From: Shigella phage SSP1
Sequence record: KY963424
Direction: 5' to 3' (one strand)
Length of the DNA stretch: 64,000 nt
In this document: one piece after another, positions 1 to 64,000 of the stretch
Position numbering within the stretch: the first letter of the stretch is position 1
How the letters are laid out: each line of letters begins with the position of its first letter
Translations under genes and position numbers: made by a program
Notes under the pieces: generated by a model
Told to the model about the DNA's origin: nothing
The model's database searches: none
Seen by the model: only the letters and a program-made list of their open reading frames with translations

Positions 1-2
1 TT

Positions 3-2051
3 TATGGTGTGCAGAAAATACCTGGAATACCTATTTTTGCGGATACGGAATTACATAATCCTAATATAGTTTACGTAGTATATGCTTTTGCTGAAGGAGA
101 GATAGACGGTTTTCTTGACTTTTCCTTTGGTGATAATCCTATGATTTGTATGGACTCTAATGATAGCTCTGCTAGAACCTGCTTCGGTGTTAAAAAAGTA
201 GCAGGAGACACCATGCAAAGAATAGCATCAGGAATATCTTCTAGTAGTCCTTCTGTGCATGGCCAGGAATATAAATATAACGATGGTAATGGTGATATAA
301 GGATTTGGACTTATCATGGAAAAGCCGATCAAACTGCTTCTGAAGTATTAGTAAATATAGCGAAGGAGCGTGGGTTCTATCTCCAAAGTATGAACGGTAA
401 TGGACCTGAGTACTGGGATGCTAGATATAAACTATTAGATACTGCATACGCGGTAGTACGCTTTACTATTAATGAAAATAGAACTGAGATCCCAGAAGTT
501 AGTGCTGAGATTCAGGGTAAGAAGATAAAAATCTACCATTCTGATGGTAGAGTAACTGCTAATAGTACTAGTTTAAATGGTATTTGGCAAACACTTGACT
601 ACTTAACTTCAGATAGGTATGGTGCAAACATTGCTATTGATCAGTTCCCTCTCCAACAATTGGTACAAGAAGCTGCTATCTTAGATATTATAGATGAATC
701 TTACCAGGTATCTTGGCAGCCATACTGGAGATATGTTGGGTGGACTGATCCATTAGCAGAAAATAGGCAAATAGTACAAATGAATACTATTCTAGATACA
801 TCTGAATCAGTATTTAAAAACGTGCAAGGTTTGCTAGAGTCCTACGGTGGGGCTATTAACAACTTATCTGGTCAATATAGGATTACTGTAGAAAAATATT
901 CTAATACTCCATTAGAGATTAATTTTCTGGATACTTATGGTGATTTAGAGCTATCAGATACTACTGGTAGAAATAAATTCAACTCAGTTCAAGCATCCAT
1001 CGTAGACCCAGCTCTTAGCTGGAAAACTAACTCTATTACCTTTTACAACTCTAAATATAAAGAGCAAGATAAAAATTTAGACAAAAAATTACAATTATCT
1101 TTTGCAAATATAACTAACTACTATACTGCTAGAAGTTTTGCAGACAGAGAGCTTAAAAAATCTAGGTATTCTAGAACCCTCTCATTTTCTTTACCATACC
1201 AATTCATTGGTATTGAGCCTAACGATGCTATTGCATTTACATACGACCGTTATGGATGGGATAAGAAATACTTTTTAGTAGATGAAGTCGAAAACTCTAG
1301 AGAAGGAAAGATAAATGTTACTCTACAAGAGTATGGGGAAGATGTATTTATCAACTCTGATCAAGTAGATAATAGTGGTAATGATATACCAGATATTAGT
1401 AACAATGTTCTTCCTCCTAGAGATTTTAAATATACCCCTACACCCGGTGGTTTAGTTGGTTCTATAGGAAAAAATGGTGAGCTATCTTGGCTTCCAAGTT
1501 TAACTAATAACGTAGTTTATTACTCTATCATGCATTCAGGTCATGCTGAACCCTATATCGTACAGCAACTAGAAACAAATCCCAATGAACGCATGATCCA
1601 AGAGATAATTGGAGAGCCTGCAGGTTTAGCAATATTTGAAATAAGGGCCGTGGATATAAACGGTAGAAGAAGTTCTCCAGTAACATTATCTATAGAACTT
1701 AACTCTGCTAAAAACCTAAGTGTAGTATCTAATTTTAGGGTAACTAATACGGCTTCTGGGGATGTAACTGAGTTTGTAGGCCCAGATGTAAAACTAGCTT
1801 GGGATAGGATACCAGAAGAAGATATAATAGAAAGTATATTCTATACTCTGGAGATCTATGATTCTCAGAATAGAATGCTAAGAAGTGTACGTATTGAAAA
1901 TCAGTATACTTATGACTATTTATTAATGTATAATAAGGCAGATTTTGCTCTTCATAACAGCGATGCTCTAGGAATCAATAGAAAACTATATTTTCGTATT
2001 AGAGCAGAAGGAGATGATGGAGAACAGTCTGTGGAGTGGGCATCCATTTAA
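3..2051 (+). CDS. Tail tip/baseplate protein, pb3-like, 5'-partial (reading frame is open to the window edge)
   Basis: Long ORF with no in-frame stop upstream of position 9; sits directly upstream of pb4-like and tail-fibre genes; product assigned by gene order and size only. Confidence 0.55.
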   Translation, partial: YGVQKIPGIPIFADTELHNPNIVYVVYAFAEGEIDGFLDFSFGDNPMICMDSNDSSARTCFGVKKVAGDTMQRIASGISSSSPSVHGQEYKYNDGNGDIRIWTYHGKADQTASEVLVNIAKERGFYLQSMNGNGPEYWDARYKLLDTAYAVVRFTINENRTEIPEVSAEIQGKKIKIYHSDGRVTANSTSLNGIWQTLDYLTSDRYGANIAIDQFPLQQLVQEAAILDIIDESYQVSWQPYWRYVGWTDPLAENRQIVQMNTILDTSESVFKNVQGLLESYGGAINNLSGQYRITVEKYSNTPLEINFLDTYGDLELSDTTGRNKFNSVQASIVDPALSWKTNSITFYNSKYKEQDKNLDKKLQLSFANITNYYTARSFADRELKKSRYSRTLSFSLPYQFIGIEPNDAIAFTYDRYGWDKKYFLVDEVENSREGKINVTLQEYGEDVFINSDQVDNSGNDIPDISNNVLPPRDFKYTPTPGGLVGSIGKNGELSWLPSLTNNVVYYSIMHSGHAEPYIVQQLETNPNERMIQEIIGEPAGLAIFEIRAVDINGRRSSPVTLSIELNSAKNLSVVSNFRVTNTASGDVTEFVGPDVKLAWDRIPEEDIIESIFYTLEIYDSQNRMLRSVRIENQYTYDYLLMYNKADFALHNSDALGINRKLYFRIRAEGDDGEQSVEWASI

Positions 2052-4108
2052 TGATTTCGAATAATGCACCAGCCAAAATGGTCTTAAATAGTATAATGAC
2101 TGGATATACAATGGCATATGTCCAGCACTCTATATATACTGACTATGACGTTATTGGCAGATCTTTTTGGTTAAAGACAGGAGAAAGTGTAGATAGACGT
2201 GATTATACTGGTATAGATACTTTCTTCGTAATGATTAATAATCTGACCCCTTCAACCTCTTATGAGATTCAAGGGGCTTTCTACGACTCTATTATTGATT
2301 CTGAACTGTTAGAGGCTAAGATTGGTATCAATCTCTCTAATGAGACTAACTTTAGGACAAAAGAGAAGCCAACAATTGTTGCAGCAAGATCTGAATCAGA
2401 ACCTGTGGATGTTGGGGTAGGTGCACCGATAGTTATCGTAGAAACAACTGGTGAAGCAAGCTACTGTACTATTGAGTTAAAAAGTACAGCTACTGAAGAC
2501 AGTCCTTGGACTAAGTATTACATTGGTGCTTTAGGTTCTACTATTAAATTTGGTGGAGTTCCTATCGGAGATTACAAGATCAGAATATCTGGTCAAGTAA
2601 CTATGCCTGATGGTGTTACAGTTGATTCTTCTGGGTATTATGAATTCCCTAATATTTTAACTGTAGCGTATAATTTTGTTCCTCCTACTGCACCTATCAA
2701 TATTGTTTTTAAAGCTGCACGAATTGCTGATGGTAAAGAACGCTATGATGTTAGAATTGAGTGGGATTGGGAACGCGGTGGCGGTGCTAATGTTCGTGAG
2801 TTCTTGGTTACTTATATAAACTCTGAAGAATACGGTAAGACTGGCTGGGCTAAAGCCCAAAAGATAAACGTTGGTGCTGCTAGAGCTGCAACAATTATAT
2901 CCTTTCCATGGAAAGTTGAGCATACTTTTAAGGTATCATCAATTGCCTGGGGACCAAATAAGCAGGATATAACAGAATCAGCTCCTGTAACATTTATATT
3001 GAATGAAGATACTCCTCTAGACAACAGCTTTGTCAATGAGACGGGTATTGATGTTAACTATGCCTTTATTAAAGGCAGCATGAAAGATGGAGAAATCTGG
3101 AGACAGACATTCTTAATCGATGCAGCTACTGGTGCTATTAACATCGGTCTGCTAGATGAAGAGGGAAAAGCACCTATTTCTTTTGATCCTATAAACCGTG
3201 TTGTTAACGTTGATGGTAAAGTAATTACTAGAGATATTAATGCTGCGAATTTTATCATGACTAACTTATCCGGTAAGGATAATCCAGCAATTTATACTCA
3301 AGGTAAATCTTGGGGAGATAATAACTCCGGTATTTGGATGGGCATGGATAATACCTCTGCCAAAGCTAAGTTAGACATTGGTAATGCCACACAGTGGATT
3401 CGTTATGATGGTGATGTGCTACGTATCTCTAGTGGTGTAGTAATTGGGACACCAAATGGCGATGTAGATATTGGTACTGGGATGCAGGGTAAACAAACAG
3501 TATTTGTTTATAAGTTAGCAACATCTCTACCCGCTAAACCACTAGAACAAGATTACCCGCCTCCTGGTTGGTCAAAAACTCCACCTAACCGTACAGATAT
3601 GACACAAAATATCTATGCAACTACGGGTACACTTGATCCGGTTACTAACAAACTTCTTGAAGGTACTAGCTGGTCTGATGTAGTTCAGTGGAGTGGTACT
3701 GAAGGTACTATTGGTGCAGATGGTCAAAGGGGGCCTGGCATGTATTCCTTAGGTATTCCAGGTCTTGGAGGCTGGGATGATGGACAAGCTAATGCCTTCT
3801 TCCAGAATAACTTTGGTAGTCCACCAGTTAGATATGATGTATTGACTGAGTTTAATAGTAATGCTCCGCAATCTGCATTTACTCGTCAATGGAATGGTTC
3901 CGGTTGGATTAACCCTGCAATGGTTCTTCATGGCAACATGATTGTTAATGGAACTGTGACTGCTGATAAGATTGTGGCAGGAAATGCCTTCTTATCACAA
4001 ATCGGTGTTAATATAATCTATGATAGAAATGCTGCGTTATCAGGGAACCCTGAAGCATACTATAAGATGAAGATAGACCTAAATAGTGGGTATATCCATA
4101 TAAGGTAA
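2051..4108 (+). CDS. Tail straight-fibre/baseplate protein, pb4-like (about 686 aa)
   Basis: ATG overlaps upstream stop (TAATG); size and position match T5 pb4 as recalled; a GTG/ATG at 2036 is an alternative start. Confidence 0.55.
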
Positions 4109-4112
4109 AATA

Positions 4113-4535
4113 ATGAGTACAGAAAATAGAGTAATTGATATTGTTGTTGATGAGAAAGTACCTTATGGTCTTGTCATGCAGTTTATGGATGTTGATGATA
4201 GTGTCTACCCTCCCTCTGAAATACCTGTTAACCTAACAGGTTACTCACTTCGTGGAACTATTAAAGCAAGTCTTGATGAAGATGCAGAAACTTTAGCTAC
4301 TTTTAAAACTCGTATAATCGATGCGGCTCAAGGAGCTGCTGCTATTAGCCTTAGTGTTGGAGATGTTAATAATATTGGTATTAAGGCATCCAAAGAGCGT
4401 GATAAATATAACCCAAGACAACGTTTTGCAGGCTATTACGATATTCTAATGACCCGCGATGTTATTGGTTCAGAAGTCAGTTCTTTCCGTATTATGGAAG
4501 GAAAGGTTTATGTGAGTGATGGGGTAACTCAATAA
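4113..4535 (+). CDS. Small tail protein, 140 aa, possibly collar (p132-like)
   Basis: Compact ORF between pb4-like and tail-fibre genes; same length as T5 p132 as recalled. Confidence 0.45.
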
Positions 4536-7500
4536 TGGCACTTAAAACTAAAATTATTGTACAGCAGATTCTGAACATAGATGACACTACAACTACTGCT
4601 AGTAAGTACCCTAAATATACAGTAGTTTTAGGAAATTCTATTAGCTCTATTACTGCTGGTGAATTAACTTCTGCTGTAGAAGCCTCCGCTGCTTCTGCGG
4701 CAGCAGCAAAAGGTTCTGAAATTGCTGCTAAAGATTCTGAGAATAAAGCAAAAGACTCCGAAATTATGGCGGGTATCTATGCAGATTCTTCCCAAACATC
4801 AGCTACTCAATCCGCAGCTTCAGCAGCAGAATCTGAGAAACAAGCTAGATTATCTCAGAAGAGTGCAGATGCTTCTGCTACATCAGCGGAAGAGTCTAAA
4901 GGATTTAGAGATTCTGCTGAACTAGCTGCTCAGAATGCTGAGAACAGTCGTAGACTTGCTGAACAAGCTAAGTCTGCTGCGCAAGCTGCTCAAACAGCGG
5001 CTGAAACTGCTAAGACTGGTGCTGAAACAGCAAAAGCTGGAGCAGATGCTGCTGCTACAACTGCTGGAGAACACGCTGCTGCTGCGAAACAATCAGAATT
5101 AAATGCTAAAACTTCTGAGACTAATGCTGCTAGCTCTGCTACAGAAGCGGGGGACAAAGCTATTGATGCTACTACTGAAGCAGATCGTGCTAAAGCTGAA
5201 GCAGATCGTGCAACTCAGATTGTTGATAGTAAACTTGATAAGGTAGATATTTCTGGTTTCATCAAAGTTTATAAGACTAAAGCAGAAGCCGATGCGGATG
5301 TTGGAAGTCGTGTACTAGGGGAGAAGATCCTAGTATGGAATCAAACTGATTCAAAATATGGGTGGTATAAGGTCACTGGTACTGCCGAAGCTCCTGTTCT
5401 AGAATTAGCAGAAATAGAGCAAAAGCTAGTTTCTATTAATAACGTTCGTGCAGATGACGCGGGTAACGTACAGATTACTCTTCCTGGTGGTAACCCCTCT
5501 TTATGGCTAGGTGAAGTTACTTGGTTCCCTTATGATAAAGATTCAGGTGTTGGCTATCCCGGTGTTCTGCCTGCCGATGGCCGTGAAGTCCTTCGTGTAG
5601 ACTACCCAGACACTTGGGAAGCCATCGAAGCTGGTCTAATTCCTTCTGTATCAGAAGCTGAATGGCAGGCTGGTGCAATACTCTACTTCTCCACTGGTGA
5701 TGGTTCTACAACCTTCCGTTTACCAGATATGATGCAAGGGCAGGCTTTCCGTGCACCAACTAAAGGTGAAGAAAATGCTGGTGCTATCAAAGAACAAATT
5801 CCTTATATCACCACTGTGAATGGAATTAGTCCTGCTGACGATACTGGAGCTATTAAGCTCCCTTACGTGGCGATGGTTAATGGAACTATTATACCAGATG
5901 AGAATGGAAACCTAGCACTAGGTAACGTTGTTACTAAGAATGTTTGGAATGGTACTGATGGAGAAGTTCTACTTCGTGGTGCTTTTGGTTTAGGTGGTGC
6001 TGGTATTGCGTTAAATGAACCTGATATAGTATCATTTTTTAAGGCTATGAGAGCTTTTGGCTCTGGGTATTATCGCAATGATACGGGATTTGATGGCTTG
6101 CCTGCATACGCTGCAGGTTTCTACTCCAGGGTAGCAGATACTAACTCGTTTATCTGCCCATCGTATGGTAGTGCTTCAGTATTTGTAGCTGCAATCAATG
6201 ATGCTGGTTTAGATAGTGAAAACCCTATTGTTCATACTAATATTCTTTATGGTACTGTTAATAAGCCAGATCTAAATGGTGATACTAATGGAGTTCTTAG
6301 TGTTGGTAAAGGCGGTACTGGAGCTACCACAGTTAGTGCTGCTAAGAAAGCTTTAGAAGTTGGTGGAGTTTTCTGTAATGATAGCCCAGCTGATGCTGCT
6401 TTCAACTCTCTCCAGAGCCCTGCTGGTATTCATGAGTTTAGACTAACTAATGAGGGGTTATGGGGTGTATGGAAGAAGGGGGAAGAAACGGTAGCTGCGT
6501 TGCCTATAGGCTCTGGTGGTACAGGAGCTACTGATAAAGTTGCTGCACGTGATAACTTTGAATTGGGGTATCATAATACTCCTAGATTTACTGGGGTAGA
6601 TCTATCTAATCCCGAAAGCATACCCTATAGTGGTATCCTTAATCTAAACAGGCTAAAGGAATCTGATCAAAATGTTATTACTCAGGGTAGAATCTATCAT
6701 GAGATGCAATCAGATTTGGCTAAAATTACCCTTCATATTAACAATACTTTAAATGGTGCAAACCGTTATATACAGTTTGTAGAAAATGGTGATTTAACTG
6801 GGCTACAGAATGTACATGCAGTTAACTACCTTGCAAGTGGTTATGTTACAGCCCAGGGATGGATCAAAGGCGGGGAAAAAATCTATATACAGCAAACAGG
6901 TGGGGGCAACAGGGAAATTAGTATGGCTGTACCTACTCCTAATAATGACCCTGGTGCTGGTTCTTGGGTTAACTTACTACAGGGTAACTGGTATAACGGT
7001 TACTGGCAAGTAGGTGGTATCCGTGGTAGTGGACCGGACTTAGACTGCCTCCGTATTGGAGTTAACAACTCTGGTACAGATTGGAAGGAATTCAATTTCT
7101 ACAACTCCTATGGTGGCCATATAACTGCTCCAAAAGGTTTTCGTGGTCAGTGTACTCAAGGATATTGGGGCTTAGAGTGGGATTACATGGGCGCCCCATT
7201 TCATGCAGAGTCTGTAGCAAATAATGATGGTGGTTGGTCTCCTATAGTATCGGGAGGTTCTTTATCCGCTGGTGGATATCATTTAAGAATAGGCCTTGGC
7301 TGTATCTCTAATGGTAACGCTGCATGGCCTGACGCTGCTCTTAAGTTAAATGGGGATGGCCAGTTCCACCGTTCATTCAACTTTAGAACAAACGGTAGCG
7401 TGTATACTTGGGGTAATGATCCTTGGGGAGGTAACTATGACTTTGCTATGAACCCTTCTTCAGATAGAGATATCAAAAGAGATATTAATTATGATGATGG

Positions 7501-7885
7501 GTTAGCCTCCTATGAGAATATAAAGCAATTTAAACCTACCACATTTATCTATAAACTAGATAAGTATAATCGTGTACGCCGTGGTGTTATTGCTCAAGAT
7601 CTTTATAAAATTGACCCTGAGTACGTAAAACTGGTTCCTGGTTCCCCTATCATAGAAACTCCAGAACATCATTGCTGTGACGAAAAAACTGAGAACGTAG
7701 AAAGTAAGATCATTGACTATGAGGATGATACTTTAGCTCTGGATATTAACCCGATCGCTATTGATACGGCATTAGCAGTTCGTTACTTGTCTCTAAAGTT
7801 CGAAGAGTCCCAGGAAGAACTGAAGTCCGTTAAGGCAGAACTGGCAGAGTTAAAAGCTCTAGTAGCCACTCTGGTAAATAAGTAA
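4535..7885 (+). CDS. L-shaped tail fibre protein (LtfA/pb1-like) with C-terminal intramolecular chaperone (peptidase S74) domain
   Basis: 1116 aa; Ala/Ser/Glu-rich N-terminal coiled region; repeated GGTGAT..AKKAL motifs; C-terminal DIKRDINYDD...VIAQDLYKIDPEYVKL resembles the self-cleaving chaperone domain of phage fibres and endosialidases. Confidence 0.8.
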   Translation: MALKTKIIVQQILNIDDTTTTASKYPKYTVVLGNSISSITAGELTSAVEASAASAAAAKGSEIAAKDSENKAKDSEIMAGIYADSSQTSATQSAASAAESEKQARLSQKSADASATSAEESKGFRDSAELAAQNAENSRRLAEQAKSAAQAAQTAAETAKTGAETAKAGADAAATTAGEHAAAAKQSELNAKTSETNAASSATEAGDKAIDATTEADRAKAEADRATQIVDSKLDKVDISGFIKVYKTKAEADADVGSRVLGEKILVWNQTDSKYGWYKVTGTAEAPVLELAEIEQKLVSINNVRADDAGNVQITLPGGNPSLWLGEVTWFPYDKDSGVGYPGVLPADGREVLRVDYPDTWEAIEAGLIPSVSEAEWQAGAILYFSTGDGSTTFRLPDMMQGQAFRAPTKGEENAGAIKEQIPYITTVNGISPADDTGAIKLPYVAMVNGTIIPDENGNLALGNVVTKNVWNGTDGEVLLRGAFGLGGAGIALNEPDIVSFFKAMRAFGSGYYRNDTGFDGLPAYAAGFYSRVADTNSFICPSYGSASVFVAAINDAGLDSENPIVHTNILYGTVNKPDLNGDTNGVLSVGKGGTGATTVSAAKKALEVGGVFCNDSPADAAFNSLQSPAGIHEFRLTNEGLWGVWKKGEETVAALPIGSGGTGATDKVAARDNFELGYHNTPRFTGVDLSNPESIPYSGILNLNRLKESDQNVITQGRIYHEMQSDLAKITLHINNTLNGANRYIQFVENGDLTGLQNVHAVNYLASGYVTAQGWIKGGEKIYIQQTGGGNREISMAVPTPNNDPGAGSWVNLLQGNWYNGYWQVGGIRGSGPDLDCLRIGVNNSGTDWKEFNFYNSYGGHITAPKGFRGQCTQGYWGLEWDYMGAPFHAESVANNDGGWSPIVSGGSLSAGGYHLRIGLGCISNGNAAWPDAALKLNGDGQFHRSFNFRTNGSVYTWGNDPWGGNYDFAMNPSSDRDIKRDINYDDGLASYENIKQFKPTTFIYKLDKYNRVRRGVIAQDLYKIDPEYVKLVPGSPIIETPEHHCCDEKTENVESKIIDYEDDTLALDINPIAIDTALAVRYLSLKFEESQEELKSVKAELAELKALVATLVNK

Positions 7886-7891
7886 GAGTAT

Positions 7892-7912
7892 AGGGGAGTA
7901 ATTCTCCCCTAT
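7892..7912 (+). terminator. Hairpin after first tail-fibre gene
   Basis: AGGGGAG-TAATT-CTCCCCT inverted repeat followed by ATTTACT. Confidence 0.45.
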
Positions 7913-7928
7913 TTACTAAGGAAATACT

Positions 7929-10016
7929 ATGTCACGTAATTTAATGCCTAAATCTGGCGCAATGGCGCCTTACGTAGTAGTTAACAGAGACGCTGCAGTT
8001 GCTGGTGTTTTCTCTGTCGATGGAGAGGCTGGTGCTGTTGTACTAACTTCCAAATATCTACAAATTACAAAATATACTACTGATAAAGCTGCTACTGATG
8101 CATCTATTAATAGTATTAATGAATCAATTGGTAATATTAATACTGCATTAGGTGGTATTAATACTACTTTAGGTACTAAAGCTGCTAAAGGTGCTAATAA
8201 CGATATTACAGAATTAAATGCACTGACTAAAGCTATTACTATTGCTCAGGGTGGTACTGGTGCTACTACGTTAGAGGGTGCTAAGAAGGCCTTACAAGTT
8301 GAGCGCCTTCGCCAACAGAGTAATGGAACTTTTATTGTATCTCCTAATGAGAAATATTCTTTATTTATATATGATAGTGGAGATTTTGGTCTACTTGATA
8401 ATTCTACCGCAGCAGTACAAGCATTAAAAGTTGCATTTGGTGGTACTGGAGGAACTACTCCAAAAGCAGCAAGAAAAAATCTTAATGTTCCGGTTGGCGC
8501 CTCGGCTGAAAAAATTGCTGATGGGGAAGATGTTCTAAACTATATTGCGGTTGCAGGTCAAAGTGGATACTATTCATCTGGTGAATTAATAGTTAATGGG
8601 CCTCCTAAGCAAGAAGGTTGGTGGGCCTATAACTTCCACTGTCATGGTGTGGATATTAACGGAGCTGCTCAGTATGGTACACTAAAAGCTACAGGAGCAC
8701 TTGGAAGTACTTGGATCAATATTCTAGATGGTACAGACAACTGGAGAGGATGGAAAGAGCAATTTAATACCCAGTCTATCATACAGTTTTCAAATGGGGG
8801 TACTGGTGCTACTTCTAAAGATGGTGCAAGAACTAACCTGGATATTGACAGATTCAAACAAAGTGCTACTGAGACTATGGTATATGCTCCCGGAAGTGGA
8901 TTTAGAATCACTGCTAGGCCTAATGGGGAATGGGGTACATGGAGAGATGATACCGGTACTTGGGTTCCTTTGGCTATTACAGCCGGGGGTACAGGAGCTA
9001 ATTCTGCCGACCAAGCTAGAAAAAATCTAGAGTTAACAGAGTGGAACCTCTTATCCTCTATGGATGGTAAATACCCTAATGGGTTTAATTTTGACACTCT
9101 TGCTGTAAATAGTAAGTTTACTGTTCCACCTACTGGAGGAAATATTGTTGGTACCCGACCATACCAACAAATAAACGGGTTGGAAGACGCTTGGTTTTTC
9201 CTAGAGACTCTAGTACACCCAGATCCTAACTATAGAATGCAAAGAGCCACCACGTTTACAGGAACTTGGAAAGGTTCAGTAAGCGTACGTATTATGGAGA
9301 ATGGTACTTGGGGTGTATGGCAACAAGCTCATGGGGCTTTGGGGCAATTAGTTAATGCAATCTCTAACCGAGGTGCCATTAGAGTACAGGGGGCTGCAAG
9401 TGGGGAATCTGGGTCACTAATAAGTGGTGCTATTACTGGTGGTTCATTTACTGATTGGAGATCAAGACCTACAGGAGTACTAGTAGAACATACTGGATTG
9501 GATTCTGCATCTTCTGTATTTAAAAGCGTAATGTGGGGTGTAGACTGGTTAGCCGGTATGGATGTAGTAGGCTGGAGTGCCGGCGGTGCACAGTTAAACA
9601 TGTATTGCAGGGGGGCTGAGTTTCGTTTTGATAGCGCTGGTAATGCTGTTGGTGGTAACTGGGTAAGCAGTTCTGATATTCGCATGAAAGCCAATCTTAA
9701 GGAAATTGAGAATGCTCGTGATAAGGTTAAGTCTCTAGTAGGCTATACATACTACAAGAGAAATACTCTAGCAGAAGAAAGAGATACCGTGTACAGTACT
9801 GAGGCTGGTGTTATCGCTCAAGATGTGCAATCTGTTCTCCCAGAAGCAGTGTACAAGATTGAGCCACAAAAAGAAGACAGTATGCTTGGTGTCTCCCATG
9901 CAGGTGTCAATGCTCTTCTAGTTAATGCTTTTAATGAACTTAACGAAGTTGTTGAAAAGCAGCAACAAGAGATTGATGAGCTTAAGAAACTGGTAAAACA
10001 GTTACTTGATAAATAA
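7929..10016 (+). CDS. Second tail fibre protein (LtfB-like) with C-terminal intramolecular chaperone (S74) domain
   Basis: 695 aa; four GGTGAT(T)..A(K/R)KAL/NL repeat units; C-terminal SSSDIRMKANL...VIAQDVQSVLPEAVYKI chaperone-like domain; RBS AAGGAAA upstream. Confidence 0.8.
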   Translation: MSRNLMPKSGAMAPYVVVNRDAAVAGVFSVDGEAGAVVLTSKYLQITKYTTDKAATDASINSINESIGNINTALGGINTTLGTKAAKGANNDITELNALTKAITIAQGGTGATTLEGAKKALQVERLRQQSNGTFIVSPNEKYSLFIYDSGDFGLLDNSTAAVQALKVAFGGTGGTTPKAARKNLNVPVGASAEKIADGEDVLNYIAVAGQSGYYSSGELIVNGPPKQEGWWAYNFHCHGVDINGAAQYGTLKATGALGSTWINILDGTDNWRGWKEQFNTQSIIQFSNGGTGATSKDGARTNLDIDRFKQSATETMVYAPGSGFRITARPNGEWGTWRDDTGTWVPLAITAGGTGANSADQARKNLELTEWNLLSSMDGKYPNGFNFDTLAVNSKFTVPPTGGNIVGTRPYQQINGLEDAWFFLETLVHPDPNYRMQRATTFTGTWKGSVSVRIMENGTWGVWQQAHGALGQLVNAISNRGAIRVQGAASGESGSLISGAITGGSFTDWRSRPTGVLVEHTGLDSASSVFKSVMWGVDWLAGMDVVGWSAGGAQLNMYCRGAEFRFDSAGNAVGGNWVSSSDIRMKANLKEIENARDKVKSLVGYTYYKRNTLAEERDTVYSTEAGVIAQDVQSVLPEAVYKIEPQKEDSMLGVSHAGVNALLVNAFNELNEVVEKQQQEIDELKKLVKQLLDK

Positions 10017-10020
10017 AAGA

Positions 10021-10050
10021 AAACCCCAGTGGATTGCCCACTGGGGTTTA
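10021..10050. terminator. Bidirectional intrinsic terminator between convergent late (+) and early (-) blocks
   Basis: CCCCAGTGG-ATTGC-CCACTGGGG perfect hairpin flanked by A-run upstream and T-run downstream. Confidence 0.7.
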
Positions 10051-10053
10051 TTA

Positions 10054-10320
10054 TTACCTGCTACCAGCAATAATACCTAAATTAAACACTGCTAACATAG
10101 CTCGAAGAGTAGGATCTTCTGAATTACTACATAGTTCGATAAAAGCCTCCTCATCCCAATGGATTACATTGCCTTCACGATCTACTTTGAGAACTACGTT
10201 ATTCATGTCTGGTTCTGCTACCATAACATGATGATATGTAGCGGGATGTTCAAATGATCCTACCATATTAGGATCAACAAAATTATTTACTTCCTGAACT
10301 TCCAAATCCACCTTCTCCAC
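10054..10320 (-). CDS. Hypothetical protein (88 aa)
   Basis: ORF at 3' end of the minus-strand early block; no recognisable motif. Confidence 0.4.
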   Translation of the reverse strand: MEKVDLEVQEVNNFVDPNMVGSFEHPATYHHVMVAEPDMNNVVLKVDREGNVIHWDEEAFIELCSNSEDPTLRAMLAVFNLGIIAGSR

Positions 10321-10729
10321 GATTAGTCTCCTCTAGTTCGTCAACGATTTTAAAATTATGGGTTGAGTAGTGTGGTACTATCACCAACTGACAAAGTCTT
10401 TCGAAATTTTCTAATGTTTGTATTTCAGAACCGTAGTTAAATAGATTCATCTTAATAGTTCCACGATAGTCTGAGTCAATCACTCCTGCGGTGTTTGCGA
10501 TCATCAGATGACGCTTACCTAAAGAGCTGCGAGGAACTACCAAACCGAACCAACCTCGCGGAATTTCCACCGCGACACCGGTGTCAATCATTAAGGATTT
10601 GCCTGGTGCAATAGCACGTAAATCTGCGGCAGGGTTAGTACCAAAGAACGCTCGTAAATCCATACCTGCGGCATCTTCGGAACCAATCTTAGGCATACAA
10701 TCTGGATGAGTTAATTTAATTTTAATCAT
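10283..10729 (-). CDS. dut: dUTP pyrophosphatase
   Basis: 148 aa; motifs AGMDLRA, RSSLGKRHLMIANTAGVIDSDYRG typical of trimeric dUTPases. Confidence 0.85.
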   Translation of the reverse strand: MIKIKLTHPDCMPKIGSEDAAGMDLRAFFGTNPAADLRAIAPGKSLMIDTGVAVEIPRGWFGLVVPRSSLGKRHLMIANTAGVIDSDYRGTIKMNLFNYGSEIQTLENFERLCQLVIVPHYSTHNFKIVDELEETNRGEGGFGSSGSK

Positions 10730-11601
10730 TGTTCTGCAATCTCCAAAATATCTTTTGTAAACTTATCTAATACATCTTGACCTACAGCAGCAATAGCATC
10801 TACACAGTAGGTAGGTAAATCAACCAGAATTAAGTTTCGGTAAAGCAATTCTTCCGAAGCATTTAAATTCTGTATATATTTCTGTTTTCCAGGTAGTGGA
10901 AGCTGATCAATAATATCCAGAACGTTACCAAATTCACGAATAATATTATACCCGCGTTTTGCCCCAATACCTTCAACACCACGGATATTATCCCCTAAAT
11001 CACCCATAATTGCTTTCAGAGAGATAAACTGCTCTACATCGTCAACATTATGATGCTCATACATATCACGAAGATGGTATTCGCGACGTGTTGTAAAAGA
11101 GAAGCGAGAAACTTTATCAGTTAATAAAGTATCCCAGTCACCATCAGTAGAAATCAACCAAACGTGATCATACAGATGTCCAATGAGTTTAACGATATAA
11201 GCCGCCATATCATCTGCTTCTACACCACGAATAGTGAATGTTGGGAATGTAGTTTCACATAGTTCGAAAGCATCTTTCAAATACTCGAAGAACTGCTCAT
11301 CTAACGCTTTCTCCTCTTCCGTACGCTGCGAGTATTTCTCATCTCGATTCCCTTTATACTCAGGGAGATGCTCTAAGCGGAATGCAGACTTCCCTTTATC
11401 TCCTAAAACTATTGTAGTTCTAGCGGAATAAGATTTTGCTAGAGACTGAATAGTGGAAACATAACTTGAGGCAAATGGTTTTTTACTGTTATTATGCTTG
11501 AAGCGAAAGCCTAAGTTAGTTCCATCAACAATCATTAGGTTACGACGGGAAGCCATTTCAGCTTCCTCTTCTTCAATAAATTTTCCCCAGGATTTACTCA
11601 T
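10726..11601 (-). CDS. Flap endonuclease / 5'-3' exonuclease (T5 D15-like)
   Basis: 291 aa; N-terminal MSKSWGKFIEEEE...NLMIVDGTNLGFRF and acidic metal-binding residues characteristic of FEN/5' nuclease family. Confidence 0.8.
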   Translation of the reverse strand: MSKSWGKFIEEEEAEMASRRNLMIVDGTNLGFRFKHNNSKKPFASSYVSTIQSLAKSYSARTTIVLGDKGKSAFRLEHLPEYKGNRDEKYSQRTEEEKALDEQFFEYLKDAFELCETTFPTFTIRGVEADDMAAYIVKLIGHLYDHVWLISTDGDWDTLLTDKVSRFSFTTRREYHLRDMYEHHNVDDVEQFISLKAIMGDLGDNIRGVEGIGAKRGYNIIREFGNVLDIIDQLPLPGKQKYIQNLNASEELLYRNLILVDLPTYCVDAIAAVGQDVLDKFTKDILEIAEQ

Positions 11602-12083
11602 TATTTAATTAAGTCCTCAACAGATGCATGATGTAGCCACGGCTCAAATAAACCAATTACGATTTCCATGTCTTTCTTATTTAACACCATATGGGTACGA
11701 CTCATTAAGTTGTCAACCATCGGGTCTGAGCTATCCAAAGCTATTAACCACTGTCCTCTGTCTTTCTTGAATATTAATGCAGGTTTGGAGTTCATCTGCT
11801 CACCTTCACGTGAGCACTGCTGCCACCACTTCTCTAGAGTGGATTCACCAACATTAAATAAATTACTTGATATATTATCATCTTTATACCACTTAACTTC
11901 GAAGCAGTATTTACTAATGTGTCCGCTTTGTGGTGGAAGGTAGATGTCACCCTTCAATCCGTGGCTCTGGCCAAAAGCACCAGAACCAGGAACACGTTCC
12001 CACTCAAGACCTGTACGTTCACGTAAAATATCTCTTACCTGATATTCACCACGTTTACCCTTCTCTCTACTATCTACAGCCAT
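11601..12083 (-). CDS. Hypothetical protein (160 aa, D14-like position)
   Basis: Conserved position between flap endonuclease and SbcC-like gene. Confidence 0.5.
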   Translation of the reverse strand: MAVDSREKGKRGEYQVRDILRERTGLEWERVPGSGAFGQSHGLKGDIYLPPQSGHISKYCFEVKWYKDDNISSNLFNVGESTLEKWWQQCSREGEQMNSKPALIFKKDRGQWLIALDSSDPMVDNLMSRTHMVLNKKDMEIVIGLFEPWLHHASVEDLIK

Positions 12084-12086
12084 GTT

Positions 12087-13925
12087 TTATTCTAAGTAGG
12101 AAAATCCTTCTGCATCTTTTTTGACAGTAATCTTATGGGCCAATGGATGCGTATGCCCATGAGAAACAATGATAGAATTTAGACTTTCTTCCTCATTTAA
12201 TAATTCAACAAGGGTGTCAAGTCCTTTAGTATCAATAAAGCTAATTACTTCATCAAGGAATAGAAGATTAATATTAACTTTACTAATAGATGTTAGTAGC
12301 ATTCGAATAGCTAACAGAGTTGCTAGGTTGATTCTACTTTGCTGACCAGTAGAGCAGTTCTCCATACTGGTACGGTTTCCATCATTGAAGATTACTACTT
12401 GTAATTTCGTTTCATCAAGCTCAAATCCAAGTGCGAACTTACCGCCAGTCATAATAGAAAGGTATTTATTGATAAGCTCTTCAAATACTTTCACACTATG
12501 CTCTAGTTTATACCCTACCAGATTTTTCAATGCGGCGATCAGAATATCGAGATCAGCAACAGCTTCTGATACTCCATCTAGTTTGGAAGTAATCTCAGAC
12601 ATTTCTGCCTCAGCTTTCTCAATCTGTTCTAGTTTCGCTCTATATTTTGCATTGGCTAATTCAACATTTGCATTATGCTCTTTGGCAATTGCAACCTTAG
12701 AACGTCCGTCAGCGATTTCCTGTTCTAGTTGTCGGATTTGCACCTGTAGGTTTTGCACATTGAGTTCTTCAAAAGAGGCATCACTCATTGAATTTTTGAA
12801 CTCGTCTCTAGCTGCTACTGCTTTATCCAAAGCATCCTTTGCTCTGATATACGTAGTGTACTCAAGTTGTTCTTTCTTCAGCTGTTCTAGCTTGGTTTCA
12901 AGAGATTGCTTCTCTTTGAACAGAGGATCATATTCTGTTCTAGCCATATCCATTGCTTTTTGAGCAGCAGTTATATCCAGATGAGTACCACAAGTAGGAC
13001 ATTCAGTATTTGAAGCCTCTTGCTTGAACTTCTGATAACGTTTCTTGACTTCGCCCGCACGTGAGGTCACAATTGTTAGGTCACGCGTAACACTCGAGAT
13101 CTCTTCATTTTGGTCGGTGGGCGCAGGTAAATTTTTGAAAGGCTCGAAAGATTGTTCGGCAACTTGTACAGCTTTGTCCAAATTACGCAATTTAGTAATA
13201 TTAGCCTCTTGAGACTTGGCTAATGCCGCCTTAATTTTCGATTCAGTAAGTTCTTGTGCTAAGGGTTCTTCGTCAAACTCAGGCACTTCGACTGGTTCCT
13301 GCAAAGTTCCCAGATTATTCTTTCCATTAAGGATTTTCGTAATTACAGCCATTTGGCCCTGCAAATTATTCAAGGTATTTGCTATTTCTTTACGGTCGGC
13401 CTTAATAGTTTCTGACATTTCTTTGTACTGTTCTTGATTGAACAAGTTAACAAGAAAAGCCTTACGTGTTGCATCTGTTGCTTTTAGAAAATCTAGGTTG
13501 GAACCCACTGATTGATAAATTAGTTTGGTGAATGTTTGGAAGTCACCACCCATAATCTCTTCAATCATCTTGTATGTTTGAGTTGCCGTGTGGCCACTAA
13601 TATCTTCTCCATTCTTAATAAGAGTTACTTTAGCAGTTGATTTAACTACTTTATGCAATTCATACTCATCTTCATCTTTTGAGAAGTAAGCGTGCATATC
13701 ATACTCTTTTTTCGGAGAAGACCAGGAGAACAGAGCATCCTTCTTAATACCACGTGAGTTCTTATTATAAAATAGTTCTTCAATAACAGTAGCAATAGTG
13801 GATTTTCCTAACCCATTGCCACCAATTAGTTGGGTAACTGGATTCTTATCGAAATGAATTACGATGTCCTTACCGTAAGACATAACGTTACTAAATTTTA
13901 GTGTCTTAATTGTAATCTTTGACAT
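12087..13925 (-). CDS. SbcC/Rad50-like recombination ATPase
   Basis: Walker A GGNGLGKST near N-terminus, long coiled-coil middle, C-terminal LLFLDEV signature/D-loop; start chosen at MSKITIK (ORF extends to 14006). Confidence 0.8.
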   Translation of the reverse strand: MSKITIKTLKFSNVMSYGKDIVIHFDKNPVTQLIGGNGLGKSTIATVIEELFYNKNSRGIKKDALFSWSSPKKEYDMHAYFSKDEDEYELHKVVKSTAKVTLIKNGEDISGHTATQTYKMIEEIMGGDFQTFTKLIYQSVGSNLDFLKATDATRKAFLVNLFNQEQYKEMSETIKADRKEIANTLNNLQGQMAVITKILNGKNNLGTLQEPVEVPEFDEEPLAQELTESKIKAALAKSQEANITKLRNLDKAVQVAEQSFEPFKNLPAPTDQNEEISSVTRDLTIVTSRAGEVKKRYQKFKQEASNTECPTCGTHLDITAAQKAMDMARTEYDPLFKEKQSLETKLEQLKKEQLEYTTYIRAKDALDKAVAARDEFKNSMSDASFEELNVQNLQVQIRQLEQEIADGRSKVAIAKEHNANVELANAKYRAKLEQIEKAEAEMSEITSKLDGVSEAVADLDILIAALKNLVGYKLEHSVKVFEELINKYLSIMTGGKFALGFELDETKLQVVIFNDGNRTSMENCSTGQQSRINLATLLAIRMLLTSISKVNINLLFLDEVISFIDTKGLDTLVELLNEEESLNSIIVSHGHTHPLAHKITVKKDAEGFSYLE

Positions 13926-14883
13926 ATTTCGCAGCTCTAGCCAAGATTCTATCAATGTCACCTTGAGATAGCTTCTCAACTTCACGGAAGTAAAGTTCAA
14001 GTTCACCTAACATATCAAGATCAACAAGATTTAACTTAGCGTCTTTAGTAACTCGATGATTAATCTTCTTATCTAATAAATCAGAGTCTTTGATAGACTT
14101 TAATTGAACAACGTCACCAGTAACTTCATAGACTACACGATCATAATCACTAGGTTCCATCTCTTCACCAGCTCCGATTGTTTTACGAATCAGTTGTGGT
14201 AAATCACCGAGTTCAATCCATTCTACTTTTAATGTATCGGTATCAATGATAAAGCAACCATTTGTACCTTTTGTGCGTTCTCTATGGAACGATGTAGTTA
14301 ATGGAGACCCTGGGTAGAGGAGTCTAGTAGATCCGATAGTCTGGCTATTAGTATAAGAATGTAAATCGCCAGCAATTACAGTATCATAACAGTTGTACTT
14401 AGTTAGATCAATTTCTGGTTTTACATGTGGAGGGATTTCACCACGAACATGCGTGAAACATAGTTTTGATTCAGATGGTTTCCACTTAGACTTATGGATC
14501 TCATCATACGGAACAATATCAAATTCAGGGGAACGATATGGTTTGGTAATTACTTCCCACTTCCCACTCGTTACTTTATTAATAACTCCCGCATAATGAT
14601 ATAGGCATGAAATAGTTTTAGTTAACATTTCATGATTTCCAGTAAAGATTTTGCCCGGATGGTCAAGTCTTGACATGAACTGTTCAAGCAGTTCTATTTC
14701 TTCTGACGACGGGTCGGCAACATCAAGTATATCACCACCAGCAATATGAAGATCACAGTTATGATTATGGAATATATCATTTAACCGTTCTCCTAGCATC
14801 AGGAAGCGACGCTTCTGCCATTCCTTTGGAACTTTATCTTGTCCTAGTTTGATATGATGATCAGCACTAAATAATATTCTCAT
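13906..14883 (-). CDS. SbcD/Mre11-like nuclease
   Basis: MRILFSADHH, GDILD, GNHE calcineurin-like phosphoesterase motifs. Confidence 0.8.
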   Translation of the reverse strand: MRILFSADHHIKLGQDKVPKEWQKRRFLMLGERLNDIFHNHNCDLHIAGGDILDVADPSSEEIELLEQFMSRLDHPGKIFTGNHEMLTKTISCLYHYAGVINKVTSGKWEVITKPYRSPEFDIVPYDEIHKSKWKPSESKLCFTHVRGEIPPHVKPEIDLTKYNCYDTVIAGDLHSYTNSQTIGSTRLLYPGSPLTTSFHRERTKGTNGCFIIDTDTLKVEWIELGDLPQLIRKTIGAGEEMEPSDYDRVVYEVTGDVVQLKSIKDSDLLDKKINHRVTKDAKLNLVDLDMLGELELYFREVEKLSQGDIDRILARAAKYVKDYN

Positions 14884-14888
14884 TGGTT

Positions 14889-14912
14889 AAAAAGAAAGGG
14901 GCCGAAGCCCCT
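14889..14912 (-). terminator. Intrinsic terminator (minus strand)
   Basis: AGGGGC-CGAA-GCCCCT hairpin with T-run on minus strand. Confidence 0.55.
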
Positions 14913-14919
14913 CTATTTA

Positions 14920-15693
14920 TTAGTCGTCCAGATCGCTTGCAGCTTCTGTGTCAATACCTTTCTGGGAGCCTGCATTGCTATTACCAGATTTGGCATCATC
15001 ATCTTTATTCTCACGACCCTCCATGAAGGCTTGAATTGCTTCTTTCTGCTCTTCATAGGTAGGAACCGGATAGGTTTGTTCCAGAGAAGGAACTTTTTCG
15101 AACTTAATGATGTCGCCATCTTCATCACACATAGCTTCACCGATCAGATCTACGTCTGCAGCATATTGCTTAGATTCTGCACTGTTAGGATCTTGCAGCT
15201 TAATCTGGAACTGCATAGCAGCAATCTGCTGTACATCATACTCAGTATCGAAACCTTTACCTTTTTTCTCGATAGAAATATCAATATCAAACGGAGTTGC
15301 CAGATTCAACTGCTTCATGATAGACTGGATGCCTTTCAGAATCGTAGCCTTGACTTCCATTACTTTCAGTTTGTTATCAGAACGGTCGATAACAAAAGCG
15401 ATATAGTTTTTCTTCGGTTTCAGCGGAACACGATTACCATCTTTATCCAGCTCTTTCTCGAAGAAGCCCATCTCATGAACCGGATCAGCTTTACCACGAA
15501 CAAAGCTCTCTTTGTCACGGTTAAAACGGAGGCATTCGAAAGGAGCTACGTTACCCTCTTTATTAGTCAGCCAATAGACATAACGTGGAAGAACACCAGA
15601 AACGATACGAACACGAGTGATACCGTTGTTGAACTTCAGGAATTCGATTTTATCGTTAGAACCGCCAGTAGTTTCGCCCCAAGACTTAGCCAT
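14920..15693 (-). CDS. Putative ssDNA-binding protein (acidic C-terminal tail)
   Basis: 257 aa; C-terminus DTEAASDLDD acidic tail typical of SSBs; location within replication module; assignment tentative. Confidence 0.45.
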   Translation of the reverse strand: MAKSWGETTGGSNDKIEFLKFNNGITRVRIVSGVLPRYVYWLTNKEGNVAPFECLRFNRDKESFVRGKADPVHEMGFFEKELDKDGNRVPLKPKKNYIAFVIDRSDNKLKVMEVKATILKGIQSIMKQLNLATPFDIDISIEKKGKGFDTEYDVQQIAAMQFQIKLQDPNSAESKQYAADVDLIGEAMCDEDGDIIKFEKVPSLEQTYPVPTYEEQKEAIQAFMEGRENKDDDAKSGNSNAGSQKGIDTEAASDLDD

Positions 15694-15970
15694 ATTTTAT
15701 TTCCTCTTTAAAGATTAATTTCGATTTGTTAATTGCGATTAGTGGGTTAGTGTCGATTACTAAACGTGGTATCCATACTGGAACATATTGTATGTCCAAA
15801 CTAGGATCGTTTGTAAACTTGTATTCGGCATAATTTCGTAGACTTAAAATCCCTAGATATTCTGCCAGTTGTCTATTAGACAATTTATTTGGATTATCAA
15901 CTATTGTTGATTCATTCAAAATGAATGAGGAACCGACCAATAATTGGTGAGCATCAGGCTCTGTAAGCAT
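15686..15970 (-). CDS. Hypothetical protein (94 aa)
   Basis: ORF downstream of tandem early promoters. Confidence 0.45.
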   Translation of the reverse strand: MLTEPDAHQLLVGSSFILNESTIVDNPNKLSNRQLAEYLGILSLRNYAEYKFTNDPSLDIQYVPVWIPRLVIDTNPLIAINKSKLIFKEEIKYG

Positions 15971-16077
15971 TCTTTTGAATAGCTTAATAATTAGGTCGGA
16001 ATTTCCTCTAGCTAGTAAGTATAGCTTTTCATAATCGAAGAATTTAATTTTTGTTTTCTCCTCGAATTTATGTATAT

Positions 16078-16107
16078 ATTATACTAGATTTCGAGAGAAT
16101 TTAGCAA
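16078..16107 (-). promoter_or_regulatory. T5-type early promoter (TTGCTA-18-TATAAT)
   Basis: Reverse complement reads AAAATTTTAGTTGCTAAATTCTCTCGAAATCTAGTATAAT with A-rich upstream region. Confidence 0.6.
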
Positions 16108-16178
16108 CTAAAATTTTTATTTTTCTGCTTCGGACTTTCTTATCAAACCGAAACTTTCTCTCTCAAATTTATGTATAT

Positions 16179-16207
16179 ATTATACATCATTTATGAGCTA
16201 TTGCCAA
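16179..16207 (-). promoter_or_regulatory. Second tandem early promoter (TTGGCA-17-TATAAT)
   Basis: Reverse complement TTGGCAATAGCTCATAAATGATGTATAAT followed by conserved ATACATAAATTTGAGAGAG box; overlaps stop of helicase gene. Confidence 0.5.
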
Positions 16208-17543
16208 ATGCAATTTTAGCTAATTGAACTGCTTTCTCCGGAGTCATAGTAATAGTTTTCCACCCGTTATTACGATATACTGCCATACGTCCAGAAGCCT
16301 GTCTTAGTCCAGTACCACCTTTCATAATTAGATCTACAACAATAGGATCGAGTTTACCCTTGACAATACGTTGAACACGGCCTGCAAGCTGTTCAATGAG
16401 AGATTCATTATTAATAAGACTTCCCATTATTAAACAAGACAGCTCATTAAGGGAAATACCTTCAGAGAAGATACTTTGAGCGGCTGCGAGTACACAAGGT
16501 CCACCTTTTGCTATATCTTCCTGAATTTTTAATCGATCATCTAAGTGGGTTGCCCCTATAATTTCATATGTTGTAACACCACGCTGTGCAAGAGCTTCTA
16601 GTACTGTTTGGATTAACTCTGTTCTGTCACTTACAATGAGTACTTTATGCCCCATATTCACATATAAATGTGCTAGATTTATAATAGTCTCTCGATATTC
16701 AGGATGGTTGTACACATCATTAGCACGTAATGCCCATGGCACATTCTGATTTCCTGATAACTCAACAGGCACGGAGTACCTATGGATTGTAGGTGCAATA
16801 GTATTATTAACCGGCGGGCTAAAGATCTTATATCCAAAGAAATCTTTGAACATAACTTGTAGACCATCTTTTCTTTTTAATGTTCCAGATAGCCCGATTT
16901 TATAGCGAGCACATGATATTTCTAGGAAGTTAGTGAAAGTTGTAGCCACACAATGGTGAACTTCATCAACTATAACAGTACCGAATACTTTAGAAAGATT
17001 ATTCGCATGTTTATTCACTGTTTGAATATTACTGACCACAATTGGTGGGTCAATATTGTATTTCCCGGAACCTATGATGCCTGGTTCAAACCCAAACCAT
17101 TTACGAACTTCTGCCGCCCACATTTCACGAATAGATGTGTTGGTACAAATTACCAAAGTTTTCTGGCCAAATTTATACGCAAGCGCAAGGGCTAGGATAG
17201 TTTTACCAAATCCAGGCTTACCATTAATAATACAGGTATCATCGCATTCTTCGTATATTGGAAGCTGGTCTTCTTCACGCAGCTTGAACTTAGGTTTTGG
17301 TATATCTACCGGAGCTAATGTGCGTTTATCAACTAATTCGTATTTTACTCCTTTAGCATCTAGTAAGTCTAGACGTGTAATAGGAATCCACTTAATCTCT
17401 TTGGCAACAACACCACTATTCTTATACATAATAGGGTATTTACTAGTCATTGTCTCAATGTGATAAGTGGTTTGCTTACTACAATAATCCCAAAGTTCAT
17501 CATCGGGCTTGAAATAGGCTTTATTAGATATAACAACCTTCAT
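16191..17543 (-). CDS. SF2 DNA helicase (DEAH box)
   Basis: Walker A GKPGFGKT, Walker B VIVDEVHH, C-terminal helicase domain. Confidence 0.8.
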   Translation of the reverse strand: MKVVISNKAYFKPDDELWDYCSKQTTYHIETMTSKYPIMYKNSGVVAKEIKWIPITRLDLLDAKGVKYELVDKRTLAPVDIPKPKFKLREEDQLPIYEECDDTCIINGKPGFGKTILALALAYKFGQKTLVICTNTSIREMWAAEVRKWFGFEPGIIGSGKYNIDPPIVVSNIQTVNKHANNLSKVFGTVIVDEVHHCVATTFTNFLEISCARYKIGLSGTLKRKDGLQVMFKDFFGYKIFSPPVNNTIAPTIHRYSVPVELSGNQNVPWALRANDVYNHPEYRETIINLAHLYVNMGHKVLIVSDRTELIQTVLEALAQRGVTTYEIIGATHLDDRLKIQEDIAKGGPCVLAAAQSIFSEGISLNELSCLIMGSLINNESLIEQLAGRVQRIVKGKLDPIVVDLIMKGGTGLRQASGRMAVYRNNGWKTITMTPEKAVQLAKIAFGNSS

Positions 17544-18037
17544 AATTTTATTCTAAGTCTAGGAATTTCAGGCTCCTCTTGATGGACTTGATAAATAACA
17601 GGGCTATTATTTACCAGAATATAGCTTATATAAGCTGGAACATAGGATAATACAAATGGATATGGAACCTTAGCTACATAGCATTGGTATTTTCCGTTAT
17701 AAATTCTAGCTGAATGCAAAACTTTAGAGGTGACAACATCATAGAACGTAGTTTTCTTCCAGTTAATAAGATTTCCATCAGAATCTATAAATTGGCTACG
17801 CTTTGACCCAACTAATTGAGACAACATTGATATTCTACCTCTAATAGGGTAGAGCTTGTATGGTAATTCTTTCCGTTTCTCAAATAGAATAAGCCTACGT
17901 TGAGAAAACGTGCCAGGCAACTTCCTGTTATCTAGCACATATTTATTATATCTTGTTGTAATTACGGAATAATCACCTTCTTGCTCAATTGATACAAATG
18001 CCCGTAAAGCATATACGGGCAATTTGAAATCAAGCAC
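17540..18037 (-). CDS. Hypothetical protein (165 aa)
   Basis: ORF translationally coupled between DNA polymerase and helicase. Confidence 0.5.
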   Translation of the reverse strand: MLDFKLPVYALRAFVSIEQEGDYSVITTRYNKYVLDNRKLPGTFSQRRLILFEKRKELPYKLYPIRGRISMLSQLVGSKRSQFIDSDGNLINWKKTTFYDVVTSKVLHSARIYNGKYQCYVAKVPYPFVLSYVPAYISYILVNNSPVIYQVHQEEPEIPRLRIKL

Positions 18038-20597
18038 CGAGAATCCTTCTCACGTTATCCAAATCTTTACATACAGCAATAAACTTATCATCCTTGTATT
18101 TGCTATGATCTGGATGCTCTTTATCCATTGCAGCTAGTTTCTTATACTCGAACTCTGCATCAAGTAATACACCCTTAACATAACGAGTATATTCATCATC
18201 ATCAATACAAGCGATTGATGGGTGCTGTTTCTTCATCTTACCACAAGAATAGTCACGAGAACCTCCAGCTTCAGAATCTGAATCAATACCAATCGGACAG
18301 CCAGGAATACTGATACCACGGTCTTTTTGAATATTACGAATCAGGATTTCATTGTATTGGTCGATCAAATCCTCACGAACAATAGCAACTACGGAGTCGT
18401 GAACCAGCATAACAATCTTCATCTCTTGTTCTAGGCCAAGAGAGATGATCTCATTATCTGCATCTACAGCCCCTAAAAGGAGACTATCAGAAGAAGCAGA
18501 CTGAATGATTGCGTTAAATCCAGAACGGATTTCTTCACCCTGAACACCACGGTCTTCGGAGTGGATATTATGCAGACGACGTTTACGACCAAAGTGACTA
18601 TAGATAAATCCATGATTCTTGATCTGATCGTGGCACTTATCAATCCAACGCTTAAGCTGTGGGAACTGACCGAAGTAAGTTTCAATGTACTCTTTAGCAT
18701 CTGCAACAGTACACTCTACAAACGGTTCACCTGTCTTAGCAGCCTGTTCCAGAAGAGCTTCGTTAACAGAATGAGCTACTTTAGCTGGGCCAGAACCATA
18801 CAGAATACCAAAGGTGATTGCTTTAGCTGCTTGACGCAGAGCTGGGAATAGCTTTTTAACATCACGAGGCTCGCATTGGAGTTTAAATACCATGTGTGCG
18901 ATGTTAGAGTGGAAGTCAGGGTATTTATCTGGTTCATTTCTCATGTTGATAAATACTTGTTGCATATTTCTATCGCCAGATAGAACAGCAGCATAATAAA
19001 CTTCCGCAGTTGTTAAGTCCCATGCAATTACACGGTATCCTACAGGGGCTACTACACAACCCTTGATAATGGATTCATCACGTGGTAACTGTTGCAGGTT
19101 CAGTTTACCAGAAGAACTCAGACGACCAGAAGTAGTCATATGTTCATGGAAGCCAGTACGAATGCAACCATCAGCATCAATACTCAGAAGAATTTTCTCA
19201 ACGTAAGTAGAGATCAGCTTAGTCAGCTTACGAATCTCTAGTAGAGTCTTAGCAATTGGATGCTGCGTAGACAATTCGTTCAGAGCTTCTGCATCTGTAG
19301 AGTCTGCTCCAGTATCCGTCAATTTACCTGTTGGAGTTAACCCAACATAATCAAACAGAAGAACACGGAGTTGTTTAACAGAGTTTGGGTTAAACGCTTC
19401 GTTCTGATCTTTCTCTAGCTGAACGACTTCTGGGTAAGTATACAGCTTCTCACGGGCTTTATTCAGATTATGAGTTAACTGATACTGAGCTTCTTTCAAG
19501 CGATCAATAGAAATTGGTACACCACGATCCTCAACACGCTGGAGAAATACACAACCAGGCATTAGGACATCATAATACAGGCTGCAAAGTTTTTCATTCT
19601 TCTCAATTTTTGGTAAGAAGAAGTTGTGCAAACGTAGTGTGGCATCAGTATCTTTTGCAGCGTAAGGCCACATAATATCAAACGGAATTAAATCATAGGT
19701 GAAATCTTCTTTCTTGATTTTATGTGCTTTGCAGTAATCCTCCTTGAACTTATCTAGTTCAAAGTCATAGTCACCCATATCGGTATACTTCATTGCTAGA
19801 GATTTCAAGCCATGAGTACCACGACGCTCATCTAGAACATAATGCTGCAACATTGTATCATGGAGCCTGCGTTCTTTATGTGCTTTATCAAAAGTAAGTC
19901 CCAGATGGTACTTATAAAAGTGCATATCAAACTTCAAGTTGTGAAAAACAATAGTGTGGTTTTCACTATCTAGAATTTTCTGGAGATAATATACTGCAAC
20001 CTCTGTGAGACAATCAGAATCGATATACACACCCTGATACTCTTGGTGAGACATAGAAACACCAAGCAGATAACCATCTCGACAGTATAGTGCTGAGGTT
20101 TCGGAGTCGAATGCGACAGGTCCGATAACCATATTATACACCATCTTGATATATTCTTCCGCCTCGTCAGGGTCAGTAATAGGACGGTAATCACCAGCTT
20201 TTGCAATCTTCTCACGACCATTGATAATATCGTGGATATTTTCTACTGTTGCATCGAAAACTGGTTTCATTTCAGGCTTAAAGTGTAACTGGGCTGGGCT
20301 GATACTCGCAATCCAGTTAGCATATCCATTATACTCTACACGTTTACCAGTATAGTCACCAATGCCTTTCTTACCTGCGAAATACAGGAAAGGTTCAGCA
20401 CCTACTAGTATAACAAAATCGTAATCATTCGGATCAAATGGGTTTTCTGGTGTTCCAATAGTAATGTGCTTTTTAAGCAAACGACCGGATAACTTTTCGT
20501 TACACATATGGAATACATCAACTTTCTCGCCGTATAGCTGGAAATGTTTATCGTAACGAGTGTTATTTAGAGCTTTATCAACTACTGCTATTTTCAA
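18030..20597 (-). CDS. DNA polymerase, family A, with 3'-5' exonuclease domain
   Basis: 855 aa; exo motif FDSETSALY; Pol A motif B RQAAKAITFGILYGSG; motif C VHDS. Confidence 0.9.
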   Translation of the reverse strand: MKIAVVDKALNNTRYDKHFQLYGEKVDVFHMCNEKLSGRLLKKHITIGTPENPFDPNDYDFVILVGAEPFLYFAGKKGIGDYTGKRVEYNGYANWIASISPAQLHFKPEMKPVFDATVENIHDIINGREKIAKAGDYRPITDPDEAEEYIKMVYNMVIGPVAFDSETSALYCRDGYLLGVSMSHQEYQGVYIDSDCLTEVAVYYLQKILDSENHTIVFHNLKFDMHFYKYHLGLTFDKAHKERRLHDTMLQHYVLDERRGTHGLKSLAMKYTDMGDYDFELDKFKEDYCKAHKIKKEDFTYDLIPFDIMWPYAAKDTDATLRLHNFFLPKIEKNEKLCSLYYDVLMPGCVFLQRVEDRGVPISIDRLKEAQYQLTHNLNKAREKLYTYPEVVQLEKDQNEAFNPNSVKQLRVLLFDYVGLTPTGKLTDTGADSTDAEALNELSTQHPIAKTLLEIRKLTKLISTYVEKILLSIDADGCIRTGFHEHMTTSGRLSSSGKLNLQQLPRDESIIKGCVVAPVGYRVIAWDLTTAEVYYAAVLSGDRNMQQVFINMRNEPDKYPDFHSNIAHMVFKLQCEPRDVKKLFPALRQAAKAITFGILYGSGPAKVAHSVNEALLEQAAKTGEPFVECTVADAKEYIETYFGQFPQLKRWIDKCHDQIKNHGFIYSHFGRKRRLHNIHSEDRGVQGEEIRSGFNAIIQSASSDSLLLGAVDADNEIISLGLEQEMKIVMLVHDSVVAIVREDLIDQYNEILIRNIQKDRGISIPGCPIGIDSDSEAGGSRDYSCGKMKKQHPSIACIDDDEYTRYVKGVLLDAEFEYKKLAAMDKEHPDHSKYKDDKFIAVCKDLDNVRRILGA

Positions 20598-20658
20598 ATT
20601 TAATCTCCTCTTGGTAAGTAAGTATAACTTCAGTGTTTCTTCTCTAACTTACCAATAT

Positions 20659-20688
20659 ATTATACCAAATCTTTAAGCGATTCAGCAA
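20659..20688 (-). promoter_or_regulatory. Putative early promoter inside 3' end of primase gene (TTGCTG-18-TATAAT)
   Basis: Reverse complement TTGCTGAATCGCTTAAAGATTTGGTATAAT upstream of polymerase start. Confidence 0.45.
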
Positions 20689-21550
20689 CTAAAATTTCAA
20701 TACGTTTTGCTAACATATCAATTTCATCTTTGTTTAAGTCACCTGGATCTTTGCCTTCTGGTAGAAGAAAGTTAGCAACTACAGGTGTTAAACGCGTTTT
20801 TGTACGAATTAATTTGGCCAATGCTTGTGCAGCTTTATTACCAGAAGCATCATTATCTAGTAAGATAACAACAACTTTAACACCAGCAATAATATAAGGA
20901 CTGAACTTATCTGCAATGTTATCTGGAGTGAACTGATGTGTACCAAAGCAGCAAGAAGCATAGTCTATACCATTATCCTCTAGGTTCAGCATATCAAAGA
21001 TACCTTCAACTAGGATAAGAACTGGAGTATTATATCGTACAGGGAAAATCGGTGGTGAAACTTGTTTTGGTTTTACTAAGTATTTAGGAGGGGCAGAACT
21101 GTTTATAGAACGACCCAAAAATAGGATATTGCGTCCAACAGCATCTGTGATTGGGAATACAATTCTGCCTTCCCAGTCTGCTTGGTGTTGGAAAGCAAAA
21201 TATTTCTTCAAGGTCTTAGAACTTATACCTCGGAAATCACCTTCGAAAAGGTAAGCAGATTCAGGAATTGCAAGATTCGTAGATCCATTCCTAATCTCTG
21301 AAATCTTTTTACGTACCTGCGATAGTCTTGGGGACTGTCGGTACTGAGTCTCATTAAAATAATGGTAAATGCTCGGTATACCTTTACCGAAGCCACAACT
21401 CAAGCAGTGCATAATACCTGTTTCAGGATCAATACGCAAACTTGGGTGTTTATCGTCATGATCTGGATTGAGACAACAGATGAGGATGTCCCCACCTGTG
21501 TCTTTATATTCAATGCCTTTCAGATCAAGTAGTTCTGTTATTCTACTCAT
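20660..21550 (-). CDS. DNA primase (DnaG-like zinc-binding + Toprim)
   Basis: CxxC...HCLSCGF zinc ribbon near N-terminus; Toprim-like acidic cluster VVILLDNDASG. Confidence 0.75.
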   Translation of the reverse strand: MSRITELLDLKGIEYKDTGGDILICCLNPDHDDKHPSLRIDPETGIMHCLSCGFGKGIPSIYHYFNETQYRQSPRLSQVRKKISEIRNGSTNLAIPESAYLFEGDFRGISSKTLKKYFAFQHQADWEGRIVFPITDAVGRNILFLGRSINSSAPPKYLVKPKQVSPPIFPVRYNTPVLILVEGIFDMLNLEDNGIDYASCCFGTHQFTPDNIADKFSPYIIAGVKVVVILLDNDASGNKAAQALAKLIRTKTRLTPVVANFLLPEGKDPGDLNKDEIDMLAKRIEILVAESLKDLV

Positions 21551-23019
21551 ATATCGCTGGCCTGTTCACCTGTTGAATTTTCAGCTTTGTCTTTCTTAGC
21601 ACGTTTAGGTTGAGCCGGCTTATCCTTCTCAATAGGGATAACGAACTCAGCTTCCATTTGAGATATATCTTCCATTGCTAGGTTGGTAGTGTTATCCATT
21701 CGCAGAGTTTCCCAGTTCATTTTAGGCATAAACTTCACGCTATCAGAAGAACGAGTCTTAACGAAGTCAAACATAATAGCACCTTGACCATTATCAGCTT
21801 TTGCAGCATTAAGATTAGCAGCCATGTCTGCGGAATCAAGAATCCCCTTTGACATACGTGTTCTACCATCTTGATCGATCTGGTAAGGAGCTACACCAGC
21901 CACGTTATGTTTCTGGCAGATAGATTTGAAAGACGAGCTGACAACCATCTGTTCTTTCCAGTCATACATATCAATGGTTTTAGAGTCTGGAAGTCGGGTT
22001 TGGTTAATATAGTCCAGTAAAGCTACTGTAACTTTATCACCATATCTAGCAACTAATTTATTTAGTTCTACGTCAACTGTTGTAATGGACAGTTCAGGAT
22101 CATAAACAATAATCATAGGAGTATGTAGCTCATACCCTTCTATTAGTTTACTCTCCATATCGTAGAAATCACTCATCTTAGCCATTGTGTACTGTTTAAC
22201 GAAGCTATCGAAAAGCTCTTCACCACCATTAAACATTCTAGCTCTAGTTCTGGCTAATCTCAACAGAGCTGCACCTTCTAGAGTATTATTACGCATTGCT
22301 AGTGCTGATACACCTGCTAACATGGCTAAATTACGCCTAAATACTTCATGTTCTTTCATCTCAATTGAGAAGTATGGAGCAATATCCCCATTCAAATATT
22401 GCTGAACCTGTATGTTTGAACAGATAATGGATTTACCAGTACCACGCCAACCACCAAGCAGTAACGTTTCTGTGCGAGCTAAACCAATTTGAGCGTCGAA
22501 CTCATTACAAATACCAAGAGCGATTAAGTTCAGTTTGGTATCTTCTTCTCTCTGGAAAATACGCATGTTATCTGCGTTGAATACTTTTCCAGTATTCGTT
22601 ACTTTCTCTTCTAATTTTAAGTGAAGGGAGGCAACTCGGTTGAGAATTTCTCCCTGATCCAGCATTGTTAAATCTTGAAGCACGTCTGTTTCTAGAAGCT
22701 TCAGGAATAAATCCTGTGTATATTCGGCTTCTAGGACTTCAAGTGCCTGTTCCATGCTCACTTCTGGAATTTGAGTGTTAGCTAAGACGACTAGAGCTTG
22801 AGAAAGGCGGGCGTTCCTATTAGCTTCAAGCATAAGTGCGTCAATGGACGGCATTGTGTTATATTTTTTATAATAATTCTGGACGGCTTGGTAAATTGAG
22901 GAGAAAGCGTCATTAAAATGATCTTTATGCAGTTTTGAGAATGTTTCCAATGCTATTTGCTTCTGTTCGGAAGCTAGAAGCATCTTCAACACTACAGCTT
23001 GCACGTTAAACAAGGTCAT
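21547..23019 (-). CDS. Replicative helicase, DnaB-like
   Basis: Walker A GGWRGTGKS; RecA-fold C-terminal half; start set at MTLFNV with AGGAGA RBS (ORF extends to 23070). Confidence 0.7.
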   Translation of the reverse strand: MTLFNVQAVVLKMLLASEQKQIALETFSKLHKDHFNDAFSSIYQAVQNYYKKYNTMPSIDALMLEANRNARLSQALVVLANTQIPEVSMEQALEVLEAEYTQDLFLKLLETDVLQDLTMLDQGEILNRVASLHLKLEEKVTNTGKVFNADNMRIFQREEDTKLNLIALGICNEFDAQIGLARTETLLLGGWRGTGKSIICSNIQVQQYLNGDIAPYFSIEMKEHEVFRRNLAMLAGVSALAMRNNTLEGAALLRLARTRARMFNGGEELFDSFVKQYTMAKMSDFYDMESKLIEGYELHTPMIIVYDPELSITTVDVELNKLVARYGDKVTVALLDYINQTRLPDSKTIDMYDWKEQMVVSSSFKSICQKHNVAGVAPYQIDQDGRTRMSKGILDSADMAANLNAAKADNGQGAIMFDFVKTRSSDSVKFMPKMNWETLRMDNTTNLAMEDISQMEAEFVIPIEKDKPAQPKRAKKDKAENSTGEQASDI

Positions 23020-23049
23020 TCTCCTTTGCACGCTTTCGTGCCTTCTAAA

Positions 23050-23095
23050 TGCAAAAAGGGGAAGGAGCATAGCCCCCTCCCCTTAGGTTTAATTT
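23050..23095 (-). terminator. Possible hairpin terminator
   Basis: GGGGAAGG...CCCCCTCCCC imperfect inverted repeat with T-run on minus strand. Confidence 0.35.
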
Positions 23096-23101
23096 ACCAG
23101 A

Positions 23102-23869
23102 TTATTCAGCAGCCGCAGCTTTTGCATCCAGTTTAGCACGCTTAGCGGCACCATCATAGTCCTTAGCAACCAGACCACGACGAGACAGCATAGATTTAAC
23201 ACCACGCTCAGACTTACCAGTTTTCTCAGCGATCTCAGCAACAGTCATGTTAACCAGATCCAGACCTTCTAACAGATCTTCACGAGTTTTAGCACTTGAA
23301 GTTTCCTGTACCGGCATAGCAGCGATACGACCTTCACGAAGCAGGCTCAGAGCTTTACCACGGATCTGCTTAATATTGCGGCCGAAGTGAGCAGCGATAG
23401 CTTCAATAGTAGCACCAGCAACAACCTGATTAACAAAATCAGTTTCTTCATCCGGAGTGAAGGAACGAACAGCAGCAGCTTTTTCAGTTGGCTTAACAGA
23501 AGCGGTCATTTCCAGGCTCAGAATCTTACCCTGTACCTGCTTAGCACCGAACTGACCACCAGCTACAGCAGCAGCGATTTCAGCATAGGTATACTGACCA
23601 GCATGAGCGTTCAGGAAATCAACCAGTTCAGCTTCCTGCTCAGGAGTCCACGGGGATTTCTGTACTTCGTTAGCTTTCTGTACTTCAAAACCTTCTTTAC
23701 GCAGTTTAGAGCCAACAGAGCGAGCAGTAACGTCTTTGCCAGTTTCAGCAGCCAGTTCAGTAGCGATAGCAGCTACTTGTTCTTGAGAGATTACAGCAAC
23801 ACCCAGAGCAGTGGCTTTTGCTTTCAGAGACTCGGTTACACCTTCTACGTTCCAGTTCAGTTTAGACAT
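23102..23869 (-). CDS. Ala-rich hypothetical protein with internal repeats and C-terminal HTH-like segment
   Basis: 255 aa; visibly higher GC and host-like codons (CTG, CGT, GCA) than neighbours; repeated ...EIAAAV/IEAIAAHF...; TVAEIAEKTGKSERGVKSMLSRRGL resembles an HTH. Confidence 0.6.
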   Translation of the reverse strand: MSKLNWNVEGVTESLKAKATALGVAVISQEQVAAIATELAAETGKDVTARSVGSKLRKEGFEVQKANEVQKSPWTPEQEAELVDFLNAHAGQYTYAEIAAAVAGGQFGAKQVQGKILSLEMTASVKPTEKAAAVRSFTPDEETDFVNQVVAGATIEAIAAHFGRNIKQIRGKALSLLREGRIAAMPVQETSSAKTREDLLEGLDLVNMTVAEIAEKTGKSERGVKSMLSRRGLVAKDYDGAAKRAKLDAKAAAAE

Positions 23870-24644
23870 TATTATTTTTCTCCAATAGTTCTTTAATCGA
23901 CAGGATTTCTATCCCATTCGTTTCGGCTTTCTTATAAGATGAGGAAGAACGTTTTGATTCATCCTCACAGATTAGGTATTTGACGTCTTTAGTAACGGAT
24001 TTCTTAACCGTATACCCTAGACTTTCTAAATAGTTTGTTGCATCCGTTCTATTTGCAAAATCTTGCAAAGATCCGGTAATACATACCGCGATTCCGTTTG
24101 GCTGGGCAACTAATTCATCTGTAATTATGATATTAGCTTTTGCACCTCTGATACCAGTTGAGAATTTCCACGGTAGTTCGATAACATCCTTGCCTTGTGG
24201 GGAATTTAGCCAGGCTCTATAGTTTTCTCCAGCCTTGCCGTCAGCCTTCACATCGTGGAAGCTAGTGCAATTTTGGGATAATTTCTTTGCTGCAACCTCT
24301 CCAATTAGAGGGATTCCTAAAGAACCGAGAACTGAATCAAAGTCAATGTCTCCGCGAACTTTAGTATTTAATTCGCTAATTAACTTAGCGGCAACCTTGC
24401 TACCCACGGCTCTAACCAAATCTTCTTCGGTTAGGTAAAACAGTTCTGAAATCTTCGTCAGCTCCAGCTTCTCAATAGTTTTTGGGCCAAAGCCCTTTAA
24501 CTTCATTTTTGTACAGAAGTTCTCAATTAACTTACTTGATTGCGCTGGACAGTTGGACTTATTCCGACAGAATAATTGTCCGTTGACAAGATCTAGCTTA
24601 GAACCACAAGAGGGACATTGTGTTGGAATTTCGATTTTCATCAA
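23862..24644 (-). CDS. NAD-dependent DNA ligase, C-terminal part (zinc finger/HhH/BRCT-like), subunit B
   Basis: CPSCGSKL...CRNKSNCPAQ Cys4 zinc finger, helix-hairpin-helix region, C-terminal BRCT-like fold. Confidence 0.65.
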   Translation of the reverse strand: MMKIEIPTQCPSCGSKLDLVNGQLFCRNKSNCPAQSSKLIENFCTKMKLKGFGPKTIEKLELTKISELFYLTEEDLVRAVGSKVAAKLISELNTKVRGDIDFDSVLGSLGIPLIGEVAAKKLSQNCTSFHDVKADGKAGENYRAWLNSPQGKDVIELPWKFSTGIRGAKANIIITDELVAQPNGIAVCITGSLQDFANRTDATNYLESLGYTVKKSVTKDVKYLICEDESKRSSSSYKKAETNGIEILSIKELLEKNNNV

Positions 24645-24671
24645 ATTTCTTCCTTATCAATTTATATAAAT

Positions 24672-24700
24672 ATTATAGCAAGTATTTAAGCATTTAGCAA
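24672..24700 (-). promoter_or_regulatory. T5-type early promoter in ligase inter-subunit gap (TTGCTA-17-TATAAT)
   Basis: Reverse complement AAAATTGTAGTTGCTAAATGCTTAAATACTTGCTATAAT. Confidence 0.6.
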
Positions 24701-24843
24701 CTACAATTTTAACTAACTTTGCTTACCCTCGCCATAACTTTCTATCCCTCAACTGAATGATAATAGTATATACCTAAGCGGCGAAAATGTCAATAACCAC
24801 TTTATAATTCCGATATGGTAGATGGGTAGCAAAGGGTTATGTA

Positions 24844-25815
24844 TTAATCGTATACTCGCTCTACTATGCACGGGATTACACCACCAGCACGAATTACTCG
24901 AATCTGGCAACCGATCTCTAGATCAAGAGAGTTAATATAATCAACGTTATTAAGAGTCGCTTTAACAATTGTAGCATCATCAATAATTACCGGTTCGAAA
25001 TAACCAACTGGAGTTACTTTACCAGAAGCCCCTACCTGCCACTCAACTTTAGTAAGAGTTGTAATCTCGCCTTCTTCATCCTCTTTAATAGCGAATGCTC
25101 CACGAGGGAATTTATTAGTCCAGCCTTCTCGGAAGAATTTGTTGTTGTCATTAATACGAACAACTTTACCGTCCGTCGGAATCCATTTAAAGAAGGAACG
25201 CACATTAACAACTGTTAAGAAATCTTCATTCTCTAGCCAGAGCATATCTTTTAAATATGATTCTGTAATACCTACAGATTCAGCAGAACACTGGATACCA
25301 TATGCAACGAAGATTAAACCACCTTCCCCGATACGTTGTACGAAATCATCGCTATCTTTGAGGTTAATAGCGCCAGAGGCAAAGTTACGTTTATTTTCTA
25401 CTTCTTTTGTAATTAGAACTTCACCAGTGATTTGAGTAGGTACTTTTTGGGAAATCTTTTGAGGGATATTTAGCAATCTTACGTTGCTTGTGACATCATT
25501 CCCTAGAATACCATTACCACGAGTTAGTGCTTGAACAAAATCTCCATTAATATATAACAGAGAAATCGCACAACCATCTAACTTATCAGTTTCTACCTGA
25601 CCTAATGGATTAAATGGAGGTTTATCTCCACGATTATAATAAACTTTCTGTAAAGAATACATACGATACAGATGTGGAATATCACCTTTAGGCCCGATCT
25701 CTTCTTCTAACGGAAATCTTTTAATCAGACGATCATATTCTTCGTCAGAGATTAAAGACATTCCCTGGTAATATGCTTCTTGACAACGTTTAATAAAGTC
25801 TTTTACATTAGTCAT
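24844..25815 (-). CDS. NAD-dependent DNA ligase, N-terminal adenylation/OB part, subunit A
   Basis: SDEEYDRL and KLDG (adenylation lysine motif) typical of LigA domain Ia/NTase. Confidence 0.75.
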   Translation of the reverse strand: MTNVKDFIKRCQEAYYQGMSLISDEEYDRLIKRFPLEEEIGPKGDIPHLYRMYSLQKVYYNRGDKPPFNPLGQVETDKLDGCAISLLYINGDFVQALTRGNGILGNDVTSNVRLLNIPQKISQKVPTQITGEVLITKEVENKRNFASGAINLKDSDDFVQRIGEGGLIFVAYGIQCSAESVGITESYLKDMLWLENEDFLTVVNVRSFFKWIPTDGKVVRINDNNKFFREGWTNKFPRGAFAIKEDEEGEITTLTKVEWQVGASGKVTPVGYFEPVIIDDATIVKATLNNVDYINSLDLEIGCQIRVIRAGGVIPCIVERVYD

Positions 25816-26014
25816 TCATTTCTACCTGTAGTTCTTTATTATACTGAGTAGTGAGATCGGCTAACTCTTGCGCTTCTTTCAACCACGCATCTTTGTACGC
25901 TTTATCGTTGATTCCACCAAAGTTATCTAGATAGTTATTTCTAGCAGTTGATACTAGGTTTAACTTTGCTTGAATTTTTGGAAGTGTTATGTTCATAATT
26001 GATCCTCTCATCAA
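25808..26014 (-). CDS. Hypothetical protein (68 aa)
   Basis: ORF directly downstream of an early promoter. Confidence 0.45.
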   Translation of the reverse strand: MMRGSIMNITLPKIQAKLNLVSTARNNYLDNFGGINDKAYKDAWLKEAQELADLTTQYNKELQVEMND

Positions 26015-26025
26015 TTTATATAAAT

Positions 26026-26054
26026 ATTATATAACAAAACTGAGTTGAAAGCAA
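26026..26054 (-). promoter_or_regulatory. T5-type early promoter (TTGCTT-17-TATAAT)
   Basis: Reverse complement ATTTGCTTTCAACTCAGTTTTGTTATATAAT. Confidence 0.6.
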
Positions 26055-26081
26055 ATACATTTATAAAGAAAAAGCCAAGAA

Positions 26082-26390
26082 CTAGGCATTCTTGGCTTTT
26101 AGTTCTTCAGCTCGTTTCTGTACTTCATGTAAAACCTCAGATTCGCTAAGAATCTGTGTAAACGCATAGAAAAGCTGTGATGTTGTTTCTAGGGTGTAAG
26201 GAAAAGAGAAGCCAGATTTCGTTGGAAACCATTCATCATTAATATCAAGAAGCCAGTAACGAATACCCATGTATAGATTCCCACGAAATTCAGATACTGT
26301 TAATCTTACTTGTTCTCCCTCCTTCTCCCAAAGTATGATGGACTGGTCATCAACGTGTCCTTCATAGTTTTGATTTACCTGTTCGCTCAT
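26082..26390 (-). CDS. Hypothetical protein (102 aa)
   Basis: ORF with upstream RBS. Confidence 0.5.
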   Translation of the reverse strand: MSEQVNQNYEGHVDDQSIILWEKEGEQVRLTVSEFRGNLYMGIRYWLLDINDEWFPTKSGFSFPYTLETTSQLFYAFTQILSESEVLHEVQKRAEELKAKNA

Positions 26391-26410
26391 TTACATATCC
26401 CAAATACACA

Positions 26411-26430
26411 AAAAGCCCCATATAGGGGCT
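26411..26430 (-). terminator. Intrinsic terminator (minus strand)
   Basis: AGCCCC-ATAT-AGGGGCT hairpin, T-run on minus strand. Confidence 0.6.
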
Positions 26431-26440
26431 AATTGGTTTC

Positions 26441-26737
26441 TTATCGGCCTACTGGAGAAGCACGATCTAACTCTGATTGGAGGCTAGTCACACGACGGAC
26501 TTTCTCGACAGGAATAAAACGGAAGCTATCATTAGTACGAGAGAAGACAAGGATCTCATCATCTTTCGCTTTACGAATACGTTCACGTTTAATACGCTCA
26601 GCCAGATATTTATCTTGGGCTGGATCAAATTCCATCGTACCCTGAAGGTACGTGGTTCCTTTCTGACGAAGTTTCTCGTAATGAAGATAAAACTCACCAA
26701 ATTTTTCACATTGTGCGATAATTTCAGCTTTGGTCAT
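26441..26737 (-). CDS. Hypothetical protein (98 aa)
   Basis: ORF; basic/acidic mixed small protein. Confidence 0.5.
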   Translation of the reverse strand: MTKAEIIAQCEKFGEFYLHYEKLRQKGTTYLQGTMEFDPAQDKYLAERIKRERIRKAKDDEILVFSRTNDSFRFIPVEKVRRVTSLQSELDRASPVGR

Positions 26738-26773
26738 AACTGTATTCCTTTTGTTGGTGGATTTATCTAAAAA

Positions 26774-27184
26774 TTACTTAGTGATAGCTCGGATTGCTTC
26801 TGCCAGATGAGCAGCTGCTTTACCGGTCAGTTTGTCGATAATTGCATCATCCAGAAAATCTGGTGCTAGGCCAGCATCAGAGAATGCTGAACGAAGATCG
26901 GCATGAGCTTGGGCTTTGGAAGTACGAGAACCACCAGAGGCTTTTTCTCCAGTAGATGCGCTAGATTTAGAAGCAGAGCCAGCAGCTTTCTTGATATACA
27001 AACCTGCTTTAGTCAGCTTCATACGAAAACCGTTCGGAGTTACACCATTTTCCTGGGCAATTTCGCTAACAATTTCCATGCTAACACCGGGACGTTCATC
27101 CTCTGGGAATTGCTCCATACGAGCAACGTATTCGGAAGACATTTTTTCGAACAGTTCATCAGTCCACTGAGTTGGAGTAGTCAT
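26774..27184 (-). CDS. Hypothetical protein (136 aa)
   Basis: ORF downstream of early promoter at 27242..27270. Confidence 0.5.
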   Translation of the reverse strand: MTTPTQWTDELFEKMSSEYVARMEQFPEDERPGVSMEIVSEIAQENGVTPNGFRMKLTKAGLYIKKAAGSASKSSASTGEKASGGSRTSKAQAHADLRSAFSDAGLAPDFLDDAIIDKLTGKAAAHLAEAIRAITK

Positions 27185-27241
27185 ATTTTATATTTCCTTA
27201 ATTAAGAATTAAACAGAATAGTTCTTTCAAACTATGAGAAT

Positions 27242-27270
27242 ATTATATCAAGAATTATAGAATTAAGCAA
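27242..27270 (-). promoter_or_regulatory. T5-type early promoter (TTGCTT-17-TATAAT)
   Basis: Reverse complement TTTCAGTTGCTTAATTCTATAATTCTTGATATAAT. Confidence 0.6.
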
Positions 27271-27290
27271 CTGAAATTTTTCGGTAATTG

Positions 27291-27545
27291 CTACACATCT
27301 AGTTCAACAATCTCCCAATCATCAGCCAGAGCCTCGTCTAGGGTAAGGTTTACTTGACGGATAAGCGGGGATTCCATACCGTTCTCCCACACATGTTCAG
27401 TCACTGTACCCTGCTCTACGTTAAATTCTAAAACCACTGTAAAGTGTTTATTGTTTTCCCAGCAATCTCGCTGGAGATATTTTACGTCCCCAGCTTTCAG
27501 CAAATCTGTTAGCTTACTCACGGCGTTTTCCTTTTTCTTTATCAA
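27291..27545 (-). CDS. Hypothetical protein (84 aa)
   Basis: ORF overlapping stop of upstream gene. Confidence 0.45.
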   Translation of the reverse strand: MIKKKENAVSKLTDLLKAGDVKYLQRDCWENNKHFTVVLEFNVEQGTVTEHVWENGMESPLIRQVNLTLDEALADDWEIVELDV

Positions 27546-28218
27546 GTTTCAGGGCAGCCTTAACAGCTTCGTTAATCAACGTAATAATTTCTTCACGAGT
27601 CCATTTATATCCCAGAGATTTTACGTCAACCCCTAGCTTTTCCAGGTGTTTAACAGAAGCCAGCTCGTAATTCATATAATGGACGTTCTGTTGTTTGCCT
27701 TCTGATAGAAGCCATACACGGTAGCAACCAACAGGATTATCCATTGCTTTTTTGATTTCACCGATACACTGGTATCCAGGAACCCAAACAAGCTCACCAA
27801 CTGCAAATTCTTCTGCTACAGCATCATCAGGAATAATTGGAGGATTCAATGGATCTACAATATCGTTCAAACGAAGTAAAGCACCATAGCGTTCCAAAAC
27901 TGATTTGACCATTGCTACAGAGCGATAATTACGATCAGCAATTTCTTCAAAAGAATCACCAGATAAATACTGCTCAATAACGTTAGCTAACTCAATGCCT
28001 TCAATGAGTGTGCCACGTTTCTTTTTCTTCATTTCGGCAACTTGGATCTGGCGGTCTTGCCATTCTTCAATCATCCTTTCCATAGTTGGATTGGATGATA
28101 CGCCGAGCATTTCACATGCTGCTTTCTTAGTACCACCGTTCTCCAGATGCTCTATAACTTTTTTAAAGACTTCATCCGGGATTTCATGGATATGTTTCTT
28201 TCTACGAGAACCAGCCAT
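27514..28218 (-). CDS. Putative DNA-binding protein (HTH), first gene behind PN25-like promoter
   Basis: 234 aa; GGTKKAACEMLGVSSNPTMERMIEEW helix-turn-helix-like N-terminus. Confidence 0.55.
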   Translation of the reverse strand: MAGSRRKKHIHEIPDEVFKKVIEHLENGGTKKAACEMLGVSSNPTMERMIEEWQDRQIQVAEMKKKKRGTLIEGIELANVIEQYLSGDSFEEIADRNYRSVAMVKSVLERYGALLRLNDIVDPLNPPIIPDDAVAEEFAVGELVWVPGYQCIGEIKKAMDNPVGCYRVWLLSEGKQQNVHYMNYELASVKHLEKLGVDVKSLGYKWTREEIITLINEAVKAALKLDKEKGKRRE

Positions 28219-28249
28219 ATTTAAACTCCTCTCTCAAATTTATGAATCT

Positions 28250-28278
28250 ATTATACAGAAAAATTTTCCTGAAAGCAA
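28250..28278 (-). promoter_or_regulatory. Early promoter matching T5 PN25 as recalled (TTGCTT-17-TATAAT + ATAAATTTGAGAGAGG box)
   Basis: Reverse complement reads AAAAATTTATTTGCTTTCAGGAAAATTTTTCTGTATAATAGATTCATAAATTTGAGAGAGGAG, which matches the PN25 sequence as I remember it. Confidence 0.8.
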
Positions 28279-28286
28279 ATAAATTT

Positions 28287-28529
28287 TTACGATTCCTTGA
28301 GCAAAGAAGCAAGTTCAGCATAGACTTTATCTAACTCAAAGCCGATGCGAAGAGACACGTTTGTTTTCCGTTGTTTAAGTAACCACTCGGATATGTTAGG
28401 GATGCCAGCTAATCTATGCGGTACCACCCTACATAGCTTTTCCGAAGTGTCGTAAACAGGAACTTTACGTTCTTTTACTGGGAACTTCCTTGTTTCCCAT
28501 TTTTTATTCTTCACTGTCATTTCTAGCAC
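28287..28529 (-). CDS. Hypothetical protein (80 aa)
   Basis: ORF overlapping end of 929-aa gene. Confidence 0.4.
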   Translation of the reverse strand: MLEMTVKNKKWETRKFPVKERKVPVYDTSEKLCRVVPHRLAGIPNISEWLLKQRKTNVSLRIGFELDKVYAELASLLKES

Positions 28530-31293
28530 CTAGCTCTGCCATTGCTTCATCATGCATATGTTTCTCCTCGTCAGTCATAAACTTATATGGGATTGGCATA
28601 CACTCGATTTTACAATAAGTTCTGTACCAGTCTACAATATTCTCCGTATTCATATCCTTACCAATACCCATCATACCAAGATACATTCTCGCATATTTTG
28701 GGTTAGCACTCTGACCTGTTTTAAGGAAGAAATCTTTCTTTTTACCTTTCAGAGCTTCTATGAATGGTTTGATAGTGACATTTGAACACTTCTTAATATC
28801 TTCCCAGAACATCTCGTGCATTTTATGGAAAAATGCCGCTCGATCATTCGGTTTATCCTTGATATATTGTTCAACATGCTCAACTGTTACATCTTTAATA
28901 GACTCAAGATGATAGTAGCGAACAAGAAGTAGTTTAGCTTCATACGCATCTGCATGGCGTGGAGCACAATAATCAGGAGTTGAATACAAAATAGCTTTGA
29001 TTCGCTCTTCCGTATATTCCTTCCCAGCACCTTCGATAGTTCCCCAGCTTTCACTGAAAATATCAATAGTTGCACCCTGATCAAGCAAGTAATAACGTAA
29101 AGTACTAGTATAGTTCCTAGATTCCAGCTCCCTACGACGTGCGTATAATTGCTGTGCTAACTCCAGCCAACCTTCATCAATGTTATATTGCTCAGAACCT
29201 GCGGAGAATCCACTCGTAGATTTATCAATAAAATAATAAATGTTCTGAGCGCCACGGTCGCGCCTGATTGCTTGAAAACGCATGTTTGGCGCTTGGTTGC
29301 TGGTTCTAGTAATAACGAATACGTTATCAAAATAGTTGAAGTCAACACCACTAGTTACTGATGGACTACATAATAAGCAATCAATTTGTTGGTCAATTAG
29401 CTCATTAGTTGTGTAATCCAGAATACGTCTAATATCTACATCAGACGTAGAGTTTGAGTGGATTTCCTTAACTAACGCACCCGTATTACGACGCAACGCC
29501 ATGCCCTTCTCATTCAGTTCATCTGGACCACAGTCAGATACTAGGATAGATTTCTCACCCATCTCTAGAGAAGTCTGAAGTGCAACCCAAATACTGGATT
29601 CATCAGGGAACTCATAAGCATGAGCTTTTGACAGCATTTTACGGTGGTGATTATAAAATGCAACCGGTTTATCAAAATCAATTAGAGAACCGTAGGCTTC
29701 AATAGTCTCAGCACTAATATCACCATCGGATAAGATTACAGTTTTAGCTGTCATGAGGATGTCACGTAGAACTTGAATACACTCGCGACGTTGTTTAACA
29801 ACTGGGGCGAATAATAGATCATTCATTACAGCGTCACATTCATCAATAAAGATGGTGTCTATTTGACCAATAAAACTTTTGAACTTATGCAAAGAGTGAA
29901 TAGTTGTGGACATACGATCAATAGCTCCACGTTTAAAGTTGAGCATATCTACAGACTTATCATATTGTCCTGCGCTAAATTTCTTAGCGTTTGAAGATAC
30001 CAGCGCTCTAGTATTTGTAACTGCTAAAAAGTTGCCAGGAAGAACCCCTGCGTCCAGCCATTTAGTTACTGCCGTAGTTTTACCAGTACCAAGACTTGCC
30101 TTAACAAATGTTATATGGCCCTTTGGGGGCACAATGTTAATCTTCAGGTATGGAACTTCTGGTGGAGAATCCACTTCTAATTTCTTGAGTGGAACACCCT
30201 TCAGATTTAATGGAATCTCACGTTTAGAATTATTAACAAACGCTTTGAGAGCCTGCTTACGACCGTTATTAAAGTAATCTTGAATATTACGACTGTTATC
30301 TTTAGTTGCAATATATTCAGATAAAGCGGGTTTAATCTCACGTTCTAGCCATGCGAAATCAACACCATCCTCTAATGCTCTATGGTATAGTTTGGGGATA
30401 ATACGCAAGTACACCCCATCATCAGCTTCTTCCAATTCGCTGATGGTTTCTTCTACTTTATCAGAAGCAATCTTTTTGCCTTTAATTTGATCAAGTAAAG
30501 AATAAAACTCTTCCTTAAACTCCCCTCTAGTTGTTTCATAGTCAACCAGATTATTAGGCAAATTTACCTTCGAACCTTTAACATACACCAGACGTGGCTT
30601 ACTCTCCGCTTTAAACGGATCAACAATACCATCGCTAAATAAAGGGTCGGCAAAATAGTGAAGCTGGACAGATGAATAATAAGCTAAGTCGGCAATATCA
30701 AAACCGAATTTTTGCTTACTACTATCATTGATAGACGTAAATAGGAACTTTAACTGACCTTGAGTTACCTTGACGTTAGATTCTAGCATTAAGTGCATTC
30801 GGATACCTGGTTTTAGGCCAGCCGAAGACGATGCATGAGCAATAAACCCTGCATCAAGAGGAAACATGTCCTCACTAATACTATTCAACATCTTAATAAT
30901 GTGGCGGGCCATACCTACAAGATTAAACTTGTCGTACCCACCGGTATCTATGATACCATCCACGTCCATAGCAATAATATTGCTAGGGTTGGATACATTA
31001 AAGTTACCTTTCTTACGTCGCACATTATTTTTAGGTGCAAGACATCGACCTCGTACCGCAACGATATGAGGGTCAGACGTTAAACGTCTCATAAGTGGTA
31101 ACATTTCGGCAAGGCTTTGCGGGTCATGCTCTTCTATTACATCAAATTTGAAGGGCATAGAAGCTGGTTTACCTTCTGGATGCTCTTTCGAGAATCGTTT
31201 GGCAAAGGTATAATCTTCCGCTTTGATTTCTCGCCAAATACCTGTTGCTAAATCACGAGAAAATCCGGCGTGACCTTGGAGGATAGAAAACAC
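28504..31293 (-). CDS. Putative replication-origin-binding protein / SF2 ATPase (UL9-like)
   Basis: 929 aa; Walker A VKASLGTGKTT, Walker B/DExD IFIDECD; large N-terminal domain. Confidence 0.65.
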   Translation of the reverse strand: MFSILQGHAGFSRDLATGIWREIKAEDYTFAKRFSKEHPEGKPASMPFKFDVIEEHDPQSLAEMLPLMRRLTSDPHIVAVRGRCLAPKNNVRRKKGNFNVSNPSNIIAMDVDGIIDTGGYDKFNLVGMARHIIKMLNSISEDMFPLDAGFIAHASSSAGLKPGIRMHLMLESNVKVTQGQLKFLFTSINDSSKQKFGFDIADLAYYSSVQLHYFADPLFSDGIVDPFKAESKPRLVYVKGSKVNLPNNLVDYETTRGEFKEEFYSLLDQIKGKKIASDKVEETISELEEADDGVYLRIIPKLYHRALEDGVDFAWLEREIKPALSEYIATKDNSRNIQDYFNNGRKQALKAFVNNSKREIPLNLKGVPLKKLEVDSPPEVPYLKINIVPPKGHITFVKASLGTGKTTAVTKWLDAGVLPGNFLAVTNTRALVSSNAKKFSAGQYDKSVDMLNFKRGAIDRMSTTIHSLHKFKSFIGQIDTIFIDECDAVMNDLLFAPVVKQRRECIQVLRDILMTAKTVILSDGDISAETIEAYGSLIDFDKPVAFYNHHRKMLSKAHAYEFPDESSIWVALQTSLEMGEKSILVSDCGPDELNEKGMALRRNTGALVKEIHSNSTSDVDIRRILDYTTNELIDQQIDCLLCSPSVTSGVDFNYFDNVFVITRTSNQAPNMRFQAIRRDRGAQNIYYFIDKSTSGFSAGSEQYNIDEGWLELAQQLYARRRELESRNYTSTLRYYLLDQGATIDIFSESWGTIEGAGKEYTEERIKAILYSTPDYCAPRHADAYEAKLLLVRYYHLESIKDVTVEHVEQYIKDKPNDRAAFFHKMHEMFWEDIKKCSNVTIKPFIEALKGKKKDFFLKTGQSANPKYARMYLGMMGIGKDMNTENIVDWYRTYCKIECMPIPYKFMTDEEKHMHDEAMAELGARNDSEE

Positions 31294-31790
31294 AACAATA
31301 CTCCTGTATTGATTAATCGAAATCTTTTCTTTAGGACTATTCAGAAAGAATAGAACAACTATTACTACTATTTACGTAAACATCAATTATCATCAAACAA
31401 TATGAATAAGTTATCATATCTCAGTGCTGTGCTCTCTTCGCTCATATACAGAATAGAACCTAGGTCATTGGCCGCTAAGCCGATTCTATTTGTCCTCACT
31501 ATCCTATTGGTAGGTGACTACTGTACGTGCCGCCATTCGCTGCTCTTTTCGTTCGCACCCCCATATAAAGCTCTGCCTATATAACGAGCTAAATATGCAC
31601 GGTTTGGATTTACCTTTCCGAATTCAGGGTACACAGATCACTTAATTGAAGATTAACTAATGCAATATAAACACTAGTAATAGTTAAAACAACCCTTAAT
31701 GGGGCAGCCTAACTGTTCCGTATCGCGGATTGTAAACAAGAAAAATTAGCAAAATCAATTTTTACTAATGTCTCTCAATTCAATATAAAT

Positions 31791-31819
31791 ATTATATCAA
31801 GATTTTGGGCATCCTGCAA
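31791..31819 (-). promoter_or_regulatory. Early promoter (TTGCAG-17-TATAAT)
   Basis: Reverse complement TTTTACTTGCAGGATGCCCAAAATCTTGATATAAT; followed by about 480 nt leader before the 929-aa gene. Confidence 0.5.
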
Positions 31820-31913
31820 GTAAAATTTTCCGGATGGTGCTATCATTGGTCTTGAGTACGGGTAAAACCGAGCCAAAATGACTCGGTAATCAGAGTTCAG
31901 CCAATAAAAATCA

Positions 31914-32303
31914 TTAGTCATTTAATCCCGGAACATAGATCCCAACACGGTTTAATTGTTCTTTAGCTTCTTTGAGAATATCTGGAGTGTACTCCCAAAT
32001 ATCATCTTCCACCTGTAAAAGATGGGGCGAACAACCGTCATCCGGCACACGGCATATGGCCAAACCACGTGGGTGGAACAAAGAGAAATTTAGGGCAACA
32101 ATTAAACCCATAGCAGACAATTCATTCCAATCCAATTCCCATTCCCCCGCGTAGCCGGATAGGAAAACACCAACACAGGGATCATCTATTTGCTGCTCCG
32201 GAAAAGTGAAGGAGGCTTGTCTTACCCCCAACCAACGTTGTAGCAGCTTCTCCGCACGTTTCACCAAACTAGGATCAATCTGACGCCAATATACTTGTTC
32301 CAT
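31914..32303 (-). CDS. Hypothetical protein, paralog A (129 aa)
   Basis: Shares ...GxxExxxxELxxMGLxxALNxxLF...VPGL(N/T) architecture with adjacent ORF. Confidence 0.55.
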   Translation of the reverse strand: MEQVYWRQIDPSLVKRAEKLLQRWLGVRQASFTFPEQQIDDPCVGVFLSGYAGEWELDWNELSAMGLIVALNFSLFHPRGLAICRVPDDGCSPHLLQVEDDIWEYTPDILKEAKEQLNRVGIYVPGLND

Positions 32304-32312
32304 TGTGCCCCC

Positions 32313-32741
32313 TTAGGCAGTTAAACCTGGGATCATATACCCGAAACGTCGAAGTTTCTGAATCCCCTCATTTACTTCTTCCGGTGAGTAAGACCAACCA
32401 TAACGTTCATTAACCTGAAAACCAGGAGATTCACTAGTTTTATAGTTAACAACGAGGCGATGCTTAGCAGGCATAAACAGCTTATAGTTTAACGCAAAAA
32501 CTAAGCCCATTTCATCTAACTCTTTCCAGCCGACAATCTCTTCAAGACCCTCCTCTACCTGAACAATTAAACCAATACAGGGAGCCTCATCAATATCATC
32601 TTTAAAAGCAAAGGAGATTTCGTTATTCTCACACCATATTTTCAAAGAGTTAATAGCCTCATTATACAGGCTAGCTGGGAGAGTACGCCAAAAGTTAACC
32701 AAAATTGGATTAGCTTCTTTAGAGAATACATTATTGAACAT
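32313..32741 (-). CDS. Hypothetical protein, paralog B (142 aa)
   Basis: Tandem paralog of 31914..32303. Confidence 0.55.
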   Translation of the reverse strand: MFNNVFSKEANPILVNFWRTLPASLYNEAINSLKIWCENNEISFAFKDDIDEAPCIGLIVQVEEGLEEIVGWKELDEMGLVFALNYKLFMPAKHRLVVNYKTSESPGFQVNERYGWSYSPEEVNEGIQKLRRFGYMIPGLTA

Positions 32742-32743
32742 AT

Positions 32744-33256
32744 TTACACCTTAAATTGTTGTAGGGCTTTACACATTTCAAGATCTGGACTAAATTCTAA
32801 CATATAGCTAACAGCTCTTAAATCTTGAAGATTTATCCCAGTTCTACCATTGACTATAACTGTTGGATACTGATACATCATAGCACCGGCATCATCCAGC
32901 ACACACCAATGTTTGAGCCTATGCTTTTCAACGAAGCGAAGAACAGAATTACCCCTAGATAATCCACCCCCAGTAAAATCCGTTGTACCAAGAAAACGAT
33001 CGATAAGGCCTAATCCGGTCATAATCTGAACGTTCTCCATCTCATTTCTGACAGAGAACCAAGATGATACTCCAACAATCATTATCGGAGAAGGACGAAT
33101 AAAGTCCTGAAAAGCCTTGAGAAGCGGTTTGAAAACCCAGTCACTTCCAAAGAAAATCTTTTCATCATCAGGTGCATGATGGTGGGAGATGCTCGAATTG
33201 AGCACCCCATCAATGTCTAGAAAAATAATTGGAATATTACTTATTTCCTGACACAT
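32744..33256 (-). CDS. HAD-superfamily hydrolase (putative nucleotidase/phosphatase)
   Basis: N-terminal IIFLDIDGVL HAD motif I (DxDGx). Confidence 0.6.
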   Translation of the reverse strand: MCQEISNIPIIFLDIDGVLNSSISHHHAPDDEKIFFGSDWVFKPLLKAFQDFIRPSPIMIVGVSSWFSVRNEMENVQIMTGLGLIDRFLGTTDFTGGGLSRGNSVLRFVEKHRLKHWCVLDDAGAMMYQYPTVIVNGRTGINLQDLRAVSYMLEFSPDLEMCKALQQFKV

Positions 33257-34052
33257 AAGGTCTACCCCCTAAATGAGCTTCTACACGAGCAATAAAATCA
33301 GTATCACTGAAAGCATCTACCGCACCTTTACTCCAGTAAGGGATACCGCGTTCTTCCAGCTGGTACATCTCACTACGAGTCATACCTTGATAGCTCGGTT
33401 CCGCCGCTAGTACACTATCATAGTAGTTAACAACCATAAGTTTCGCAGCAGTCAAATTAAGAACAGGAAATAATTCCCAATAGAAGTTAATTACTTGGTT
33501 AGAGCAACCAACCACAATGATCATATCTTGACTAGTAATACCATCAAAAACATTATACATTTCTGCATACGCTGGAGCATGCTCCCCAAAGAAGACTACA
33601 TTAGGTTTAACCCATTTATAATCATCTGGGTCAATAGAATTGTATCCTACATCAATAATCCGTTTATTGCTACTATTGTAGCTATCAGCTACAACAACCT
33701 CTTTTAAATATCCGTGAATGTGCAGAATGTCACTATGTGGAACGCCAGCACGCTCAATAAGGTCATCAACGTTGGTAGTCAAGTTTACTACTTGACCTGG
33801 GTATTGTTTATACCATTCACCAATACGCAAATGCGCAAGATTGGGTTCAACAGTTTTTAGCTCTTCACGACGCTTGTTGTAAAACATATGGGTTTTATGG
33901 TAAAAATTACCACGAAAGGCATGAATATTACACACTTCTTCTAGATCATAATCATCCCACAATGCTTTACCACTAGCAGTATCAGTACGAAAAGCTCGTA
34001 CACCACTTTCAACACTCAAACCTGCACCGCTAATAATAATTAACCTACGCAC
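33237..34052 (-). CDS. SIR2-family (sirtuin-like) NAD-dependent enzyme
   Basis: LIIISGAGLSVESGVRAFR Rossmann/NAD-binding sirtuin signature; 271 aa. Confidence 0.65.
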   Translation of the reverse strand: MRRLIIISGAGLSVESGVRAFRTDTASGKALWDDYDLEEVCNIHAFRGNFYHKTHMFYNKRREELKTVEPNLAHLRIGEWYKQYPGQVVNLTTNVDDLIERAGVPHSDILHIHGYLKEVVVADSYNSSNKRIIDVGYNSIDPDDYKWVKPNVVFFGEHAPAYAEMYNVFDGITSQDMIIVVGCSNQVINFYWELFPVLNLTAAKLMVVNYYDSVLAAEPSYQGMTRSEMYQLEERGIPYWSKGAVDAFSDTDFIARVEAHLGGRPYVSGNK

Positions 34053-34246
34053 TATACGATTCCTCGCTTAAATCCTTCGATAATATTTCGGAGTAAAATT
34101 GCTTCCTCCGGGCGTACCTTTTCTTGCTTAATAAGCATATCCAATCCAGCAATACAACTAGCTACACCAGCATTATAACCAGAGTTCCATTGCTCAATAA
34201 GCATGTTTTCTAGATTACTTTTTAGACTCTGATTCAAGAAGTCCAT
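34052..34246 (-). CDS. Hypothetical protein (64 aa)
   Basis: Small ORF. Confidence 0.35.
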   Translation of the reverse strand: MDFLNQSLKSNLENMLIEQWNSGYNAGVASCIAGLDMLIKQEKVRPEEAILLRNIIEGFKRGIV

Positions 34247-34418
34247 AAAGTTTCTCCTCTAGTTCCATAACACGATTTTCATAAGAAGCACGCAACTTTT
34301 CAATTGCCAGCGCACGCACTGTAACCTCATTAGAATTAATAGCTAACTGGGCCAGGTCTTCTGTTTCCATACGTCCGTTGTAAATTAAGCGATATTTAAG
34401 ATGTTTTACGTTTTTCAT
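34215..34418 (-). CDS. Hypothetical protein (67 aa)
   Basis: Small ORF. Confidence 0.35.
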   Translation of the reverse strand: MKNVKHLKYRLIYNGRMETEDLAQLAINSNEVTVRALAIEKLRASYENRVMELEEKLYGLLESESKK

Positions 34419-34427
34419 TCTTGTTCC

Positions 34428-34709
34428 TTAGTTCTGTACTGTAAACTCATTCTTATCACAGTGAGCATAATAATACCCATACATACGATAAATTTTCACA
34501 GCCTTAGTAGACCCCTTCGATTCTTCATAATCAATCCAGAGCCACTTGTCTTTACCTACATAATGTACCCGAAACTTCTTAACTTTCTTATCATTCCATG
34601 TTGCAACAACACGACGATAATCAAATCCACCCAACCAATCTAGAGCCTTACGTTCTTCACTAGGCTCTCCAAGATGGGAGACATCTACTTTAGGAAGCAA
34701 CTCGCTCAT
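34428..34709 (-). CDS. Hypothetical protein (93 aa)
   Basis: ORF downstream of early promoter at 34738..34766. Confidence 0.45.
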   Translation of the reverse strand: MSELLPKVDVSHLGEPSEERKALDWLGGFDYRRVVATWNDKKVKKFRVHYVGKDKWLWIDYEESKGSTKAVKIYRMYGYYYAHCDKNEFTVQN

Positions 34710-34737
34710 AGCTTTCTCCTCTCAAATTTATAAATCA

Positions 34738-34766
34738 ATTATACATAAATTTTTGGCTGAAAGCAA
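34738..34766 (-). promoter_or_regulatory. T5-type early promoter (TTGCTT-17-TATAAT + ATAAATTTGAGAGGAG box)
   Basis: Reverse complement TTTATTTGCTTTCAGCCAAAAATTTATGTATAATTGATTTATAAATTTGAGAGGAG. Confidence 0.65.
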
Positions 34767-34808
34767 ATAAAATAAAAGCCAGGTCGACTAGCAACCCGGC
34801 TGATTAGC

Positions 34809-36683
34809 TTATTTAGCTCGAATATCCTGATGTTTCACTCTGCCCATAACCTCGTGCTGTTTGCCGGGGTTAAATGGACGAGCACCCGGATTTCCAAGAT
34901 ACCCACAAACTCGACGAGTTACCTCAAGAGTTTCGGGGTCATGATTACCACAGATAGGGCACTTAAATCCATCTTCGGATGCTATTGTTTCACCTAAGAA
35001 TCCACATTTACCGCAAGAATCCACTGGAGTATTAATACCGAAGTAATGAACTTTACTAGCAGCATAATTAATAACCCATTCCAGTGCATCTGGGAATCGT
35101 TTCATATCTGGTAGTTCTACATAGGAAATGCACCCACCAGAAGCAATCGGAGTGAAATTAGATTCATAATCAAATTTCACGTTAGGAGCAACTTTACGTT
35201 CTACATCAAGGTGGTGAGAGTTAGTGTAGTATCCTTTGGACAGAATATCTTCATGCTCCGGGAAATATTCGCGGTCTAGACGACAAAAACGGTCACATAG
35301 GGATTCTGATGGTGTAGCATACAGGCTATAACCTAATTTAGTTTCTTCCTTCTTCTGATCGACTCTATCCCGCATGTACTGCAATACACGCTGAACAAAC
35401 TTGATGCAGGTCTCGGACATTGTGTCTACATCTTTGCCAAACATAAACTGTAGCATTTCATGGCAACCAATATACCCTAGAGATACAGAAGCACGGTTAT
35501 AGAAATGATCGAATACATACTCATCCGGCTCCAAGCGTAACCCAAAGGCTCCTGACATATAGAGGATGGGTGCAGCTTTAGCTTGAATGTATTTTAAGCG
35601 ATCAACTCTCCACTCCAATGCTTTTAACGCTGTATCCACACGTAGCTCAAGCAAATCAAAGAATAGATCAATATTTCCTTCAGCTTCGATAGCAATTCTA
35701 GGCAAGTTTACAGAAACAACACCTAAGTTATTACGACCGGCAGTTTCACCATCTTCTGTAGCAGCTAGGAATGAACGGCAGCCCATAGAAACTTTATAGT
35801 CACCAGTAACTTCCACAACCTTATCATAGCTGATATAATCTGGATACATACGTTCAGCAGTACATTTCATAGCTAACTTCTTGATGTCATAATTAACATC
35901 TCCTGGTTTCATATTTACGCCATCACGAAGTACAAATACCAGTTTCGGGAAGATAGCTGTACGTTTATTGATACCTAAACCATCCATGCGTACTTTCAGT
36001 ATTGCTTTCTGTACTAGACGTGCTTCCCAAGAAGTTCCTAGACCAAAACCAAAGGTAATAAATGGACTCTGCCCATTAGAGTTGAACATGGTATTGATTT
36101 CATATTCTAAACCCTGACAAGCGTCATAGACTTCTTTTTCAGTCATCTCCGTAGCCATTACGGATGCTTTGGCTTCATCCTTAGTCCAACGTTTTGCAAA
36201 CGCATGATTTTTGTCATAGGATTTACGAACATAAGGGGCTAATACTTCATCAAGGCGATCTACAGAAGTACCACCATACTGATGGGAGCTAACCTGAGTG
36301 ATAATCTGAGCAGTAATAGCCGCCGCAGTAGTGATAGAGTTTGGAGTGCTAATTTCAGCATTACCAACCTTCATGCCATTCTTCAACATATCTTCCAGGG
36401 CCACCAGACAACAGTTAGTCATGCCTAATGCAGCATAATCAGCATCATGGAAATGAATATCCCCAATCATATGAGCATTTCGAATCTGAATTGGCATTTC
36501 TTCTAGAATTAGATACTTACTCAACTCACCTGCAAGCATATCCCTTTGTGTAGGGAAACGTTCTGAGGGTTTATTGGCATTATTAAATAGCAGTTCTTCA
36601 TCTGCTGACCCTTCGATAATCTCTTTGCAGTTTCTAATTAACGCCTGCATTTCTTTATACTTTAGTTCTTCATTACGATTCAT
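34809..36683 (-). CDS. nrdD: Anaerobic ribonucleoside-triphosphate reductase (class III)
   Basis: 624 aa; C-terminal glycyl-radical motif RVCGYLG and Cys4 zinc site CGKCGF...CPICG. Confidence 0.9.
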   Translation of the reverse strand: MNRNEELKYKEMQALIRNCKEIIEGSADEELLFNNANKPSERFPTQRDMLAGELSKYLILEEMPIQIRNAHMIGDIHFHDADYAALGMTNCCLVALEDMLKNGMKVGNAEISTPNSITTAAAITAQIITQVSSHQYGGTSVDRLDEVLAPYVRKSYDKNHAFAKRWTKDEAKASVMATEMTEKEVYDACQGLEYEINTMFNSNGQSPFITFGFGLGTSWEARLVQKAILKVRMDGLGINKRTAIFPKLVFVLRDGVNMKPGDVNYDIKKLAMKCTAERMYPDYISYDKVVEVTGDYKVSMGCRSFLAATEDGETAGRNNLGVVSVNLPRIAIEAEGNIDLFFDLLELRVDTALKALEWRVDRLKYIQAKAAPILYMSGAFGLRLEPDEYVFDHFYNRASVSLGYIGCHEMLQFMFGKDVDTMSETCIKFVQRVLQYMRDRVDQKKEETKLGYSLYATPSESLCDRFCRLDREYFPEHEDILSKGYYTNSHHLDVERKVAPNVKFDYESNFTPIASGGCISYVELPDMKRFPDALEWVINYAASKVHYFGINTPVDSCGKCGFLGETIASEDGFKCPICGNHDPETLEVTRRVCGYLGNPGARPFNPGKQHEVMGRVKHQDIRAK

Positions 36684-36712
36684 TACACCCTCCTTCTCTA
36701 ACTAAGACTACT

Positions 36713-36741
36713 ATTATAACTCATTCGAGGGCGGATGTCAA
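36713..36741 (-). promoter_or_regulatory. Consensus sigma70-like promoter for nrdD (TTGACA-17-TATAAT)
   Basis: Reverse complement TTGACATCCGCCCTCGAATGAGTTATAAT. Confidence 0.6.
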
Positions 36742-36876
36742 TATAATTTTTCTCTTAGATATCGTATTTTGATCTGTGCTAAGAAACTTGATCAGAGTGT
36801 CAAAATTTTATTGACACCACCGTAACTTTTGTATAAGATATACACATAATTTAAGAAATTTGACAAGGAAATAAAA

Positions 36877-37368
36877 ATGAACACTGAAATAACACAAGAC
36901 CTACTAAGAACTTACTTTGACTATAAAGATGGAGAATTGTTTTACAAACCAACTTATAAAACCCCTGCAGGAAGAATATCCAAAAAAGCAGGTAAATCCG
37001 CCAGACTAACTCCGAGTAACGGGTACTATCGTATAAATGTACCAAGAATAGGTGTACAGAAAGAACATAGGATGATTTTCCTATATCATGAAGGATACCT
37101 ACCAGAAGTAGTAGATCATATTGATAGGGATAAGGAAAATAATAGGATAGAGAACCTTAGGGCATCTAATCTTCAGGACAACGCTATTAATCGCTCCATA
37201 AGTAAGAGTAACACCTCTGGCATTGTGGGTGTCCATTATGATGAATCGTATGGTAAGTGGGTTGTAACGTATAGGGGTAAGTACTTTGGAAGATTTGATA
37301 CCAAAGAAGAAGCTGCCGAAGTTAATGCTAATGTTCGTGCCCTTGATCAAACCCGTATAAATAGTTGA
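36877..37368 (+). CDS. HNH homing endonuclease with AP2 DNA-binding domain
   Basis: VDHIDRDKENNRIENLRASNLQDNAIN (HNH) followed by GVHYDESYGKWVVTYRGKYFGRFDTKEEAA (AP2-like). Confidence 0.75.
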   Translation: MNTEITQDLLRTYFDYKDGELFYKPTYKTPAGRISKKAGKSARLTPSNGYYRINVPRIGVQKEHRMIFLYHEGYLPEVVDHIDRDKENNRIENLRASNLQDNAINRSISKSNTSGIVGVHYDESYGKWVVTYRGKYFGRFDTKEEAAEVNANVRALDQTRINS

Positions 37369-37451
37369 TTATCTAGTATCACACATCTCCCGTTAAAAGC
37401 AAGCAAATTTTTTATTTAAATGCAATATCATAGGCTTATTTAAAATTGTAG

Positions 37452-37480
37452 TTGCTTTTTACTGTATATATTGGTATAAT
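37452..37480 (+). promoter_or_regulatory. T5-type early promoter (TTGCTT-17-TATAAT)
   Basis: AAAATTGTAGTTGCTTTTTACTGTATATATTGGTATAAT. Confidence 0.6.
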
Positions 37481-37553
37481 ATATTTGTAAGTTGATAAAC
37501 AAGATCTTTTTGTTGATCCTCTGTTAGCGAAGTACACTATAGGAGTGTTATTT

Positions 37554-38306
37554 ATGGGAAAAGCACGTCAAAAAAGAGAGAACCGCAATGGTTCAAGAAA
37601 GCGTGGCAACAAATATGAGAACAACGTAATTCAGGCTGATTTTTCTAATGATTACGCTAATCCAGTTGCTAAATCCCTAGTAGGTAAAAACCGCGAGCAA
37701 AAATCATATATCAATATGATCAAGAACAACACAGTGACTGTGGGTATCGGTGAGCCAGGTACTGGTAAAACCTTTATTCCGTCCGTTCTTGCAGCTCAGG
37801 AACTCGTAGACATTCACTCAGATATTGAGCAAGTGATCCTCGTACGTCCTAATGAACCTCTAGGTAAGTCTCTTGGTATGCTTCCTGGTGATCTAGCGGA
37901 AAAGCTAGAGCCTTGGTTAGAGCCAATAGCTGATGGTATGAAATGGGCCATCGGCGATCATGCGTATAAAGGATATGTCGAACGTCAGAAAATTAAATTT
38001 TTGGCTGTCGAACATGCTCGTGGCAGAACTTTCAACAACTCCTATGTAATTGTCGATGAAGCTCAGAATATTTCCGTTGAGGCAATGATTTGTCTCCTAA
38101 CTCGTGTAGGACAAGACTGCCGTTTAATTATCTGCGGAGATATAGCTCAGAAAGACATTAAAGGTGACTCAGGTCTAGCACTCCTTATGGAAGTCTATGA
38201 AAAATACGAAAATGCCCCATTCTCAATGATCGAATTGATTGATAACGTTCGTTCTGTTGAGTCTAAAGCATTCTATGATATTTTTAAAGACATGGGGAAG
38301 GTGTAA
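37554..38306 (+). CDS. phoH: PhoH-like ATPase
   Basis: Walker A GEPGTGKT, Walker B VIVDEAQN; ATG with AGGAG RBS (ORF track starts at GTG 37545). Confidence 0.8.
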   Translation: MGKARQKRENRNGSRKRGNKYENNVIQADFSNDYANPVAKSLVGKNREQKSYINMIKNNTVTVGIGEPGTGKTFIPSVLAAQELVDIHSDIEQVILVRPNEPLGKSLGMLPGDLAEKLEPWLEPIADGMKWAIGDHAYKGYVERQKIKFLAVEHARGRTFNNSYVIVDEAQNISVEAMICLLTRVGQDCRLIICGDIAQKDIKGDSGLALLMEVYEKYENAPFSMIELIDNVRSVESKAFYDIFKDMGKV

Positions 38307-38307
38307 T

Positions 38308-38550
38308 ATGGGAAACGTCGTTCATCTGAGCCGTAAAACTAAAATACATCGTACTTCACTGAGTGCTGCTAATATGATTACACGTAAGGAAGGGGAAGAA
38401 AGTCCTAAGACAACCCTAGCGTGGAAAATTGTAACCTCAAATCCAAATAAACCATTCAATTATAACGAGTTGAGCACCTCCATAGATATTCTATTAAAAG
38501 AGGCAGCTAGAGCTAAAGTAATTGAACAAGCTAAAAAGCTAGACTGGTAA
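38308..38550 (+). CDS. Hypothetical protein (80 aa)
   Basis: ATG with GGGGAAGG RBS immediately after phoH stop. Confidence 0.45.
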   Translation: MGNVVHLSRKTKIHRTSLSAANMITRKEGEESPKTTLAWKIVTSNPNKPFNYNELSTSIDILLKEAARAKVIEQAKKLDW

Positions 38551-38671
38551 TATACAGGGCCTGGGTATGAAAATACTCGGGCCTTTTCTATCAGAAAATT
38601 TTATTTGCCTAATGACCGATAATAAAGTAGAATATTCCTTAAATCCTGATAACTATAAAAAGGAAAGCCAA

Positions 38672-41002
38672 ATGAGTCATCGCATTGAAAAAGTAATTAA
38701 ACGTGACGGTACTGTAGAAGACTTTGCTCCTGAAAAAATCAATGGTTGGGCAGAGTATGGTTGCAAAACAGTTGATGTAAGTTGGTCAGCCATTACTATG
38801 GCTGCTCAAAAAACTCTGCCTAAAGGGGTTGTAGATTCCGACACTCTGATGGATGCATTAATTAAAGCTGCTGAAAGTCTTATTAAAGATAATCCAGCAT
38901 ATGATGTGCCAGCAAAGGAATTACGTCTTGCGCAAATGCGTAAACGCCTTTATGATTCTTTCGAACCACCTTCTCTACGCTTCTTCCATGATCACATGGT
39001 TAGCGTAGGTGCATGGGAAGACATGAGTGCATGGATTACCGATGAGCAATTTGAAGCTCTGAATCAGGTTATCGACCATGATCGTGACCGTCTTTTTACT
39101 AGTGGTGGGCTGAAGCAGTTCTTTGATAAGTATTCCCGTCGTAACATAGCCACTGGTGAAATCTATGAAACTCCGCAGTTTGCCTACATGGGTATGGCAA
39201 TGGCGATGTTATCTCAACCTAACTGGACAATTCTAGATGCAATCGACCTCTACAACGCAATGTCACTCCACAAAATCAACGTTCCTACGCCGCCACTGGT
39301 TGGTCTGCGCTCTAGTGACCGTGGATTTGCTAGTTGCTGCCTCGTGGATTCCACTGACACGTTGGATTCAATCGACACCGCCGAGCACATCGTCTTCAAA
39401 ATGGTCGCAGCCAGAGCGGGAATCGGGTATCATCTTGAAAGCCGATCAATTGCTGATCCGGTGCGAAATGGGGCATTCCCGCATTCCGGAAAACTGCCAT
39501 ATTATCGACACATTGACCGCTCAGTAAAGGCCAATACTCAGCAAACTCGTGGTGGTTCTGCTACAGTGTCTTATCCGTACTTCGACCCTGAAATCATTCA
39601 ATTGATGCAGGTTAAGCAGCAACGTGCTACAGATGAGAATAAAATCGATAAGATGGATTATTCTCTGAGCTTTAACAATCTTTTGTTAAAACGTTATCTT
39701 AAAAACGAAGATATTACGCTAATGTCATACTTCTATGCTCCAGAAGTTCATGAAGCGTTTTATAGTGATGACGAGGCTAAATTTGAAGAAATCTACGTGG
39801 CAGCGGAGAAACGTGTGGCATCTCTTACAAAGATCGACCACGAAGGAAAAACAGTTCCAGCAGCTCCTAAAGTCTCTGCAAAAGAAATCCTAGATACTTG
39901 GCTACGTATCCGAATGGAAACAGGACGTATGTATGCTCATCACATCGGGGAATCTAATCGTCACGGTAACTTCCTTGATCCGATCCGTATGACAAACCTT
40001 TGTGTTGAAATTACTCAGCCTACACGCCCATTCCATCATATCACGGAACTGTATAAAACAAAAGAACAACTTGATCAAATGAAGCCGGAGGATATTGGTG
40101 AAGTATCTCTGTGTAACTTAGGTGGTGTTGTACTTGGACGCATGGAATCTCTGGCCGAGTGGGAAAAAACTTGCTACATCCTCCTGAAATTCGTTGATAC
40201 AATTATTGAAATTCAGGATTATCCGTTCCCAACTATGGAATATACGGCTAAGAAACGTCGTAATGTTGGTATTGGCCTGATGAACGCAGCAGGTGCAATG
40301 GCAGCAGAAGGTCTGGCTTATGAAGGTATTGAAGCCCGTAACTGGATTCACCGTGAGGCTGAAAAACTGTCTTACTTCCTGCATAAAGCCTCTGTACGCC
40401 TAGCTAAAGAACAGGGCGCATGTGAGTGGTTTGATCGTACTAAACCATCTAAAGGAATTCTGGTAATCGACACGTACAAGAAAACTGTTGATGAACTGGT
40501 ATCCGTAGGTCTAGAAATGGATTGGGAGTCTCTACGTGCAGATATTCTGAAATATGGTATGCGTAACTCTGTTCTGACTGCTCAGATGCCGGGAGAAAGT
40601 TCTTCTGTTCTGTTAGGTGTTACTAACTCTATCGAACCACCTCGTAAGATTGTATCTATCAAGGGTAGTGCAGTTAATAAAGTAATTGCAATTGCTCCAG
40701 GTGCAACCGATTGGGAAACGTTAATGAGCTATAAACTGGCTTATGATGTAGATCGTATCGAGTGGATCAAGTGGGTAGCAACTATGCAGAAATTCTTCAG
40801 TCAGTCTATCAGTACGAATATGTACTATGACTACACCAAGTTTGAGAATGAAATCATTCCTGGCCCAGTAGTAGTTCGTGATTTCATGACTGCTGTTAAG
40901 TATGGGTGGAAAACTTGGTATTATGCTAACTTCAATACCGCAAATGGTGGAGGTGCTGGAGAAGAAGCAGCCGGTTGTGCATCCGGCGGTTGTACTATTT
41001 AA
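38672..41002 (+). CDS. nrdA: Ribonucleoside-diphosphate reductase, alpha subunit (class Ia)
   Basis: N-terminal ATP-cone (IKRDGTVEDF), catalytic core, C-terminal CxxxxC tail; start at MSHRIEK with AAAAGGAAAG RBS. Confidence 0.9.
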   Translation: MSHRIEKVIKRDGTVEDFAPEKINGWAEYGCKTVDVSWSAITMAAQKTLPKGVVDSDTLMDALIKAAESLIKDNPAYDVPAKELRLAQMRKRLYDSFEPPSLRFFHDHMVSVGAWEDMSAWITDEQFEALNQVIDHDRDRLFTSGGLKQFFDKYSRRNIATGEIYETPQFAYMGMAMAMLSQPNWTILDAIDLYNAMSLHKINVPTPPLVGLRSSDRGFASCCLVDSTDTLDSIDTAEHIVFKMVAARAGIGYHLESRSIADPVRNGAFPHSGKLPYYRHIDRSVKANTQQTRGGSATVSYPYFDPEIIQLMQVKQQRATDENKIDKMDYSLSFNNLLLKRYLKNEDITLMSYFYAPEVHEAFYSDDEAKFEEIYVAAEKRVASLTKIDHEGKTVPAAPKVSAKEILDTWLRIRMETGRMYAHHIGESNRHGNFLDPIRMTNLCVEITQPTRPFHHITELYKTKEQLDQMKPEDIGEVSLCNLGGVVLGRMESLAEWEKTCYILLKFVDTIIEIQDYPFPTMEYTAKKRRNVGIGLMNAAGAMAAEGLAYEGIEARNWIHREAEKLSYFLHKASVRLAKEQGACEWFDRTKPSKGILVIDTYKKTVDELVSVGLEMDWESLRADILKYGMRNSVLTAQMPGESSSVLLGVTNSIEPPRKIVSIKGSAVNKVIAIAPGATDWETLMSYKLAYDVDRIEWIKWVATMQKFFSQSISTNMYYDYTKFENEIIPGPVVVRDFMTAVKYGWKTWYYANFNTANGGGAGEEAAGCASGGCTI

Positions 41003-41010
41003 TAAAAACA

Positions 41011-41038
41011 AGGAGATCTTCGGGTCTCCTTTTTCTTT
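41011..41038 (+). terminator. Intrinsic terminator after nrdA
   Basis: GGAGATC-TTCG-GGTCTCC hairpin followed by TTTTTCTTT. Confidence 0.65.
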
Positions 41039-41048
41039 GAAATTTTAC

Positions 41049-41078
41049 TTGCTAATCGCTACCAGATTTGCTATAATA
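41049..41078 (+). promoter_or_regulatory. T5-type early promoter (TTGCTA-18-TATAAT)
   Basis: AAATTTTACTTGCTAATCGCTACCAGATTTGCTATAAT. Confidence 0.6.
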
Positions 41079-41108
41079 TTCCTGAAATAGTGAGAAAGAG
41101 GAAAATCA

Positions 41109-42254
41109 ATGACTACTTTACTAAACCTGAACTGGGATCATACTAACGCTGACCTTTTCCTGGGAGATTCTCTCGGTATCGCAGATTATGTACGTGTAGC
41201 ACATCCAGAACTAGAACGTCTGGCACTTCTGCAACGCTCTCAATTTTGGACTGAAACTGAAATCAGTCTGGAAGCAGATAAGAAACAATGGCCTAATCTC
41301 CCGCGTGAAATTCAGGAAATTACACTCCTGAACTTAGCATGGCAGACTCAAACAGATTCCTTTATCAGTCGTGCTCCTGAAGCAGCTATTATGCCGCTTG
41401 TAAGTCGTCCAGAATTGGAAGGTATGCTCAAGCAGTGGAGCTACTTCGAAGATCTACATAGTCGTGCTTATAGCAATATTATTCGTAATGTGCTAACTGA
41501 TCCAGCAGAATTTATTGATTCTGTAACCAAAAACCAAGAAGCATTCGCACGCATCGCTGATTCTGTTGAACTATTCGATGAACTGTACCAGTTAGGTCAG
41601 TATTTCATCGCAGTACGCGATCATCGTGGCGACAATACATATCCAGAAACTGAGTTCCCTGAAGTTAAACGTGAAACTCAGGCTAAACTATTAGACGCTT
41701 ACTTTGCGATCTATGGTCTGGAAGCAATGCAGTTTTACGCATCCTTTGCATGTACCTTTGCATTAGCAGAGAACGATATTCTGCAAGGTATTGCTAAAAA
41801 TCTGCAATTAATCGCTAAAGATGAAGCTCTGCACACTCAGATGTCCAAAGCAATCATCCAGATTATGTTCCAGCAGTTTGACAAAGACCTGGTGGATGAA
41901 GCAGTGGCTAAAGCACCAGCACAGCTCCTGAAAACTCTGAAAACTGAAATTGAATGGGGTCACTTCATTTTCAAAGGTCGTAGTCTGATTGGCTTGAATG
42001 CAGAACTTCTAGAAGAATATCTGTACTTTGTGGGGCGTAATGCATTTATGCACATCGGTGTAGAATGGCCAAGTAACCTGCCGGTAATCACCAAGAACCC
42101 TATTCCATGGATCATGAACTGGTTGGATACCACTTCTTTACAGCCTGCTCCACAAGAAATCCAGATTGGTGCAGCATATCGTGTAGGTCAGGTAACTGAG
42201 ACCTCTACTGATACTCTGAAAGATCTGGGCAATGAATTTGGAGATTTCTTATGA
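41109..42254 (+). CDS. nrdB: Ribonucleoside-diphosphate reductase, beta subunit
   Basis: 381 aa; di-iron/tyrosyl radical ferritin-like fold; follows nrdA. Confidence 0.9.
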   Translation: MTTLLNLNWDHTNADLFLGDSLGIADYVRVAHPELERLALLQRSQFWTETEISLEADKKQWPNLPREIQEITLLNLAWQTQTDSFISRAPEAAIMPLVSRPELEGMLKQWSYFEDLHSRAYSNIIRNVLTDPAEFIDSVTKNQEAFARIADSVELFDELYQLGQYFIAVRDHRGDNTYPETEFPEVKRETQAKLLDAYFAIYGLEAMQFYASFACTFALAENDILQGIAKNLQLIAKDEALHTQMSKAIIQIMFQQFDKDLVDEAVAKAPAQLLKTLKTEIEWGHFIFKGRSLIGLNAELLEEYLYFVGRNAFMHIGVEWPSNLPVITKNPIPWIMNWLDTTSLQPAPQEIQIGAAYRVGQVTETSTDTLKDLGNEFGDFL

Positions 42255-42784
42255 TAACGGCATTATATGCAGTTGGGCCGAATGGGGAGTTCGGCCTCCG
42301 AGGTAAACTCCCCTGGGGTTCCTTCAAAGAAGAACTAGATGCTTTCTACTCTCAACTGGACGTGTTGAACCCAGATAACATCATCATTGGTGCGGGCACT
42401 TATTTAGCACTTCCAGAAGTTGTTCGGCAACGTATGATTGGAGAATCTGACCTCTTTATTCGTGCGGATCGTCCTCTGCCTGATGATATTAAACATGGTA
42501 TTTACACTCCAATTTCTAAGATTGGGGATACATTACCTACGTTCTTAAAAGATCAACAGACAGTGGTTTTAGGTGGTGCAACATTACTGTACGAAATGTA
42601 TATTCATGGACATATTGAAAGTGCTTTTGTATCAACAATCTTTAGTAATCAAAAACTAGAGGCAGATGTACATCTGGATAATATGATTCTAGATTACAAC
42701 TATGAATCTACTCGTTTAGTTTACGCAACTGGCGCAAACAGTGATAACAGCCTGCGATTTGTACAGGAATTGGTTACTTATTAA
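42251..42784 (+). CDS. Dihydrofolate reductase
   Basis: MITALYAVGPNGEFG...LPW DHFR N-terminal signature; translationally coupled to nrdB and thyA. Confidence 0.85.
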   Translation: MITALYAVGPNGEFGLRGKLPWGSFKEELDAFYSQLDVLNPDNIIIGAGTYLALPEVVRQRMIGESDLFIRADRPLPDDIKHGIYTPISKIGDTLPTFLKDQQTVVLGGATLLYEMYIHGHIESAFVSTIFSNQKLEADVHLDNMILDYNYESTRLVYATGANSDNSLRFVQELVTY

Positions 42785-43623
42785 TGCAACAATATTTAAA
42801 AATTCTAACAGATGTAATTCTACTAGGTGAACCACGTAACGATCGTACAGGAACAGGCACAGTTTCAATTTTTGATTCCTATGCTAAGTTCGACCTACGT
42901 GAAGGATTCCCTGCCGTAACCACTAAACGTCTAGCTTGGAAATCGGTAGTTGGAGAACTCTTATGGTTTTTATCTGGATCTACAAATCTCCATGATCTGC
43001 GAGTATTCACATTTGGGCGTGACGAAGGACAGTGGACTATCTGGACTCCAAATTATGAAGACCAAGCCATAAGCATGGGTTATGACAGGGGTAATCTGGG
43101 GCCAGTATATGGTAAACAATGGCGCAACTTTGGTGGACGAGATCAGATCCTAGAACTCATTGAGGGTCTTAAGAATAATCCACATGGTCGTAGACACCTA
43201 GTATCTGCATGGAACGTTGCCGAACTAGATAAGATGGCACTACCACCATGTCACTATGGTTTCCAGTGTTACGTAAGTAATGATGGATACTTAGATCTTA
43301 AATGGACACAACGTTCTGTAGACTGTTTTCTAGGTCTGCCTTTTAATATTGCTAGCTATGCTTTATTAACACATATCCTGGCAAAACTGACTGGATTAAA
43401 ACCTCGTTATCTCATCTTTAGTGGTGGAGATACACATATTTACAGTGATCATATAGAGCAAGTAGAGGAGCAAATGAAACGTAAACCACGTCCTTTGCCA
43501 ACTCTAGTAATGCCAGAGTTTGTAGATCTCTATGATTTATTAGAGAATAATACTGCGGCTTGGTCCTTCCAACTTGAAGGATATGATCCACATCCCGCTC
43601 TTAAAGCTAAAATGTCCTCTTAA
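42784..43623 (+). CDS. thyA: Thymidylate synthase
   Basis: RNDRTGTGT, catalytic PPCH, and DxxxxxxNxxxY motifs. Confidence 0.9.
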   Translation: MQQYLKILTDVILLGEPRNDRTGTGTVSIFDSYAKFDLREGFPAVTTKRLAWKSVVGELLWFLSGSTNLHDLRVFTFGRDEGQWTIWTPNYEDQAISMGYDRGNLGPVYGKQWRNFGGRDQILELIEGLKNNPHGRRHLVSAWNVAELDKMALPPCHYGFQCYVSNDGYLDLKWTQRSVDCFLGLPFNIASYALLTHILAKLTGLKPRYLIFSGGDTHIYSDHIEQVEEQMKRKPRPLPTLVMPEFVDLYDLLENNTAAWSFQLEGYDPHPALKAKMSS

Positions 43624-43627
43624 CTTA

Positions 43628-43650
43628 AGTAGCCCTTCGGGGCTATTATA
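43628..43650 (+). terminator. Intrinsic terminator after thyA
   Basis: AGCCC-TTCG-GGGCT hairpin followed by ATTATATTT. Confidence 0.6.
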
Positions 43651-43693
43651 TTTGAAATTGTACTTGCTTATTAAGTACAATTTCAAATATAAT
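43651..43693 (+). promoter_or_regulatory. Early promoter embedded in a 15-17 bp perfect inverted repeat (TTGCTT-18-TATAAT)
   Basis: TTTGAAATTGTACTTGCTTATTAAGTACAATTTCAAATATAAT; the two arms are exact reverse complements flanking the -35. Confidence 0.55.
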
Positions 43694-43722
43694 ATACTCA
43701 ATAAGTACAAAAGGATAATAAA

Positions 43723-44106
43723 ATGAGTAAAGAAATTGAATTAGAACAAGCCCTTCTGAATTACTCCAATTACTTGCAGGGTGATAAAGAAACTATTACT
43801 AAGGAACAGGTATTATTAATACTAGACTCTATCACTTCTAAATTCAGGACTTTAGAAGACTACTACTCTGTAGGCAATGGAGATGAGAAGGTAGAGTTAT
43901 GTCTAAATCTCCTAGAAGATATGGGTTGGGATGAGGAAGATCAAGTAGGGTATTTAGGTATATCTACAGAAATTCTAGAAAATACAGAGCATGAAAATAT
44001 ACTTGAAGTAAAGAGCAGAAGTGCTATTCGATATAATACTTATGGTACAGGTATTACAGGAATAAAAGCATTACTTAGTATAGACATAGGATGGTTAGAT
44101 GAGTAA
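43723..44106 (+). CDS. Hypothetical protein (127 aa)
   Basis: ORF with GGATAA RBS-like sequence. Confidence 0.5.
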   Translation: MSKEIELEQALLNYSNYLQGDKETITKEQVLLILDSITSKFRTLEDYYSVGNGDEKVELCLNLLEDMGWDEEDQVGYLGISTEILENTEHENILEVKSRSAIRYNTYGTGITGIKALLSIDIGWLDE

Positions 44107-44647
44107 AAAGTTACCTAGCCAAGAAAGATTAAAAGAAATACTAATCTATGATCCAGATACTGGTATATTTACTAATAAGGTAAGTCGTGGTAGGGGAGGA
44201 AAAGCAGGTTCGCCAGCTGGATACCTAAGAAAAGATGGCTATATAACTATTAAGATAGATAAAATAGATTATTTAGCGCATAGGTTAGCCTTTCTATACA
44301 TGACAGGATCAATACCTGATTTAATAGACCACAAAAATAGAATTAGGTCAGATAATAGGTGGATAAATCTAAGAGAAGCTACAAGCCAGTCTAATAACAG
44401 AAATTGTACCGCATCGAGTAAATCTGGATATCTAGGTGTACACTGGAACAAACAACTACAGAAATGGCAAGTACAGGTGATTGATAATAATGGTAAAAAT
44501 ATTTACGGGGGTGTTTTTGATTACTTAGACCTAGAAAGTGCGGTCATAAAGGCTAATGAACTAAGAAAAACACTTCATGGTAGCGAAGCAGTTATAGAAG
44601 ATTTCTATACCAACTATTACCCACCAATAGAGGAACTTAATAAGTGA
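44099..44647 (+). CDS. HNH homing endonuclease with AP2 domain
   Basis: DHKNRIRSDNRWINLREATSQSNNRN (HNH) and GVHWNKQLQKWQVQVIDNNGKNIYGGVFD (AP2-like). Confidence 0.75.
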   Translation: MSKKLPSQERLKEILIYDPDTGIFTNKVSRGRGGKAGSPAGYLRKDGYITIKIDKIDYLAHRLAFLYMTGSIPDLIDHKNRIRSDNRWINLREATSQSNNRNCTASSKSGYLGVHWNKQLQKWQVQVIDNNGKNIYGGVFDYLDLESAVIKANELRKTLHGSEAVIEDFYTNYYPPIEELNK

Positions 44648-45120
44648 GCGTTTTCCACATTTACACAGATGGTGCTTGTAAGTCTAACCCAGGTCCAGGT
44701 GCTTGGGGTTTTATTGTTTATGATGATAACGACGATCGTTTAGGTTCTAAATCTGGTTATAATCCTAAAACTACAAATAATGAGATGGAACTCACAGCTA
44801 TTGTAGAAGCTTTACGTTGGTCTGTTAAAAAAGATAATAGACCAATTGCTATCTATACTGACTCTGCTTATTGCAAAAATGGCATGGAAAGTTGGATGTT
44901 TTCTTGGCAAAGGAAAGGCTGGAAGAAAGCAGATGGTGAAGTTCCTCTTAATCTAGAACTTTGGCAGGAAGCATTTAAATTAACACAGCAGTATATCAAC
45001 TTTCATAATACTAATCCTACCTTTATTAAGGTTAAAGGACATTCTGGTATTAGTGGTAATGAAGCTGTAGATGCATTGTGTAATACTGTTATTACTGAAG
45101 CTGAAATGGCTGAGATGTAA
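44644..45120 (+). CDS. Ribonuclease H
   Basis: IYTDGACKSNPGPGAWG...TNNEMEL...YTDS...H motifs of RNase HI. Confidence 0.8.
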   Translation: MSVFHIYTDGACKSNPGPGAWGFIVYDDNDDRLGSKSGYNPKTTNNEMELTAIVEALRWSVKKDNRPIAIYTDSAYCKNGMESWMFSWQRKGWKKADGEVPLNLELWQEAFKLTQQYINFHNTNPTFIKVKGHSGISGNEAVDALCNTVITEAEMAEM

Positions 45121-45140
45121 TAAATAAATTAAAAATTCAC

Positions 45141-45169
45141 TTGCTTAAAGCCCTCTAATTTAGTATAAT
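45141..45169 (+). promoter_or_regulatory. T5-type early promoter (TTGCTT-17-TATAAT)
   Basis: AAAAATTCACTTGCTTAAAGCCCTCTAATTTAGTATAAT. Confidence 0.65.
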
Positions 45170-45196
45170 ATTCGTATTGAAAGTGAGGAGGGCTTT

Positions 45197-45481
45197 ATGC
45201 GGATTTATAACTCAAATTCATTAGGATTTAAGCCATTGAGAAAACGTGCACAATCACCTCGTCAAATAAGAAAGGCTAATATTGGTGAGCCAGAAACACG
45301 TCTTCCACCTCCTCCAGAGCAACGTTTAGTTTATCTGGACGAAGAGTTAGCTGAACGCGAAAGAAAAGCTCAAGAAGAGATTGAGCGTAAGAAAATGTGT
45401 ACTGCTCCAGCCTACTCCAAAGGGGCTTATCAGTATATCTATACAGCCGAGGAGGCTAAAGATGCGGGGCGTAAAAAATGA
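45197..45481 (+). CDS. Hypothetical protein (94 aa)
   Basis: ORF with GAGGAGGG RBS. Confidence 0.5.
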   Translation: MRIYNSNSLGFKPLRKRAQSPRQIRKANIGEPETRLPPPPEQRLVYLDEELAERERKAQEEIERKKMCTAPAYSKGAYQYIYTAEEAKDAGRKK

Positions 45482-45927
45482 AGATTACCGAATTTAAAGG
45501 TACTTATAGTTTCTTATCTAACTTTTATTTATCACCAATTACTTTCGAATACCTAAACGAGATATGGCATGCTGATACTGTAGAACATGCTTTTCAGGCT
45601 ATGAAATCCGACCAAAAAGATGATGTAGCTCATGTACTGCGCTCCCTAAATGCAGGTGTTGCCAAACGTAGAGGACGTAAATTAACTCTGCGCTCTGACT
45701 GGGATAAGGTAAAAGATGATGTAATGCTAGAGCTTTTACGGTTAAAGTTTGCAATCCCTGATTTGAGAGACAAACTGTTAGCAACAAAAAATGCAACTTT
45801 GATCGAAGGAAATACCTGGGGAGATACATATTGGGGTGTTTGCCGAGGAATCGGGGATAATACTTTAGGAGTTCTTTTGATGCAGGTAAGGTCTGAAATT
45901 AAAAGAAGCTTACAGTTAATAAATTAA
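45478..45927 (+). CDS. NADAR-family (YbiA/DUF1768-like) protein
   Basis: 149 aa; FLSNFY...EHAFQA...KSDW...GxxxWG pattern typical of the NADAR domain. Confidence 0.6.
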   Translation: MKITEFKGTYSFLSNFYLSPITFEYLNEIWHADTVEHAFQAMKSDQKDDVAHVLRSLNAGVAKRRGRKLTLRSDWDKVKDDVMLELLRLKFAIPDLRDKLLATKNATLIEGNTWGDTYWGVCRGIGDNTLGVLLMQVRSEIKRSLQLIN

Positions 45928-45935
45928 AAATTCAT

Positions 45936-45964
45936 TTGCTAAACGCTTCAAATTCTCGTATAAT
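45936..45964 (+). promoter_or_regulatory. T5-type early promoter (TTGCTA-17-TATAAT)
   Basis: AAAAATTCATTTGCTAAACGCTTCAAATTCTCGTATAAT + CATAAATTGA box. Confidence 0.65.
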
Positions 45965-46002
45965 ATACTTCATAAATTGATAAACAAAAAGGAAAACAAA
46001 TA

Positions 46003-46518
46003 ATGGCTAAGCAGAAAAACGCAAAAACTCAAGCAGCTCCGGCAGTTAAAACTTTCCCGAAGACTGAGGCTAATCGCAAAGCTCGTCTGGAACGTCACCT
46101 GCGTAAGCATCCTACCGATGCTCAGGCTGCGCAAGCACTGAATAATCCGGCTCCGATTCGTCAGAAGCCTAAAGCTAAAAATGCCACCCGTAAATCCTAC
46201 AAAATGGTTATGTATGTAGAAAATTACGGCCACAAATCTGTCCCAGTTTCCCTGAGCTTCAACGCCGGGGCTGAATTGTTCTCTCGTAATGGCATGGCTA
46301 TGAAAGACTATGAGAAAGCAGTTAACCAAAAACGTAAACCAACGGCAGACGTACTACGTGATGCTCGTGGACAGTTTGGTTCTGTTAAGCCAAATATCTT
46401 TGGCGTAGAGTATAGTAAAGATAACGTTCGCGCTCTGTGTTACGGCGTAGGTATTAAGTTCACGGGTGATTCTGCTCGTAAATCTGCTAAACCAGCTCGT
46501 AAGCGTAAAGCGAAGTAA
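46003..46518 (+). CDS. Basic hypothetical protein (171 aa), Lys/Arg-rich termini
   Basis: Strong RBS AAAAGGAAAACAAATAATG; high-GC host-like codon usage. Confidence 0.55.
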   Translation: MAKQKNAKTQAAPAVKTFPKTEANRKARLERHLRKHPTDAQAAQALNNPAPIRQKPKAKNATRKSYKMVMYVENYGHKSVPVSLSFNAGAELFSRNGMAMKDYEKAVNQKRKPTADVLRDARGQFGSVKPNIFGVEYSKDNVRALCYGVGIKFTGDSARKSAKPARKRKAK

Positions 46519-46582
46519 TAGATAAATAGGGGCTTCTGCCCCTACAATCTACTAATTCTCTAACTAATCAAGGATATTTTTT

Positions 46583-46798
46583 ATGTTCTCTAAGAAACCA
46601 CGTTCCGTTACTGAAATCGTTGCTTCCTTTACCACTATCACTGATGAGCTTCAAGCCCGTATTGAAGCTGATCAAAAAATTGCTGCGGATATTCAGAAAC
46701 AGCAGGAAGAACTCGCTTTAAAGTTGGCTGAAACCAACAAGAGTGAAAAATCTGCCCAAACTATTATGGAAAATATCCTTAAACTGCTGGGTAAGTAA
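46583..46798 (+). CDS. Hypothetical protein (71 aa)
   Basis: ORF with AAGGA RBS. Confidence 0.45.
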   Translation: MFSKKPRSVTEIVASFTTITDELQARIEADQKIAADIQKQQEELALKLAETNKSEKSAQTIMENILKLLGK

Positions 46799-46799
46799 T

Positions 46800-47060
46800 A
46801 TGAAAGAAAATAACGCTCGTATTATGTCAGGTATGCTGCAACGCCTGTTCTACGATGGTGCAGTAAAAGCGTACAAAACTGAATTTCCAAATATCTGGAA
46901 ACTAGAGTTTCGGTCATCAGATGACCCAGATTTTTTGTACAACCAAACATTTACTTGGTATGAATATTCTGATGAGTGTGAACAGTTTAGCGAGGGCTAC
47001 TTCGTTACGCCTGGAGAGGCTCAGGCTGCTTTAGAGCATTACTGTCGAACTTGTCTTTGA
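46800..47060 (+). CDS. Hypothetical protein (86 aa)
   Basis: Start MKENNAR coupled to upstream stop. Confidence 0.45.
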   Translation: MKENNARIMSGMLQRLFYDGAVKAYKTEFPNIWKLEFRSSDDPDFLYNQTFTWYEYSDECEQFSEGYFVTPGEAQAALEHYCRTCL

Positions 47061-47065
47061 TAGGT

Positions 47066-47095
47066 AGGGGGCGAAAGCCCCTCTTATTTGGAGAA
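47066..47095 (+). terminator. Intrinsic terminator
   Basis: AGGGGGCG-AAA-GCCCCTCT hairpin followed by TATTT. Confidence 0.55.
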
Positions 47096-47098
47096 ACT

Positions 47099-47335
47099 AT
47101 GCGTAATTTTGTAGCAAAGAATGATTTTAACCGTGCTAGCACCCATAAGTCAGCTAGGGATTATACACGACTTTCTAGTCATGAGGTAATGGATACTTGT
47201 TATGAAGAGCTGGAAGGTAGCTGGAATGAGTGGCCCGACTTCTCTATGGAAGAGAACTGGGATGTCGGTGAGGATATGCTTCCTGGTTTTAAAGACCCCA
47301 AGAAGTGGGAGTCTATTAAAGAGACAGCTCTTTAA
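47099..47335 (+). CDS. Hypothetical acidic protein (78 aa)
   Basis: Start MRNFVAK after terminator. Confidence 0.4.
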   Translation: MRNFVAKNDFNRASTHKSARDYTRLSSHEVMDTCYEELEGSWNEWPDFSMEENWDVGEDMLPGFKDPKKWESIKETAL

Positions 47336-47363
47336 TAGTTTTCTACACAATAAAGGATAAGTT

Positions 47364-48065
47364 ATGAAAGTAAAACCATTTGGTATGCTAGATATTGAAT
47401 CTCTAGGAACTCCAGGAGATTGTGGTACTACTCATATCGCAATGCCTTCTTTCGCTTTTGTGGCTATGCATGGAATTGATAAAGATCCTGATCTAGTATT
47501 TGTTACTTTGGATGTACAAGATCAGCTTAATTCTGGTGCTAAAGTTACAGCATCTACTCTAGCATTCTGGATGGATCAAGCTAAAAATAGCCCGTCTGCT
47601 ATCCACATTATGGAAGCTATGAAGGAACGTAATCCAAAACTGATTGCCTTCCAAAATGGTAAACATCATTGCACTAATAAATTAGGCTCAAACTATGCTG
47701 CCTTCTCTATGGCTCAAAATATTATGGAGTTGGCTCTAGGCGAAAACGCTTTGTATTATGGCAATGGTCCAGAGTTTGATATGACTATCTACTCCGCAAA
47801 TACGTTCCATGCTGGAACCAATGGAGAGGTAGTTCCGTGGAAATTCTGGAATTTGGGCAATGTTCGATCTCTTCGTAATCTCTGGATGCAAACTGGCTAT
47901 AGTTATAAAGCTCTAGAAACCGAAGGTATTAGCTGGGCAATAGCTAAAATGGAGAAGATGGACACCATTCGTTATGGGATCTATCCGGTTAAGCACGACC
48001 CAGCATTCGATGCCCTAGTTGAGAGCTATTGTGTTGCAGCTATGATCGAAAAAATGAAAATTTGA
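47364..48065 (+). CDS. Putative DEDDh 3'-5' exonuclease
   Basis: MLDIESLG (Exo I-like D-x-E) and KHDPAFDA (Exo III H-x4-D) motifs; tentative. Confidence 0.45.
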   Translation: MKVKPFGMLDIESLGTPGDCGTTHIAMPSFAFVAMHGIDKDPDLVFVTLDVQDQLNSGAKVTASTLAFWMDQAKNSPSAIHIMEAMKERNPKLIAFQNGKHHCTNKLGSNYAAFSMAQNIMELALGENALYYGNGPEFDMTIYSANTFHAGTNGEVVPWKFWNLGNVRSLRNLWMQTGYSYKALETEGISWAIAKMEKMDTIRYGIYPVKHDPAFDALVESYCVAAMIEKMKI

Positions 48066-48066
48066 T

Positions 48067-48095
48067 TTGCTTCCGGCTCCAAAATTCTGTATAAT
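48067..48095 (+). promoter_or_regulatory. T5-type early promoter (TTGCTT-17-TATAAT)
   Basis: GATTTGCTTCCGGCTCCAAAATTCTGTATAAT + CATAAATTTGAGA box. Confidence 0.65.
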
Positions 48096-48135
48096 ATATT
48101 CATAAATTTGAGAAAACAATAAAAGGAAAACAAAT

Positions 48136-48318
48136 ATGCCAGTATCTAAAAATGTTCGTAAAAATGGTAAGAAAGCTACTCGTAATCTGGGTATCCGTCG
48201 TATGGCTGAACGTCAATCAGGTATCCAGAAAATCTTTGATCTGCTAAATCGTGCTAATCCTAAAATTGATAACAGTAACGATACTGTTCTGCGCACTCTG
48301 CTGGCAATTGGTCTGTAA
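48136..48318 (+). CDS. Hypothetical basic protein (60 aa)
   Basis: AAAGGAAAACAAATATG RBS. Confidence 0.45.
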   Translation: MPVSKNVRKNGKKATRNLGIRRMAERQSGIQKIFDLLNRANPKIDNSNDTVLRTLLAIGL

Positions 48319-48371
48319 TAGACCAACTTTAAACAAATTCAAATCTCAAACTTCATATAAGGAAACAAATA

Positions 48372-49010
48372 ATGACTACTCGTATTTCTAAAACTCGCGC
48401 TCTGGCAACTATTAAATCTCTGGAAGCTAAAATCCGTAAAGCTACTGAACAGCAGCTTCTGATCGCTGTTGGTGAAGGTAAGGATAAAAACCAGGTTGTA
48501 GTTGGCGCTGCAATCGAAGTAGCTGATCTGTCTACTCGTATTAAGGCAGATTTCCAATCTCTCCTGGATATGATGTCCCAGCGTGATCGTATCAAAGCCG
48601 CTCTGATTAAGAGCAATGCGGAAACAGTAGTTGAGATTGGTTCTCGTAAGATGACTGTTGCGGAAGCAATTGAAGCTAAGCGTTCTATGGAACTTAAAGC
48701 CCAACTGCTGGCTAATATGCGTAAGCAGTTCCATGCCGCTACGGTTAAGTTTAATACGCAGAAAGCACAGTTTGATGCTAAATATGAGCGTTTGCAGGAT
48801 AGCATGGCTACCCGCGATAAGAAAACTTCCGAAGATGAAGTTAAAATGCAGCTCAACCTGCTGGAACTCAAGAATACTCCATTCTTGATTGATCCGCTGG
48901 AACTGGAAAAGCTGATTAAGCAGCATGATGAGGAATATCAGGACTTTGCAACAAATGTTGACTTTGTTCTGTCCGAGTCTAACGCCTCTACCTTCATTGA
49001 AGTAGAGTAA
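48372..49010 (+). CDS. Hypothetical coiled-coil protein (212 aa)
   Basis: AAGGAAACAAATAATG RBS; heptad-like charged pattern. Confidence 0.55.
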   Translation: MTTRISKTRALATIKSLEAKIRKATEQQLLIAVGEGKDKNQVVVGAAIEVADLSTRIKADFQSLLDMMSQRDRIKAALIKSNAETVVEIGSRKMTVAEAIEAKRSMELKAQLLANMRKQFHAATVKFNTQKAQFDAKYERLQDSMATRDKKTSEDEVKMQLNLLELKNTPFLIDPLELEKLIKQHDEEYQDFATNVDFVLSESNASTFIEVE

Positions 49011-49393
49011 TAATTTAAAAGCTAGTAAATCGGTAGACGAAAGCCCAAGCATCTTACCTCGCAGCAGCGGTTGAAATACGAGGTTAAATAGGACCGCTGA
49101 CCATACTATAAAGTATAATCTATTGGAGATTATGTTTATTACACCAGCCTTTTAAGCTGACACGTAAGAACAAAGCGTCGTTGATATTACCGACACAACT
49201 TCAAAGATCAACATTTAAGTATGAAAGCTGAAAAGTTTAAAGAACTCAAACTTCTAAACTTCTAAAGCTAAAAGATGCAAAGTATTCGTTGATGATTCAA
49301 ACCCTAGATCAAAGGTACATGGCTCATAAGATATGGCCTGTGGCGCCTCTAGGCTGTTTATCGGTTTACTAGTTTCACAATTTAAAAATGTAT

Positions 49394-49422
49394 TTGCTAA
49401 TCTACTAAATTATATGTATAAT
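49394..49422 (+). promoter_or_regulatory. T5-type early promoter (TTGCTA-17-TATAAT)
   Basis: AAAAATGTATTTGCTAATCTACTAAATTATATGTATAAT. Confidence 0.65.
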
Positions 49423-49452
49423 ATATTTTTAAATTGATGAAACGAGGCTATT

Positions 49453-49770
49453 ATGACTTTTCATATTTTGATTGATGATGTGCGTAATCTTCACGGAATG
49501 GACATTATCATTCGAACCCCAGAAGCCGCTGTAGAGTTTCTGAATAAAACTGATACCACAGGCCATTTCGTTTATATGGATAATGACTTGGCTGTAGATG
49601 GTATGGAAGGTTATCAAATTCTTCGTTTACTCTTAGAATTTGGGCAGAGACCAAAGAAAGTGGTACTAGTAACCTCGAACCCAGTAGCTAAGCAAAATAT
49701 GCGTAATGATTTGCTTGACTTAGGGTATAAAGAAAATCCCAATCGTGTTGAATATGATTGGCAGGAGTAA
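49453..49770 (+). CDS. Small protein with receiver (CheY-like) domain-like pattern
   Basis: HILIDDV...FVYMDNDLAVDGMEGYQILRLL...VVLVTSNP resembles an orphan REC fold (acidic pocket, phospho-Asp position, T/S, hydrophobic beta strands); tentative. Confidence 0.4.
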   Translation: MTFHILIDDVRNLHGMDIIIRTPEAAVEFLNKTDTTGHFVYMDNDLAVDGMEGYQILRLLLEFGQRPKKVVLVTSNPVAKQNMRNDLLDLGYKENPNRVEYDWQE

Positions 49771-49775
49771 AAAGA

Positions 49776-50225
49776 ATGAAGGCAGCTTTGCTTTTAGTAG
49801 CTGCCCTTACCTTCAGCTTTAGTAGTCAGGCATCGCACGATGCAAAAGAAATAGATTGCATTGCTAAAAATATCTATTTCGAGAGTCGTGGTGAGGGCAT
49901 AAAGGGAATGACGGCGATTGCACATGTTACTAAAAACCGTGTAAACTCCGGTAAATTCCCAGATTCCTACTGTAAAGTAGTATATCAGTCTAACCAGTTC
50001 TCTTGGGTATCTAAGAGACCAAAAGTTGATAAAACTGATGAGGCTTGGCAAACCGCTAAGAATTTAGCTAGAGTGATATACTACGTTGATTTACCACAAG
50101 ATCCTACATATGGAGCACTATACTTCCATAGTGGTAAAGATAAACCTTACTGGACAAAGAAGTTTAAGAAAACAACTAAGATTAAGGGGCATACGTTTTA
50201 TAAACCTGTTGTCACTAAAACTTAA
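49776..50225 (+). CDS. Secreted cell-wall hydrolase, SleB-like (Hydrolase_2)
   Basis: N-terminal signal peptide MKAALLLVAALTFSFSSQA; IAKNIYFESRGEG...AIAHVTKNR core similar to SleB/CwlJ-type hydrolases. Confidence 0.55.
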   Translation: MKAALLLVAALTFSFSSQASHDAKEIDCIAKNIYFESRGEGIKGMTAIAHVTKNRVNSGKFPDSYCKVVYQSNQFSWVSKRPKVDKTDEAWQTAKNLARVIYYVDLPQDPTYGALYFHSGKDKPYWTKKFKKTTKIKGHTFYKPVVTKT

Positions 50226-50233
50226 AAATTTAC

Positions 50234-50262
50234 TTGCTTAAATACTTAAATTTCCGTATAAT
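50234..50262 (+). promoter_or_regulatory. T5-type early promoter (TTGCTT-17-TATAAT)
   Basis: AAAAATTTACTTGCTTAAATACTTAAATTTCCGTATAAT. Confidence 0.65.
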
Positions 50263-50293
50263 ACTTCCATAAATTAATGAGAGGAAGCGAAAT

Positions 50294-50464
50294 ATGAAAT
50301 CAGTTGTAATTATTGGTGTTAACACTCGCGGTATTCGTACTACGAAAACTGTTAAAACTTCTAACGTTGCTGAAATCACTACGAACCCTAAAAAGTTTGA
50401 TTTCGCCAAAGTCTCAGCAGTTATGACAGAACAATCTTTTAACCAAGCGTTAGGAATGAAATAA
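50294..50464 (+). CDS. Hypothetical small protein (56 aa)
   Basis: GAGGAAGCGAAATATG RBS; below 60-aa cut-off of ORF track; stop overlaps next start (TAATG). Confidence 0.35.
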   Translation: MKSVVIIGVNTRGIRTTKTVKTSNVAEITTNPKKFDFAKVSAVMTEQSFNQALGMK

Positions 50465-50907
50465 TGGAAGAGAATATTTTAGATGTTTTGCGTAGAGCTT
50501 TGCAGGATTCTAAGTTTAATGGTTCTGATAAAGAAGTCGCTAAAAGCTATCAGACCATAATTGGGGATCTTCAGCGTATTGATAAAGATTTCATCACTTC
50601 TGAACAATTTGTGTCTTATCTCAAAGCTCAACTAAAAAGCATTAACCAGATGAAAGCTAAACTTCATGGTCAAGATCTTGATAGTTATAGCTTGCAGTCT
50701 GCTCAGTATGAATACATTCTAAATAAGTGGTTGCAGGAGTATCTGCCCCCTCAGTTATCTGATACTGAGATTCGTAAATACTTTGCAGAATTAGTTAAGC
50801 TAAACCCTGGAATTACAAAAGGTATGCTGATGAAAGCGATTAAGGAAGAATTTCCTGGGCGTTATGATGGTGGTACTGCTGCTCAGATTGCTGGCGAATT
50901 TAATTAA
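50464..50907 (+). CDS. GatB/YqeY-domain protein
   Basis: 147 aa; LSDTEIRKYFAEL...GMLMKAIK pattern typical of YqeY/GatB C-terminal domain. Confidence 0.55.
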   Translation: MEENILDVLRRALQDSKFNGSDKEVAKSYQTIIGDLQRIDKDFITSEQFVSYLKAQLKSINQMKAKLHGQDLDSYSLQSAQYEYILNKWLQEYLPPQLSDTEIRKYFAELVKLNPGITKGMLMKAIKEEFPGRYDGGTAAQIAGEFN

Positions 50908-50915
50908 AAATTTAT

Positions 50916-50944
50916 TTGCTAAATGCCTTTAAATTCTGTATAAT
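50916..50944 (+). promoter_or_regulatory. T5-type early promoter (TTGCTA-17-TATAAT) preceding ORF-less region
   Basis: AAAAATTTATTTGCTAAATGCCTTTAAATTCTGTATAAT + CATAAATTAGGGAAC. Confidence 0.65.
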
Positions 50945-51182
50945 ATATTCATAAATTAGGGAACAGCGAGCCGATTACGCTGAACTTGTCTTAATGTAAG
51001 ATGCGTCGAGCACTAAGATTCGTTGAATAGAGTCGGTGGGTTAGTTGTAAAACTAGTACACATGGGGCGGCAATCCCGGTTAGTGGCTAGAACGTGTAAA
51101 ATGAGGCGTCTGAAACCTCTCCCCTAAACTCTTCTCTAATTTATAAATAGTGGGGTGTGGAAATCACTTATGTAGTAACACT

Positions 51183-51254
51183 GCCGTCCTAGTATAATTG
51201 GTATTATCAAGCCGTAACTGGTGGAAGATGTAGGTTCGAATCCTACGGTCGGTA
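51183..51254 (+). ncRNA. tRNA-like element (canonical T-arm, 6/7 acceptor pairs, no recognisable anticodon arm)
   Basis: GTAGG-TTCGAAT-CCTAC T-arm; 5' GCCGTCC pairs with 3' GGTCGGT except one U-U; D- and anticodon regions do not fold canonically. Confidence 0.35.
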
Positions 51255-51754
51255 AGAACTGGATAACTGATGCTTTTAACGTAAAAGCTTCCGAGGTTAG
51301 TTGCGCACTGCCTAAACCACGCGGTAGTTGGTTCCAGACTAACCAACCAGTCTGCTGAATAGTTTTATTACGATTTAACTATGTCCAGGCTAAAGAAGAA
51401 CTTTAGAAGGTATTCTAGGATAGTGAAGTTCTTCCTCCATATCGGAGTAGTTTTTCAAGCTATCCACAAAGTGGGAAATGCTGACATGAGAGATGTCACT
51501 AATGGTGCACAATAGCACAGGTAATTCGCGATAATTCCTGTTGAGTAGCAGCAAAAGGCGGGAAGTCATGACCCCAAGCCTAACCGAGTCCTCAATATAC
51601 CGCAGGACATAACCACTAAGTCACCCTGACTTAAACTGGAAAATAATAGACGTTACCGTATTTTGTCTTGAAATACTTAATGAGTGAGACTTATGACTCT
51701 CCCGGTATCGTCTGTATTTTTAAGAGTTTTTACGAGAGTTCTTAAAAATACTTA

Positions 51755-51827
51755 AACGGGGTGTAGTCTAAGGGAGAGGCAGGAGTCTTCTAAATTCCTT
51801 TATGCAGGTTCGAATCCTGTATGAGCA
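51755..51827 (+). ncRNA. tRNA-like 3' element (T-arm GCAGG-TTCGAAT-CCTGT) at end of ORF-less region
   Basis: Canonical T-loop; no complementary 5' acceptor strand found by eye. Confidence 0.3.
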
Positions 51828-52734
51828 AAAATTGATGCGTAATATCAAACGTTGGGGTATTGGTGCTGCAGTTGGTTTGGTAGGTTTAGTTCTGGCCCTT
51901 AACTCCTATACTGTTGTTCAAGACGGTACTGTTAAAACCCAGACTTTCCTGGGTAAAGTTGACCCTAGCCCAGTATTACCCGGCTTTCATATTGTAAATC
52001 CTTTTGCTTCTTTCGATACTTTTAGTACTAAAGATATTGCTCTAAAATTAGATAAACTTCAGGTTCCTAGTCAGGATAAGTTTAAATCCACTGTTGACCT
52101 GACTGTTATGTTGCAGTTTGATGGTTCTAAGGCACCGATTAACCGTATTAATGCAGGTACTCAGGATCAATCGTTAGACAAATATGTAACTGAAAAATTA
52201 CTGTCTACTATTCGTGAGTTTGGTAAATCTGTACCTAAAGCACAAGATTTGTTTGATGCTAAAATTCAGGCTCAATTGCAAACTGCAATTCAACAGGAAG
52301 TTGAAGAGTATGCACGCCCATATGGTTACACAGTTAAGCAGGTGTTCCTTCAGGATATTACTTTGCCACCGGTAATCATGGAACAGGTACAGAATACCAA
52401 AGTTCGTGAAGAGCAGGTTAATGCTGCTAAAGCTGAATTAGCTCGTGTTGAACAGGAAGCACAGCAAAAAGTTAAACAAGCAGAAGCAGATCGTGAAGCC
52501 CGCAACAACCAAGCTATTGCCAATGAACGTGACGCAGATGCTAAACTATACGCAGCTAAGAAAGAAGCTGAAGCTAACGCCGCATTACAACGTACCATTA
52601 CTCCTGAGATGATTCGCTGGAAGCAACTGGAAGTCGAAATGATTCGTGCTCAGAAATATCAAGGTGGTGTACCCCAGACTGTGGTAGGTACTGGCTACGA
52701 TGGTCAAATGATCATGGATATGCGTAATAAATAA
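51802..52734 (+). CDS. SPFH/band-7 domain membrane protein (prohibitin/HflC-like)
   Basis: N-terminal TM helix WGIGAAVGLVGLVLAL, SPFH-like core, C-terminal Ala/Glu/Gln-rich coiled coil; likely start at ATG 51835 (MRNIKRW); no clear SD. Confidence 0.65.
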   Translation: MQVRILYEQKLMRNIKRWGIGAAVGLVGLVLALNSYTVVQDGTVKTQTFLGKVDPSPVLPGFHIVNPFASFDTFSTKDIALKLDKLQVPSQDKFKSTVDLTVMLQFDGSKAPINRINAGTQDQSLDKYVTEKLLSTIREFGKSVPKAQDLFDAKIQAQLQTAIQQEVEEYARPYGYTVKQVFLQDITLPPVIMEQVQNTKVREEQVNAAKAELARVEQEAQQKVKQAEADREARNNQAIANERDADAKLYAAKKEAEANAALQRTITPEMIRWKQLEVEMIRAQKYQGGVPQTVVGTGYDGQMIMDMRNK

Positions 52735-52759
52735 TACCCGCATGTAACATCTGAAGTAA

Positions 52760-52796
52760 GCCCTGCGTTCCCTGGAGAGCGCAGGGTTTTTCTGTA
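52760..52796 (+). terminator. Intrinsic terminator after SPFH gene
   Basis: CCCTGCG...CGCAGGG hairpin followed by TTTTTCTG. Confidence 0.65.
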
Positions 52797-52812
52797 TTTA
52801 AGATAAAAGAAA

Positions 52813-52850
52813 AGCCCCTAAGTCTTTCGACTAGGGGCTTTATTGTTTGG
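52813..52850. terminator. Second hairpin, potentially bidirectional terminator
   Basis: AGCCCCTAG-TCTTTCGA-CTAGGGGCT flanked by A-run upstream and TTATTGTTT downstream. Confidence 0.55.
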
Positions 52851-53058
52851 TTCTTTAGAACCATATACTCTTATTACAGCAACCACCCATACGGGAGGCC
52901 AACCTTGACTGAAAATCTACTCTAGGGGGCAGGATAAGAGTAGGCTTAAAGGCAAACGGATTGAACGCCGGTATTTGCGTAAACATTGCTGGAGAGCAAC
53001 AACGTGCTACAGGCATTGGGCAGCACGAAACAGATTTTCTGCAACACATAATTCCTCC

Positions 53059-53475
53059 TTAGGAGTTATTACCACCATTTTGAGCTTTTGCAACTTGGCT
53101 TTGGCAGAAGCTATTAAACTTACCCATAAGTGATACAAGCTGTTTCCCATCCTCTGTCTTTGCGAAGTCTTCGAAAAGGGCTAGTACTGCCTGTCCTTCC
53201 GCAGAAACCTGCGGTTGTTGGGTTTGTTGCTGAACTTGCTGCTGCGGCACCTGTTGCTGCATTTGTTGAGGCATTTGCGACTGCCCGCTCATTTGCTGCA
53301 TCATTTGCATAGGACTCACACTTCCAGGGTTTTGCTGGAGTTGTTGCTGCATCTGTTGCGCTTCTGCTAAACGCTGTTGCAATTGTTGTAAGTAGGGGTT
53401 ATCCAGACCCGGAACGGGCTGCTGGGAGCCCATATTTTGATTAAGTCCGTTATTTACAAAACCATATTTACTCAT
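53059..53475 (-). CDS. Gln-rich low-complexity protein (138 aa)
   Basis: About 30% Gln (QQLQQRLAEAQQMQQQLQQ...QQMQQQVPQQQVQQQTQQPQ); RBS GGAGGAG upstream; second gene of minus-strand island. Confidence 0.6.
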   Translation of the reverse strand: MSKYGFVNNGLNQNMGSQQPVPGLDNPYLQQLQQRLAEAQQMQQQLQQNPGSVSPMQMMQQMSGQSQMPQQMQQQVPQQQVQQQTQQPQVSAEGQAVLALFEDFAKTEDGKQLVSLMGKFNSFCQSQVAKAQNGGNNS

Positions 53476-53496
53476 AATGGGCTCCTCCCCTTAATA

Positions 53497-54483
53497 TTAA
53501 GCCGGCAGTTTAGCCTGCAGACCAGCCAGAGTCTGAGTGATAGCACCAAGACTTAAAGCGATTTGATTAATTACCTGACCGTTAGCACCGCTACCCGCAG
53601 CGATTGCTTCACGTAGGCGACATGCGTCTAACTCATCCTGGATACGCGCAGTAGTTACACCAGCTATCGCAGTCTGAAGTTCACAGCAACATTCAGCGAT
53701 CTGACGTTCCAAAGAGTTCTGGTTAGCACACATCTGAGCCTGAACAGCGGCAAACTGGTTATTAGTTTGTAAAGTCTGCTGGAAAGCGATCTGTGCAGAA
53801 TCAAACTTATCTTGTGCACGAGCTATCTGATTAGCTGCGAAAGATTGATCAATCTGGCGAGAAAGATCGAACTGACCCTGAATAACGTTGCGAGTTTCCT
53901 GGCAGATTTGATTAGACAGATTAGCACCCGTACCATAGATCGTAGTTAGTACAGACTGAGTATCACGGCTCTGGTTTTGGGATGTCTGGCTAAAACCATT
54001 GTTAACTGCGCTTAAAACAGCTCCAGTACCCTGGTTAGCTTCTGTACGAGTAGTGTTAATAGCTGCTAGAATACTAGCGGTATCTTGGTTCTGAAGTACT
54101 GCATCAACTGCGGTACCTTCACCAACTACACCACGTCCACCGAATCCACCGAAACCACCGAATCCGCCTGTTAATAGAGCACCGATTAGGATAGCTCCGA
54201 ATAGCCCCATACCTTCACCACCGAAAGCACCTGCGTTTGCTGGGTAACCACCCAGTAGGCCAGGGAAGCCACTAGTGAATACGTTTACTGGTTCTTGCAT
54301 TTTATGTTTTCCATATTTATGACAATGTTCATCATCGTCATCTTCTTCATCGTCGTGTTCGCGATGTTTCTCTTCGTAGGCTCTGACCTTCTCCCACTTT
54401 TTCTTATCTGATTCCTCGTGACGGTGCAGTTCTGCTGCAACGCTAGCGACGGTCTCAGGACTCTTAGCTACTTCTTCTGTCAT
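53497..54483 (-). CDS. Membrane protein with acidic/His-rich N-terminus, glycine-zipper TM (GGFGGFGGFGG) and Gln/Asn/Thr-rich C-terminal domain
   Basis: Start MTEEVAK with AGGAGGTG RBS (ORF track extends to 54543); MGLFGAILIGALLTGGFGGFGGFGG hydrophobic Gly-zipper; long Q/N/A/T-rich tail. Confidence 0.6.
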   Translation of the reverse strand: MTEEVAKSPETVASVAAELHRHEESDKKKWEKVRAYEEKHREHDDEEDDDDEHCHKYGKHKMQEPVNVFTSGFPGLLGGYPANAGAFGGEGMGLFGAILIGALLTGGFGGFGGFGGRGVVGEGTAVDAVLQNQDTASILAAINTTRTEANQGTGAVLSAVNNGFSQTSQNQSRDTQSVLTTIYGTGANLSNQICQETRNVIQGQFDLSRQIDQSFAANQIARAQDKFDSAQIAFQQTLQTNNQFAAVQAQMCANQNSLERQIAECCCELQTAIAGVTTARIQDELDACRLREAIAAGSGANGQVINQIALSLGAITQTLAGLQAKLPA

Positions 54484-54545
54484 TTTTTGACACCTCCTAG
54501 TATATAGAAAATGTGTGTCTCTTTGATCACTCATCCATAACATAT

Positions 54546-54574
54546 ACTTTACACTACCCCAGCGAAAATGTCAA
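54546..54574 (-). promoter_or_regulatory. Host-like sigma70 promoter for minus-strand island (TTGACA-17-TAAAGT)
   Basis: Reverse complement CCCTTGACATTTTCGCTGGGGTAGTGTAAAGT; differs from the phage early-promoter family. Confidence 0.5.
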
Positions 54575-54690
54575 GGGGTCTTTAAAAATTGCCCCCGGAT
54601 TTTTAGTGGGGTCACAAATTTTGGTCCTCACCACTTATCTGCTACCCTTAAGTGCCCTATGATTTTCCTCTAAAAAGTTAAAAAATTTGA

Positions 54691-54719
54691 TTGCTTGAAT
54701 GCTAAATTCTCTGTATAAT
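54691..54719 (+). promoter_or_regulatory. T5-type early promoter (TTGCTT-17-TATAAT)
   Basis: AAAAAATTTGATTGCTTGAATGCTAAATTCTCTGTATAAT + CTATAAATTTGAGAGAGG. Confidence 0.65.
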
Positions 54720-54749
54720 ATATCTATAAATTTGAGAGAGGAACCAAAT

Positions 54750-55268
54750 ATGAATGTTGATGAGCTAACACAGCACCTCTTATCTAGAGGATTTGATACA
54801 GATAAATATCATTGCTGGTTAAGTCCGGAAGGGTGGCTAACTGTCCCGTTGTATGACTTCTCTGGGATGTTGAGAGGCTATCAGACGTATAATCCTTCTG
54901 CTCCAAAAGGTCATGGTAAGTGCCCCTTTGAAGCTAAATATTTTACTTATTCTACTACACAGTGTGTATGGGGACTAGAAACTCTCAATGGAGATGAAAA
55001 AGTAGTATTGATTGCTGAATCTGTATTTAAGGCAGTTGCATTACATAACGCTGGTTATCCAGCCCTGGCAATGTTGGGTTCTTCTCCAGGAAAAGCGTTA
55101 TTAAAGCAACTGAAATTATTACCTTTTAAATTGGTAGCTGTCGGGGACAACGATCCTGCTGGTGAAAAATTTGCTAGAAAATTGAACGGCTTTGTTTCTC
55201 CCGTAGATGTGGATGAGATGTCTACCGAAAACTTGAAAAATTTTCTTGCTATGAAGCTAAATTTCTAA
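54750..55268 (+). CDS. Toprim-domain protein (primase-like)
   Basis: VVLIAESVFKAVAL (Toprim Glu) and VAVGDNDPAGEKFARKL (DxD) motifs; start MNVDEL with GAGAGAGG RBS. Confidence 0.5.
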   Translation: MNVDELTQHLLSRGFDTDKYHCWLSPEGWLTVPLYDFSGMLRGYQTYNPSAPKGHGKCPFEAKYFTYSTTQCVWGLETLNGDEKVVLIAESVFKAVALHNAGYPALAMLGSSPGKALLKQLKLLPFKLVAVGDNDPAGEKFARKLNGFVSPVDVDEMSTENLKNFLAMKLNF

Positions 55269-55289
55269 TATAATATATCTTATAAATTC

Positions 55290-55378
55290 GGAAGAATAGC
55301 ATAACGGTATTGCAGCAGATTGCTAATCTGTCGGTTTGAAATATAGCCTTGTGGGTTCGATTCCCACTTCTTCCGCCA
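55290..55378 (+). tRNA. tRNA-Ser(GCT), type II
   Basis: Acceptor GGAAGAA/TTCTTCC, anticodon loop TTGCTAA, long variable arm, T-arm GTGGG-TTCGATT-CCCAC, encoded CCA. Confidence 0.8.
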
Positions 55379-55384
55379 GATTTT

Positions 55385-55462
55385 GGTTCTCAAGCTCATA
55401 TGGTATGAGCACCCGGCTCATAACCGGAAGGTACGTAGGTTCGAATCCTCGGGGAGCCACCA
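55385..55462 (+). tRNA. tRNA with CAT anticodon (Met or Ile2)
   Basis: Acceptor GGTTCTC/GGGAGCC (with G-U pairs), D-stem GCTC/GAGC, anticodon loop CTCATAA, T-loop TTCGAAT with imperfect stem, CCA encoded. Confidence 0.6.
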
Positions 55463-55480
55463 GTTAAATAGAGGTCACAA

Positions 55481-55669
55481 ATGGATCTATATATAGTTTA
55501 TGTTGTGTTTATTCAAGATAGAGAATACCCGGATGAATATAAAAAAGGATATAGGTTAGCCAGAGCTACCTCTGTAGCCCAAGCTATGGATAAAGTGGCA
55601 GATTATATGATTACGGTAGAAAACGTACACTATATCGACTACCTTGAAGCCTCAAAAGTAATTGACTAA
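55481..55669 (+). CDS. Hypothetical protein (62 aa)
   Basis: ORF immediately after tRNA; weak RBS. Confidence 0.4.
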   Translation: MDLYIVYVVFIQDREYPDEYKKGYRLARATSVAQAMDKVADYMITVENVHYIDYLEASKVID

Positions 55670-55678
55670 GGAGACTAT

Positions 55679-55864
55679 ATGTCTAAGTTTCAAGAACTCA
55701 AGCAAGAGCTAGAAGAATGTGCCTGCCCCGAATGTAGGGGAATTGGTGAAAGTTCTGATGCAGAAGCAGGAGATACTTTTTGCAATATCTGGGTTTGCTC
55801 AAATTGCAATGGTACAGGTATTAATCCTAACTGCGGTATTTCCCTAGATATTGAACGAGGATAA
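55679..55864 (+). CDS. Small Cys-rich (zinc-ribbon-like) protein (61 aa)
   Basis: CPECRG...CSNCNGTG two CxxC pairs; AGGAGACTATATG RBS. Confidence 0.45.
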   Translation: MSKFQELKQELEECACPECRGIGESSDAEAGDTFCNIWVCSNCNGTGINPNCGISLDIERG

Positions 55865-55965
55865 TACCTGTGAAACTAAAAGATTATTATATTGGTTGGT
55901 TTGTAGGATTAGTAGTAGGATTTTCACTAGGCTATAATATGTATCAACTAATAAACTGATTACAT

Positions 55966-56042
55966 GGGGGTGTAATCGAATTGGCATAGGTACTGGACTT
56001 AAAATTCAGGTTTTGTGGGTTCGAATCCCACCACCCCTACCA
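55966..56042 (+). tRNA. tRNA with anticodon TAA (Leu-type anticodon) but short variable arm
   Basis: Acceptor GGGGGTG/CACCCCT, anticodon arm CTGGA-CTTAAAA-TTCAG, T-arm GTGGG-TTCGAAT-CCCAC, CCA encoded; D-arm non-canonical. Confidence 0.55.
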
Positions 56043-56057
56043 AATTAAGGAAATAAG

Positions 56058-56225
56058 ATGTATAGACATCCACCTCCGCCAACACGTCGTTCTAGAGAAG
56101 TTATTCTCATGGAATTGACTAAAAACTTCAAGGCAACCCTTGAAGATAGAGATCTAGGCACGGATGAAGACATTGATTTTATTTGTAGACTATTAAAGAT
56201 GAAACTGGAGAAACAACATGGCTAA
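56058..56225 (+). CDS. Hypothetical small protein (55 aa)
   Basis: AAGGAAATAAGATG RBS right after tRNA; below ORF-track cut-off. Confidence 0.35.
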   Translation: MYRHPPPPTRRSREVILMELTKNFKATLEDRDLGTDEDIDFICRLLKMKLEKQHG

Positions 56226-56424
56226 TCCTGAAATTACCGCACAACGCTTCATGCTTAAAGGCATGATTGCTGAGGCAGGTATAACTCAAGAGGTTGCAGA
56301 TTTTCATAAGCAATTTCTTGATATTATAACTCTAGCTAAAGAGACTGGAGAAAAAGAGCACGGAGCAGCAATTATGGCTATATCTCTTATTAGTCTAGAC
56401 TTGGCTGAAGAATCTGGAGTTTAG
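56218..56424 (+). CDS. Hypothetical protein (68 aa)
   Basis: ORF overlapping previous stop. Confidence 0.4.
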   Translation: MANPEITAQRFMLKGMIAEAGITQEVADFHKQFLDIITLAKETGEKEHGAAIMAISLISLDLAEESGV

Positions 56425-56454
56425 CTCCTCCAAACAGAATTTTTAAAAATGTAC

Positions 56455-56484
56455 TTGCCTTTTGCTTTAAATTTCTGATATAAT
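56455..56484 (+). promoter_or_regulatory. T5-type early promoter (TTGCCT-18-TATAAT)
   Basis: AAAAATGTACTTGCCTTTTGCTTTAAATTTCTGATATAAT. Confidence 0.55.
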
Positions 56485-56514
56485 AGTTATATAAATTGAT
56501 GAAGGAGTTAACGA

Positions 56515-56790
56515 ATGCAAAATCGTGTTATAGCTGCTGGTATTGAAAGTGCAATCTGTAAATCCTGGGAAGGCTGGGAAGGTGAGATTGAATGGCTTTA
56601 TTTCTACGATGTAGAACTTCTGCCGGAAATTAAAGCTAAATGTGTTGAAGCTGGCATGGCTCCAGATGCAAAAGCTGATATTGATATTTCAATGTCTGAA
56701 CTTAAAGGTCGTGTAATCACTGTTAGTGATGAGGGTGAAGAAGTTTTTGAACTTCCGTTCTCCTTAACTGTCACTCCTAAGTTCGACTAG
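56515..56790 (+). CDS. Hypothetical acidic protein (91 aa)
   Basis: GAAGGAG RBS. Confidence 0.45.
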   Translation: MQNRVIAAGIESAICKSWEGWEGEIEWLYFYDVELLPEIKAKCVEAGMAPDAKADIDISMSELKGRVITVSDEGEEVFELPFSLTVTPKFD

Positions 56791-56826
56791 CTAATACAGC
56801 ATTGGGCAAGTTCTTTAAAATTTGAC

Positions 56827-56855
56827 TTGCTCAGTGCCTTAAAACTTGATATAAT
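56827..56855 (+). promoter_or_regulatory. T5-type early promoter (TTGCTC-17-TATAAT) upstream of tRNA-Tyr
   Basis: AAAATTTGACTTGCTCAGTGCCTTAAAACTTGATATAAT. Confidence 0.6.
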
Positions 56856-56979
56856 AGTTATCTAATTTGGAAACATATCTGAATGAGAAGTAATTAAGCG
56901 AGTTGCTTTGAGGGGTAAAGTCAGGAAATCCTGAAATATTCCACCTTGAGTTTAACCGACTTACTTTTCATTCAAATAT

Positions 56980-57060
56980 GAGGGATTGGCTCAGTGGCGA
57001 CGGCGCCTGGCTGTAGACCGGGTATATCACGCGGAGGTTCGAGTCCTCCATCCCTCACCA
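56980..57060 (+). tRNA. tRNA-Tyr(GTA)
   Basis: Acceptor GAGGGAT/ATCCCTC perfect, anticodon arm CCTGG-CTGTAGA-CCGGG, extended variable region, T-arm GGAGG-TTCGAGT-CCTCC, CCA encoded. Confidence 0.7.
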
Positions 57061-57078
57061 AATTACTAAGGAAGTAAT

Positions 57079-57624
57079 ATGCACAATAAGTTAATAAATG
57101 AGCTTCAAAAAAGACAAATAATAACAAAAACTAAGGAGTTTGATATAACTCCAGATTTAATAGTTGAATGTTCAAAAGTTTACTTAGAATTAAGTAACAC
57201 AAAAGCTAAGAAAGTCTCTTTAGGGGATCTTAGATATAACGTTAAACTATTGTGCTTATCATTAATTAAATTTAAACAGGAAAATAAACTTGCTATAAAA
57301 GAAGGCTTCATATATTTTATAGCAAATAAGGCCTGGCCCAATTATTTTAAGATTGGTATGTCAGCTAACCCAAAGAAACGCTTAGCGAACTATCAAACAT
57401 ATAGCCCCTTTAGGGATTATACAATGCTACACTGGTCTTTCTGGTTTGATAGAAAGGAAGGTGAAAAGTTTGTCCATAGTCTCTATCATGATAGAGATCA
57501 TGAATGGGTTAAGTTGCCTCAAAGAAAACTAAATAAAATATTTGAACAAATTAATAAACTTTCTGGTTTGGAACATTTAGTACAGAAAGTTAATAGAGAA
57601 ATAGTTAATGCACCTATCGTCTAA
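57079..57624 (+). CDS. T5orf172/GIY-YIG-like domain protein (mobile-element-type)
   Basis: GFIYFIANKAWPNYFKIGMSANPKKRLANYQTYSP resembles the T5orf172 (GIY-YIG-related) signature; AT-rich codon usage; stop overlaps tRNA-Glu 5' end. Confidence 0.55.
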   Translation: MHNKLINELQKRQIITKTKEFDITPDLIVECSKVYLELSNTKAKKVSLGDLRYNVKLLCLSLIKFKQENKLAIKEGFIYFIANKAWPNYFKIGMSANPKKRLANYQTYSPFRDYTMLHWSFWFDRKEGEKFVHSLYHDRDHEWVKLPQRKLNKIFEQINKLSGLEHLVQKVNREIVNAPIV

Positions 57625-57684
57625 TGGTTAGGACATCAGGATTTCAATCTGAGAATCGGAGTTCAATTCTCCGTGGGTGTACCA
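57610..57684 (+). tRNA. tRNA-Glu(TTC)
   Basis: Acceptor GCACCTA/TGGGTGT (two G-U), D-stem GTC/GAC, anticodon arm TCAGG-ATTTCAA-TCTGA, T-arm CGGAG-TTCAATT-CTCCG, CCA encoded. Confidence 0.75.
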
Positions 57685-57692
57685 GTTTCTGC

Positions 57693-57769
57693 ATTCCTAG
57701 AGTGTTACTGGACAGCATGTCGGTCTCCAAAACCGTACGGTCTAGGTTCGAGTCCTAGTAGGTTTGCCA
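57693..57769 (+). tRNA. tRNA-Trp(CCA)-like (acceptor stem with two U-U mismatches)
   Basis: Anticodon arm CGGT-CTCCAAA-ACCG, D-stem GTGT/GCAT, T-arm CTAGG-TTCGAGT-CCTAG, CCA encoded; acceptor ATTCCTA/TAGGTTT pairs only 5 of 7. Confidence 0.5.
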
Positions 57770-57775
57770 AAATTT

Positions 57776-57850
57776 GCACCTTTAGCTGAGATGGATTAGC
57801 GCTTGCCTGAAGAGCTTGAGAGGTTCGTTCGATACGAACAGGGTGCACCA
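57776..57850 (+). tRNA. tRNA-Phe(GAA)-like
   Basis: Acceptor GCACCTT/AGGGTGC, D-stem GCTG/TAGC, anticodon loop CTGAAGA (stem has two U-U), T-arm GTTCG-TTCGATA-CGAAC, CCA encoded. Confidence 0.6.
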
Positions 57851-57852
57851 AT

Positions 57853-58140
57853 TTGAATGAGCTGCTGATGCATCCTGAAAACTTCTTTATTTACTGCGCG
57901 GATAAGTCGCTGAAACGTAGAATTAACAAAGTCTATCATTATCGTGCTAGTCAACAGCCTTATGTATATGCTTTTGACGGTGATCACATTCCACTAGAAC
58001 AATTATCTTGTGATTACATGATATTGAAGAACTTTGACGAGACGAAGATCTCAAGCGTTCATAATCGACAGAATCCATTAACGTGGAAATATAAGAAGAA
58101 AAAGAAAGGCATCAAATTCTTAAAAAATGTAGTTGCTTAG
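57853..58140 (+). CDS. Hypothetical protein (95 aa)
   Basis: ORF following tRNA block; 3' end overlaps a promoter; weak evidence. Confidence 0.35.
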   Translation: MNELLMHPENFFIYCADKSLKRRINKVYHYRASQQPYVYAFDGDHIPLEQLSCDYMILKNFDETKISSVHNRQNPLTWKYKKKKKGIKFLKNVVA

Positions 58141-58161
58141 TTTCCAAAAGTTCTGTATAAT
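58133..58161 (+). promoter_or_regulatory. T5-type early promoter (TTGCTT-17-TATAAT)
   Basis: AAAAATGTAGTTGCTTAGTTTCCAAAAGTTCTGTATAAT + ACATAAATTGAACTGGAG. Confidence 0.6.
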
Positions 58162-58190
58162 AATTACATAAATTGAACTGGAGAAGCAAC

Positions 58191-58415
58191 ATGACAGAAC
58201 AAGAATTGAATGAACGTAAGCTGGTAATGCTTCGCTTACTAAATATTTTCTCTGGTATGGACGGTGGAATTGACTTTGTTCATCTACGTTCTTTCGTAGA
58301 AGAAGCCGAAGGCGAATCTATCACTAAAATCCTTAAACACATGGGATTACTTTTAGATGCTGCTAATGTGGCTACTGAATATAAACTAGAAGATCTACCG
58401 AAGCGTGTTAAATGA
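58191..58415 (+). CDS. Hypothetical protein (74 aa)
   Basis: Start MTEQEL with GGAGAAGCAACATG RBS. Confidence 0.45.
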   Translation: MTEQELNERKLVMLRLLNIFSGMDGGIDFVHLRSFVEEAEGESITKILKHMGLLLDAANVATEYKLEDLPKRVK

Positions 58416-58603
58416 GAAAGTTAGTTAAATTTAAGTGTTGTGGTTCTGAACATATTTTCACACATCTTCGTGAATTTAAAATGTGTGATTGTGGTAAATC
58501 AGGCTATGACTCAGGAGATGGGTTCTACACCCGTACTCTAGGGAACTTCAATGATCTAGAATTTGAAGATCTCGAAAAACAAGATAAATCGACCGTTGGC
58601 TGA
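58412..58603 (+). CDS. Small Cys-containing protein (63 aa)
   Basis: Translationally coupled; CCGSEH...CDCGKSG; stop overlaps tRNA-Cys 5' end. Confidence 0.4.
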   Translation: MRKLVKFKCCGSEHIFTHLREFKMCDCGKSGYDSGDGFYTRTLGNFNDLEFEDLEKQDKSTVG

Positions 58604-58665
58604 ATGGCTTAGGCGAAGGATTGCAAATCCTTTTTATGTGAGTTCAAATCTCATGCGGTCGTCCA
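58590..58665 (+). tRNA. tRNA-Cys(GCA)
   Basis: Acceptor CGACCGT/GCGGTCG, anticodon arm AAGGA-TTGCAAA-TCCTT, T-arm GTGAG-TTCAAAT-CTCAT, CCA encoded. Confidence 0.75.
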
Positions 58666-58667
58666 AT

Positions 58668-58808
58668 TTGCTGAAAGAATTGTTAAATCAATTCAGGCAC
58701 GCGTAGGAACACTGTCTCCGCAATTGAAAGATGAGGCACGGTTTGGAGAGGTATGCCGCTACACGCTACGGTGCTAACTCCGTCTAGGTGAAAATCCTAG
58801 TCAGCAAT
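58668..58808 (+). ncRNA. 141-nt tRNA-like structured RNA (perfect 7-bp terminal stem, T-arm-positioned hairpin, long insertion)
   Basis: 5' TTGCTGA pairs perfectly with 3' TCAGCAA; hairpin CTAGG-TGAAAAT-CCTAG immediately precedes the 3' strand; no ORF. Confidence 0.35.
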
Positions 58809-58817
58809 ATAAATTTA

Positions 58818-58900
58818 GGGTCGTTAGCCAAGCGGTTTGGCGGTGGACTGTTAATCCATGTCGAAAGACAACGTAGGTTCGAATCCTACACGGCCCGCCA
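58818..58900 (+). tRNA. tRNA with Asn-type anticodon arm (GTT) but extended 13-nt variable arm
   Basis: Acceptor GGGTCGT/ACGGCCC, D-stem GCC/GGC, anticodon arm GTGGA-CTGTTAA-TCCAT (close to the E. coli tRNA-Asn arm as recalled), variable GTCGAAAGACAAC, T-arm GTAGG-TTCGAAT-CCTAC, CCA encoded. Confidence 0.6.
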
Positions 58901-59002
58901 AATTCTGTGTAGAGTTAAGTAAACCGGTAGCCAACCAGCTATCATTGCTGATATCGAATTCAGCCACAGATACCATTTTCATTAATAACTGAGGAAACAA
59001 GC

Positions 59003-59188
59003 ATGTCCAAGAATGTAATTGCACAGTTAGAAGTTCATCGTGATAGCACTATCAACAATATTGAAGTTGAGAAGAAATACATAGAAGAACTTAAACACGA
59101 TATACTAGTAAGTCTCAATCGTCTTAATGTACGAAAAGAGTTTCTTAAAGAACTTAATGCAGCTATTGAAAAACTCAAAGCTGAGTAA
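59003..59188 (+). CDS. Hypothetical coiled-coil protein (61 aa)
   Basis: GAGGAAACAAGCATG RBS. Confidence 0.45.
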   Translation: MSKNVIAQLEVHRDSTINNIEVEKKYIEELKHDILVSLNRLNVRKEFLKELNAAIEKLKAE

Positions 59189-59195
59189 ATGAATT

Positions 59196-59777
59196 ATGCA
59201 CGGAATATTTTTACCTATTCCTATGTTTGATGAATATCTGGTAAGTCTAGATGGGTTAGTGTTCAGTATTAAATCAAATAAAATACTAACCCCAATAACT
59301 AGTAATTATGGATATGTATCTGTACGCCTACATCATAACGGTAGGCAAAGAAATACTGGTATACATAGAATCATAGCATGTGCCTTTAAAAGGTTACCTA
59401 GTTTAGACTCTGTACTAGAGGTTGATCATATTGATACAGATATCACCTATTGGGGATTAAATAATCTACAAGTCCTTACTAAAGAACAGCATTTAGAAAA
59501 AACCCTGAAAGATAAGGGCTATAATAAACTAATACATAATAAACAGTGTAGTATATGTGGTGAACCTATATCACTGAAAGCAGATAAGTGTCAAAAATGC
59601 TCATCACATAAACTGAAAGATCCATCTATTACTAAAGAAATAATAGAATCTACTGTAAAAGAGTTAGGATGGTCTGGTGCTGGAAGAAGATTATCTTATT
59701 CTGATAACGGGTTAAGAAAACGTTATAAAGCATTAGGTGGTGATCCAAAAGAATTAAAAAAGTTAAAGGTACTATAG
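59196..59777 (+). CDS. HNH homing endonuclease (NUMOD4-like N-terminus + HNH)
   Basis: IHRIIACAF...EVDHIDTDITYWGLNNLQVLTKEQHLEKT HNH core; paralog of 62914..63474 with shared C-terminal SGAGRRLSYSDNGLRKRYKALGG; stop overlaps tRNA-Asp. Confidence 0.7.
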   Translation: MHGIFLPIPMFDEYLVSLDGLVFSIKSNKILTPITSNYGYVSVRLHHNGRQRNTGIHRIIACAFKRLPSLDSVLEVDHIDTDITYWGLNNLQVLTKEQHLEKTLKDKGYNKLIHNKQCSICGEPISLKADKCQKCSSHKLKDPSITKEIIESTVKELGWSGAGRRLSYSDNGLRKRYKALGGDPKELKKLKVL

Positions 59778-59842
59778 TCTAACGGTTAGGATACTCCCCT
59801 GTCACGGGAGAGGTAGGGTTTCGATTACCCTTAGTACCGCCA
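59768..59842 (+). tRNA. tRNA-Asp(GTC)
   Basis: Acceptor GGTACTA/TAGTACC perfect, anticodon arm CTCCC-CTGTCAC-GGGAG, T-arm AGGGT-TTCGATT-ACCCT, CCA encoded. Confidence 0.8.
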
Positions 59843-59868
59843 AACTAAACTAGCACGAGAAATATGCT

Positions 59869-60216
59869 ATGATTAATGCTAAAGAAGAATTGTTACTTGC
59901 CCTAAAGAATATTAATTCTGAAGTTAAGTGTATTAAGATAGAATTCGGTTATTATGGGGACAAAGAAGTTTGGGTATTACCCATAGGTTATACAGAAAAA
60001 GATATTGAAGATTTTCTAAATAATCTAGACTTTAAATATGATTCTGGTTTCGGTGGACAATTGCTTTATGGTAACGTATGGTTTACTGATGGAACTTGGT
60101 TAGAACGTGGTGAATATGATGGTTCTGAATGGTGGGAATATAAGACTACACCGGCAATCCCAGAAGAATGCCGAACAATTAATGGTGAAGTAGATAATAC
60201 TTTACGGTTAAACTAA
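59869..60216 (+). CDS. Hypothetical protein (115 aa)
   Basis: ORF with Trp/Gly-rich C-terminus. Confidence 0.5.
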   Translation: MINAKEELLLALKNINSEVKCIKIEFGYYGDKEVWVLPIGYTEKDIEDFLNNLDFKYDSGFGGQLLYGNVWFTDGTWLERGEYDGSEWWEYKTTPAIPEECRTINGEVDNTLRLN

Positions 60217-60220
60217 TAAA

Positions 60221-60329
60221 ATTTCAGTGCAGAACACGGAGCTAGCAATTCGGAAGTGCTGACTCATGATAAGCTGCCTATGTACTTGCTAAGCGGTCGT
60301 GTCCAAGACTCGGACTCTTGCACTGAAAA
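60221..60329 (+). ncRNA. Structured RNA candidate closed by about 11-bp terminal stem
   Basis: TTTCAGTGCAG (60222-60232) is complementary to CTTGCACTGAAA (60317-60328); internal hairpin GTCC-AAGACTC-GGAC; no ORF. Confidence 0.35.
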
Positions 60330-60338
60330 CAATCAAAC

Positions 60339-60459
60339 ATTCTAGCGTGGTTGATGGAGAAACCAGCTTGGCGAGGGCAGAAGCTCGTTCGATTCGAGTG
60401 AAAGAATGGTTCTCGTAAGTCCGCACAAGTGATAACAGGTTCGAGTCCTGTCTAGAATG
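60339..60459 (+). ncRNA. 121-nt tRNA-like RNA (perfect acceptor stem + canonical T-arm, oversized body)
   Basis: 5' ATTCTAG pairs with 3' CTAGAAT; T-arm ACAGG-TTCGAGT-CCTGT; second internal T-arm-like hairpin GCTCG-TTCGATT-CGAGT; no CCA encoded. Confidence 0.4.
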
Positions 60460-60469
60460 ACACTATAAA

Positions 60470-60592
60470 GTTTACTTATTATGTAGGTTCCGATAGATCG
60501 GCGGGTCTATTCTGGCATTTAAGAGAGGTCTCGCAAACTTCTTTGTCAGCCGTGGGGTTCATAGCCTCCAGGTGGCCTACACAATAAGTAAA
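60470..60592 (+). ncRNA. Structured RNA candidate closed by 14-bp terminal stem
   Basis: ACTTATTATGTAGG (60474-60487) pairs with CCTACACAATAAGT (60576-60589) with one mismatch; internal palindromes; no ORF. Confidence 0.35.
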
Positions 60593-60608
60593 TTTATTAA
60601 AAATTCAT

Positions 60609-60638
60609 TTGCTATTCTGCTTTATTATCTGTATAATA
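60609..60638 (+). promoter_or_regulatory. T5-type early promoter (TTGCTA-18-TATAAT)
   Basis: AAAAATTCATTTGCTATTCTGCTTTATTATCTGTATAAT. Confidence 0.6.
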
Positions 60639-60669
60639 TATTTTATAAAGTGAAGAGAAGGAAAGCTAA

Positions 60670-60867
60670 ATGAAGAAAGTTTTATTACTATCTGTATTCC
60701 TACTTACTGGTTGTTTTAAATTTGACTCAACCATTAATAAAGAGTATGAATTTGCTAAAAATTTCTGTGGCGGAGAGAGTAATATAAAGAATTTCTACAT
60801 ATATAGTACAATTCCTAGTACCGTTTATTGTGTAGACGGACGAATTATTAATATTCCTCCACAATAA
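60670..60867 (+). CDS. Small lipoprotein (65 aa)
   Basis: MKKVLLLSVFLLTGC lipoprotein signal peptide with lipobox LTGC; GAGAAGGAAAGCTAAATG RBS. Confidence 0.55.
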   Translation: MKKVLLLSVFLLTGCFKFDSTINKEYEFAKNFCGGESNIKNFYIYSTIPSTVYCVDGRIINIPPQ

Positions 60868-60876
60868 AAGAATTAA

Positions 60877-60952
60877 CAGTGCGTAGCGCAGTTGGTAGCG
60901 TGGGAGCCTTGGATGCTTCGGGTCGCAGGTTCGAGTCCTGCCGCACTGACCA
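60877..60952 (+). tRNA. tRNA-Pro(TGG)
   Basis: Acceptor CAGTGCG/CGCACTG perfect, D-stem GCGC/GCGT, anticodon arm GGAGC-CTTGGAT-GCTTC, T-arm GCAGG-TTCGAGT-CCTGC, CCA encoded. Confidence 0.8.
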
Positions 60953-60958
60953 AACAAT

Positions 60959-61036
60959 TGCGGGTTAGATCTCTGGTAGAGATCACTAGTCTCATAAGCT
61001 AGAAAGAGGTAGGTTCGATTCCTGCACCCGCTTCCA
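60959..61036 (+). tRNA. tRNA with CAT anticodon (second Met/Ile2-type), unpaired 1-72
   Basis: D-stem GATC/GATC, anticodon arm CTAGT-CTCATAA-GCTAG, T-arm GTAGG-TTCGATT-CCTGC, CCA encoded; acceptor TGCGGGT/ACCCGCT with T-T at 1-72. Confidence 0.6.
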
Positions 61037-61056
61037 TTTTAATAGAGGATTTCGAA

Positions 61057-61224
61057 ATGAAAGTATTTCGATTAGTAGTAAGTGACAAACGTTCAGGTAA
61101 AAATACCTCAAAATCCTTACTCGCTCATTATGGTAAAAATTGGGATGAAGTAATGTCAGAGTTTAATACTAATCACCCTTACTTGAAAGTTCACTCTATT
61201 AAAGAAGTATATAATGGTTACTAA
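61057..61224 (+). CDS. Hypothetical small protein (55 aa)
   Basis: TAGAGGATTTCGAAATG RBS; below ORF-track cut-off. Confidence 0.35.
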   Translation: MKVFRLVVSDKRSGKNTSKSLLAHYGKNWDEVMSEFNTNHPYLKVHSIKEVYNGY

Positions 61225-61225
61225 T

Positions 61226-61304
61226 AGATCGCTAGCTCAATAGGTTTAGTAGCATCCGACTTTTAATCGGAAGGTTCTGGGTTCGAGTCCCAGGCGATCT
61301 ACCA
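61226..61304 (+). tRNA. tRNA-Lys(TTT)
   Basis: Acceptor AGATCGC/GCGATCT perfect, anticodon arm TCCGA-CTTTTAA-TCGGA, T-arm CTGGG-TTCGAGT-CCCAG, CCA encoded. Confidence 0.8.
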
Positions 61305-61323
61305 ATTTCAAGAAAAATGTACT

Positions 61324-61351
61324 TGCTTGATGCTTAATTTCTTGTTATAAT
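61324..61351 (+). promoter_or_regulatory. T5-type early promoter (TTGCTT-16-TATAAT)
   Basis: AAAAATGTACTTGCTTGATGCTTAATTTCTTGTTATAAT + ATATAAATTGATGGGGAG. Confidence 0.55.
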
Positions 61352-61589
61352 ATTTATATAAATTGATGGGGAGAAATCCTCATCATAGTTCACTAAGGTA
61401 TTAGCTCGACCTAGGACTGGCTGCCAAAAAGCACGATCCCTACGATTCGGGAGAAGTTCTAGATTAGTCCACTAGATTCAGTGGCAACTGAGTAGTGTAT
61501 CGGGTTTGCGAGATGACGCGGTTCCTTCCGCTTGAAGCGAAGGTGCTGTAGTTACGCCGAGCTAATAGCCTTAGTAAACTAAAGAATTT

Positions 61590-61663
61590 GGGGATATAGT
61601 TTAATGGTAGAACATCTGCTTTGCACGCAGAAGACGAGGGTTCAACTCCCTCTTTCTCCACCA
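61590..61663 (+). tRNA. tRNA-Ala(TGC)
   Basis: Acceptor GGGGATA/TTTCTCC (one mismatch), anticodon arm TCTGC-TTTGCAC-GCAGA, T-arm GAGGG-TTCAACT-CCCTC, CCA encoded. Confidence 0.7.
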
Positions 61664-61668
61664 AATTT

Positions 61669-61753
61669 GGGGCTATGCTGGAACTGGTAGACAATACGGC
61701 CTTAGATTCCGTAGCTTAAATGCGTGGGAGTTCGAGTCTCCCTAGCCCCACCA
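61669..61753 (+). tRNA. tRNA-Leu(TAG), type II
   Basis: Acceptor GGGGCTA/TAGCCCC perfect, D-loop with GGTAGAC, anticodon loop CTTAGAT, 13-nt variable arm, T-arm GGGAG-TTCGAGT-CTCCC, CCA encoded. Confidence 0.75.
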
Positions 61754-61865
61754 AATTTGATGGTCAGAGTAAAATAAACCTACTATCTCGGTTGAGCTGT
61801 TTTAATGGGTTCGAATCCCAGCGAGGCGTAACTGCCTGGTGTGATAGAGGCATCATCTTATTATT

Positions 61866-61956
61866 GGAAGAGCAAATCGAATTGGCGACGAAAACCGCTT
61901 GGAAAGTGGCTGACTGGTAAAACGGCTTGAGAGTTCAAATCTCTCCTCTTCCGCCA
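61866..61956 (+). tRNA. tRNA-Ser(GGA), type II
   Basis: Acceptor GGAAGAG/CTCTTCC perfect, anticodon loop TTGGAAA, long variable arm, T-arm GAGAG-TTCAAAT-CTCTC, CCA encoded; D region irregular. Confidence 0.6.
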
Positions 61957-61978
61957 AACAATTTATATGGTAGGTCAA

Positions 61979-62073
61979 TCCAACGGCTGGCGCTGGACTC
62001 CGACTTGAAATCGGTTGATCGTAGTGATACGGTGTAAGGGTTCGATCCCCTTACCTACCTCCAAATCTTGAAG
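61979..62073 (+). tRNA. tRNA-Ser(TGA), type II
   Basis: Acceptor GGTAGGT/ACCTACC perfect, anticodon arm CCGA-CTTGAAA-TCGG, long variable arm, T-arm AAGGG-TTCGATC-CCCTT, CCA encoded. Confidence 0.7.
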
Positions 62074-62439
62074 TATGCCGGAATCGGTAGACGGGGCTGC
62101 CTAAAAGGTTTATAGGGAACATCCACTCCCTGCAATATACCTCATAAAGCGGCTGAGATAAATGGTCTATCTCGTGAAGGTTCAAGTCCTTCTACTTCTT
62201 GATATATCAATGGCTCAAAGTGTAACGGTGCTATTTGATGCGCTTGGAAAGACTTCCCCGACATGCGTTCGGGAGTAAGCTACTAAGGCTAGAGTAGAAG
62301 AGTTTCGGAGAGCCGCCACAATTGAAAATTCGTACTCGTCTTGAGCTGCGTGCAATAGGAGATAACTTGATTAGTATTCTAGAACATGCTAATTGAGGAA
62401 GGTTTCGCTAACCCTGCGAGTTTTCAATTGTGGCTATAT
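62074..62439 (+). ncRNA. ORF-less segment with degenerate tRNA-like pieces and a 14-bp long-range stem
   Basis: T-arm GAAGG-TTCAAGT-CCTTC without matching acceptor; ...GAGAGCC-G-CCA 3'-end-like motif at 62308-62318; GCCACAATTGAAAA (62314-62327) is the exact reverse complement of TTTTCAATTGTGGC (62431-62444). Confidence 0.3.
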
Positions 62440-62516
62440 CATAATTGGTTAATGATCCTGATTGTGAATCAGGCCTATGTGGATTCGAATTCCACTAGCC
62501 ACCCCAAATTAACTTA
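62440..62516 (+). tRNA. tRNA-His(GTG)
   Basis: Acceptor GTGGCTA/TAGCCAC perfect, D-stem TCAT/ATGA, anticodon arm CCTGA-TTGTGAA-TCAGG, T-arm GTGGA-TTCGAAT-TCCAC, CCA encoded. Confidence 0.8.
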
Positions 62517-62531
62517 AATAGGAAATAAAAT

Positions 62532-62732
62532 ATGGCTGATTTCTGCAAACAATGCTCCATTGATATGTGGGGCAGAGATACTGGTGATCTTTCTGGTTTG
62601 ATTACAGAAGCTGAAGTTAAAGAAGGCTACGGTGCTGTTGTGATTTGCGAAGGATGCGGAGTTATTCGAGTAGATCATGAAGGCAAACGTTTAGAAGATC
62701 CAGAACCAATCGCCACGGTTCCTGTAGAATAA
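62532..62732 (+). CDS. Small zinc-ribbon-like protein (66 aa)
   Basis: CKQC...CEGC two CxxC pairs; AATAGGAAATAAAATATG RBS. Confidence 0.45.
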   Translation: MADFCKQCSIDMWGRDTGDLSGLITEAEVKEGYGAVVICEGCGVIRVDHEGKRLEDPEPIATVPVE

Positions 62733-62739
62733 AAATTAT

Positions 62740-62815
62740 TGGGATGTAGATCAATTGGCAGATCGTCGGCCTCTGACTCCGAAGGTTCCACGTTCGATCC
62801 GTGGCATCCCAGCCA
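62740..62815 (+). tRNA. tRNA-Gln(CTG)
   Basis: Acceptor TGGGATG/CATCCCA perfect, D-stem GATC/GATC, anticodon loop CTCTGAC, T-arm CCACG-TTCGATC-CGTGG, CCA encoded. Confidence 0.7.
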
Positions 62816-62821
62816 AATAAT

Positions 62822-62897
62822 TGGAGAGTAGTGTAACGGTTAGCACAACGGCCTTTGACTCCGTTAATGGTAGGTTCGATTCCTCCTTCTCCAGCCA
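62822..62897 (+). tRNA. tRNA-Gln(TTG)
   Basis: Acceptor TGGAGAG/TTCTCCA, D-stem GTG/CAC, anticodon loop CTTTGAC, T-loop TTCGATT, CCA encoded; near-duplicate of the CTG isoacceptor. Confidence 0.7.
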
Positions 62898-62913
62898 AAA
62901 TAAATAAAGTATT

Positions 62914-63474
62914 ATGAAAATAATTCCTGAATTTCCAAACTATAGTATAACTGAGGATGGTAAGGTATGGTCTAAAAATATTAATGCATTTTTATCTCCA
63001 TATGTTAATAACTCAGGATACCCATGCTATAAACTCCACAAGAATGGTATTCAGTACACACAGTCTATCCATAGATTACTTGCTAGAGTGTATAAGGGTT
63101 TACCTTCACTAGACTCTGAACTAGAGGTAGATCATAAAGATACCGATCCTTCTAATTATAGTTTAGATAATATACAAGTTCTAAGTAAAGAAGAACACTT
63201 GAAGAAAACCCTTCAAGATAGGAAACAGTTGCCTTATAATACTATTTGCCCACTTTGCTCAGGCTACAAAGATCCTGGTGCTTCTAAGTGTAAGAAATGT
63301 TCTTCTTTATCACAAGTAAAAGATAAATCTGTTACCGTAGAACAGATCGAATACTGGGTTAAAAACTATTCTTGGGTAAGAGCTGGAAAGGAATTAGGTT
63401 ATTCAGATAGTGGATTACGTAAACGTTATAAAGCTCTTACTGGTAAAGACCCTAAACAAATAAAATGCGGTTAG
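62914..63474 (+). CDS. HNH homing endonuclease (NUMOD4-like N-terminus + HNH)
   Basis: EFPNYSITEDGKVWS; IHRLLARVY...EVDHKDTDPSNYSLDNIQVLSKEEHLKKT; paralog of 59196..59777; stop overlaps tRNA-Gly. Confidence 0.7.
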   Translation: MKIIPEFPNYSITEDGKVWSKNINAFLSPYVNNSGYPCYKLHKNGIQYTQSIHRLLARVYKGLPSLDSELEVDHKDTDPSNYSLDNIQVLSKEEHLKKTLQDRKQLPYNTICPLCSGYKDPGASKCKKCSSLSQVKDKSVTVEQIEYWVKNYSWVRAGKELGYSDSGLRKRYKALTGKDPKQIKCG

Positions 63475-63538
63475 CCTCATGGTGGGGACTTAGTCTTCCA
63501 AACTAATGGAGAGGGTTCGATTCCCTCTAGCCGCTCCA
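63467..63538 (+). tRNA. tRNA-Gly(TCC)
   Basis: Acceptor GCGGTTA/TAGCCGC, anticodon arm TTAGT-CTTCCAA-ACTAA, T-arm GAGGG-TTCGATT-CCCTC, CCA encoded; short D-arm. Confidence 0.7.
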
Positions 63539-63554
63539 ACTTTAAGGAAACGTT

Positions 63555-63776
63555 ATGCACGTTTTTGAATTTCGTAATAAAAGTACCGATAAACGAGTTA
63601 TTGTTATTGGAGAAACATACCGAGCATACGAACAAACTGACGGCTCTGTTATCCTGAATGACGAGAAAGGAGGTTTTAGCTTTTATCCCAAAGAAACTTA
63701 CGAAGAATTTCGTACAAAGTTTCTTCTACCAGACTGGCTAGAAGTAGCGCAGCAACGAGAACCCGAAGATGGCTGA
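63555..63776 (+). CDS. Hypothetical protein (73 aa)
   Basis: AAGGAAACGTTATG RBS. Confidence 0.45.
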   Translation: MHVFEFRNKSTDKRVIVIGETYRAYEQTDGSVILNDEKGGFSFYPKETYEEFRTKFLLPDWLEVAQQREPEDG

Positions 63777-63933
63777 TAATCTGAAAGTCAAGATCGATAA
63801 ACAAAAGAAACGTGTAGAAGTAGAGATTGGTGAAGAACGTGTAGCCTTCACCTTTGAATTTCTACAACAAATGGCAATGACAGTCATGACTGACAAGTCC
63901 CCTGTTATTGAAAAAGAAATCCCGTTGAAATAA
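63769..63933 (+). CDS. Hypothetical small protein (54 aa)
   Basis: ATG overlapping previous stop; below ORF-track cut-off. Confidence 0.3.
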   Translation: MADNLKVKIDKQKKRVEVEIGEERVAFTFEFLQQMAMTVMTDKSPVIEKEIPLK

Positions 63934-63941
63934 CGGGTTCT

Positions 63942-64000
63942 GCTGGGTTGGCAGAATGGTTGAATGCACCTGATTTGTAATCAGGAGGAGTAATCCCGTT
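63942..64000 (+). tRNA. tRNA, 3'-truncated by window edge (anticodon loop TTTGTAA, Thr-type TGT)
   Basis: D-arm GCA-GAATGGTTGAA-TGC and anticodon arm CCTGA-TTTGTAA-TCAGG visible; T-arm lies beyond window. Confidence 0.4.

What the first reader, a model, noticed from the sequence alone, without database searches (positions are those of the whole stretch)
31914..32741. Tandem paralogous small proteins
Two adjacent ORFs (129 and 142 aa) share a conserved core (...G(E/W)xELDxxExxxMGLxxALNxxLFxP...(V/M)IPGL) but differ at the N-terminus. Local duplication and divergence is typical of anti-defence or host-takeover genes under diversifying selection.
Basis: seen in the sequence. Interest (0 to 1): 0.35.

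Follow-up and report, generated by a model that had tools for sequence, protein, structure and literature searches.

The report
Conserved T5 early paralog pair (DUF7415)
Two neighbouring small genes of a T5-like phage are true ancient duplicates of a widespread phage protein family of unknown function. They are conserved rather than fast-evolving, so they look like a fixed part of the phage's replication and nucleotide-supply gene block, not an arms-race locus.

Summary
Two minus-strand ORFs, A (31914-32303, 129 aa) and B (32313-32741, 142 aa), are paralogs: 32% identity over 124 aa, E=7e-21. The similarity runs along the whole length, not only a core.

The window is a Tequintavirus. B is the ortholog of T5.106 and A of T5.107. 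Both belong to Pfam DUF7415 and PHROG 2502, with no known function.

The "diversifying selection" reading fails:
- Median dN/dS is 0.11 for A and 0.08 for B, with no local window above 0.54.
- The B-then-A pair is fixed in about 520 T5-like genomes.
- The A/B split predates the Sugarlandvirus/Markadamsvirinae divergence (bootstrap 494-497 of 500).

A keeps the canonical DUF7415 domain (63.8 bits). B's copy is degenerate (16.9 bits) yet strongly constrained.

Elsewhere the ~50-aa domain is fused to thymidylate kinase, a MazZ-like dNTP pyrophosphohydrolase and ASCH/DUF3850. It lies between nrdD and nrdG or between nrdA and nrdB. It also abuts the P2 gpA replication initiator in 23 of 80 viral loci.

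A published CRISPRi screen calls T5.107 one of 17 fitness genes in T5, with marginal statistics.

My best guess is an acidic, non-catalytic protein-binding module serving replication and dNTP supply. No partner is known. The finding is ordinary, with modest leads.

The parts
32313..32741 (-). Gene B, 142 aa; ortholog of T5.106 (YP_006934). Divergent (B-type) DUF7415 protein.
   Evidence: ORF. Pfam PF24187 at 123 bits and phrog_2502. 100% identical to proteins of deposited Salmonella phages. T5 synteny. AF2 model pLDDT 86.9.
31914..32303 (-). Gene A, 129 aa; ortholog of T5.107 (YP_006935). Canonical (A-type) DUF7415 protein.
   Evidence: ORF. Pfam PF24187 at 109 bits and phrog_2502. 99% identical to SP01. 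T5 synteny. T5.107 is called 'Fit' in the CRISPRi-ART screen (PMC11879866 supplements).
31989..32135 (-). Canonical DUF7415 domain of A (residues 57-105: LDWNELSAMGLIVALNFSLFHPRGLAICRVPDDGCSPHLLQVEDDIWEY).
   Evidence: Scores 63.8 bits (E = 1.4e-20) against an HMM built only from 93 single-domain family members. Scores 53.9 bits against Pfam when scanned alone. Keeps the family's invariant W, N, S, G-L, N, H-P, G-L, R and G-x-S positions.
32406..32537 (-). Degenerate DUF7415 domain of B (residues 69-112: IVGWKELDEMGLVFALNYKLFMPAKHRLVVNYKTSESPGFQVNE).
   Evidence: Scores only 16.9 bits (E = 6e-6) against the single-domain HMM, but 55.1 bits against Pfam. Family-invariant H is replaced by M, G by H, R by N, G by S and S by D. 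This is nevertheless the most constrained stretch of B, with pN/pS 0.03-0.05.
32142..32297 (-). N-terminal half of A (residues 3-54). Pfam scores it as a second DUF7415 match.
   Evidence: Pfam 59.8 bits when scanned alone. Not detected by the single-domain HMM (E >0.4). Profile-profile comparison is weak but in register (E = 0.012). An internal repeat is plausible but not proven.
32547..32699 (-). N-terminal half of B (residues 15-65). Pfam scores it as a second DUF7415 match.
   Evidence: Pfam 71.9 bits when scanned alone. Not detected by the single-domain HMM. The AF2 model shows a helix followed by a beta-hairpin, as in the C-terminal half.
32304..32312 (-). 9-nt B-A spacer GGGGGCACA, the Shine-Dalgarno sequence for A. 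B and A are in the same frame.
   Evidence: Read from the sequence. The same 9-nt spacing is found in nearly all Markadamsvirinae loci.
32747..32752 (-). Shine-Dalgarno AAGGTG for B, lying inside the last codons of the upstream HAD gene. The HAD stop codon is 2 nt before B's ATG.
   Evidence: Read from the sequence.
31863..31887 (-). Intrinsic-terminator-like hairpin plus U-run, 27 nt after A's stop codon. It marks the end of the operon.
   Evidence: 9-bp stem, -12.6 kcal/mol, z = -2.93 against shuffles. Hairpin invariant in T5, phiR2-01 and an Epseptimavirus. T5 carries an annotated putative terminator at the same place.
32744..34709 (-). Upstream cistrons of the same operon: a 93-aa ORF (34428-34709), a 67-aa ORF (34215-34418), a 64-aa ORF (34052-34246), Sir2-family (33237-34052) and HAD_SAK_2 phosphatase (32744-33256). 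A terminator-like site after nrdD (34778-34800) precedes them.
   Evidence: ORFs. Pfam SIR2 at 89.9 bits and HAD_SAK_2 at 72.1 bits. Terminator-like site. T5 annotation of a promoter after the nrdD terminator.

Best explanation
Shown. A and B are the orthologs of phage T5 genes T5.107 and T5.106. They are the last two translationally coupled cistrons of an operon that starts after nrdD and ends at a conserved terminator, just upstream of the origin-binding helicase gene. They are ancient tandem paralogs of the DUF7415 family. Both are acidic (pI 4.6-4.8) and have a confidently predicted alpha/beta fold with no solved structural neighbour. Each has an N-terminal helix-plus-hairpin half and a C-terminal DUF7415 domain. 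After the duplication A kept the family's canonical C-terminal domain. B lost its invariant polar residues but remains under equally strong purifying selection, which points to subfunctionalisation rather than decay or an arms race.

Inferred. The ~50-residue DUF7415 unit is a non-catalytic, protein-binding or oligomerising module. Phages attach it to, or encode it beside, enzymes of DNA-precursor supply (ribonucleotide reductases, thymidylate kinase, a MazZ-like dNTP pyrophosphohydrolase, Nudix, ASCH/DUF3850) and replication initiators (P2 gpA, the T5 origin-binding protein). In T5-like phages the stand-alone A and B proteins most likely work together, as one canonical and one degenerate subunit. 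I propose they dock onto a basic, nucleic-acid- or nucleotide-handling partner of phage or host origin, and so support phage DNA replication or dNTP supply. A would be the functionally dominant partner.

Confidence. The descriptive part is secure (about 0.9). Assignment to the replication / nucleotide-supply sphere is about 0.5. The specific adaptor and heteromer mechanism is about 0.25.
For: - **Identity and paralogy.** BLASTP E = 7e-21. Pfam and PHROG matches. T5 synteny and locus tags.
- **Operon structure.** Shine-Dalgarno sequences and the 2-nt and 9-nt spacers. A conserved terminator after A. A terminator-like site after nrdD.
- **Purifying selection.** Median omega is 0.114 for A and 0.077 for B. 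No window exceeds 0.54.
- **Fixed, ancient pair.** 524 records and 1035 places. The same B-then-A order occurs in Markadamsvirinae, Sugarlandvirus and a further metagenomic lineage. Bootstrap support for the A/B split is 494-497 of 500. Single-copy lineages keep the canonical domain.
- **Asymmetry.** Against a single-domain HMM, A-type C-halves score 45-80 bits and B-type 4-22 bits.
- **Acidity.** pI is 4.1-4.9 for nearly all family members. This argues against direct nucleic-acid binding and for protein binding.
- **Fusions.** Thymidylate kinase, PF04447 dATP/dGTP pyrophosphohydrolase and DUF3850/ASCH, the last in both domain orders, plus DUF551. They recur on several contigs.
- **Neighbourhood.** The domain lies between nrdD and nrdG in two T4-like genera. 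It lies downstream of nrdD in all Demerecviridae lineages examined. It lies between nrdA and nrdB in L064, 1.4 kb upstream of nrdA in L118, and near thy/frd plus a HAD homolog in Aeh1-like phages. It sits next to a Nudix gene in Slopekvirus.
- **P2 gpA link.** Of 80 diverse viral loci, 39 have a P2 gpA-like initiator on the same strand and within 2 kb. In 23 of these the two genes are directly adjacent, in both orders.
- **Fitness.** T5.107 is one of 17 'Fit' genes in the T5 CRISPRi-ART screen (fitness -2.90, p = 0.0215, 5 guides). T5.106 scored -3.28, p = 0.167, 'Not Fit' (PMC11879866 supplements).
Against: - There is no direct evidence for any binding partner, for an A-B complex, or for absence of catalysis. 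A linked B-A model could not be run.
- The family has about ten invariant or near-invariant polar residues in about 50 positions (N, N, H, S, R, D, Y). That is more than a pure interaction module usually needs, and it could mark a ligand or active site.
- Phage early regions are rich in nucleotide and replication genes anyway. Several neighbourhood observations are not phylogenetically independent: all Demerecviridae share one synteny, and many P2-like loci are related.
- In some phages the domain sits in arrays of small unknown ORFs with no metabolic neighbours.
- The CRISPRi-ART signal for T5.107 is marginal, and T5.106 was not called.
- Within Tequintavirus, B and A alleles assort independently (B 87-100% identical, A 95-99%), so there is no sign of tight co-evolution.
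- The internal-repeat idea rests on the Pfam model alone.
Confidence: 0.45

Rival explanations
1. Anti-defence or host-takeover inhibitors. On this view the acidic A and B proteins bind and neutralise a conserved host protein, for example a nucleotide- or NAD-depleting immune effector, a nuclease, or a DNA-binding protein by partial DNA mimicry. That would protect phage replication.
For: - The proteins are small, acidic early products (pI 4.1-4.9). A-type proteins carry a variable-length acidic loop, for example EEEDDDPDEVPEDDPG in phiR2-01.
- They share an operon with a Sir2-family protein.
- Single-domain relatives sit in arrays of small unknown early ORFs. In P2-like phages they lie at the gpA end of the genome.
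- The family occurs in unrelated phage types (T5-like, T4-like, P2-like) that infect gammaproteobacteria. That fits a conserved host target.
- The fold is novel.
Against: - omega is about 0.1, with no variable patch above 0.54.
- Copy number and position are fixed, as for core genes, across Demerecviridae.
- Fusions to metabolic enzymes (Tmk, MazZ-like, ASCH) are unusual for inhibitors.
- The T5.107 knock-down effect was seen on a laboratory E. coli host.
- The one 'anti-CBASS Acb1' label in a database record is a misannotation.
- PADLOC gave no hit, though that library holds defence proteins, not anti-defence proteins.
Confidence: 0.22
2. A small ligand-binding or catalytic domain. On this view the canonical DUF7415 unit binds or processes a nucleotide-like small molecule, such as a dNTP, NAD or ADP-ribose derivative or a signalling nucleotide. 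It would act as a sensor or regulator, or as a minimal enzyme when dimerised. A would carry the one intact site and B would be a regulatory pseudo-subunit.
For: - The short domain has many invariant polar residues: W6, N7, N19, H24 and S39 invariant, with R32, D47 and Y52 near-invariant.
- B has lost exactly these residues, the usual pattern for an active subunit paired with a pseudo-subunit.
- The fusion partners and neighbours all handle nucleotides: Tmk, MazZ-like, ASCH, Nudix, RNR, Sir2, HAD.
Against: - Many of the conserved residues (G, P, S, N) sit at helix caps and turns in the model and may be purely structural.
- About 50 residues is very small for a self-contained active site.
- B is as constrained as A even though it lacks these residues.
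Confidence: 0.2
3. Dispensable redundant duplicates. On this view the two genes are functionally redundant leftovers of a duplication and play no important role.
For: T5.106 was 'Not Fit', and the T5.107 signal is marginal. Some Demerecviridae lineages manage with one copy.
Against: - Both copies are retained with omega of about 0.1 in more than 500 genomes and across deep lineages.
- The paralogs are only 32% identical and asymmetrically diverged. That is incompatible with simple redundancy or decay.
Confidence: 0.05

Closest known systems
Phage T5 genes T5.106 (YP_006934) and T5.107 (YP_006935)
   Same: They are direct orthologs: 92% (B) and 96% (A) protein identity. Order, spacing, operon and flanking genes are the same: nrdD, small ORFs, Sir2, HAD, B, A, terminator, origin-binding protein.
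   Different: The window lacks the two small ORFs T5.103 and T5.104 that sit between Sir2 and HAD in T5. Otherwise there is no meaningful difference. No function has been assigned to these genes in T5. T5.107 is listed among the fitness genes 'of entirely unknown function' (PMC11879866 supplement).
Pfam PF24187 (DUF7415) / PHROG 2502, 3954, 33705, 1812
   Same: Both proteins score far above the Pfam cut-off. A's C-terminal domain carries every invariant residue of the single-domain family.
   Different: Most family members are single-domain proteins of 60-90 aa, or fusions. The T5-type proteins are about 130-aa two-half versions. B's domain has lost the signature residues.
P2-like phage Orf91 (for example Yersinia phage L-413C orf91)
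   Same: It contains a canonical DUF7415 domain, as the T5 genome annotation already notes ('similar to ORF91'). It lies directly beside a replication-initiator gene, gpA in P2 and the origin-binding protein in T5.
   Different: Orf91 is a DUF3850/ASCH plus DUF7415 fusion with one domain copy. It has no tandem paralog, and it is translationally coupled to gpA.
Small ORF between nrdD and nrdG of T4-like Jiaodavirus and Bragavirus phages
   Same: It is a canonical DUF7415 protein encoded downstream of the anaerobic ribonucleotide reductase gene, as in T5-like phages.
   Different: It is a single-domain protein of 77-87 aa, a single gene, and sits immediately between the reductase and its activase. 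T5-like phages have Sir2 and HAD between nrdD and the pair.

Membership tests
Pfam PF24187 DUF7415 | HMM score at or above the gathering cut-off (27 bits) | tested here: met
   A scores 109.4 bits and B 123.0 bits, with two matched stretches each. The halves scanned separately score 59.8 and 53.9 bits (A) and 71.9 and 55.1 bits (B).
Pfam PF24187 DUF7415 | Canonical single-domain signature (IDWN..S.LGLI.RIN.EILHPLGLA..R.P.TG.S...DG.WEY) present in gene A | tested here: met
   A residues 57-105 keep all invariant positions. They score 63.8 bits against an HMM built only from single-domain members.
Pfam PF24187 DUF7415 | Canonical single-domain signature present in gene B | tested here: not met
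   In B's C-half, H is replaced by M, G by H, R by N, G by S and S by D. It scores only 16.9 bits against the single-domain HMM. B is homologous to the family but has lost the signature.
Pfam PF24187 DUF7415 | N-terminal halves are a second, internally duplicated DUF7415 repeat | tested here: inconclusive
   Pfam scores the N-halves at 60-72 bits. A single-domain HMM does not detect them (E >0.4). Profile-profile comparison gives only E = 0.012, though the alignment is in register. The secondary-structure pattern is similar.
PHROG 2502 | Full-length HMM match | tested here: met
   E = 2.5e-61 for A and 7.2e-63 for B, covering the whole profile.
Anti-CBASS Acb1 (PF23474), a label carried by a DUF7415 ORF in Klebsiella phage Roth90 | Match to the Acb1 (2H-phosphoesterase) profile | tested here: not met
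   The labelled Roth90 ORF matches only DUF7415. The true Acb1 of that phage is a different ORF annotated 'RNA ligase' (PF23474, 160.9 bits). A and B give no Acb1 hit.
Exonuclease ('Phage exonuclease ACLAME 70'), a label in some T5-like records | Any recognisable nuclease domain or fold | tested here: not met
Tail tube protein, a label in some records | Similarity to tail tube families, or a position in the structural module | tested here: not met
   No such family is hit. The genes lie in the replication and nucleotide-metabolism region, between nrdD and the origin-binding protein gene.
   Median omega is 0.114 (A) and 0.077 (B), with maxima of 0.37 and 0.20. The sliding-window maximum is 0.54.
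   There are two copies in essentially all 524 T5-like records. One-versus-two copy differences appear only between deep lineages.
Known anti-defence protein families | Match to a curated anti-defence profile | not testable with these tools
   No anti-defence HMM library is available here. PADLOC, which holds defence systems, gave no hit.

The most novel reading that the evidence does not exclude
DUF7415 could be a widespread but unrecognised phage 'coupling' module. On this reading, a ~50-residue acidic domain tethers dNTP-supply enzymes (RNR, Tmk, MazZ-like, ASCH) and replication initiators (P2 gpA, T5 origin-binding protein) to a common partner that is conserved in gammaproteobacteria. T5-like phages would carry it as an obligatory heteromer of one canonical subunit (T5.107) and one degenerate subunit (T5.106), needed for efficient phage DNA replication.
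Probability: 0.2. Interest if true: 0.6.

Novelty: already known. Interest (0 to 1): 0.3.

Why it matters
As it stands this is a routine result. The pair is the T5.106/T5.107 locus, which is already in Pfam and PHROGs as a family of unknown function, and the arms-race reading is refuted.

It still matters modestly, for three reasons:
- T5.107 is one of the few T5 genes of unknown function with a measured fitness effect.
- The family is found in hundreds of T5-like, T4-like and P2-like phages, including therapeutic candidates.
- The fusion and neighbourhood pattern assembled here gives a concrete, testable direction (replication and dNTP supply) for a domain about which nothing has been published.

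The analysis also flags several wrong database labels: exonuclease, tail tube protein, Acb1, and 'Sir2' for the HAD gene.

Tried and rejected
2. **AFDB fold search.** The library was not available.
4. **PDB sequence search with the family profile.** No hit even at E up to 10.
5. **NCBIfam and PADLOC.** No hits for A or B.
6. **Rfam and repeat scans of the locus and the 620-bp gap downstream.** No RNA family. Only short repeats of doubtful meaning.
7. **Literature.** Nothing for 'DUF7415' or T5.102-T5.107 in main texts. Papers mentioning orf91 were not about its function. HIDEN-SEQ did not cover a T5-like phage.
8. **The 48-aa ORF at 31775-31921 overlapping A's end.** Rejected as a gene. It has no Pfam hit and is absent or truncated in most related loci.
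9. **Independent recent duplications in each lineage.** Rejected by the bootstrap analysis. An earlier bootstrap script timed out, and one with an uncapped distance formula gave invalid values. Neither is used.
10. **Internal tandem repeat as an established fact.** Downgraded to inconclusive after my own HMM tests failed to link the N-halves to the single-domain family.
Full report
**What is there**

The window is a T5-like phage. The 3.2-kb stretch around the finding is 97% identical to Salmonella phage SP01 (Tequintavirus), and it matches 530 phage records.

The two ORFs are on the minus strand:
- A = 31914..32303 (129 aa)
- B = 32313..32741 (142 aa)

They are the orthologs of T5.107 and T5.106 respectively. 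They are the last two cistrons of a tightly packed minus-strand operon, in this order:
- a terminator-like site after nrdD (34778-34800);
- three small ORFs (93, 67 and 64 aa);
- a Sir2-family gene (33237-34052);
- a HAD_SAK_2 phosphatase gene (32744-33256);
- B, then A.

B's AAGGTG Shine-Dalgarno sequence lies in the last codons of the HAD gene. A's GGGGG Shine-Dalgarno sequence is the 9-nt B-A spacer. A hairpin plus U-run lies 27 nt after A's stop codon (-12.6 kcal/mol, z = -2.9). It is invariant in T5, phiR2-01 and an Epseptimavirus, and T5 carries a terminator annotation at the same place.

Downstream, after a 620-bp gap, comes the 929-aa origin-binding-protein-like helicase (T5.108 ortholog). 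Upstream, on the other strand, lie an HNH endonuclease, phoH and nrdA.

**Is the paralogy real?**

Yes. BLASTP gives 32% identity over 124 residues, E = 7e-21. Both proteins match Pfam DUF7415 and PHROG 2502 over their full length. The similarity extends into the N-terminal halves. B merely has a 12-residue extension that is predicted to be disordered.

**Evolutionary mode**

I collected the locus from 27 IMG/VR genomes plus annotated records and built codon alignments of 30 unique alleles.

| Gene | Median pairwise dN/dS | Maximum |
|---|---|---|
| A | 0.114 | 0.37 |
| B | 0.077 | 0.20 |
| HAD | 0.059 | 0.186 |
| Sir2 | 0.093 | 0.263 |
| Origin-binding protein | 0.052 | 0.090 |
| NrdD | 0.018 | 0.220 |

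No 12-codon window exceeds pN/pS 0.54. The most constrained stretch of B is its degenerate domain, at 0.03-0.05.

tblastn finds 1035 places in 524 phage records, which is two per genome. Order and spacing are constant.

Sugarlandvirus carries a B-like plus an A-like gene. So does another deep metagenomic T5-like lineage, in identical synteny. Pectobacterium phage DU_PP_V and one metagenomic lineage carry a single gene with a canonical domain.

A bootstrapped NJ analysis separates all A-type from all B-type proteins in 494-497 of 500 replicates. It recovers lineage-specific duplication in only 0-4 of 500.

The duplication is therefore old and fixed, and both copies are conserved. This is the opposite of a diversifying, copy-number-variable locus.

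**Anatomy of the proteins**

A profile search of 1.84 billion representative proteins found 151 relatives. Most of them share only a ~50-residue module, which corresponds to the C-terminal half of A and B. Its consensus is IDWN..S.LGLI.RIN.EILHPLGLA..R.PETG.S...DG.WEY.

Against an HMM built only from 93 single-domain proteins, the results are:
- A's C-half scores 63.8 bits, and all A-type proteins score 45-80 bits.
- B's C-half scores 16.9 bits, and all B-type proteins score 4-22 bits.

B has replaced the invariant H, G, R, G and S residues.

Pfam also scores the N-terminal halves as DUF7415, at 60-72 bits. My own tests do not confirm this. HMM against sequence gives E >0.4, and HMM against HMM gives E = 0.012, although that alignment is in register. 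I therefore call the internal repeat plausible but unproven.

Structure prediction is confident:
- AlphaFold2 gives pLDDT 86.9 for B, with the order helix, three strands, helices, two strands, helix.
- It gives pLDDT 94.4 for a single-domain member.
- BFVD returns only other DUF7415 proteins, including some from T4-like phages.

Nearly all family members are acidic, with pI 4.1-4.9.

**Clues to function**

*1. Domain fusions.* The module is fused to several partners:
- thymidylate kinase (P0092);
- a PF04447 dATP/dGTP pyrophosphohydrolase (P0141 and P0143; the latter cluster is seen on 11 contigs);
- DUF3850/ASCH, in both domain orders (P0179 and P2-type Orf91);
- DUF551.

*2. Gene neighbourhood.* The module is encoded:
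- between nrdD and nrdG in two T4-like genera;
- downstream of nrdD in every Demerecviridae lineage examined;
- between nrdA and nrdB in L064, and 1.4 kb upstream of nrdA in L118;
- near thy/frd and a HAD_SAK_2 homolog in Aeh1-like phages;
- next to a Nudix gene in Slopekvirus.

Among 80 diverse viral loci, 39 have a P2 gpA-like initiator on the same strand and within 2 kb. In 23 of these the two genes are directly adjacent: 15 downstream and 8 upstream of gpA.

*3. Fitness.* In the CRISPRi-ART screen of T5, T5.107 is one of 17 'Fit' genes, listed among those 'of entirely unknown function' (fitness -2.90, p = 0.0215, 5 guides). T5.106 was not called (-3.28, p = 0.167) (PMC11879866 supplements). 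The signal is marginal, and that screen also missed known essential functions.

*4. Counter-examples.* In some phages the gene sits among small unknown ORFs with no informative neighbours.

**Interpretation**

The well-supported statement is descriptive. This is a conserved, ancient, asymmetrically diverged pair of early genes from a widespread phage family, embedded in the replication and nucleotide-metabolism block.

The mechanistic proposal is inference from acidity, small size, lack of any catalytic fold, promiscuous fusion and recurrent neighbourhood. I propose an acidic, non-catalytic binding or oligomerisation module serving DNA replication or dNTP supply, with A as the canonical subunit and B as a degenerate partner. 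I give this roughly one chance in four as stated, and about one in two for the broader functional sphere.

Two rivals remain open:
- A conserved (not fast-evolving) host-protein inhibitor.
- A small ligand-binding or catalytic unit. The number of invariant polar residues, and their selective loss in B, make this rival a serious one.

**Comparison with what is known**

Membership of Pfam DUF7415 and PHROG 2502 is met. The canonical signature is met for A and not for B.

Three database labels failed their tests: 'exonuclease (ACLAME 70)', 'tail tube protein' and 'anti-CBASS Acb1'. No paper in the searchable library discusses DUF7415 or these T5 genes beyond the CRISPRi-ART supplement.

**Verdict**

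The locus is already known as an uncharacterised family, so interest is low to moderate. Its main value is as a pointer to a testable link with replication and nucleotide supply, and to a fitness-relevant T5 gene.

Noticed in passing
window 34809-36683 (nrdD) and loci L001, L010, L017, L019, L022, L023, L026, L029, L033: NrdD occurs in two allelic forms that are only about 60% identical at protein level. The flanking genes in the same phages are 90-100% identical. This looks like mosaic replacement of the anaerobic ribonucleotide reductase gene within Tequintavirus and Epseptimavirus.
   Followed up: no
window 33237-33256 (Sir2/HAD junction), compared with L001 and L044 (T5 57243-57601): In the window, Sir2 and the HAD gene overlap directly. 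T5, SP01 and many relatives carry an extra ~340-bp segment here with two small ORFs (T5.103 and T5.104, phrog_5116). It is a presence/absence polymorphism.
   Followed up: partly
window 32744-33256: The HAD_SAK_2 phosphatase gene (Pfam PF18143, 72 bits) is annotated 'Sir2 (NAD-dependent deacetylase)' in RefSeq and PHROG-based records (phrog_18062). This looks like a label carried over from the neighbouring gene.
   Followed up: partly
window 31294-31913: There is a 620-bp gap with no conserved ORF between gene A and the origin-binding-protein gene. T5 annotates a promoter there. The gap contains an 18-nt inverted repeat pair (31357-31374 and 31668-31685, 89% complementary, 293 nt apart) of unknown meaning, and no Rfam family.
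   Followed up: partly
window 31775-31921 (minus strand): A 48-aa ORF overlaps the 3' end of gene A and the terminator. It is absent or truncated in most related genomes and has no family hit, so it is probably not a gene.
   Followed up: yes
window 36877-37368 (plus strand): An HNH_3 + AP2-domain homing-endonuclease-like ORF sits between nrdD and phoH. An HNH endonuclease (F-TflVI) precedes nrdD in phiR2-01.
   Followed up: no
L003 (Klebsiella phage Roth90) 469-1092 and 4001-4258: The ORF labelled 'anti-CBASS protein acb1' is a DUF7415 protein. The real Acb1 (PF23474, 160.9 bits) is the ORF labelled 'RNA ligase' 3 kb upstream.
   Followed up: yes
Loci L017 and L025 (gene A alleles): Some Tequintavirus alleles of gene A carry a two-residue tandem expansion (EWEWELDW instead of EWELDW) in the linker just before the canonical domain. 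Epseptimavirus and phiR2-01 alleles have longer acidic insertions at the same spot.
   Followed up: partly
Loci L102-L125 (P2-like prophages, IMG/VR): In P2-like elements the DUF7415-containing ORF is translationally coupled to the gpA replication-initiator gene, with 3-nt gaps or 4-nt overlaps. It sits upstream in some groups and downstream in others, and its second domain varies (139-248 aa proteins).
   Followed up: partly
L126-L128 and L131 (metagenomic T5-like phages): A DUF7430 (PF24207) small protein sits between phoH and nrdA in divergent Demerecviridae-like contigs. It is another uncharacterised family in the same nucleotide-metabolism block.
   Followed up: no

Follow-up and report, generated by a model that had tools for sequence, protein, structure and literature searches.

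The closest described counterpart of the locus analysed here is the type 3 sirtuin neighbourhood of Escherichia phage SP15, a sirtuin-HAD gene pair that Iyer, Burroughs, Anantharaman and Aravind predicted to serve in RNA repair (Iyer et al. 2022, Viruses 14:1977, PMC9503650). In that work the function was predicted only, and no mention is made of DUF7415 neighbours, of a HAD gene that varies in presence and order, or of the lack of a ligase in these genomes. The window (the whole 64,000-nucleotide stretch of DNA that was analysed) carries this very pair and comes from a phage of the same group; its sirtuin is 95.6% identical to that of SP15, with no material difference. The pair is real and, as a finding, ordinary: it is already annotated, and the RNA-repair hypothesis was published in 2022. 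The present analysis adds a kept pocket triad, a lost zinc ribbon, the lack of a phage ligase, which points to one from the host, an optional HAD partner and a natural double knockout, phage DT57C. A literature search found no biochemical or genetic test of phage sirtuins of this clade.

Other known systems resemble one or the other of the two enzymes. The deacylases CobB (1S5P, 6RXJ) and SIRT5 share with the window sirtuin a Rossmann core, a GAGxS...FR loop, the catalytic His, the Asn and Asp of QNID, an FGE motif and the acyl-pocket triad, and the CobB fold match had a Foldseek E value of 8.7e-18 and a TM score of 0.84 normalised to CobB. However, the identity is only 27-29%, the window sirtuin has no zinc Cys residues and carries Thr at the Gln position, and in phages related to that of the window the gene stands in an RNA-repair context. 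The defence proteins ThsA, DSR1/2, SIR2-HerA and SIR2-APAZ have the superfamily and the NAD+ substrate in common with the window sirtuin, whereas the latter has no PADLOC match and no sensor or partner domain, and its top fold matches are deacylases; instead of SLOG, HerA or pAgo partners, its neighbours are small ORFs, the HAD gene and genes for DUF7415 proteins. On the phosphatase side, the capless C0-type HADs (MDP-1, SCP1/FCP1 and the T4 Pnkp phosphatase domain) are the nearest known group, but the window HAD is at most 18% identical to any solved structure, and T4 Pnkp is absent from its top 60 fold matches. In the NARP1-AP system (Adps, Namat and Adpp), the position of the phosphatase is equivalent to that of a HAD_SAK_2 homolog in the Prs-like plus NAMPT-like operon of the ChuuTotoro type; however, the NARP1-AP phosphatase has a Macro fold rather than a HAD fold, and the phage lineage of the window has no Adps- or Namat-like genes.

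Gene layout of the sirtuin-HAD pair

Sequence comparison places the source phage among the T5-like phages (Tequintavirus). Over region 31918-34750, identity to Salmonella phages Th1 and SPC35 is 97.7%, and 447 phage records match this region; annotated genes in T5, SPC35 and SP15 share 93-98% identity with the sirtuin and HAD genes. The sirtuin gene (33237..34052, minus strand) encodes 271 aa; it starts with GTG behind a GAGGA Shine-Dalgarno sequence and shares 1 nt with the stop codon of the ORF upstream, and MRRLI is the N-terminus in all sirtuin homologs. The ATG of the HAD gene (32744..33256, minus strand, 170 aa; T5.105 in phage T5) lies inside the final 20 nt of the sirtuin gene, preceded by a GGGGG Shine-Dalgarno sequence, and the two genes overlap by these 20 nt. 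As the preliminary description had placed it, the sirtuin gene is on the same strand as nrdD (34809..36683) and downstream of it; three small ORFs of 93, 67 and 64 aa (34052..34709, minus strand; PHROGs 7953, 5236 and 5827), which are conserved in relatives, intervene. We read the sirtuin and HAD genes as early genes of a T5-like phage that are coupled in translation; each encodes an enzyme that appears active.

Sequence and predicted structure of the sirtuin

The sirtuin matched the Pfam model SIR2 (PF02146) with 89.9 bits, where 24 is the cut-off (E=2.5e-25), and PHROG 2162 (E=1e-120). Together with the ORF itself and the GAGLSVESG motif at 34002-34028, the SIR2 match confirms the sirtuin-fold protein of 271 aa named in the preliminary description. 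The structural comparison suggested there gave an AF2 model with a pLDDT of 90.2, whose best Foldseek matches are CobB (1S5P/6RX*), SIRT5 and Sir2Af1. Conservation was assessed in 45 phage sirtuin homologs of 54-85% identity. The NAD+-binding loop GAGLSVESGVRAFR (residues 9-22; 33987..34028, minus strand) aligns with GAGISAESGIRTFR of CobB, and its residues G9, A10, G11, S13, S16, G17, F21 and R22 are invariant in this set. The catalytic His113, within HIHG (33711..33722, minus strand), aligns with CobB His147 (CobB residue numbers are CobB-S numbering plus 37). In place of the canonical TQNID the protein has TTNVD (33765-33779, minus strand), with Thr93 at the Gln position. H113, N94, D96 and T93 are invariant, the Gln of TQNID thus being Thr throughout, as are F155-G-E157, G182/S184 and N209. 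The catalytic His and Asn residues that had been singled out for checking are in place, and the conserved catalytic residues and the confident model make the sirtuin look catalytically intact.

The acyl-binding side shows both conservation and loss. YNKR (Tyr58...Arg61; 33870..33881, minus strand), a class-III Y-x-x-R motif, aligns with Y92/R95 of CobB, and Cys41 (33930-33932, minus strand) aligns with CobB Ala76; C41, Y58 and R61, which we take to correspond to Ala86, Tyr102 and Arg105 of SIRT5, form a pocket triad that is invariant in the 45 homologs. By its residues, the sirtuin has the class-III combination of Y-x-x-R and a small residue that marks a pocket for acidic acyl groups, and residues F21, V95, V152 and F155 of the acyl-lysine tunnel are conserved. 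The zinc ribbon is replaced by a small-domain segment (residues 115-150; 33603..33710, minus strand) that contains no Cys, and thus none of the four Cys ligands of such a ribbon; the zinc-ligand Cys residues of CobB align with non-Cys residues of the sirtuin. Residues 114-152 are Cys-free in 31 of the 45 homologs, and four Cys occur there in none. In the model, this segment forms three strands with a pLDDT above 90.

Family models and database homologs indicate that the sirtuin belongs to a large, distinct, phage-specific clade and is no copy of CobB. It scored 90.9 bits against the CobB equivalog NCBIfam NF040867, whose cut-off is 320, and 101 against the best NCBIfam subfamily model, whose cut-off is 243; the PADLOC defence SIR2 models gave no match. 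Among the 120 database homologs listed, all of which are at least 50% identical to the sirtuin, the entries that bear names are phage proteins or unnamed proteins filed under Salmonella isolates. About 1000 of 50,697 phage records were sirtuin-positive, and about 500 phage genomes were HAD-positive. A CobB ortholog taken from the host was considered and rejected, given the identity of 29% and scores well under the equivalog cut-offs; CobB is already encoded by the hosts.

A near-capless HAD phosphatase

The protein beside the sirtuin matched HAD_SAK_2 (PF18143) with 72.1 bits, where 27.5 is the cut-off (E=7.5e-20), a family assignment that, like that of the sirtuin, goes far beyond chance. It contains DIDGV, within FLDIDGVLN at 33197-33223, in agreement with the DxDGx phosphatase reported at this position. 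Of its catalytic motifs, D14, S64/S65, R101 and D121 are invariant and D16 and D122 are present in at least 90% of homologs, and all four HAD motifs (DxD, Ser/Thr, Lys/Arg and DD) are kept in homologs down to 28% identity. The confident structure model has a Rossmannoid HAD fold, and its closest folds are MDP-1 and CTD phosphatases, so that protein phosphatases are among its nearest structural neighbours; a PDB sequence search gave no match. The protein is a near-capless member of HAD_SAK_2, the "Swiss-army-knife" RNA-repair family, and looks catalytically intact. Substrates of near-capless HADs are usually large or macromolecular. The earlier designation of the protein as a nucleotidase is not supported: with a near-capless family named for RNA-repair proteins and these closest folds, it is no typical nucleotidase. 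Identity with the known T5 5'-deoxynucleotidase was also rejected, as that gene sits elsewhere, at the pre-early end (JLBYU40_1). Separately, a link to NAD or ADP-ribose metabolites is possible: one HAD homolog is found in a Prs-like and NAMPT-like operon of a sirtuin-less phage.

Gene contexts in related phages

In phage rV5, the gene order is calcineurin-like phosphoesterase, AAA_33 kinase, T4-type RNA ligase 1, cREC and then sirtuin, an arrangement also seen in Klebsiella phage BIS47 and in metagenomic contig L134. The sirtuin orthologs in RNA-repair cassettes are 52-59% identical to the window sirtuin (L134 protein, 55%). The Aeromonas phage Ah1-type order is HAD_SAK_2, DUF4326, a GIY-YIG gene, RNA ligase 1 and DUF7415, with a CCA-adding-type enzyme farther along. 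An RNA ligase is encoded in rV5, BIS47, L134 and the Ah1-type locus, whereas tblastn searches (E<0.1) for Rnl1-, Rnl2- and ChuuTotoro-type RNA ligases found none in the window or in the whole genome of the close relative JLBYU40, the collinear region of which has more than 20 tRNA genes. The annotation of T5-like genomes lists no end-healing kinase, and the ORF and Pfam scan of the sirtuin unit of the window found neither cREC nor an AAA_33 kinase; a HAD phosphatase is present there.

The order Sir2 then HAD was found in 19 of 19 T5-like IMG/VR loci, and the order HAD, one ORF, then Sir2 in four further Demerecviridae-like lineages; the sirtuin-HAD pair survives rearrangement. The sirtuin occurs without the HAD in Sugarlandvirus and in contig L133, and the HAD is an optional, not an obligate, partner of the sirtuin. 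Viewed from the phosphatase, none of 60 distant HAD_SAK_2-like viral loci had a sirtuin within 6 kb, and clustering of the neighbours at these loci gave no dominant partner. The commonest neighbour cluster (7 loci) is helicase-like, a label given without a Pfam scan, and metallophosphoesterase-like, poly(A)-polymerase/CCA-adding-type (Pfam-confirmed for one member) and Nmnat-Nudix-like clusters occurred at 4-5 loci each. In DT57C, a natural T5-like phage, a deleted remnant is left in which both the sirtuin and the HAD genes are destroyed, and the phage is viable.

The role in NAD salvage that had been suggested for the pair was not borne out by gene content: searches of the window and of the complete JLBYU40 genome turned up no homologs of Nampt, Prs/Adps or Nmnat. 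NadR/PnuC (NARP3) does not appear in the annotation of JLBYU40.

Candidate functions of the pair

We tentatively propose that the sirtuin and the HAD work as a module that uses NAD+ to heal damaged RNA, most probably tRNA that anticodon nucleases of the host have cleaved. In such a pathway, the sirtuin would bind NAD+, and an anionic oxygen of the substrate, predicted to be an RNA 2'-phosphate and not an acyl-lysine carbonyl, would attack C1'' of NAD+. His113 would then activate the ADP-ribose 2''-OH, resolving the adduct, and nicotinamide, ADP-ribose-1'',2''-cyclic phosphate and RNA with a 2'-OH would be released. The near-capless HAD would remove a terminal phosphomonoester, which could be either the 3'/2'-phosphate at the end of an RNA or that of the ADP-ribose-phosphate by-product. 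This chemistry would parallel that of Tpt1/KptA, but on a sirtuin scaffold; we regard Tpt1/KptA as a functional analog because the established mechanisms of the two classes suggest that both would use NAD+ to place ADP-ribosyl on an anionic oxygen, with attack by the ADP-ribose 2''-OH as the next step. The sirtuin fold is unrelated to Tpt1/KptA, so the sirtuin is not a member of that family and the likeness in activity is a prediction. Because the phage has no RNA ligase, sealing would fall to a host ligase, and, with no annotated kinase either, the pathway would heal without sealing.

The proposal of RNA healing draws on two active-looking enzymes, a distinct phage clade with orthologs in RNA-repair cassettes, a phosphatase family defined on RNA-repair proteins, the Ah1-type context, the persistence of the pair and the tRNA genes of JLBYU40. 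The same reading was reached by Iyer et al. 2022, and T5's own tRNA is known to defeat a tRNA-cleaving defence (PMC11464382). The gene-context checks back RNA repair only in part: an RNA ligase is lacking in the phage, Sugarlandvirus and L133 do without the HAD, and none of the 60 distant HAD_SAK_2-like loci has a sirtuin within 6 kb. The invariant class-III triad (small residue, Tyr and Arg), which a protein deacylase would also keep, the protein phosphatases among the nearest folds of the HAD and the viability of DT57C without both genes likewise count against it. A broader version, which we hold rather loosely, is that the whole phage sirtuin clade acts through NAD+ on broken RNA ends, by 2'-phosphate removal or ADP-ribosylation, and not on proteins. 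The class-III Tyr/Arg pocket would then have been repurposed for a phosphate, and HAD_SAK_2 would clear the resulting phosphate, on RNA or on ADP-ribose. If true, an RNA-directed sirtuin would be the first nucleic-acid-directed sirtuin activity and would widen the chemistry of a much-studied enzyme family; it would also provide a Tpt1-independent route of tRNA healing against anticodon-nuclease defences and give the conflict between phage and host over tRNA and NAD+ a repair arm that consumes NAD+.

It is somewhat unlikely that the sirtuin is instead a CobB-like NAD+-dependent protein lysine deacylase (deacetylase, desuccinylase or lipoamidase) that resets the acylation of host or phage proteins, with the HAD unrelated or loosely connected. 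The zinc ribbon contributes to the peptide cleft and is required in characterised sirtuins, and its loss argues against such a role, although E. coli CobB, SIRT5 and Sir2Af1 lead the matches by sequence and by structure, the catalytic His and the acyl-lysine tunnel are conserved, and the triad that would accommodate acidic acyl groups (equivalent to CobB A76/Y92/R95) is invariant. Retention of the sirtuin where the HAD is absent and the current database annotation also favour a deacylase, and Skliros et al. 2016 (PMC5107563) read the protein in this way. However, the scores fall far under the CobB equivalog cut-offs, the hosts already have CobB, and deacylation fails to explain the repeated RNA ligase/cREC/kinase cassettes around the orthologs.

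An involvement in NAD+/ADP-ribose metabolism or counter-defence, the idea put forward in the preliminary description, appears improbable. Here the HAD would dephosphorylate, for example, ADPR-1''-phosphate, as an analog of the Macro-domain Adpp, and the sirtuin would make or consume such metabolites. The nearest non-T5 HAD homolog (38% identical) occurs in Serratia phage ChuuTotoro and Acinetobacter phage ABPH49, where its gene overlaps a Prs-like gene followed by a NAMPT-family gene, the NARP1 gene architecture, and the whole ChuuTotoro genome is without a sirtuin. In the Ah1-type locus the HAD adjoins DUF4326, whose targets, as predicted by Iyer et al., are ribose-linked phosphates of ADPr; an ADPR-1P phosphatase is indeed recruited by NARP1 operons, but it has a Macro fold (10.64898/2026.01.28.702374), and decay of ADPR-PP yields ADPR cyclic phosphate. 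On the other hand, the ChuuTotoro-type HAD clade was found in only 3 phage records, and its neighbours are assigned only as Prs-like and NAMPT-like, the published features that discriminate Adps and Namat being structural. In related Vequintavirinae, a Prs-like operon lies beside the sirtuin/RNA-ligase cassette, so the HAD-Prs adjacency may reflect a shared locus. The lack of Nampt, Prs and Nmnat homologs in the phage lineage of the window also argues against this role, as does the usual preference of near-capless HADs for large substrates, with which the fold matches agree.

That the sirtuin is an NADase or macromolecular ADP-ribosyltransferase for host takeover or superinfection exclusion, like defence SIR2 or SirTM-type enzymes, is very improbable: a sirtuin fold with an intact NAD+ site is compatible with any NAD+-cleaving reaction, and Iyer et al. 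(PMC9503650) gave such roles to other, minor phage sirtuin groups, but the Pfam match is to classical SIR2 and not SIR2_2, no Macro, HerA or sensor gene is nearby, and the phage has an NAD-dependent DNA ligase, so unregulated NAD+ depletion would harm the phage itself. A defence-type SIR2 NADase was rejected on the classical SIR2 match and the absence of a PADLOC match; for the latter reason, the analogy to NAD-depleting abortive-infection effectors drawn in the preliminary description stands at the superfamily level only.

Flanking genes and expression signals

Two DUF7415 genes follow the pair. Protein a (142 aa; 32313..32741, minus strand; Pfam DUF7415 E=5.3e-36), directly 3' of the HAD gene, stays beside the sirtuin in the HAD-less Sugarlandvirus and is a possible member of the sirtuin-HAD module. 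Protein b (129 aa; 31914..32303, minus strand; Pfam E=9.4e-32), encoded by the final gene of the unit, is a tandem paralog of protein a with 32% identity. In the IMG/VR scan, DUF7415 relatives appeared in T5-like loci only, with search patterns that were too specific. Common ancestry of the small ORFs that flank the sirtuin across phage lineages was rejected: when the rV5 cREC, the 116-117-aa ORFs of L006 and L011, the ORFs of phi-Grn1 and EmilieFrey and the 93/67/64-aa ORFs of the window were compared, only those of L006 and L011 matched mutually, and the Pfam scan of the scanned ORFs gave no match except cREC in rV5.

Upstream of nrdD lies a perfect sigma-70 promoter, TTGACA-17-TATAAT (36713..36741, minus strand; 12/12 positions), and just 3' of nrdD a terminator-like hairpin with a 10-pair stem and a T run (34777..34801, minus strand), both identified by consensus match only. 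Given the hairpin, the sirtuin unit may need read-through or a weak internal promoter. In T5, a terminator is annotated straight after T5.107, the ortholog of DUF7415 protein b.

Organization of the sirtuin–HAD locus

The phage is a Tequintavirus (T5-like, Demerecviridae), and the region at 31918-34750 shows 97.7% identity to the Salmonella phages Th1 and SPC35, with 447 phage records matching it. On the minus strand, nrdD (34809..36683) is followed by three small ORFs of 93, 67 and 64 aa (34052..34709), the 271-aa sirtuin gene (33237..34052), the gene for the 170-aa HAD protein (32744..33256), two tandem DUF7415 paralogs (32313..32741 and 31914..32303) and the gene for a replication-origin-binding helicase (28504..31293). 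The sirtuin and HAD ORFs noticed in the preliminary description were confirmed in every detail. The locus is real, correctly located and already known: both genes carry annotations in T5 (T5.105 for the HAD gene), in SPC35 and in hundreds of relatives.

The sirtuin gene starts with a GTG that lies 3' of a GAGGA Shine-Dalgarno sequence and overlaps the stop codon of the ORF preceding it, and the HAD gene starts with an ATG 20 nt inside the sirtuin gene, preceded by its own GGGGG Shine-Dalgarno sequence, an arrangement that makes translational coupling of the two genes very probable. By consensus match only, a perfect sigma-70 promoter was located upstream of nrdD (36713-36741, minus strand) and a strong terminator-like hairpin directly 3' of nrdD (34777-34801, minus strand); the interval between them held no promoter scoring above chance. 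Because the hairpin directly follows nrdD, the sirtuin unit may depend on read-through for its expression. In T5, a terminator is annotated 3' of the second DUF7415 gene, T5.107.

The DUF7415 paralogs that end the unit (31914-32741, compared with L039 8296-8529 and L129 5891-6759) share 32% mutual identity and have homologs in 832 phage records. Many T4-like phages of Klebsiella have a DUF7415 gene beside nrdD/nrdG, and some DUF7415 genes belong to P2-like phages; the names "tail tube protein" and "exonuclease" given to them in some records look unfounded. Between nrdD and the PhoH-like gene lies a 163-aa ORF (36877-37368, plus strand; its sequence includes …VVDHIDRDKENNRIENLR…) that resembles an inserted HNH-type homing endonuclease gene; JLBYU40, a close relative, and SPC35 have only a spacer of ~350 nt at this site.

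A zinc-less, class-III-like sirtuin

Pfam SIR2 covers residues 9-187 of the sirtuin (E=2.5e-25), and its best PDB sequence match was E. coli CobB (E=1.3e-17; BLASTP identity 29%). An AlphaFold model built with an alignment of 45 homologs as input was confident (pLDDT 90.2, pTM 0.88), and the Foldseek neighbours named here, CobB (E=8.7e-18, TM 0.84 on CobB length), SIRT5 and Sir2Af1, are all class-III sirtuins. The preliminary description had proposed a comparison of the catalytic His/Asn residues; H113, which corresponds to CobB H147, and N94 proved invariant in the 45 homologs (54-85% identity), as did the NAD+ loop G9-A10-G11-x-S13...S16-G17...F21-R22 and D96, F155-G-E157, G182-x-S184 and N209. 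Tyr58, Arg61 and Cys41, which align with CobB Tyr92, Arg95 and Ala76, are invariant throughout the phage clade, and we take them to correspond to SIRT5 Tyr102, Arg105 and Ala86, the triad forming the pocket for acidic acyl groups.

Unlike cellular sirtuins, the phage protein has no cysteine ligands for a zinc ribbon, and AlphaFold confidently places a three-stranded segment there; likewise, the Gln of the cellular TQNID motif is replaced by an invariant Thr in the phage clade. The sirtuin scored far under the cut-offs of the NCBIfam CobB equivalog models (for example, 91 versus 320 bits), which ruled it out as a CobB ortholog, and matched none of the PADLOC defence models, which ruled it out as a defence-type NADase. 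Together, the residues, fold, zinc loss, sub-cut-off scores and PADLOC result mark it, as judged from sequence and model, as an active-looking, zinc-less, class-III-like member of a phage-specific clade. The literature searched yielded no experimental study of a sirtuin from this clade.

The HAD protein

The HAD protein matched Pfam HAD_SAK_2, "HAD domain in Swiss Army Knife RNA repair proteins" (E=7.5e-20), and a PDB sequence search with it matched no solved structure. All four catalytic motifs (D14-x-D16-G-V, S64/S65, R101 and D121-D122) are kept down to 28% identity. The label nucleotidase is not warranted for it; large or macromolecular phosphomonoesters are what its family and architecture suggest as substrates.

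RefSeq (NC_015269, NC_005859 and others) names the HAD gene (32744-33256) "Sir2 (NAD-dependent deacetylase)", and the locus therefore shows "Sir2 x2". This name looks like an annotation-propagation error, and its source is probably PHROG 18062, a family of 92 positions called Sir2, whose profile matches both sirtuin residues 169-216 and HAD residues 79-170 and resembles the chimeric deletion remnant of phage DT57C.

Distribution, linkage and natural loss

Sirtuin homologs were found in 1006 of 50,697 phage records, including T5-like, rV5-like (Vequintavirinae), phi92-like, KVP40-like and jumbo phages, and HAD homologs in 497, nearly all T5-like. The sirtuin gene lies immediately upstream of the HAD gene in all 19 T5-like IMG/VR loci, which were recovered via HAD, with either an overlap as in the window or a spacer of ~160-330 nt. 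Some Tequintavirus genomes carry an extra 60-aa ORF in this spacer (in JLBYU40, JLBYU40_132; L001 5335-5517), whereas the SPC35-type lineage has the 20-nt overlap (33237-33256); small insertions and deletions thus occur at this junction.

Four other Demerecviridae-like lineages (L006, L011, L131 and L132) have the reversed order HAD, one ORF, sirtuin, which argues that the linkage is more than inherited synteny. HAD is optional for sirtuin-bearing loci; in Sugarlandvirus and contig L133 the sirtuin and the DUF7415 genes are retained without a HAD gene, and when 60 distant viral loci of HAD_SAK_2-like type were examined, none had a sirtuin within 6 kb. DT57C is a natural mutant that has lost both genes: in a 90-aa ORF (L098, KM979354.1 46493-46765), sirtuin residues 171-212 are joined to HAD residues 130-170, and the N-terminus of the sirtuin is deleted too. 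That isolate can thus be propagated without either gene, and its sister phage DT571/2, in which both are intact, provides a ready-made comparison pair.

At one and the same locus, phages carry either of two deeply divergent sirtuin alleles, which suggests cassette exchange or diversifying pressure; the catalytic residues are kept in both. The Epseptimavirus-type IMG/VR loci L034 and L035 carry a sharply mosaic allele; the L035 flanks are 89-100% identical to the window at 28504-36683 (nrdD 98%, orf93 100%, HAD 89%, helicase 91%), but its sirtuin is only 51% identical, with ~30 aa inserted after residue 50.

Possible functions of the sirtuin–HAD pair

The sirtuin reaction begins with attack of an oxygen nucleophile on C1'' of NAD+, after which the adduct is itself attacked by the 2''-OH, activated by His; in Tpt1/KptA the same steps take place with a phosphate oxygen as the nucleophile. 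By analogy, KptA-like chemistry on a sirtuin scaffold is plausible, and NAD+-dependent RNA-end healing by the pair is our preferred, if tentative, reading.

In phage rV5, an orthologous sirtuin (57% identity) lies inside a cassette with a calcineurin-like phosphoesterase and an AAA_33 kinase on one strand and, on the other, a T4-type RNA ligase 1 and a protein with a cREC ("cyclic-phosphate processing") domain ahead of the sirtuin. Klebsiella phage BIS47 and metagenomic contig L134 share this arrangement, with a divergently transcribed Prs-like gene a few kb away. Independently, the order in one genome of the Aeromonas phage Ah1 type is thymidylate synthase, HAD_SAK_2, DUF4326, a GIY-YIG gene, RNA ligase 1 and DUF7415, the last overlapping the ligase stop (start-to-stop), and a poly(A)-polymerase/CCA-adding-type enzyme is encoded further on. 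The sirtuin, HAD and DUF7415 are thus each found elsewhere beside RNA ligase 1, in agreement with Iyer et al. 2022 (PMC9503650), who described exactly this sirtuin and SAK-like-HAD neighbourhood in the T5-like phage SP15 and proposed that the sirtuins are KptA-like, removing RNA 2'-phosphates, and that accessory phosphoesterases act on RNA ends or ADP-ribose cyclic phosphate. Both the pairing and the interpretation of most interest have therefore been published before, and the locus offers nothing new in kind; only if an RNA-directed activity were demonstrated would it be of high interest.

Against this reading, the T5-like lineage gave no match to any of three RNA ligase types tested, in the window or the complete JLBYU40 genome, and no end-healing kinase is annotated; RNA-end healing would need a host ligase to seal the ends. 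Nmnat, Prs and Nampt homologs were likewise absent from the window and that genome.

The invariant class-III triad is what a protein desuccinylase or deacetylase would keep, so the name "NAD-dependent deacetylase", in use for a long time, is still to be taken seriously as a competing reading; we rank CobB-like deacylation by the sirtuin second, somewhat less probable than RNA-end healing. A third reading, in which phosphorylated ADP-ribose metabolites are processed in ADP-ribose/NAD metabolism, is improbable. In its favour, ChuuTotoro/ABPH49-type phages encode the nearest non-T5 HAD homolog in an operon that also holds a Prs-like and a NAMPT-family gene, a sirtuin is missing from the whole ChuuTotoro genome, DUF4326 adjoins HAD in the Ah1-type locus, and recent work showed that a Macro-fold ADPR-1''P phosphatase is recruited to NARP1 operons (10.64898/2026.01.28.702374). 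Against it, this HAD clade occurs in three phage records only, and the Vequintavirinae Prs-like operon adjoins the RNA-repair cassette anyway. The nucleotidase/NAD-salvage role first suggested is weakly supported, and the sirtuin is very unlikely to act as an NADase or ADP-ribosyltransferase.

An SPFH/Band_7 protein (51802-52734, plus strand; E=1.1e-19) is encoded in a region collinear with the tRNA-gene cluster of JLBYU40, which has an annotated SPFH protein beside tRNA-Arg, and in L134 a Band_7 gene (9983-10843) lies ~4 kb from the sirtuin/RNA-ligase cassette. SPFH modules were reportedly proposed as RNA-repair cofactors by Burroughs and Aravind in 2016. In Serratia phage ChuuTotoro (L005/L016, ON287369.1, 35888-39502) and Acinetobacter phage ABPH49 (L010), the HAD_SAK_2 homolog overlaps the Prs-like gene, which is followed by a 595-aa NAMPT-family gene in a NARP1-like architecture; this HAD may be a HAD-type counterpart of the NARP1 Macro-domain ADPR-1''P phosphatase.
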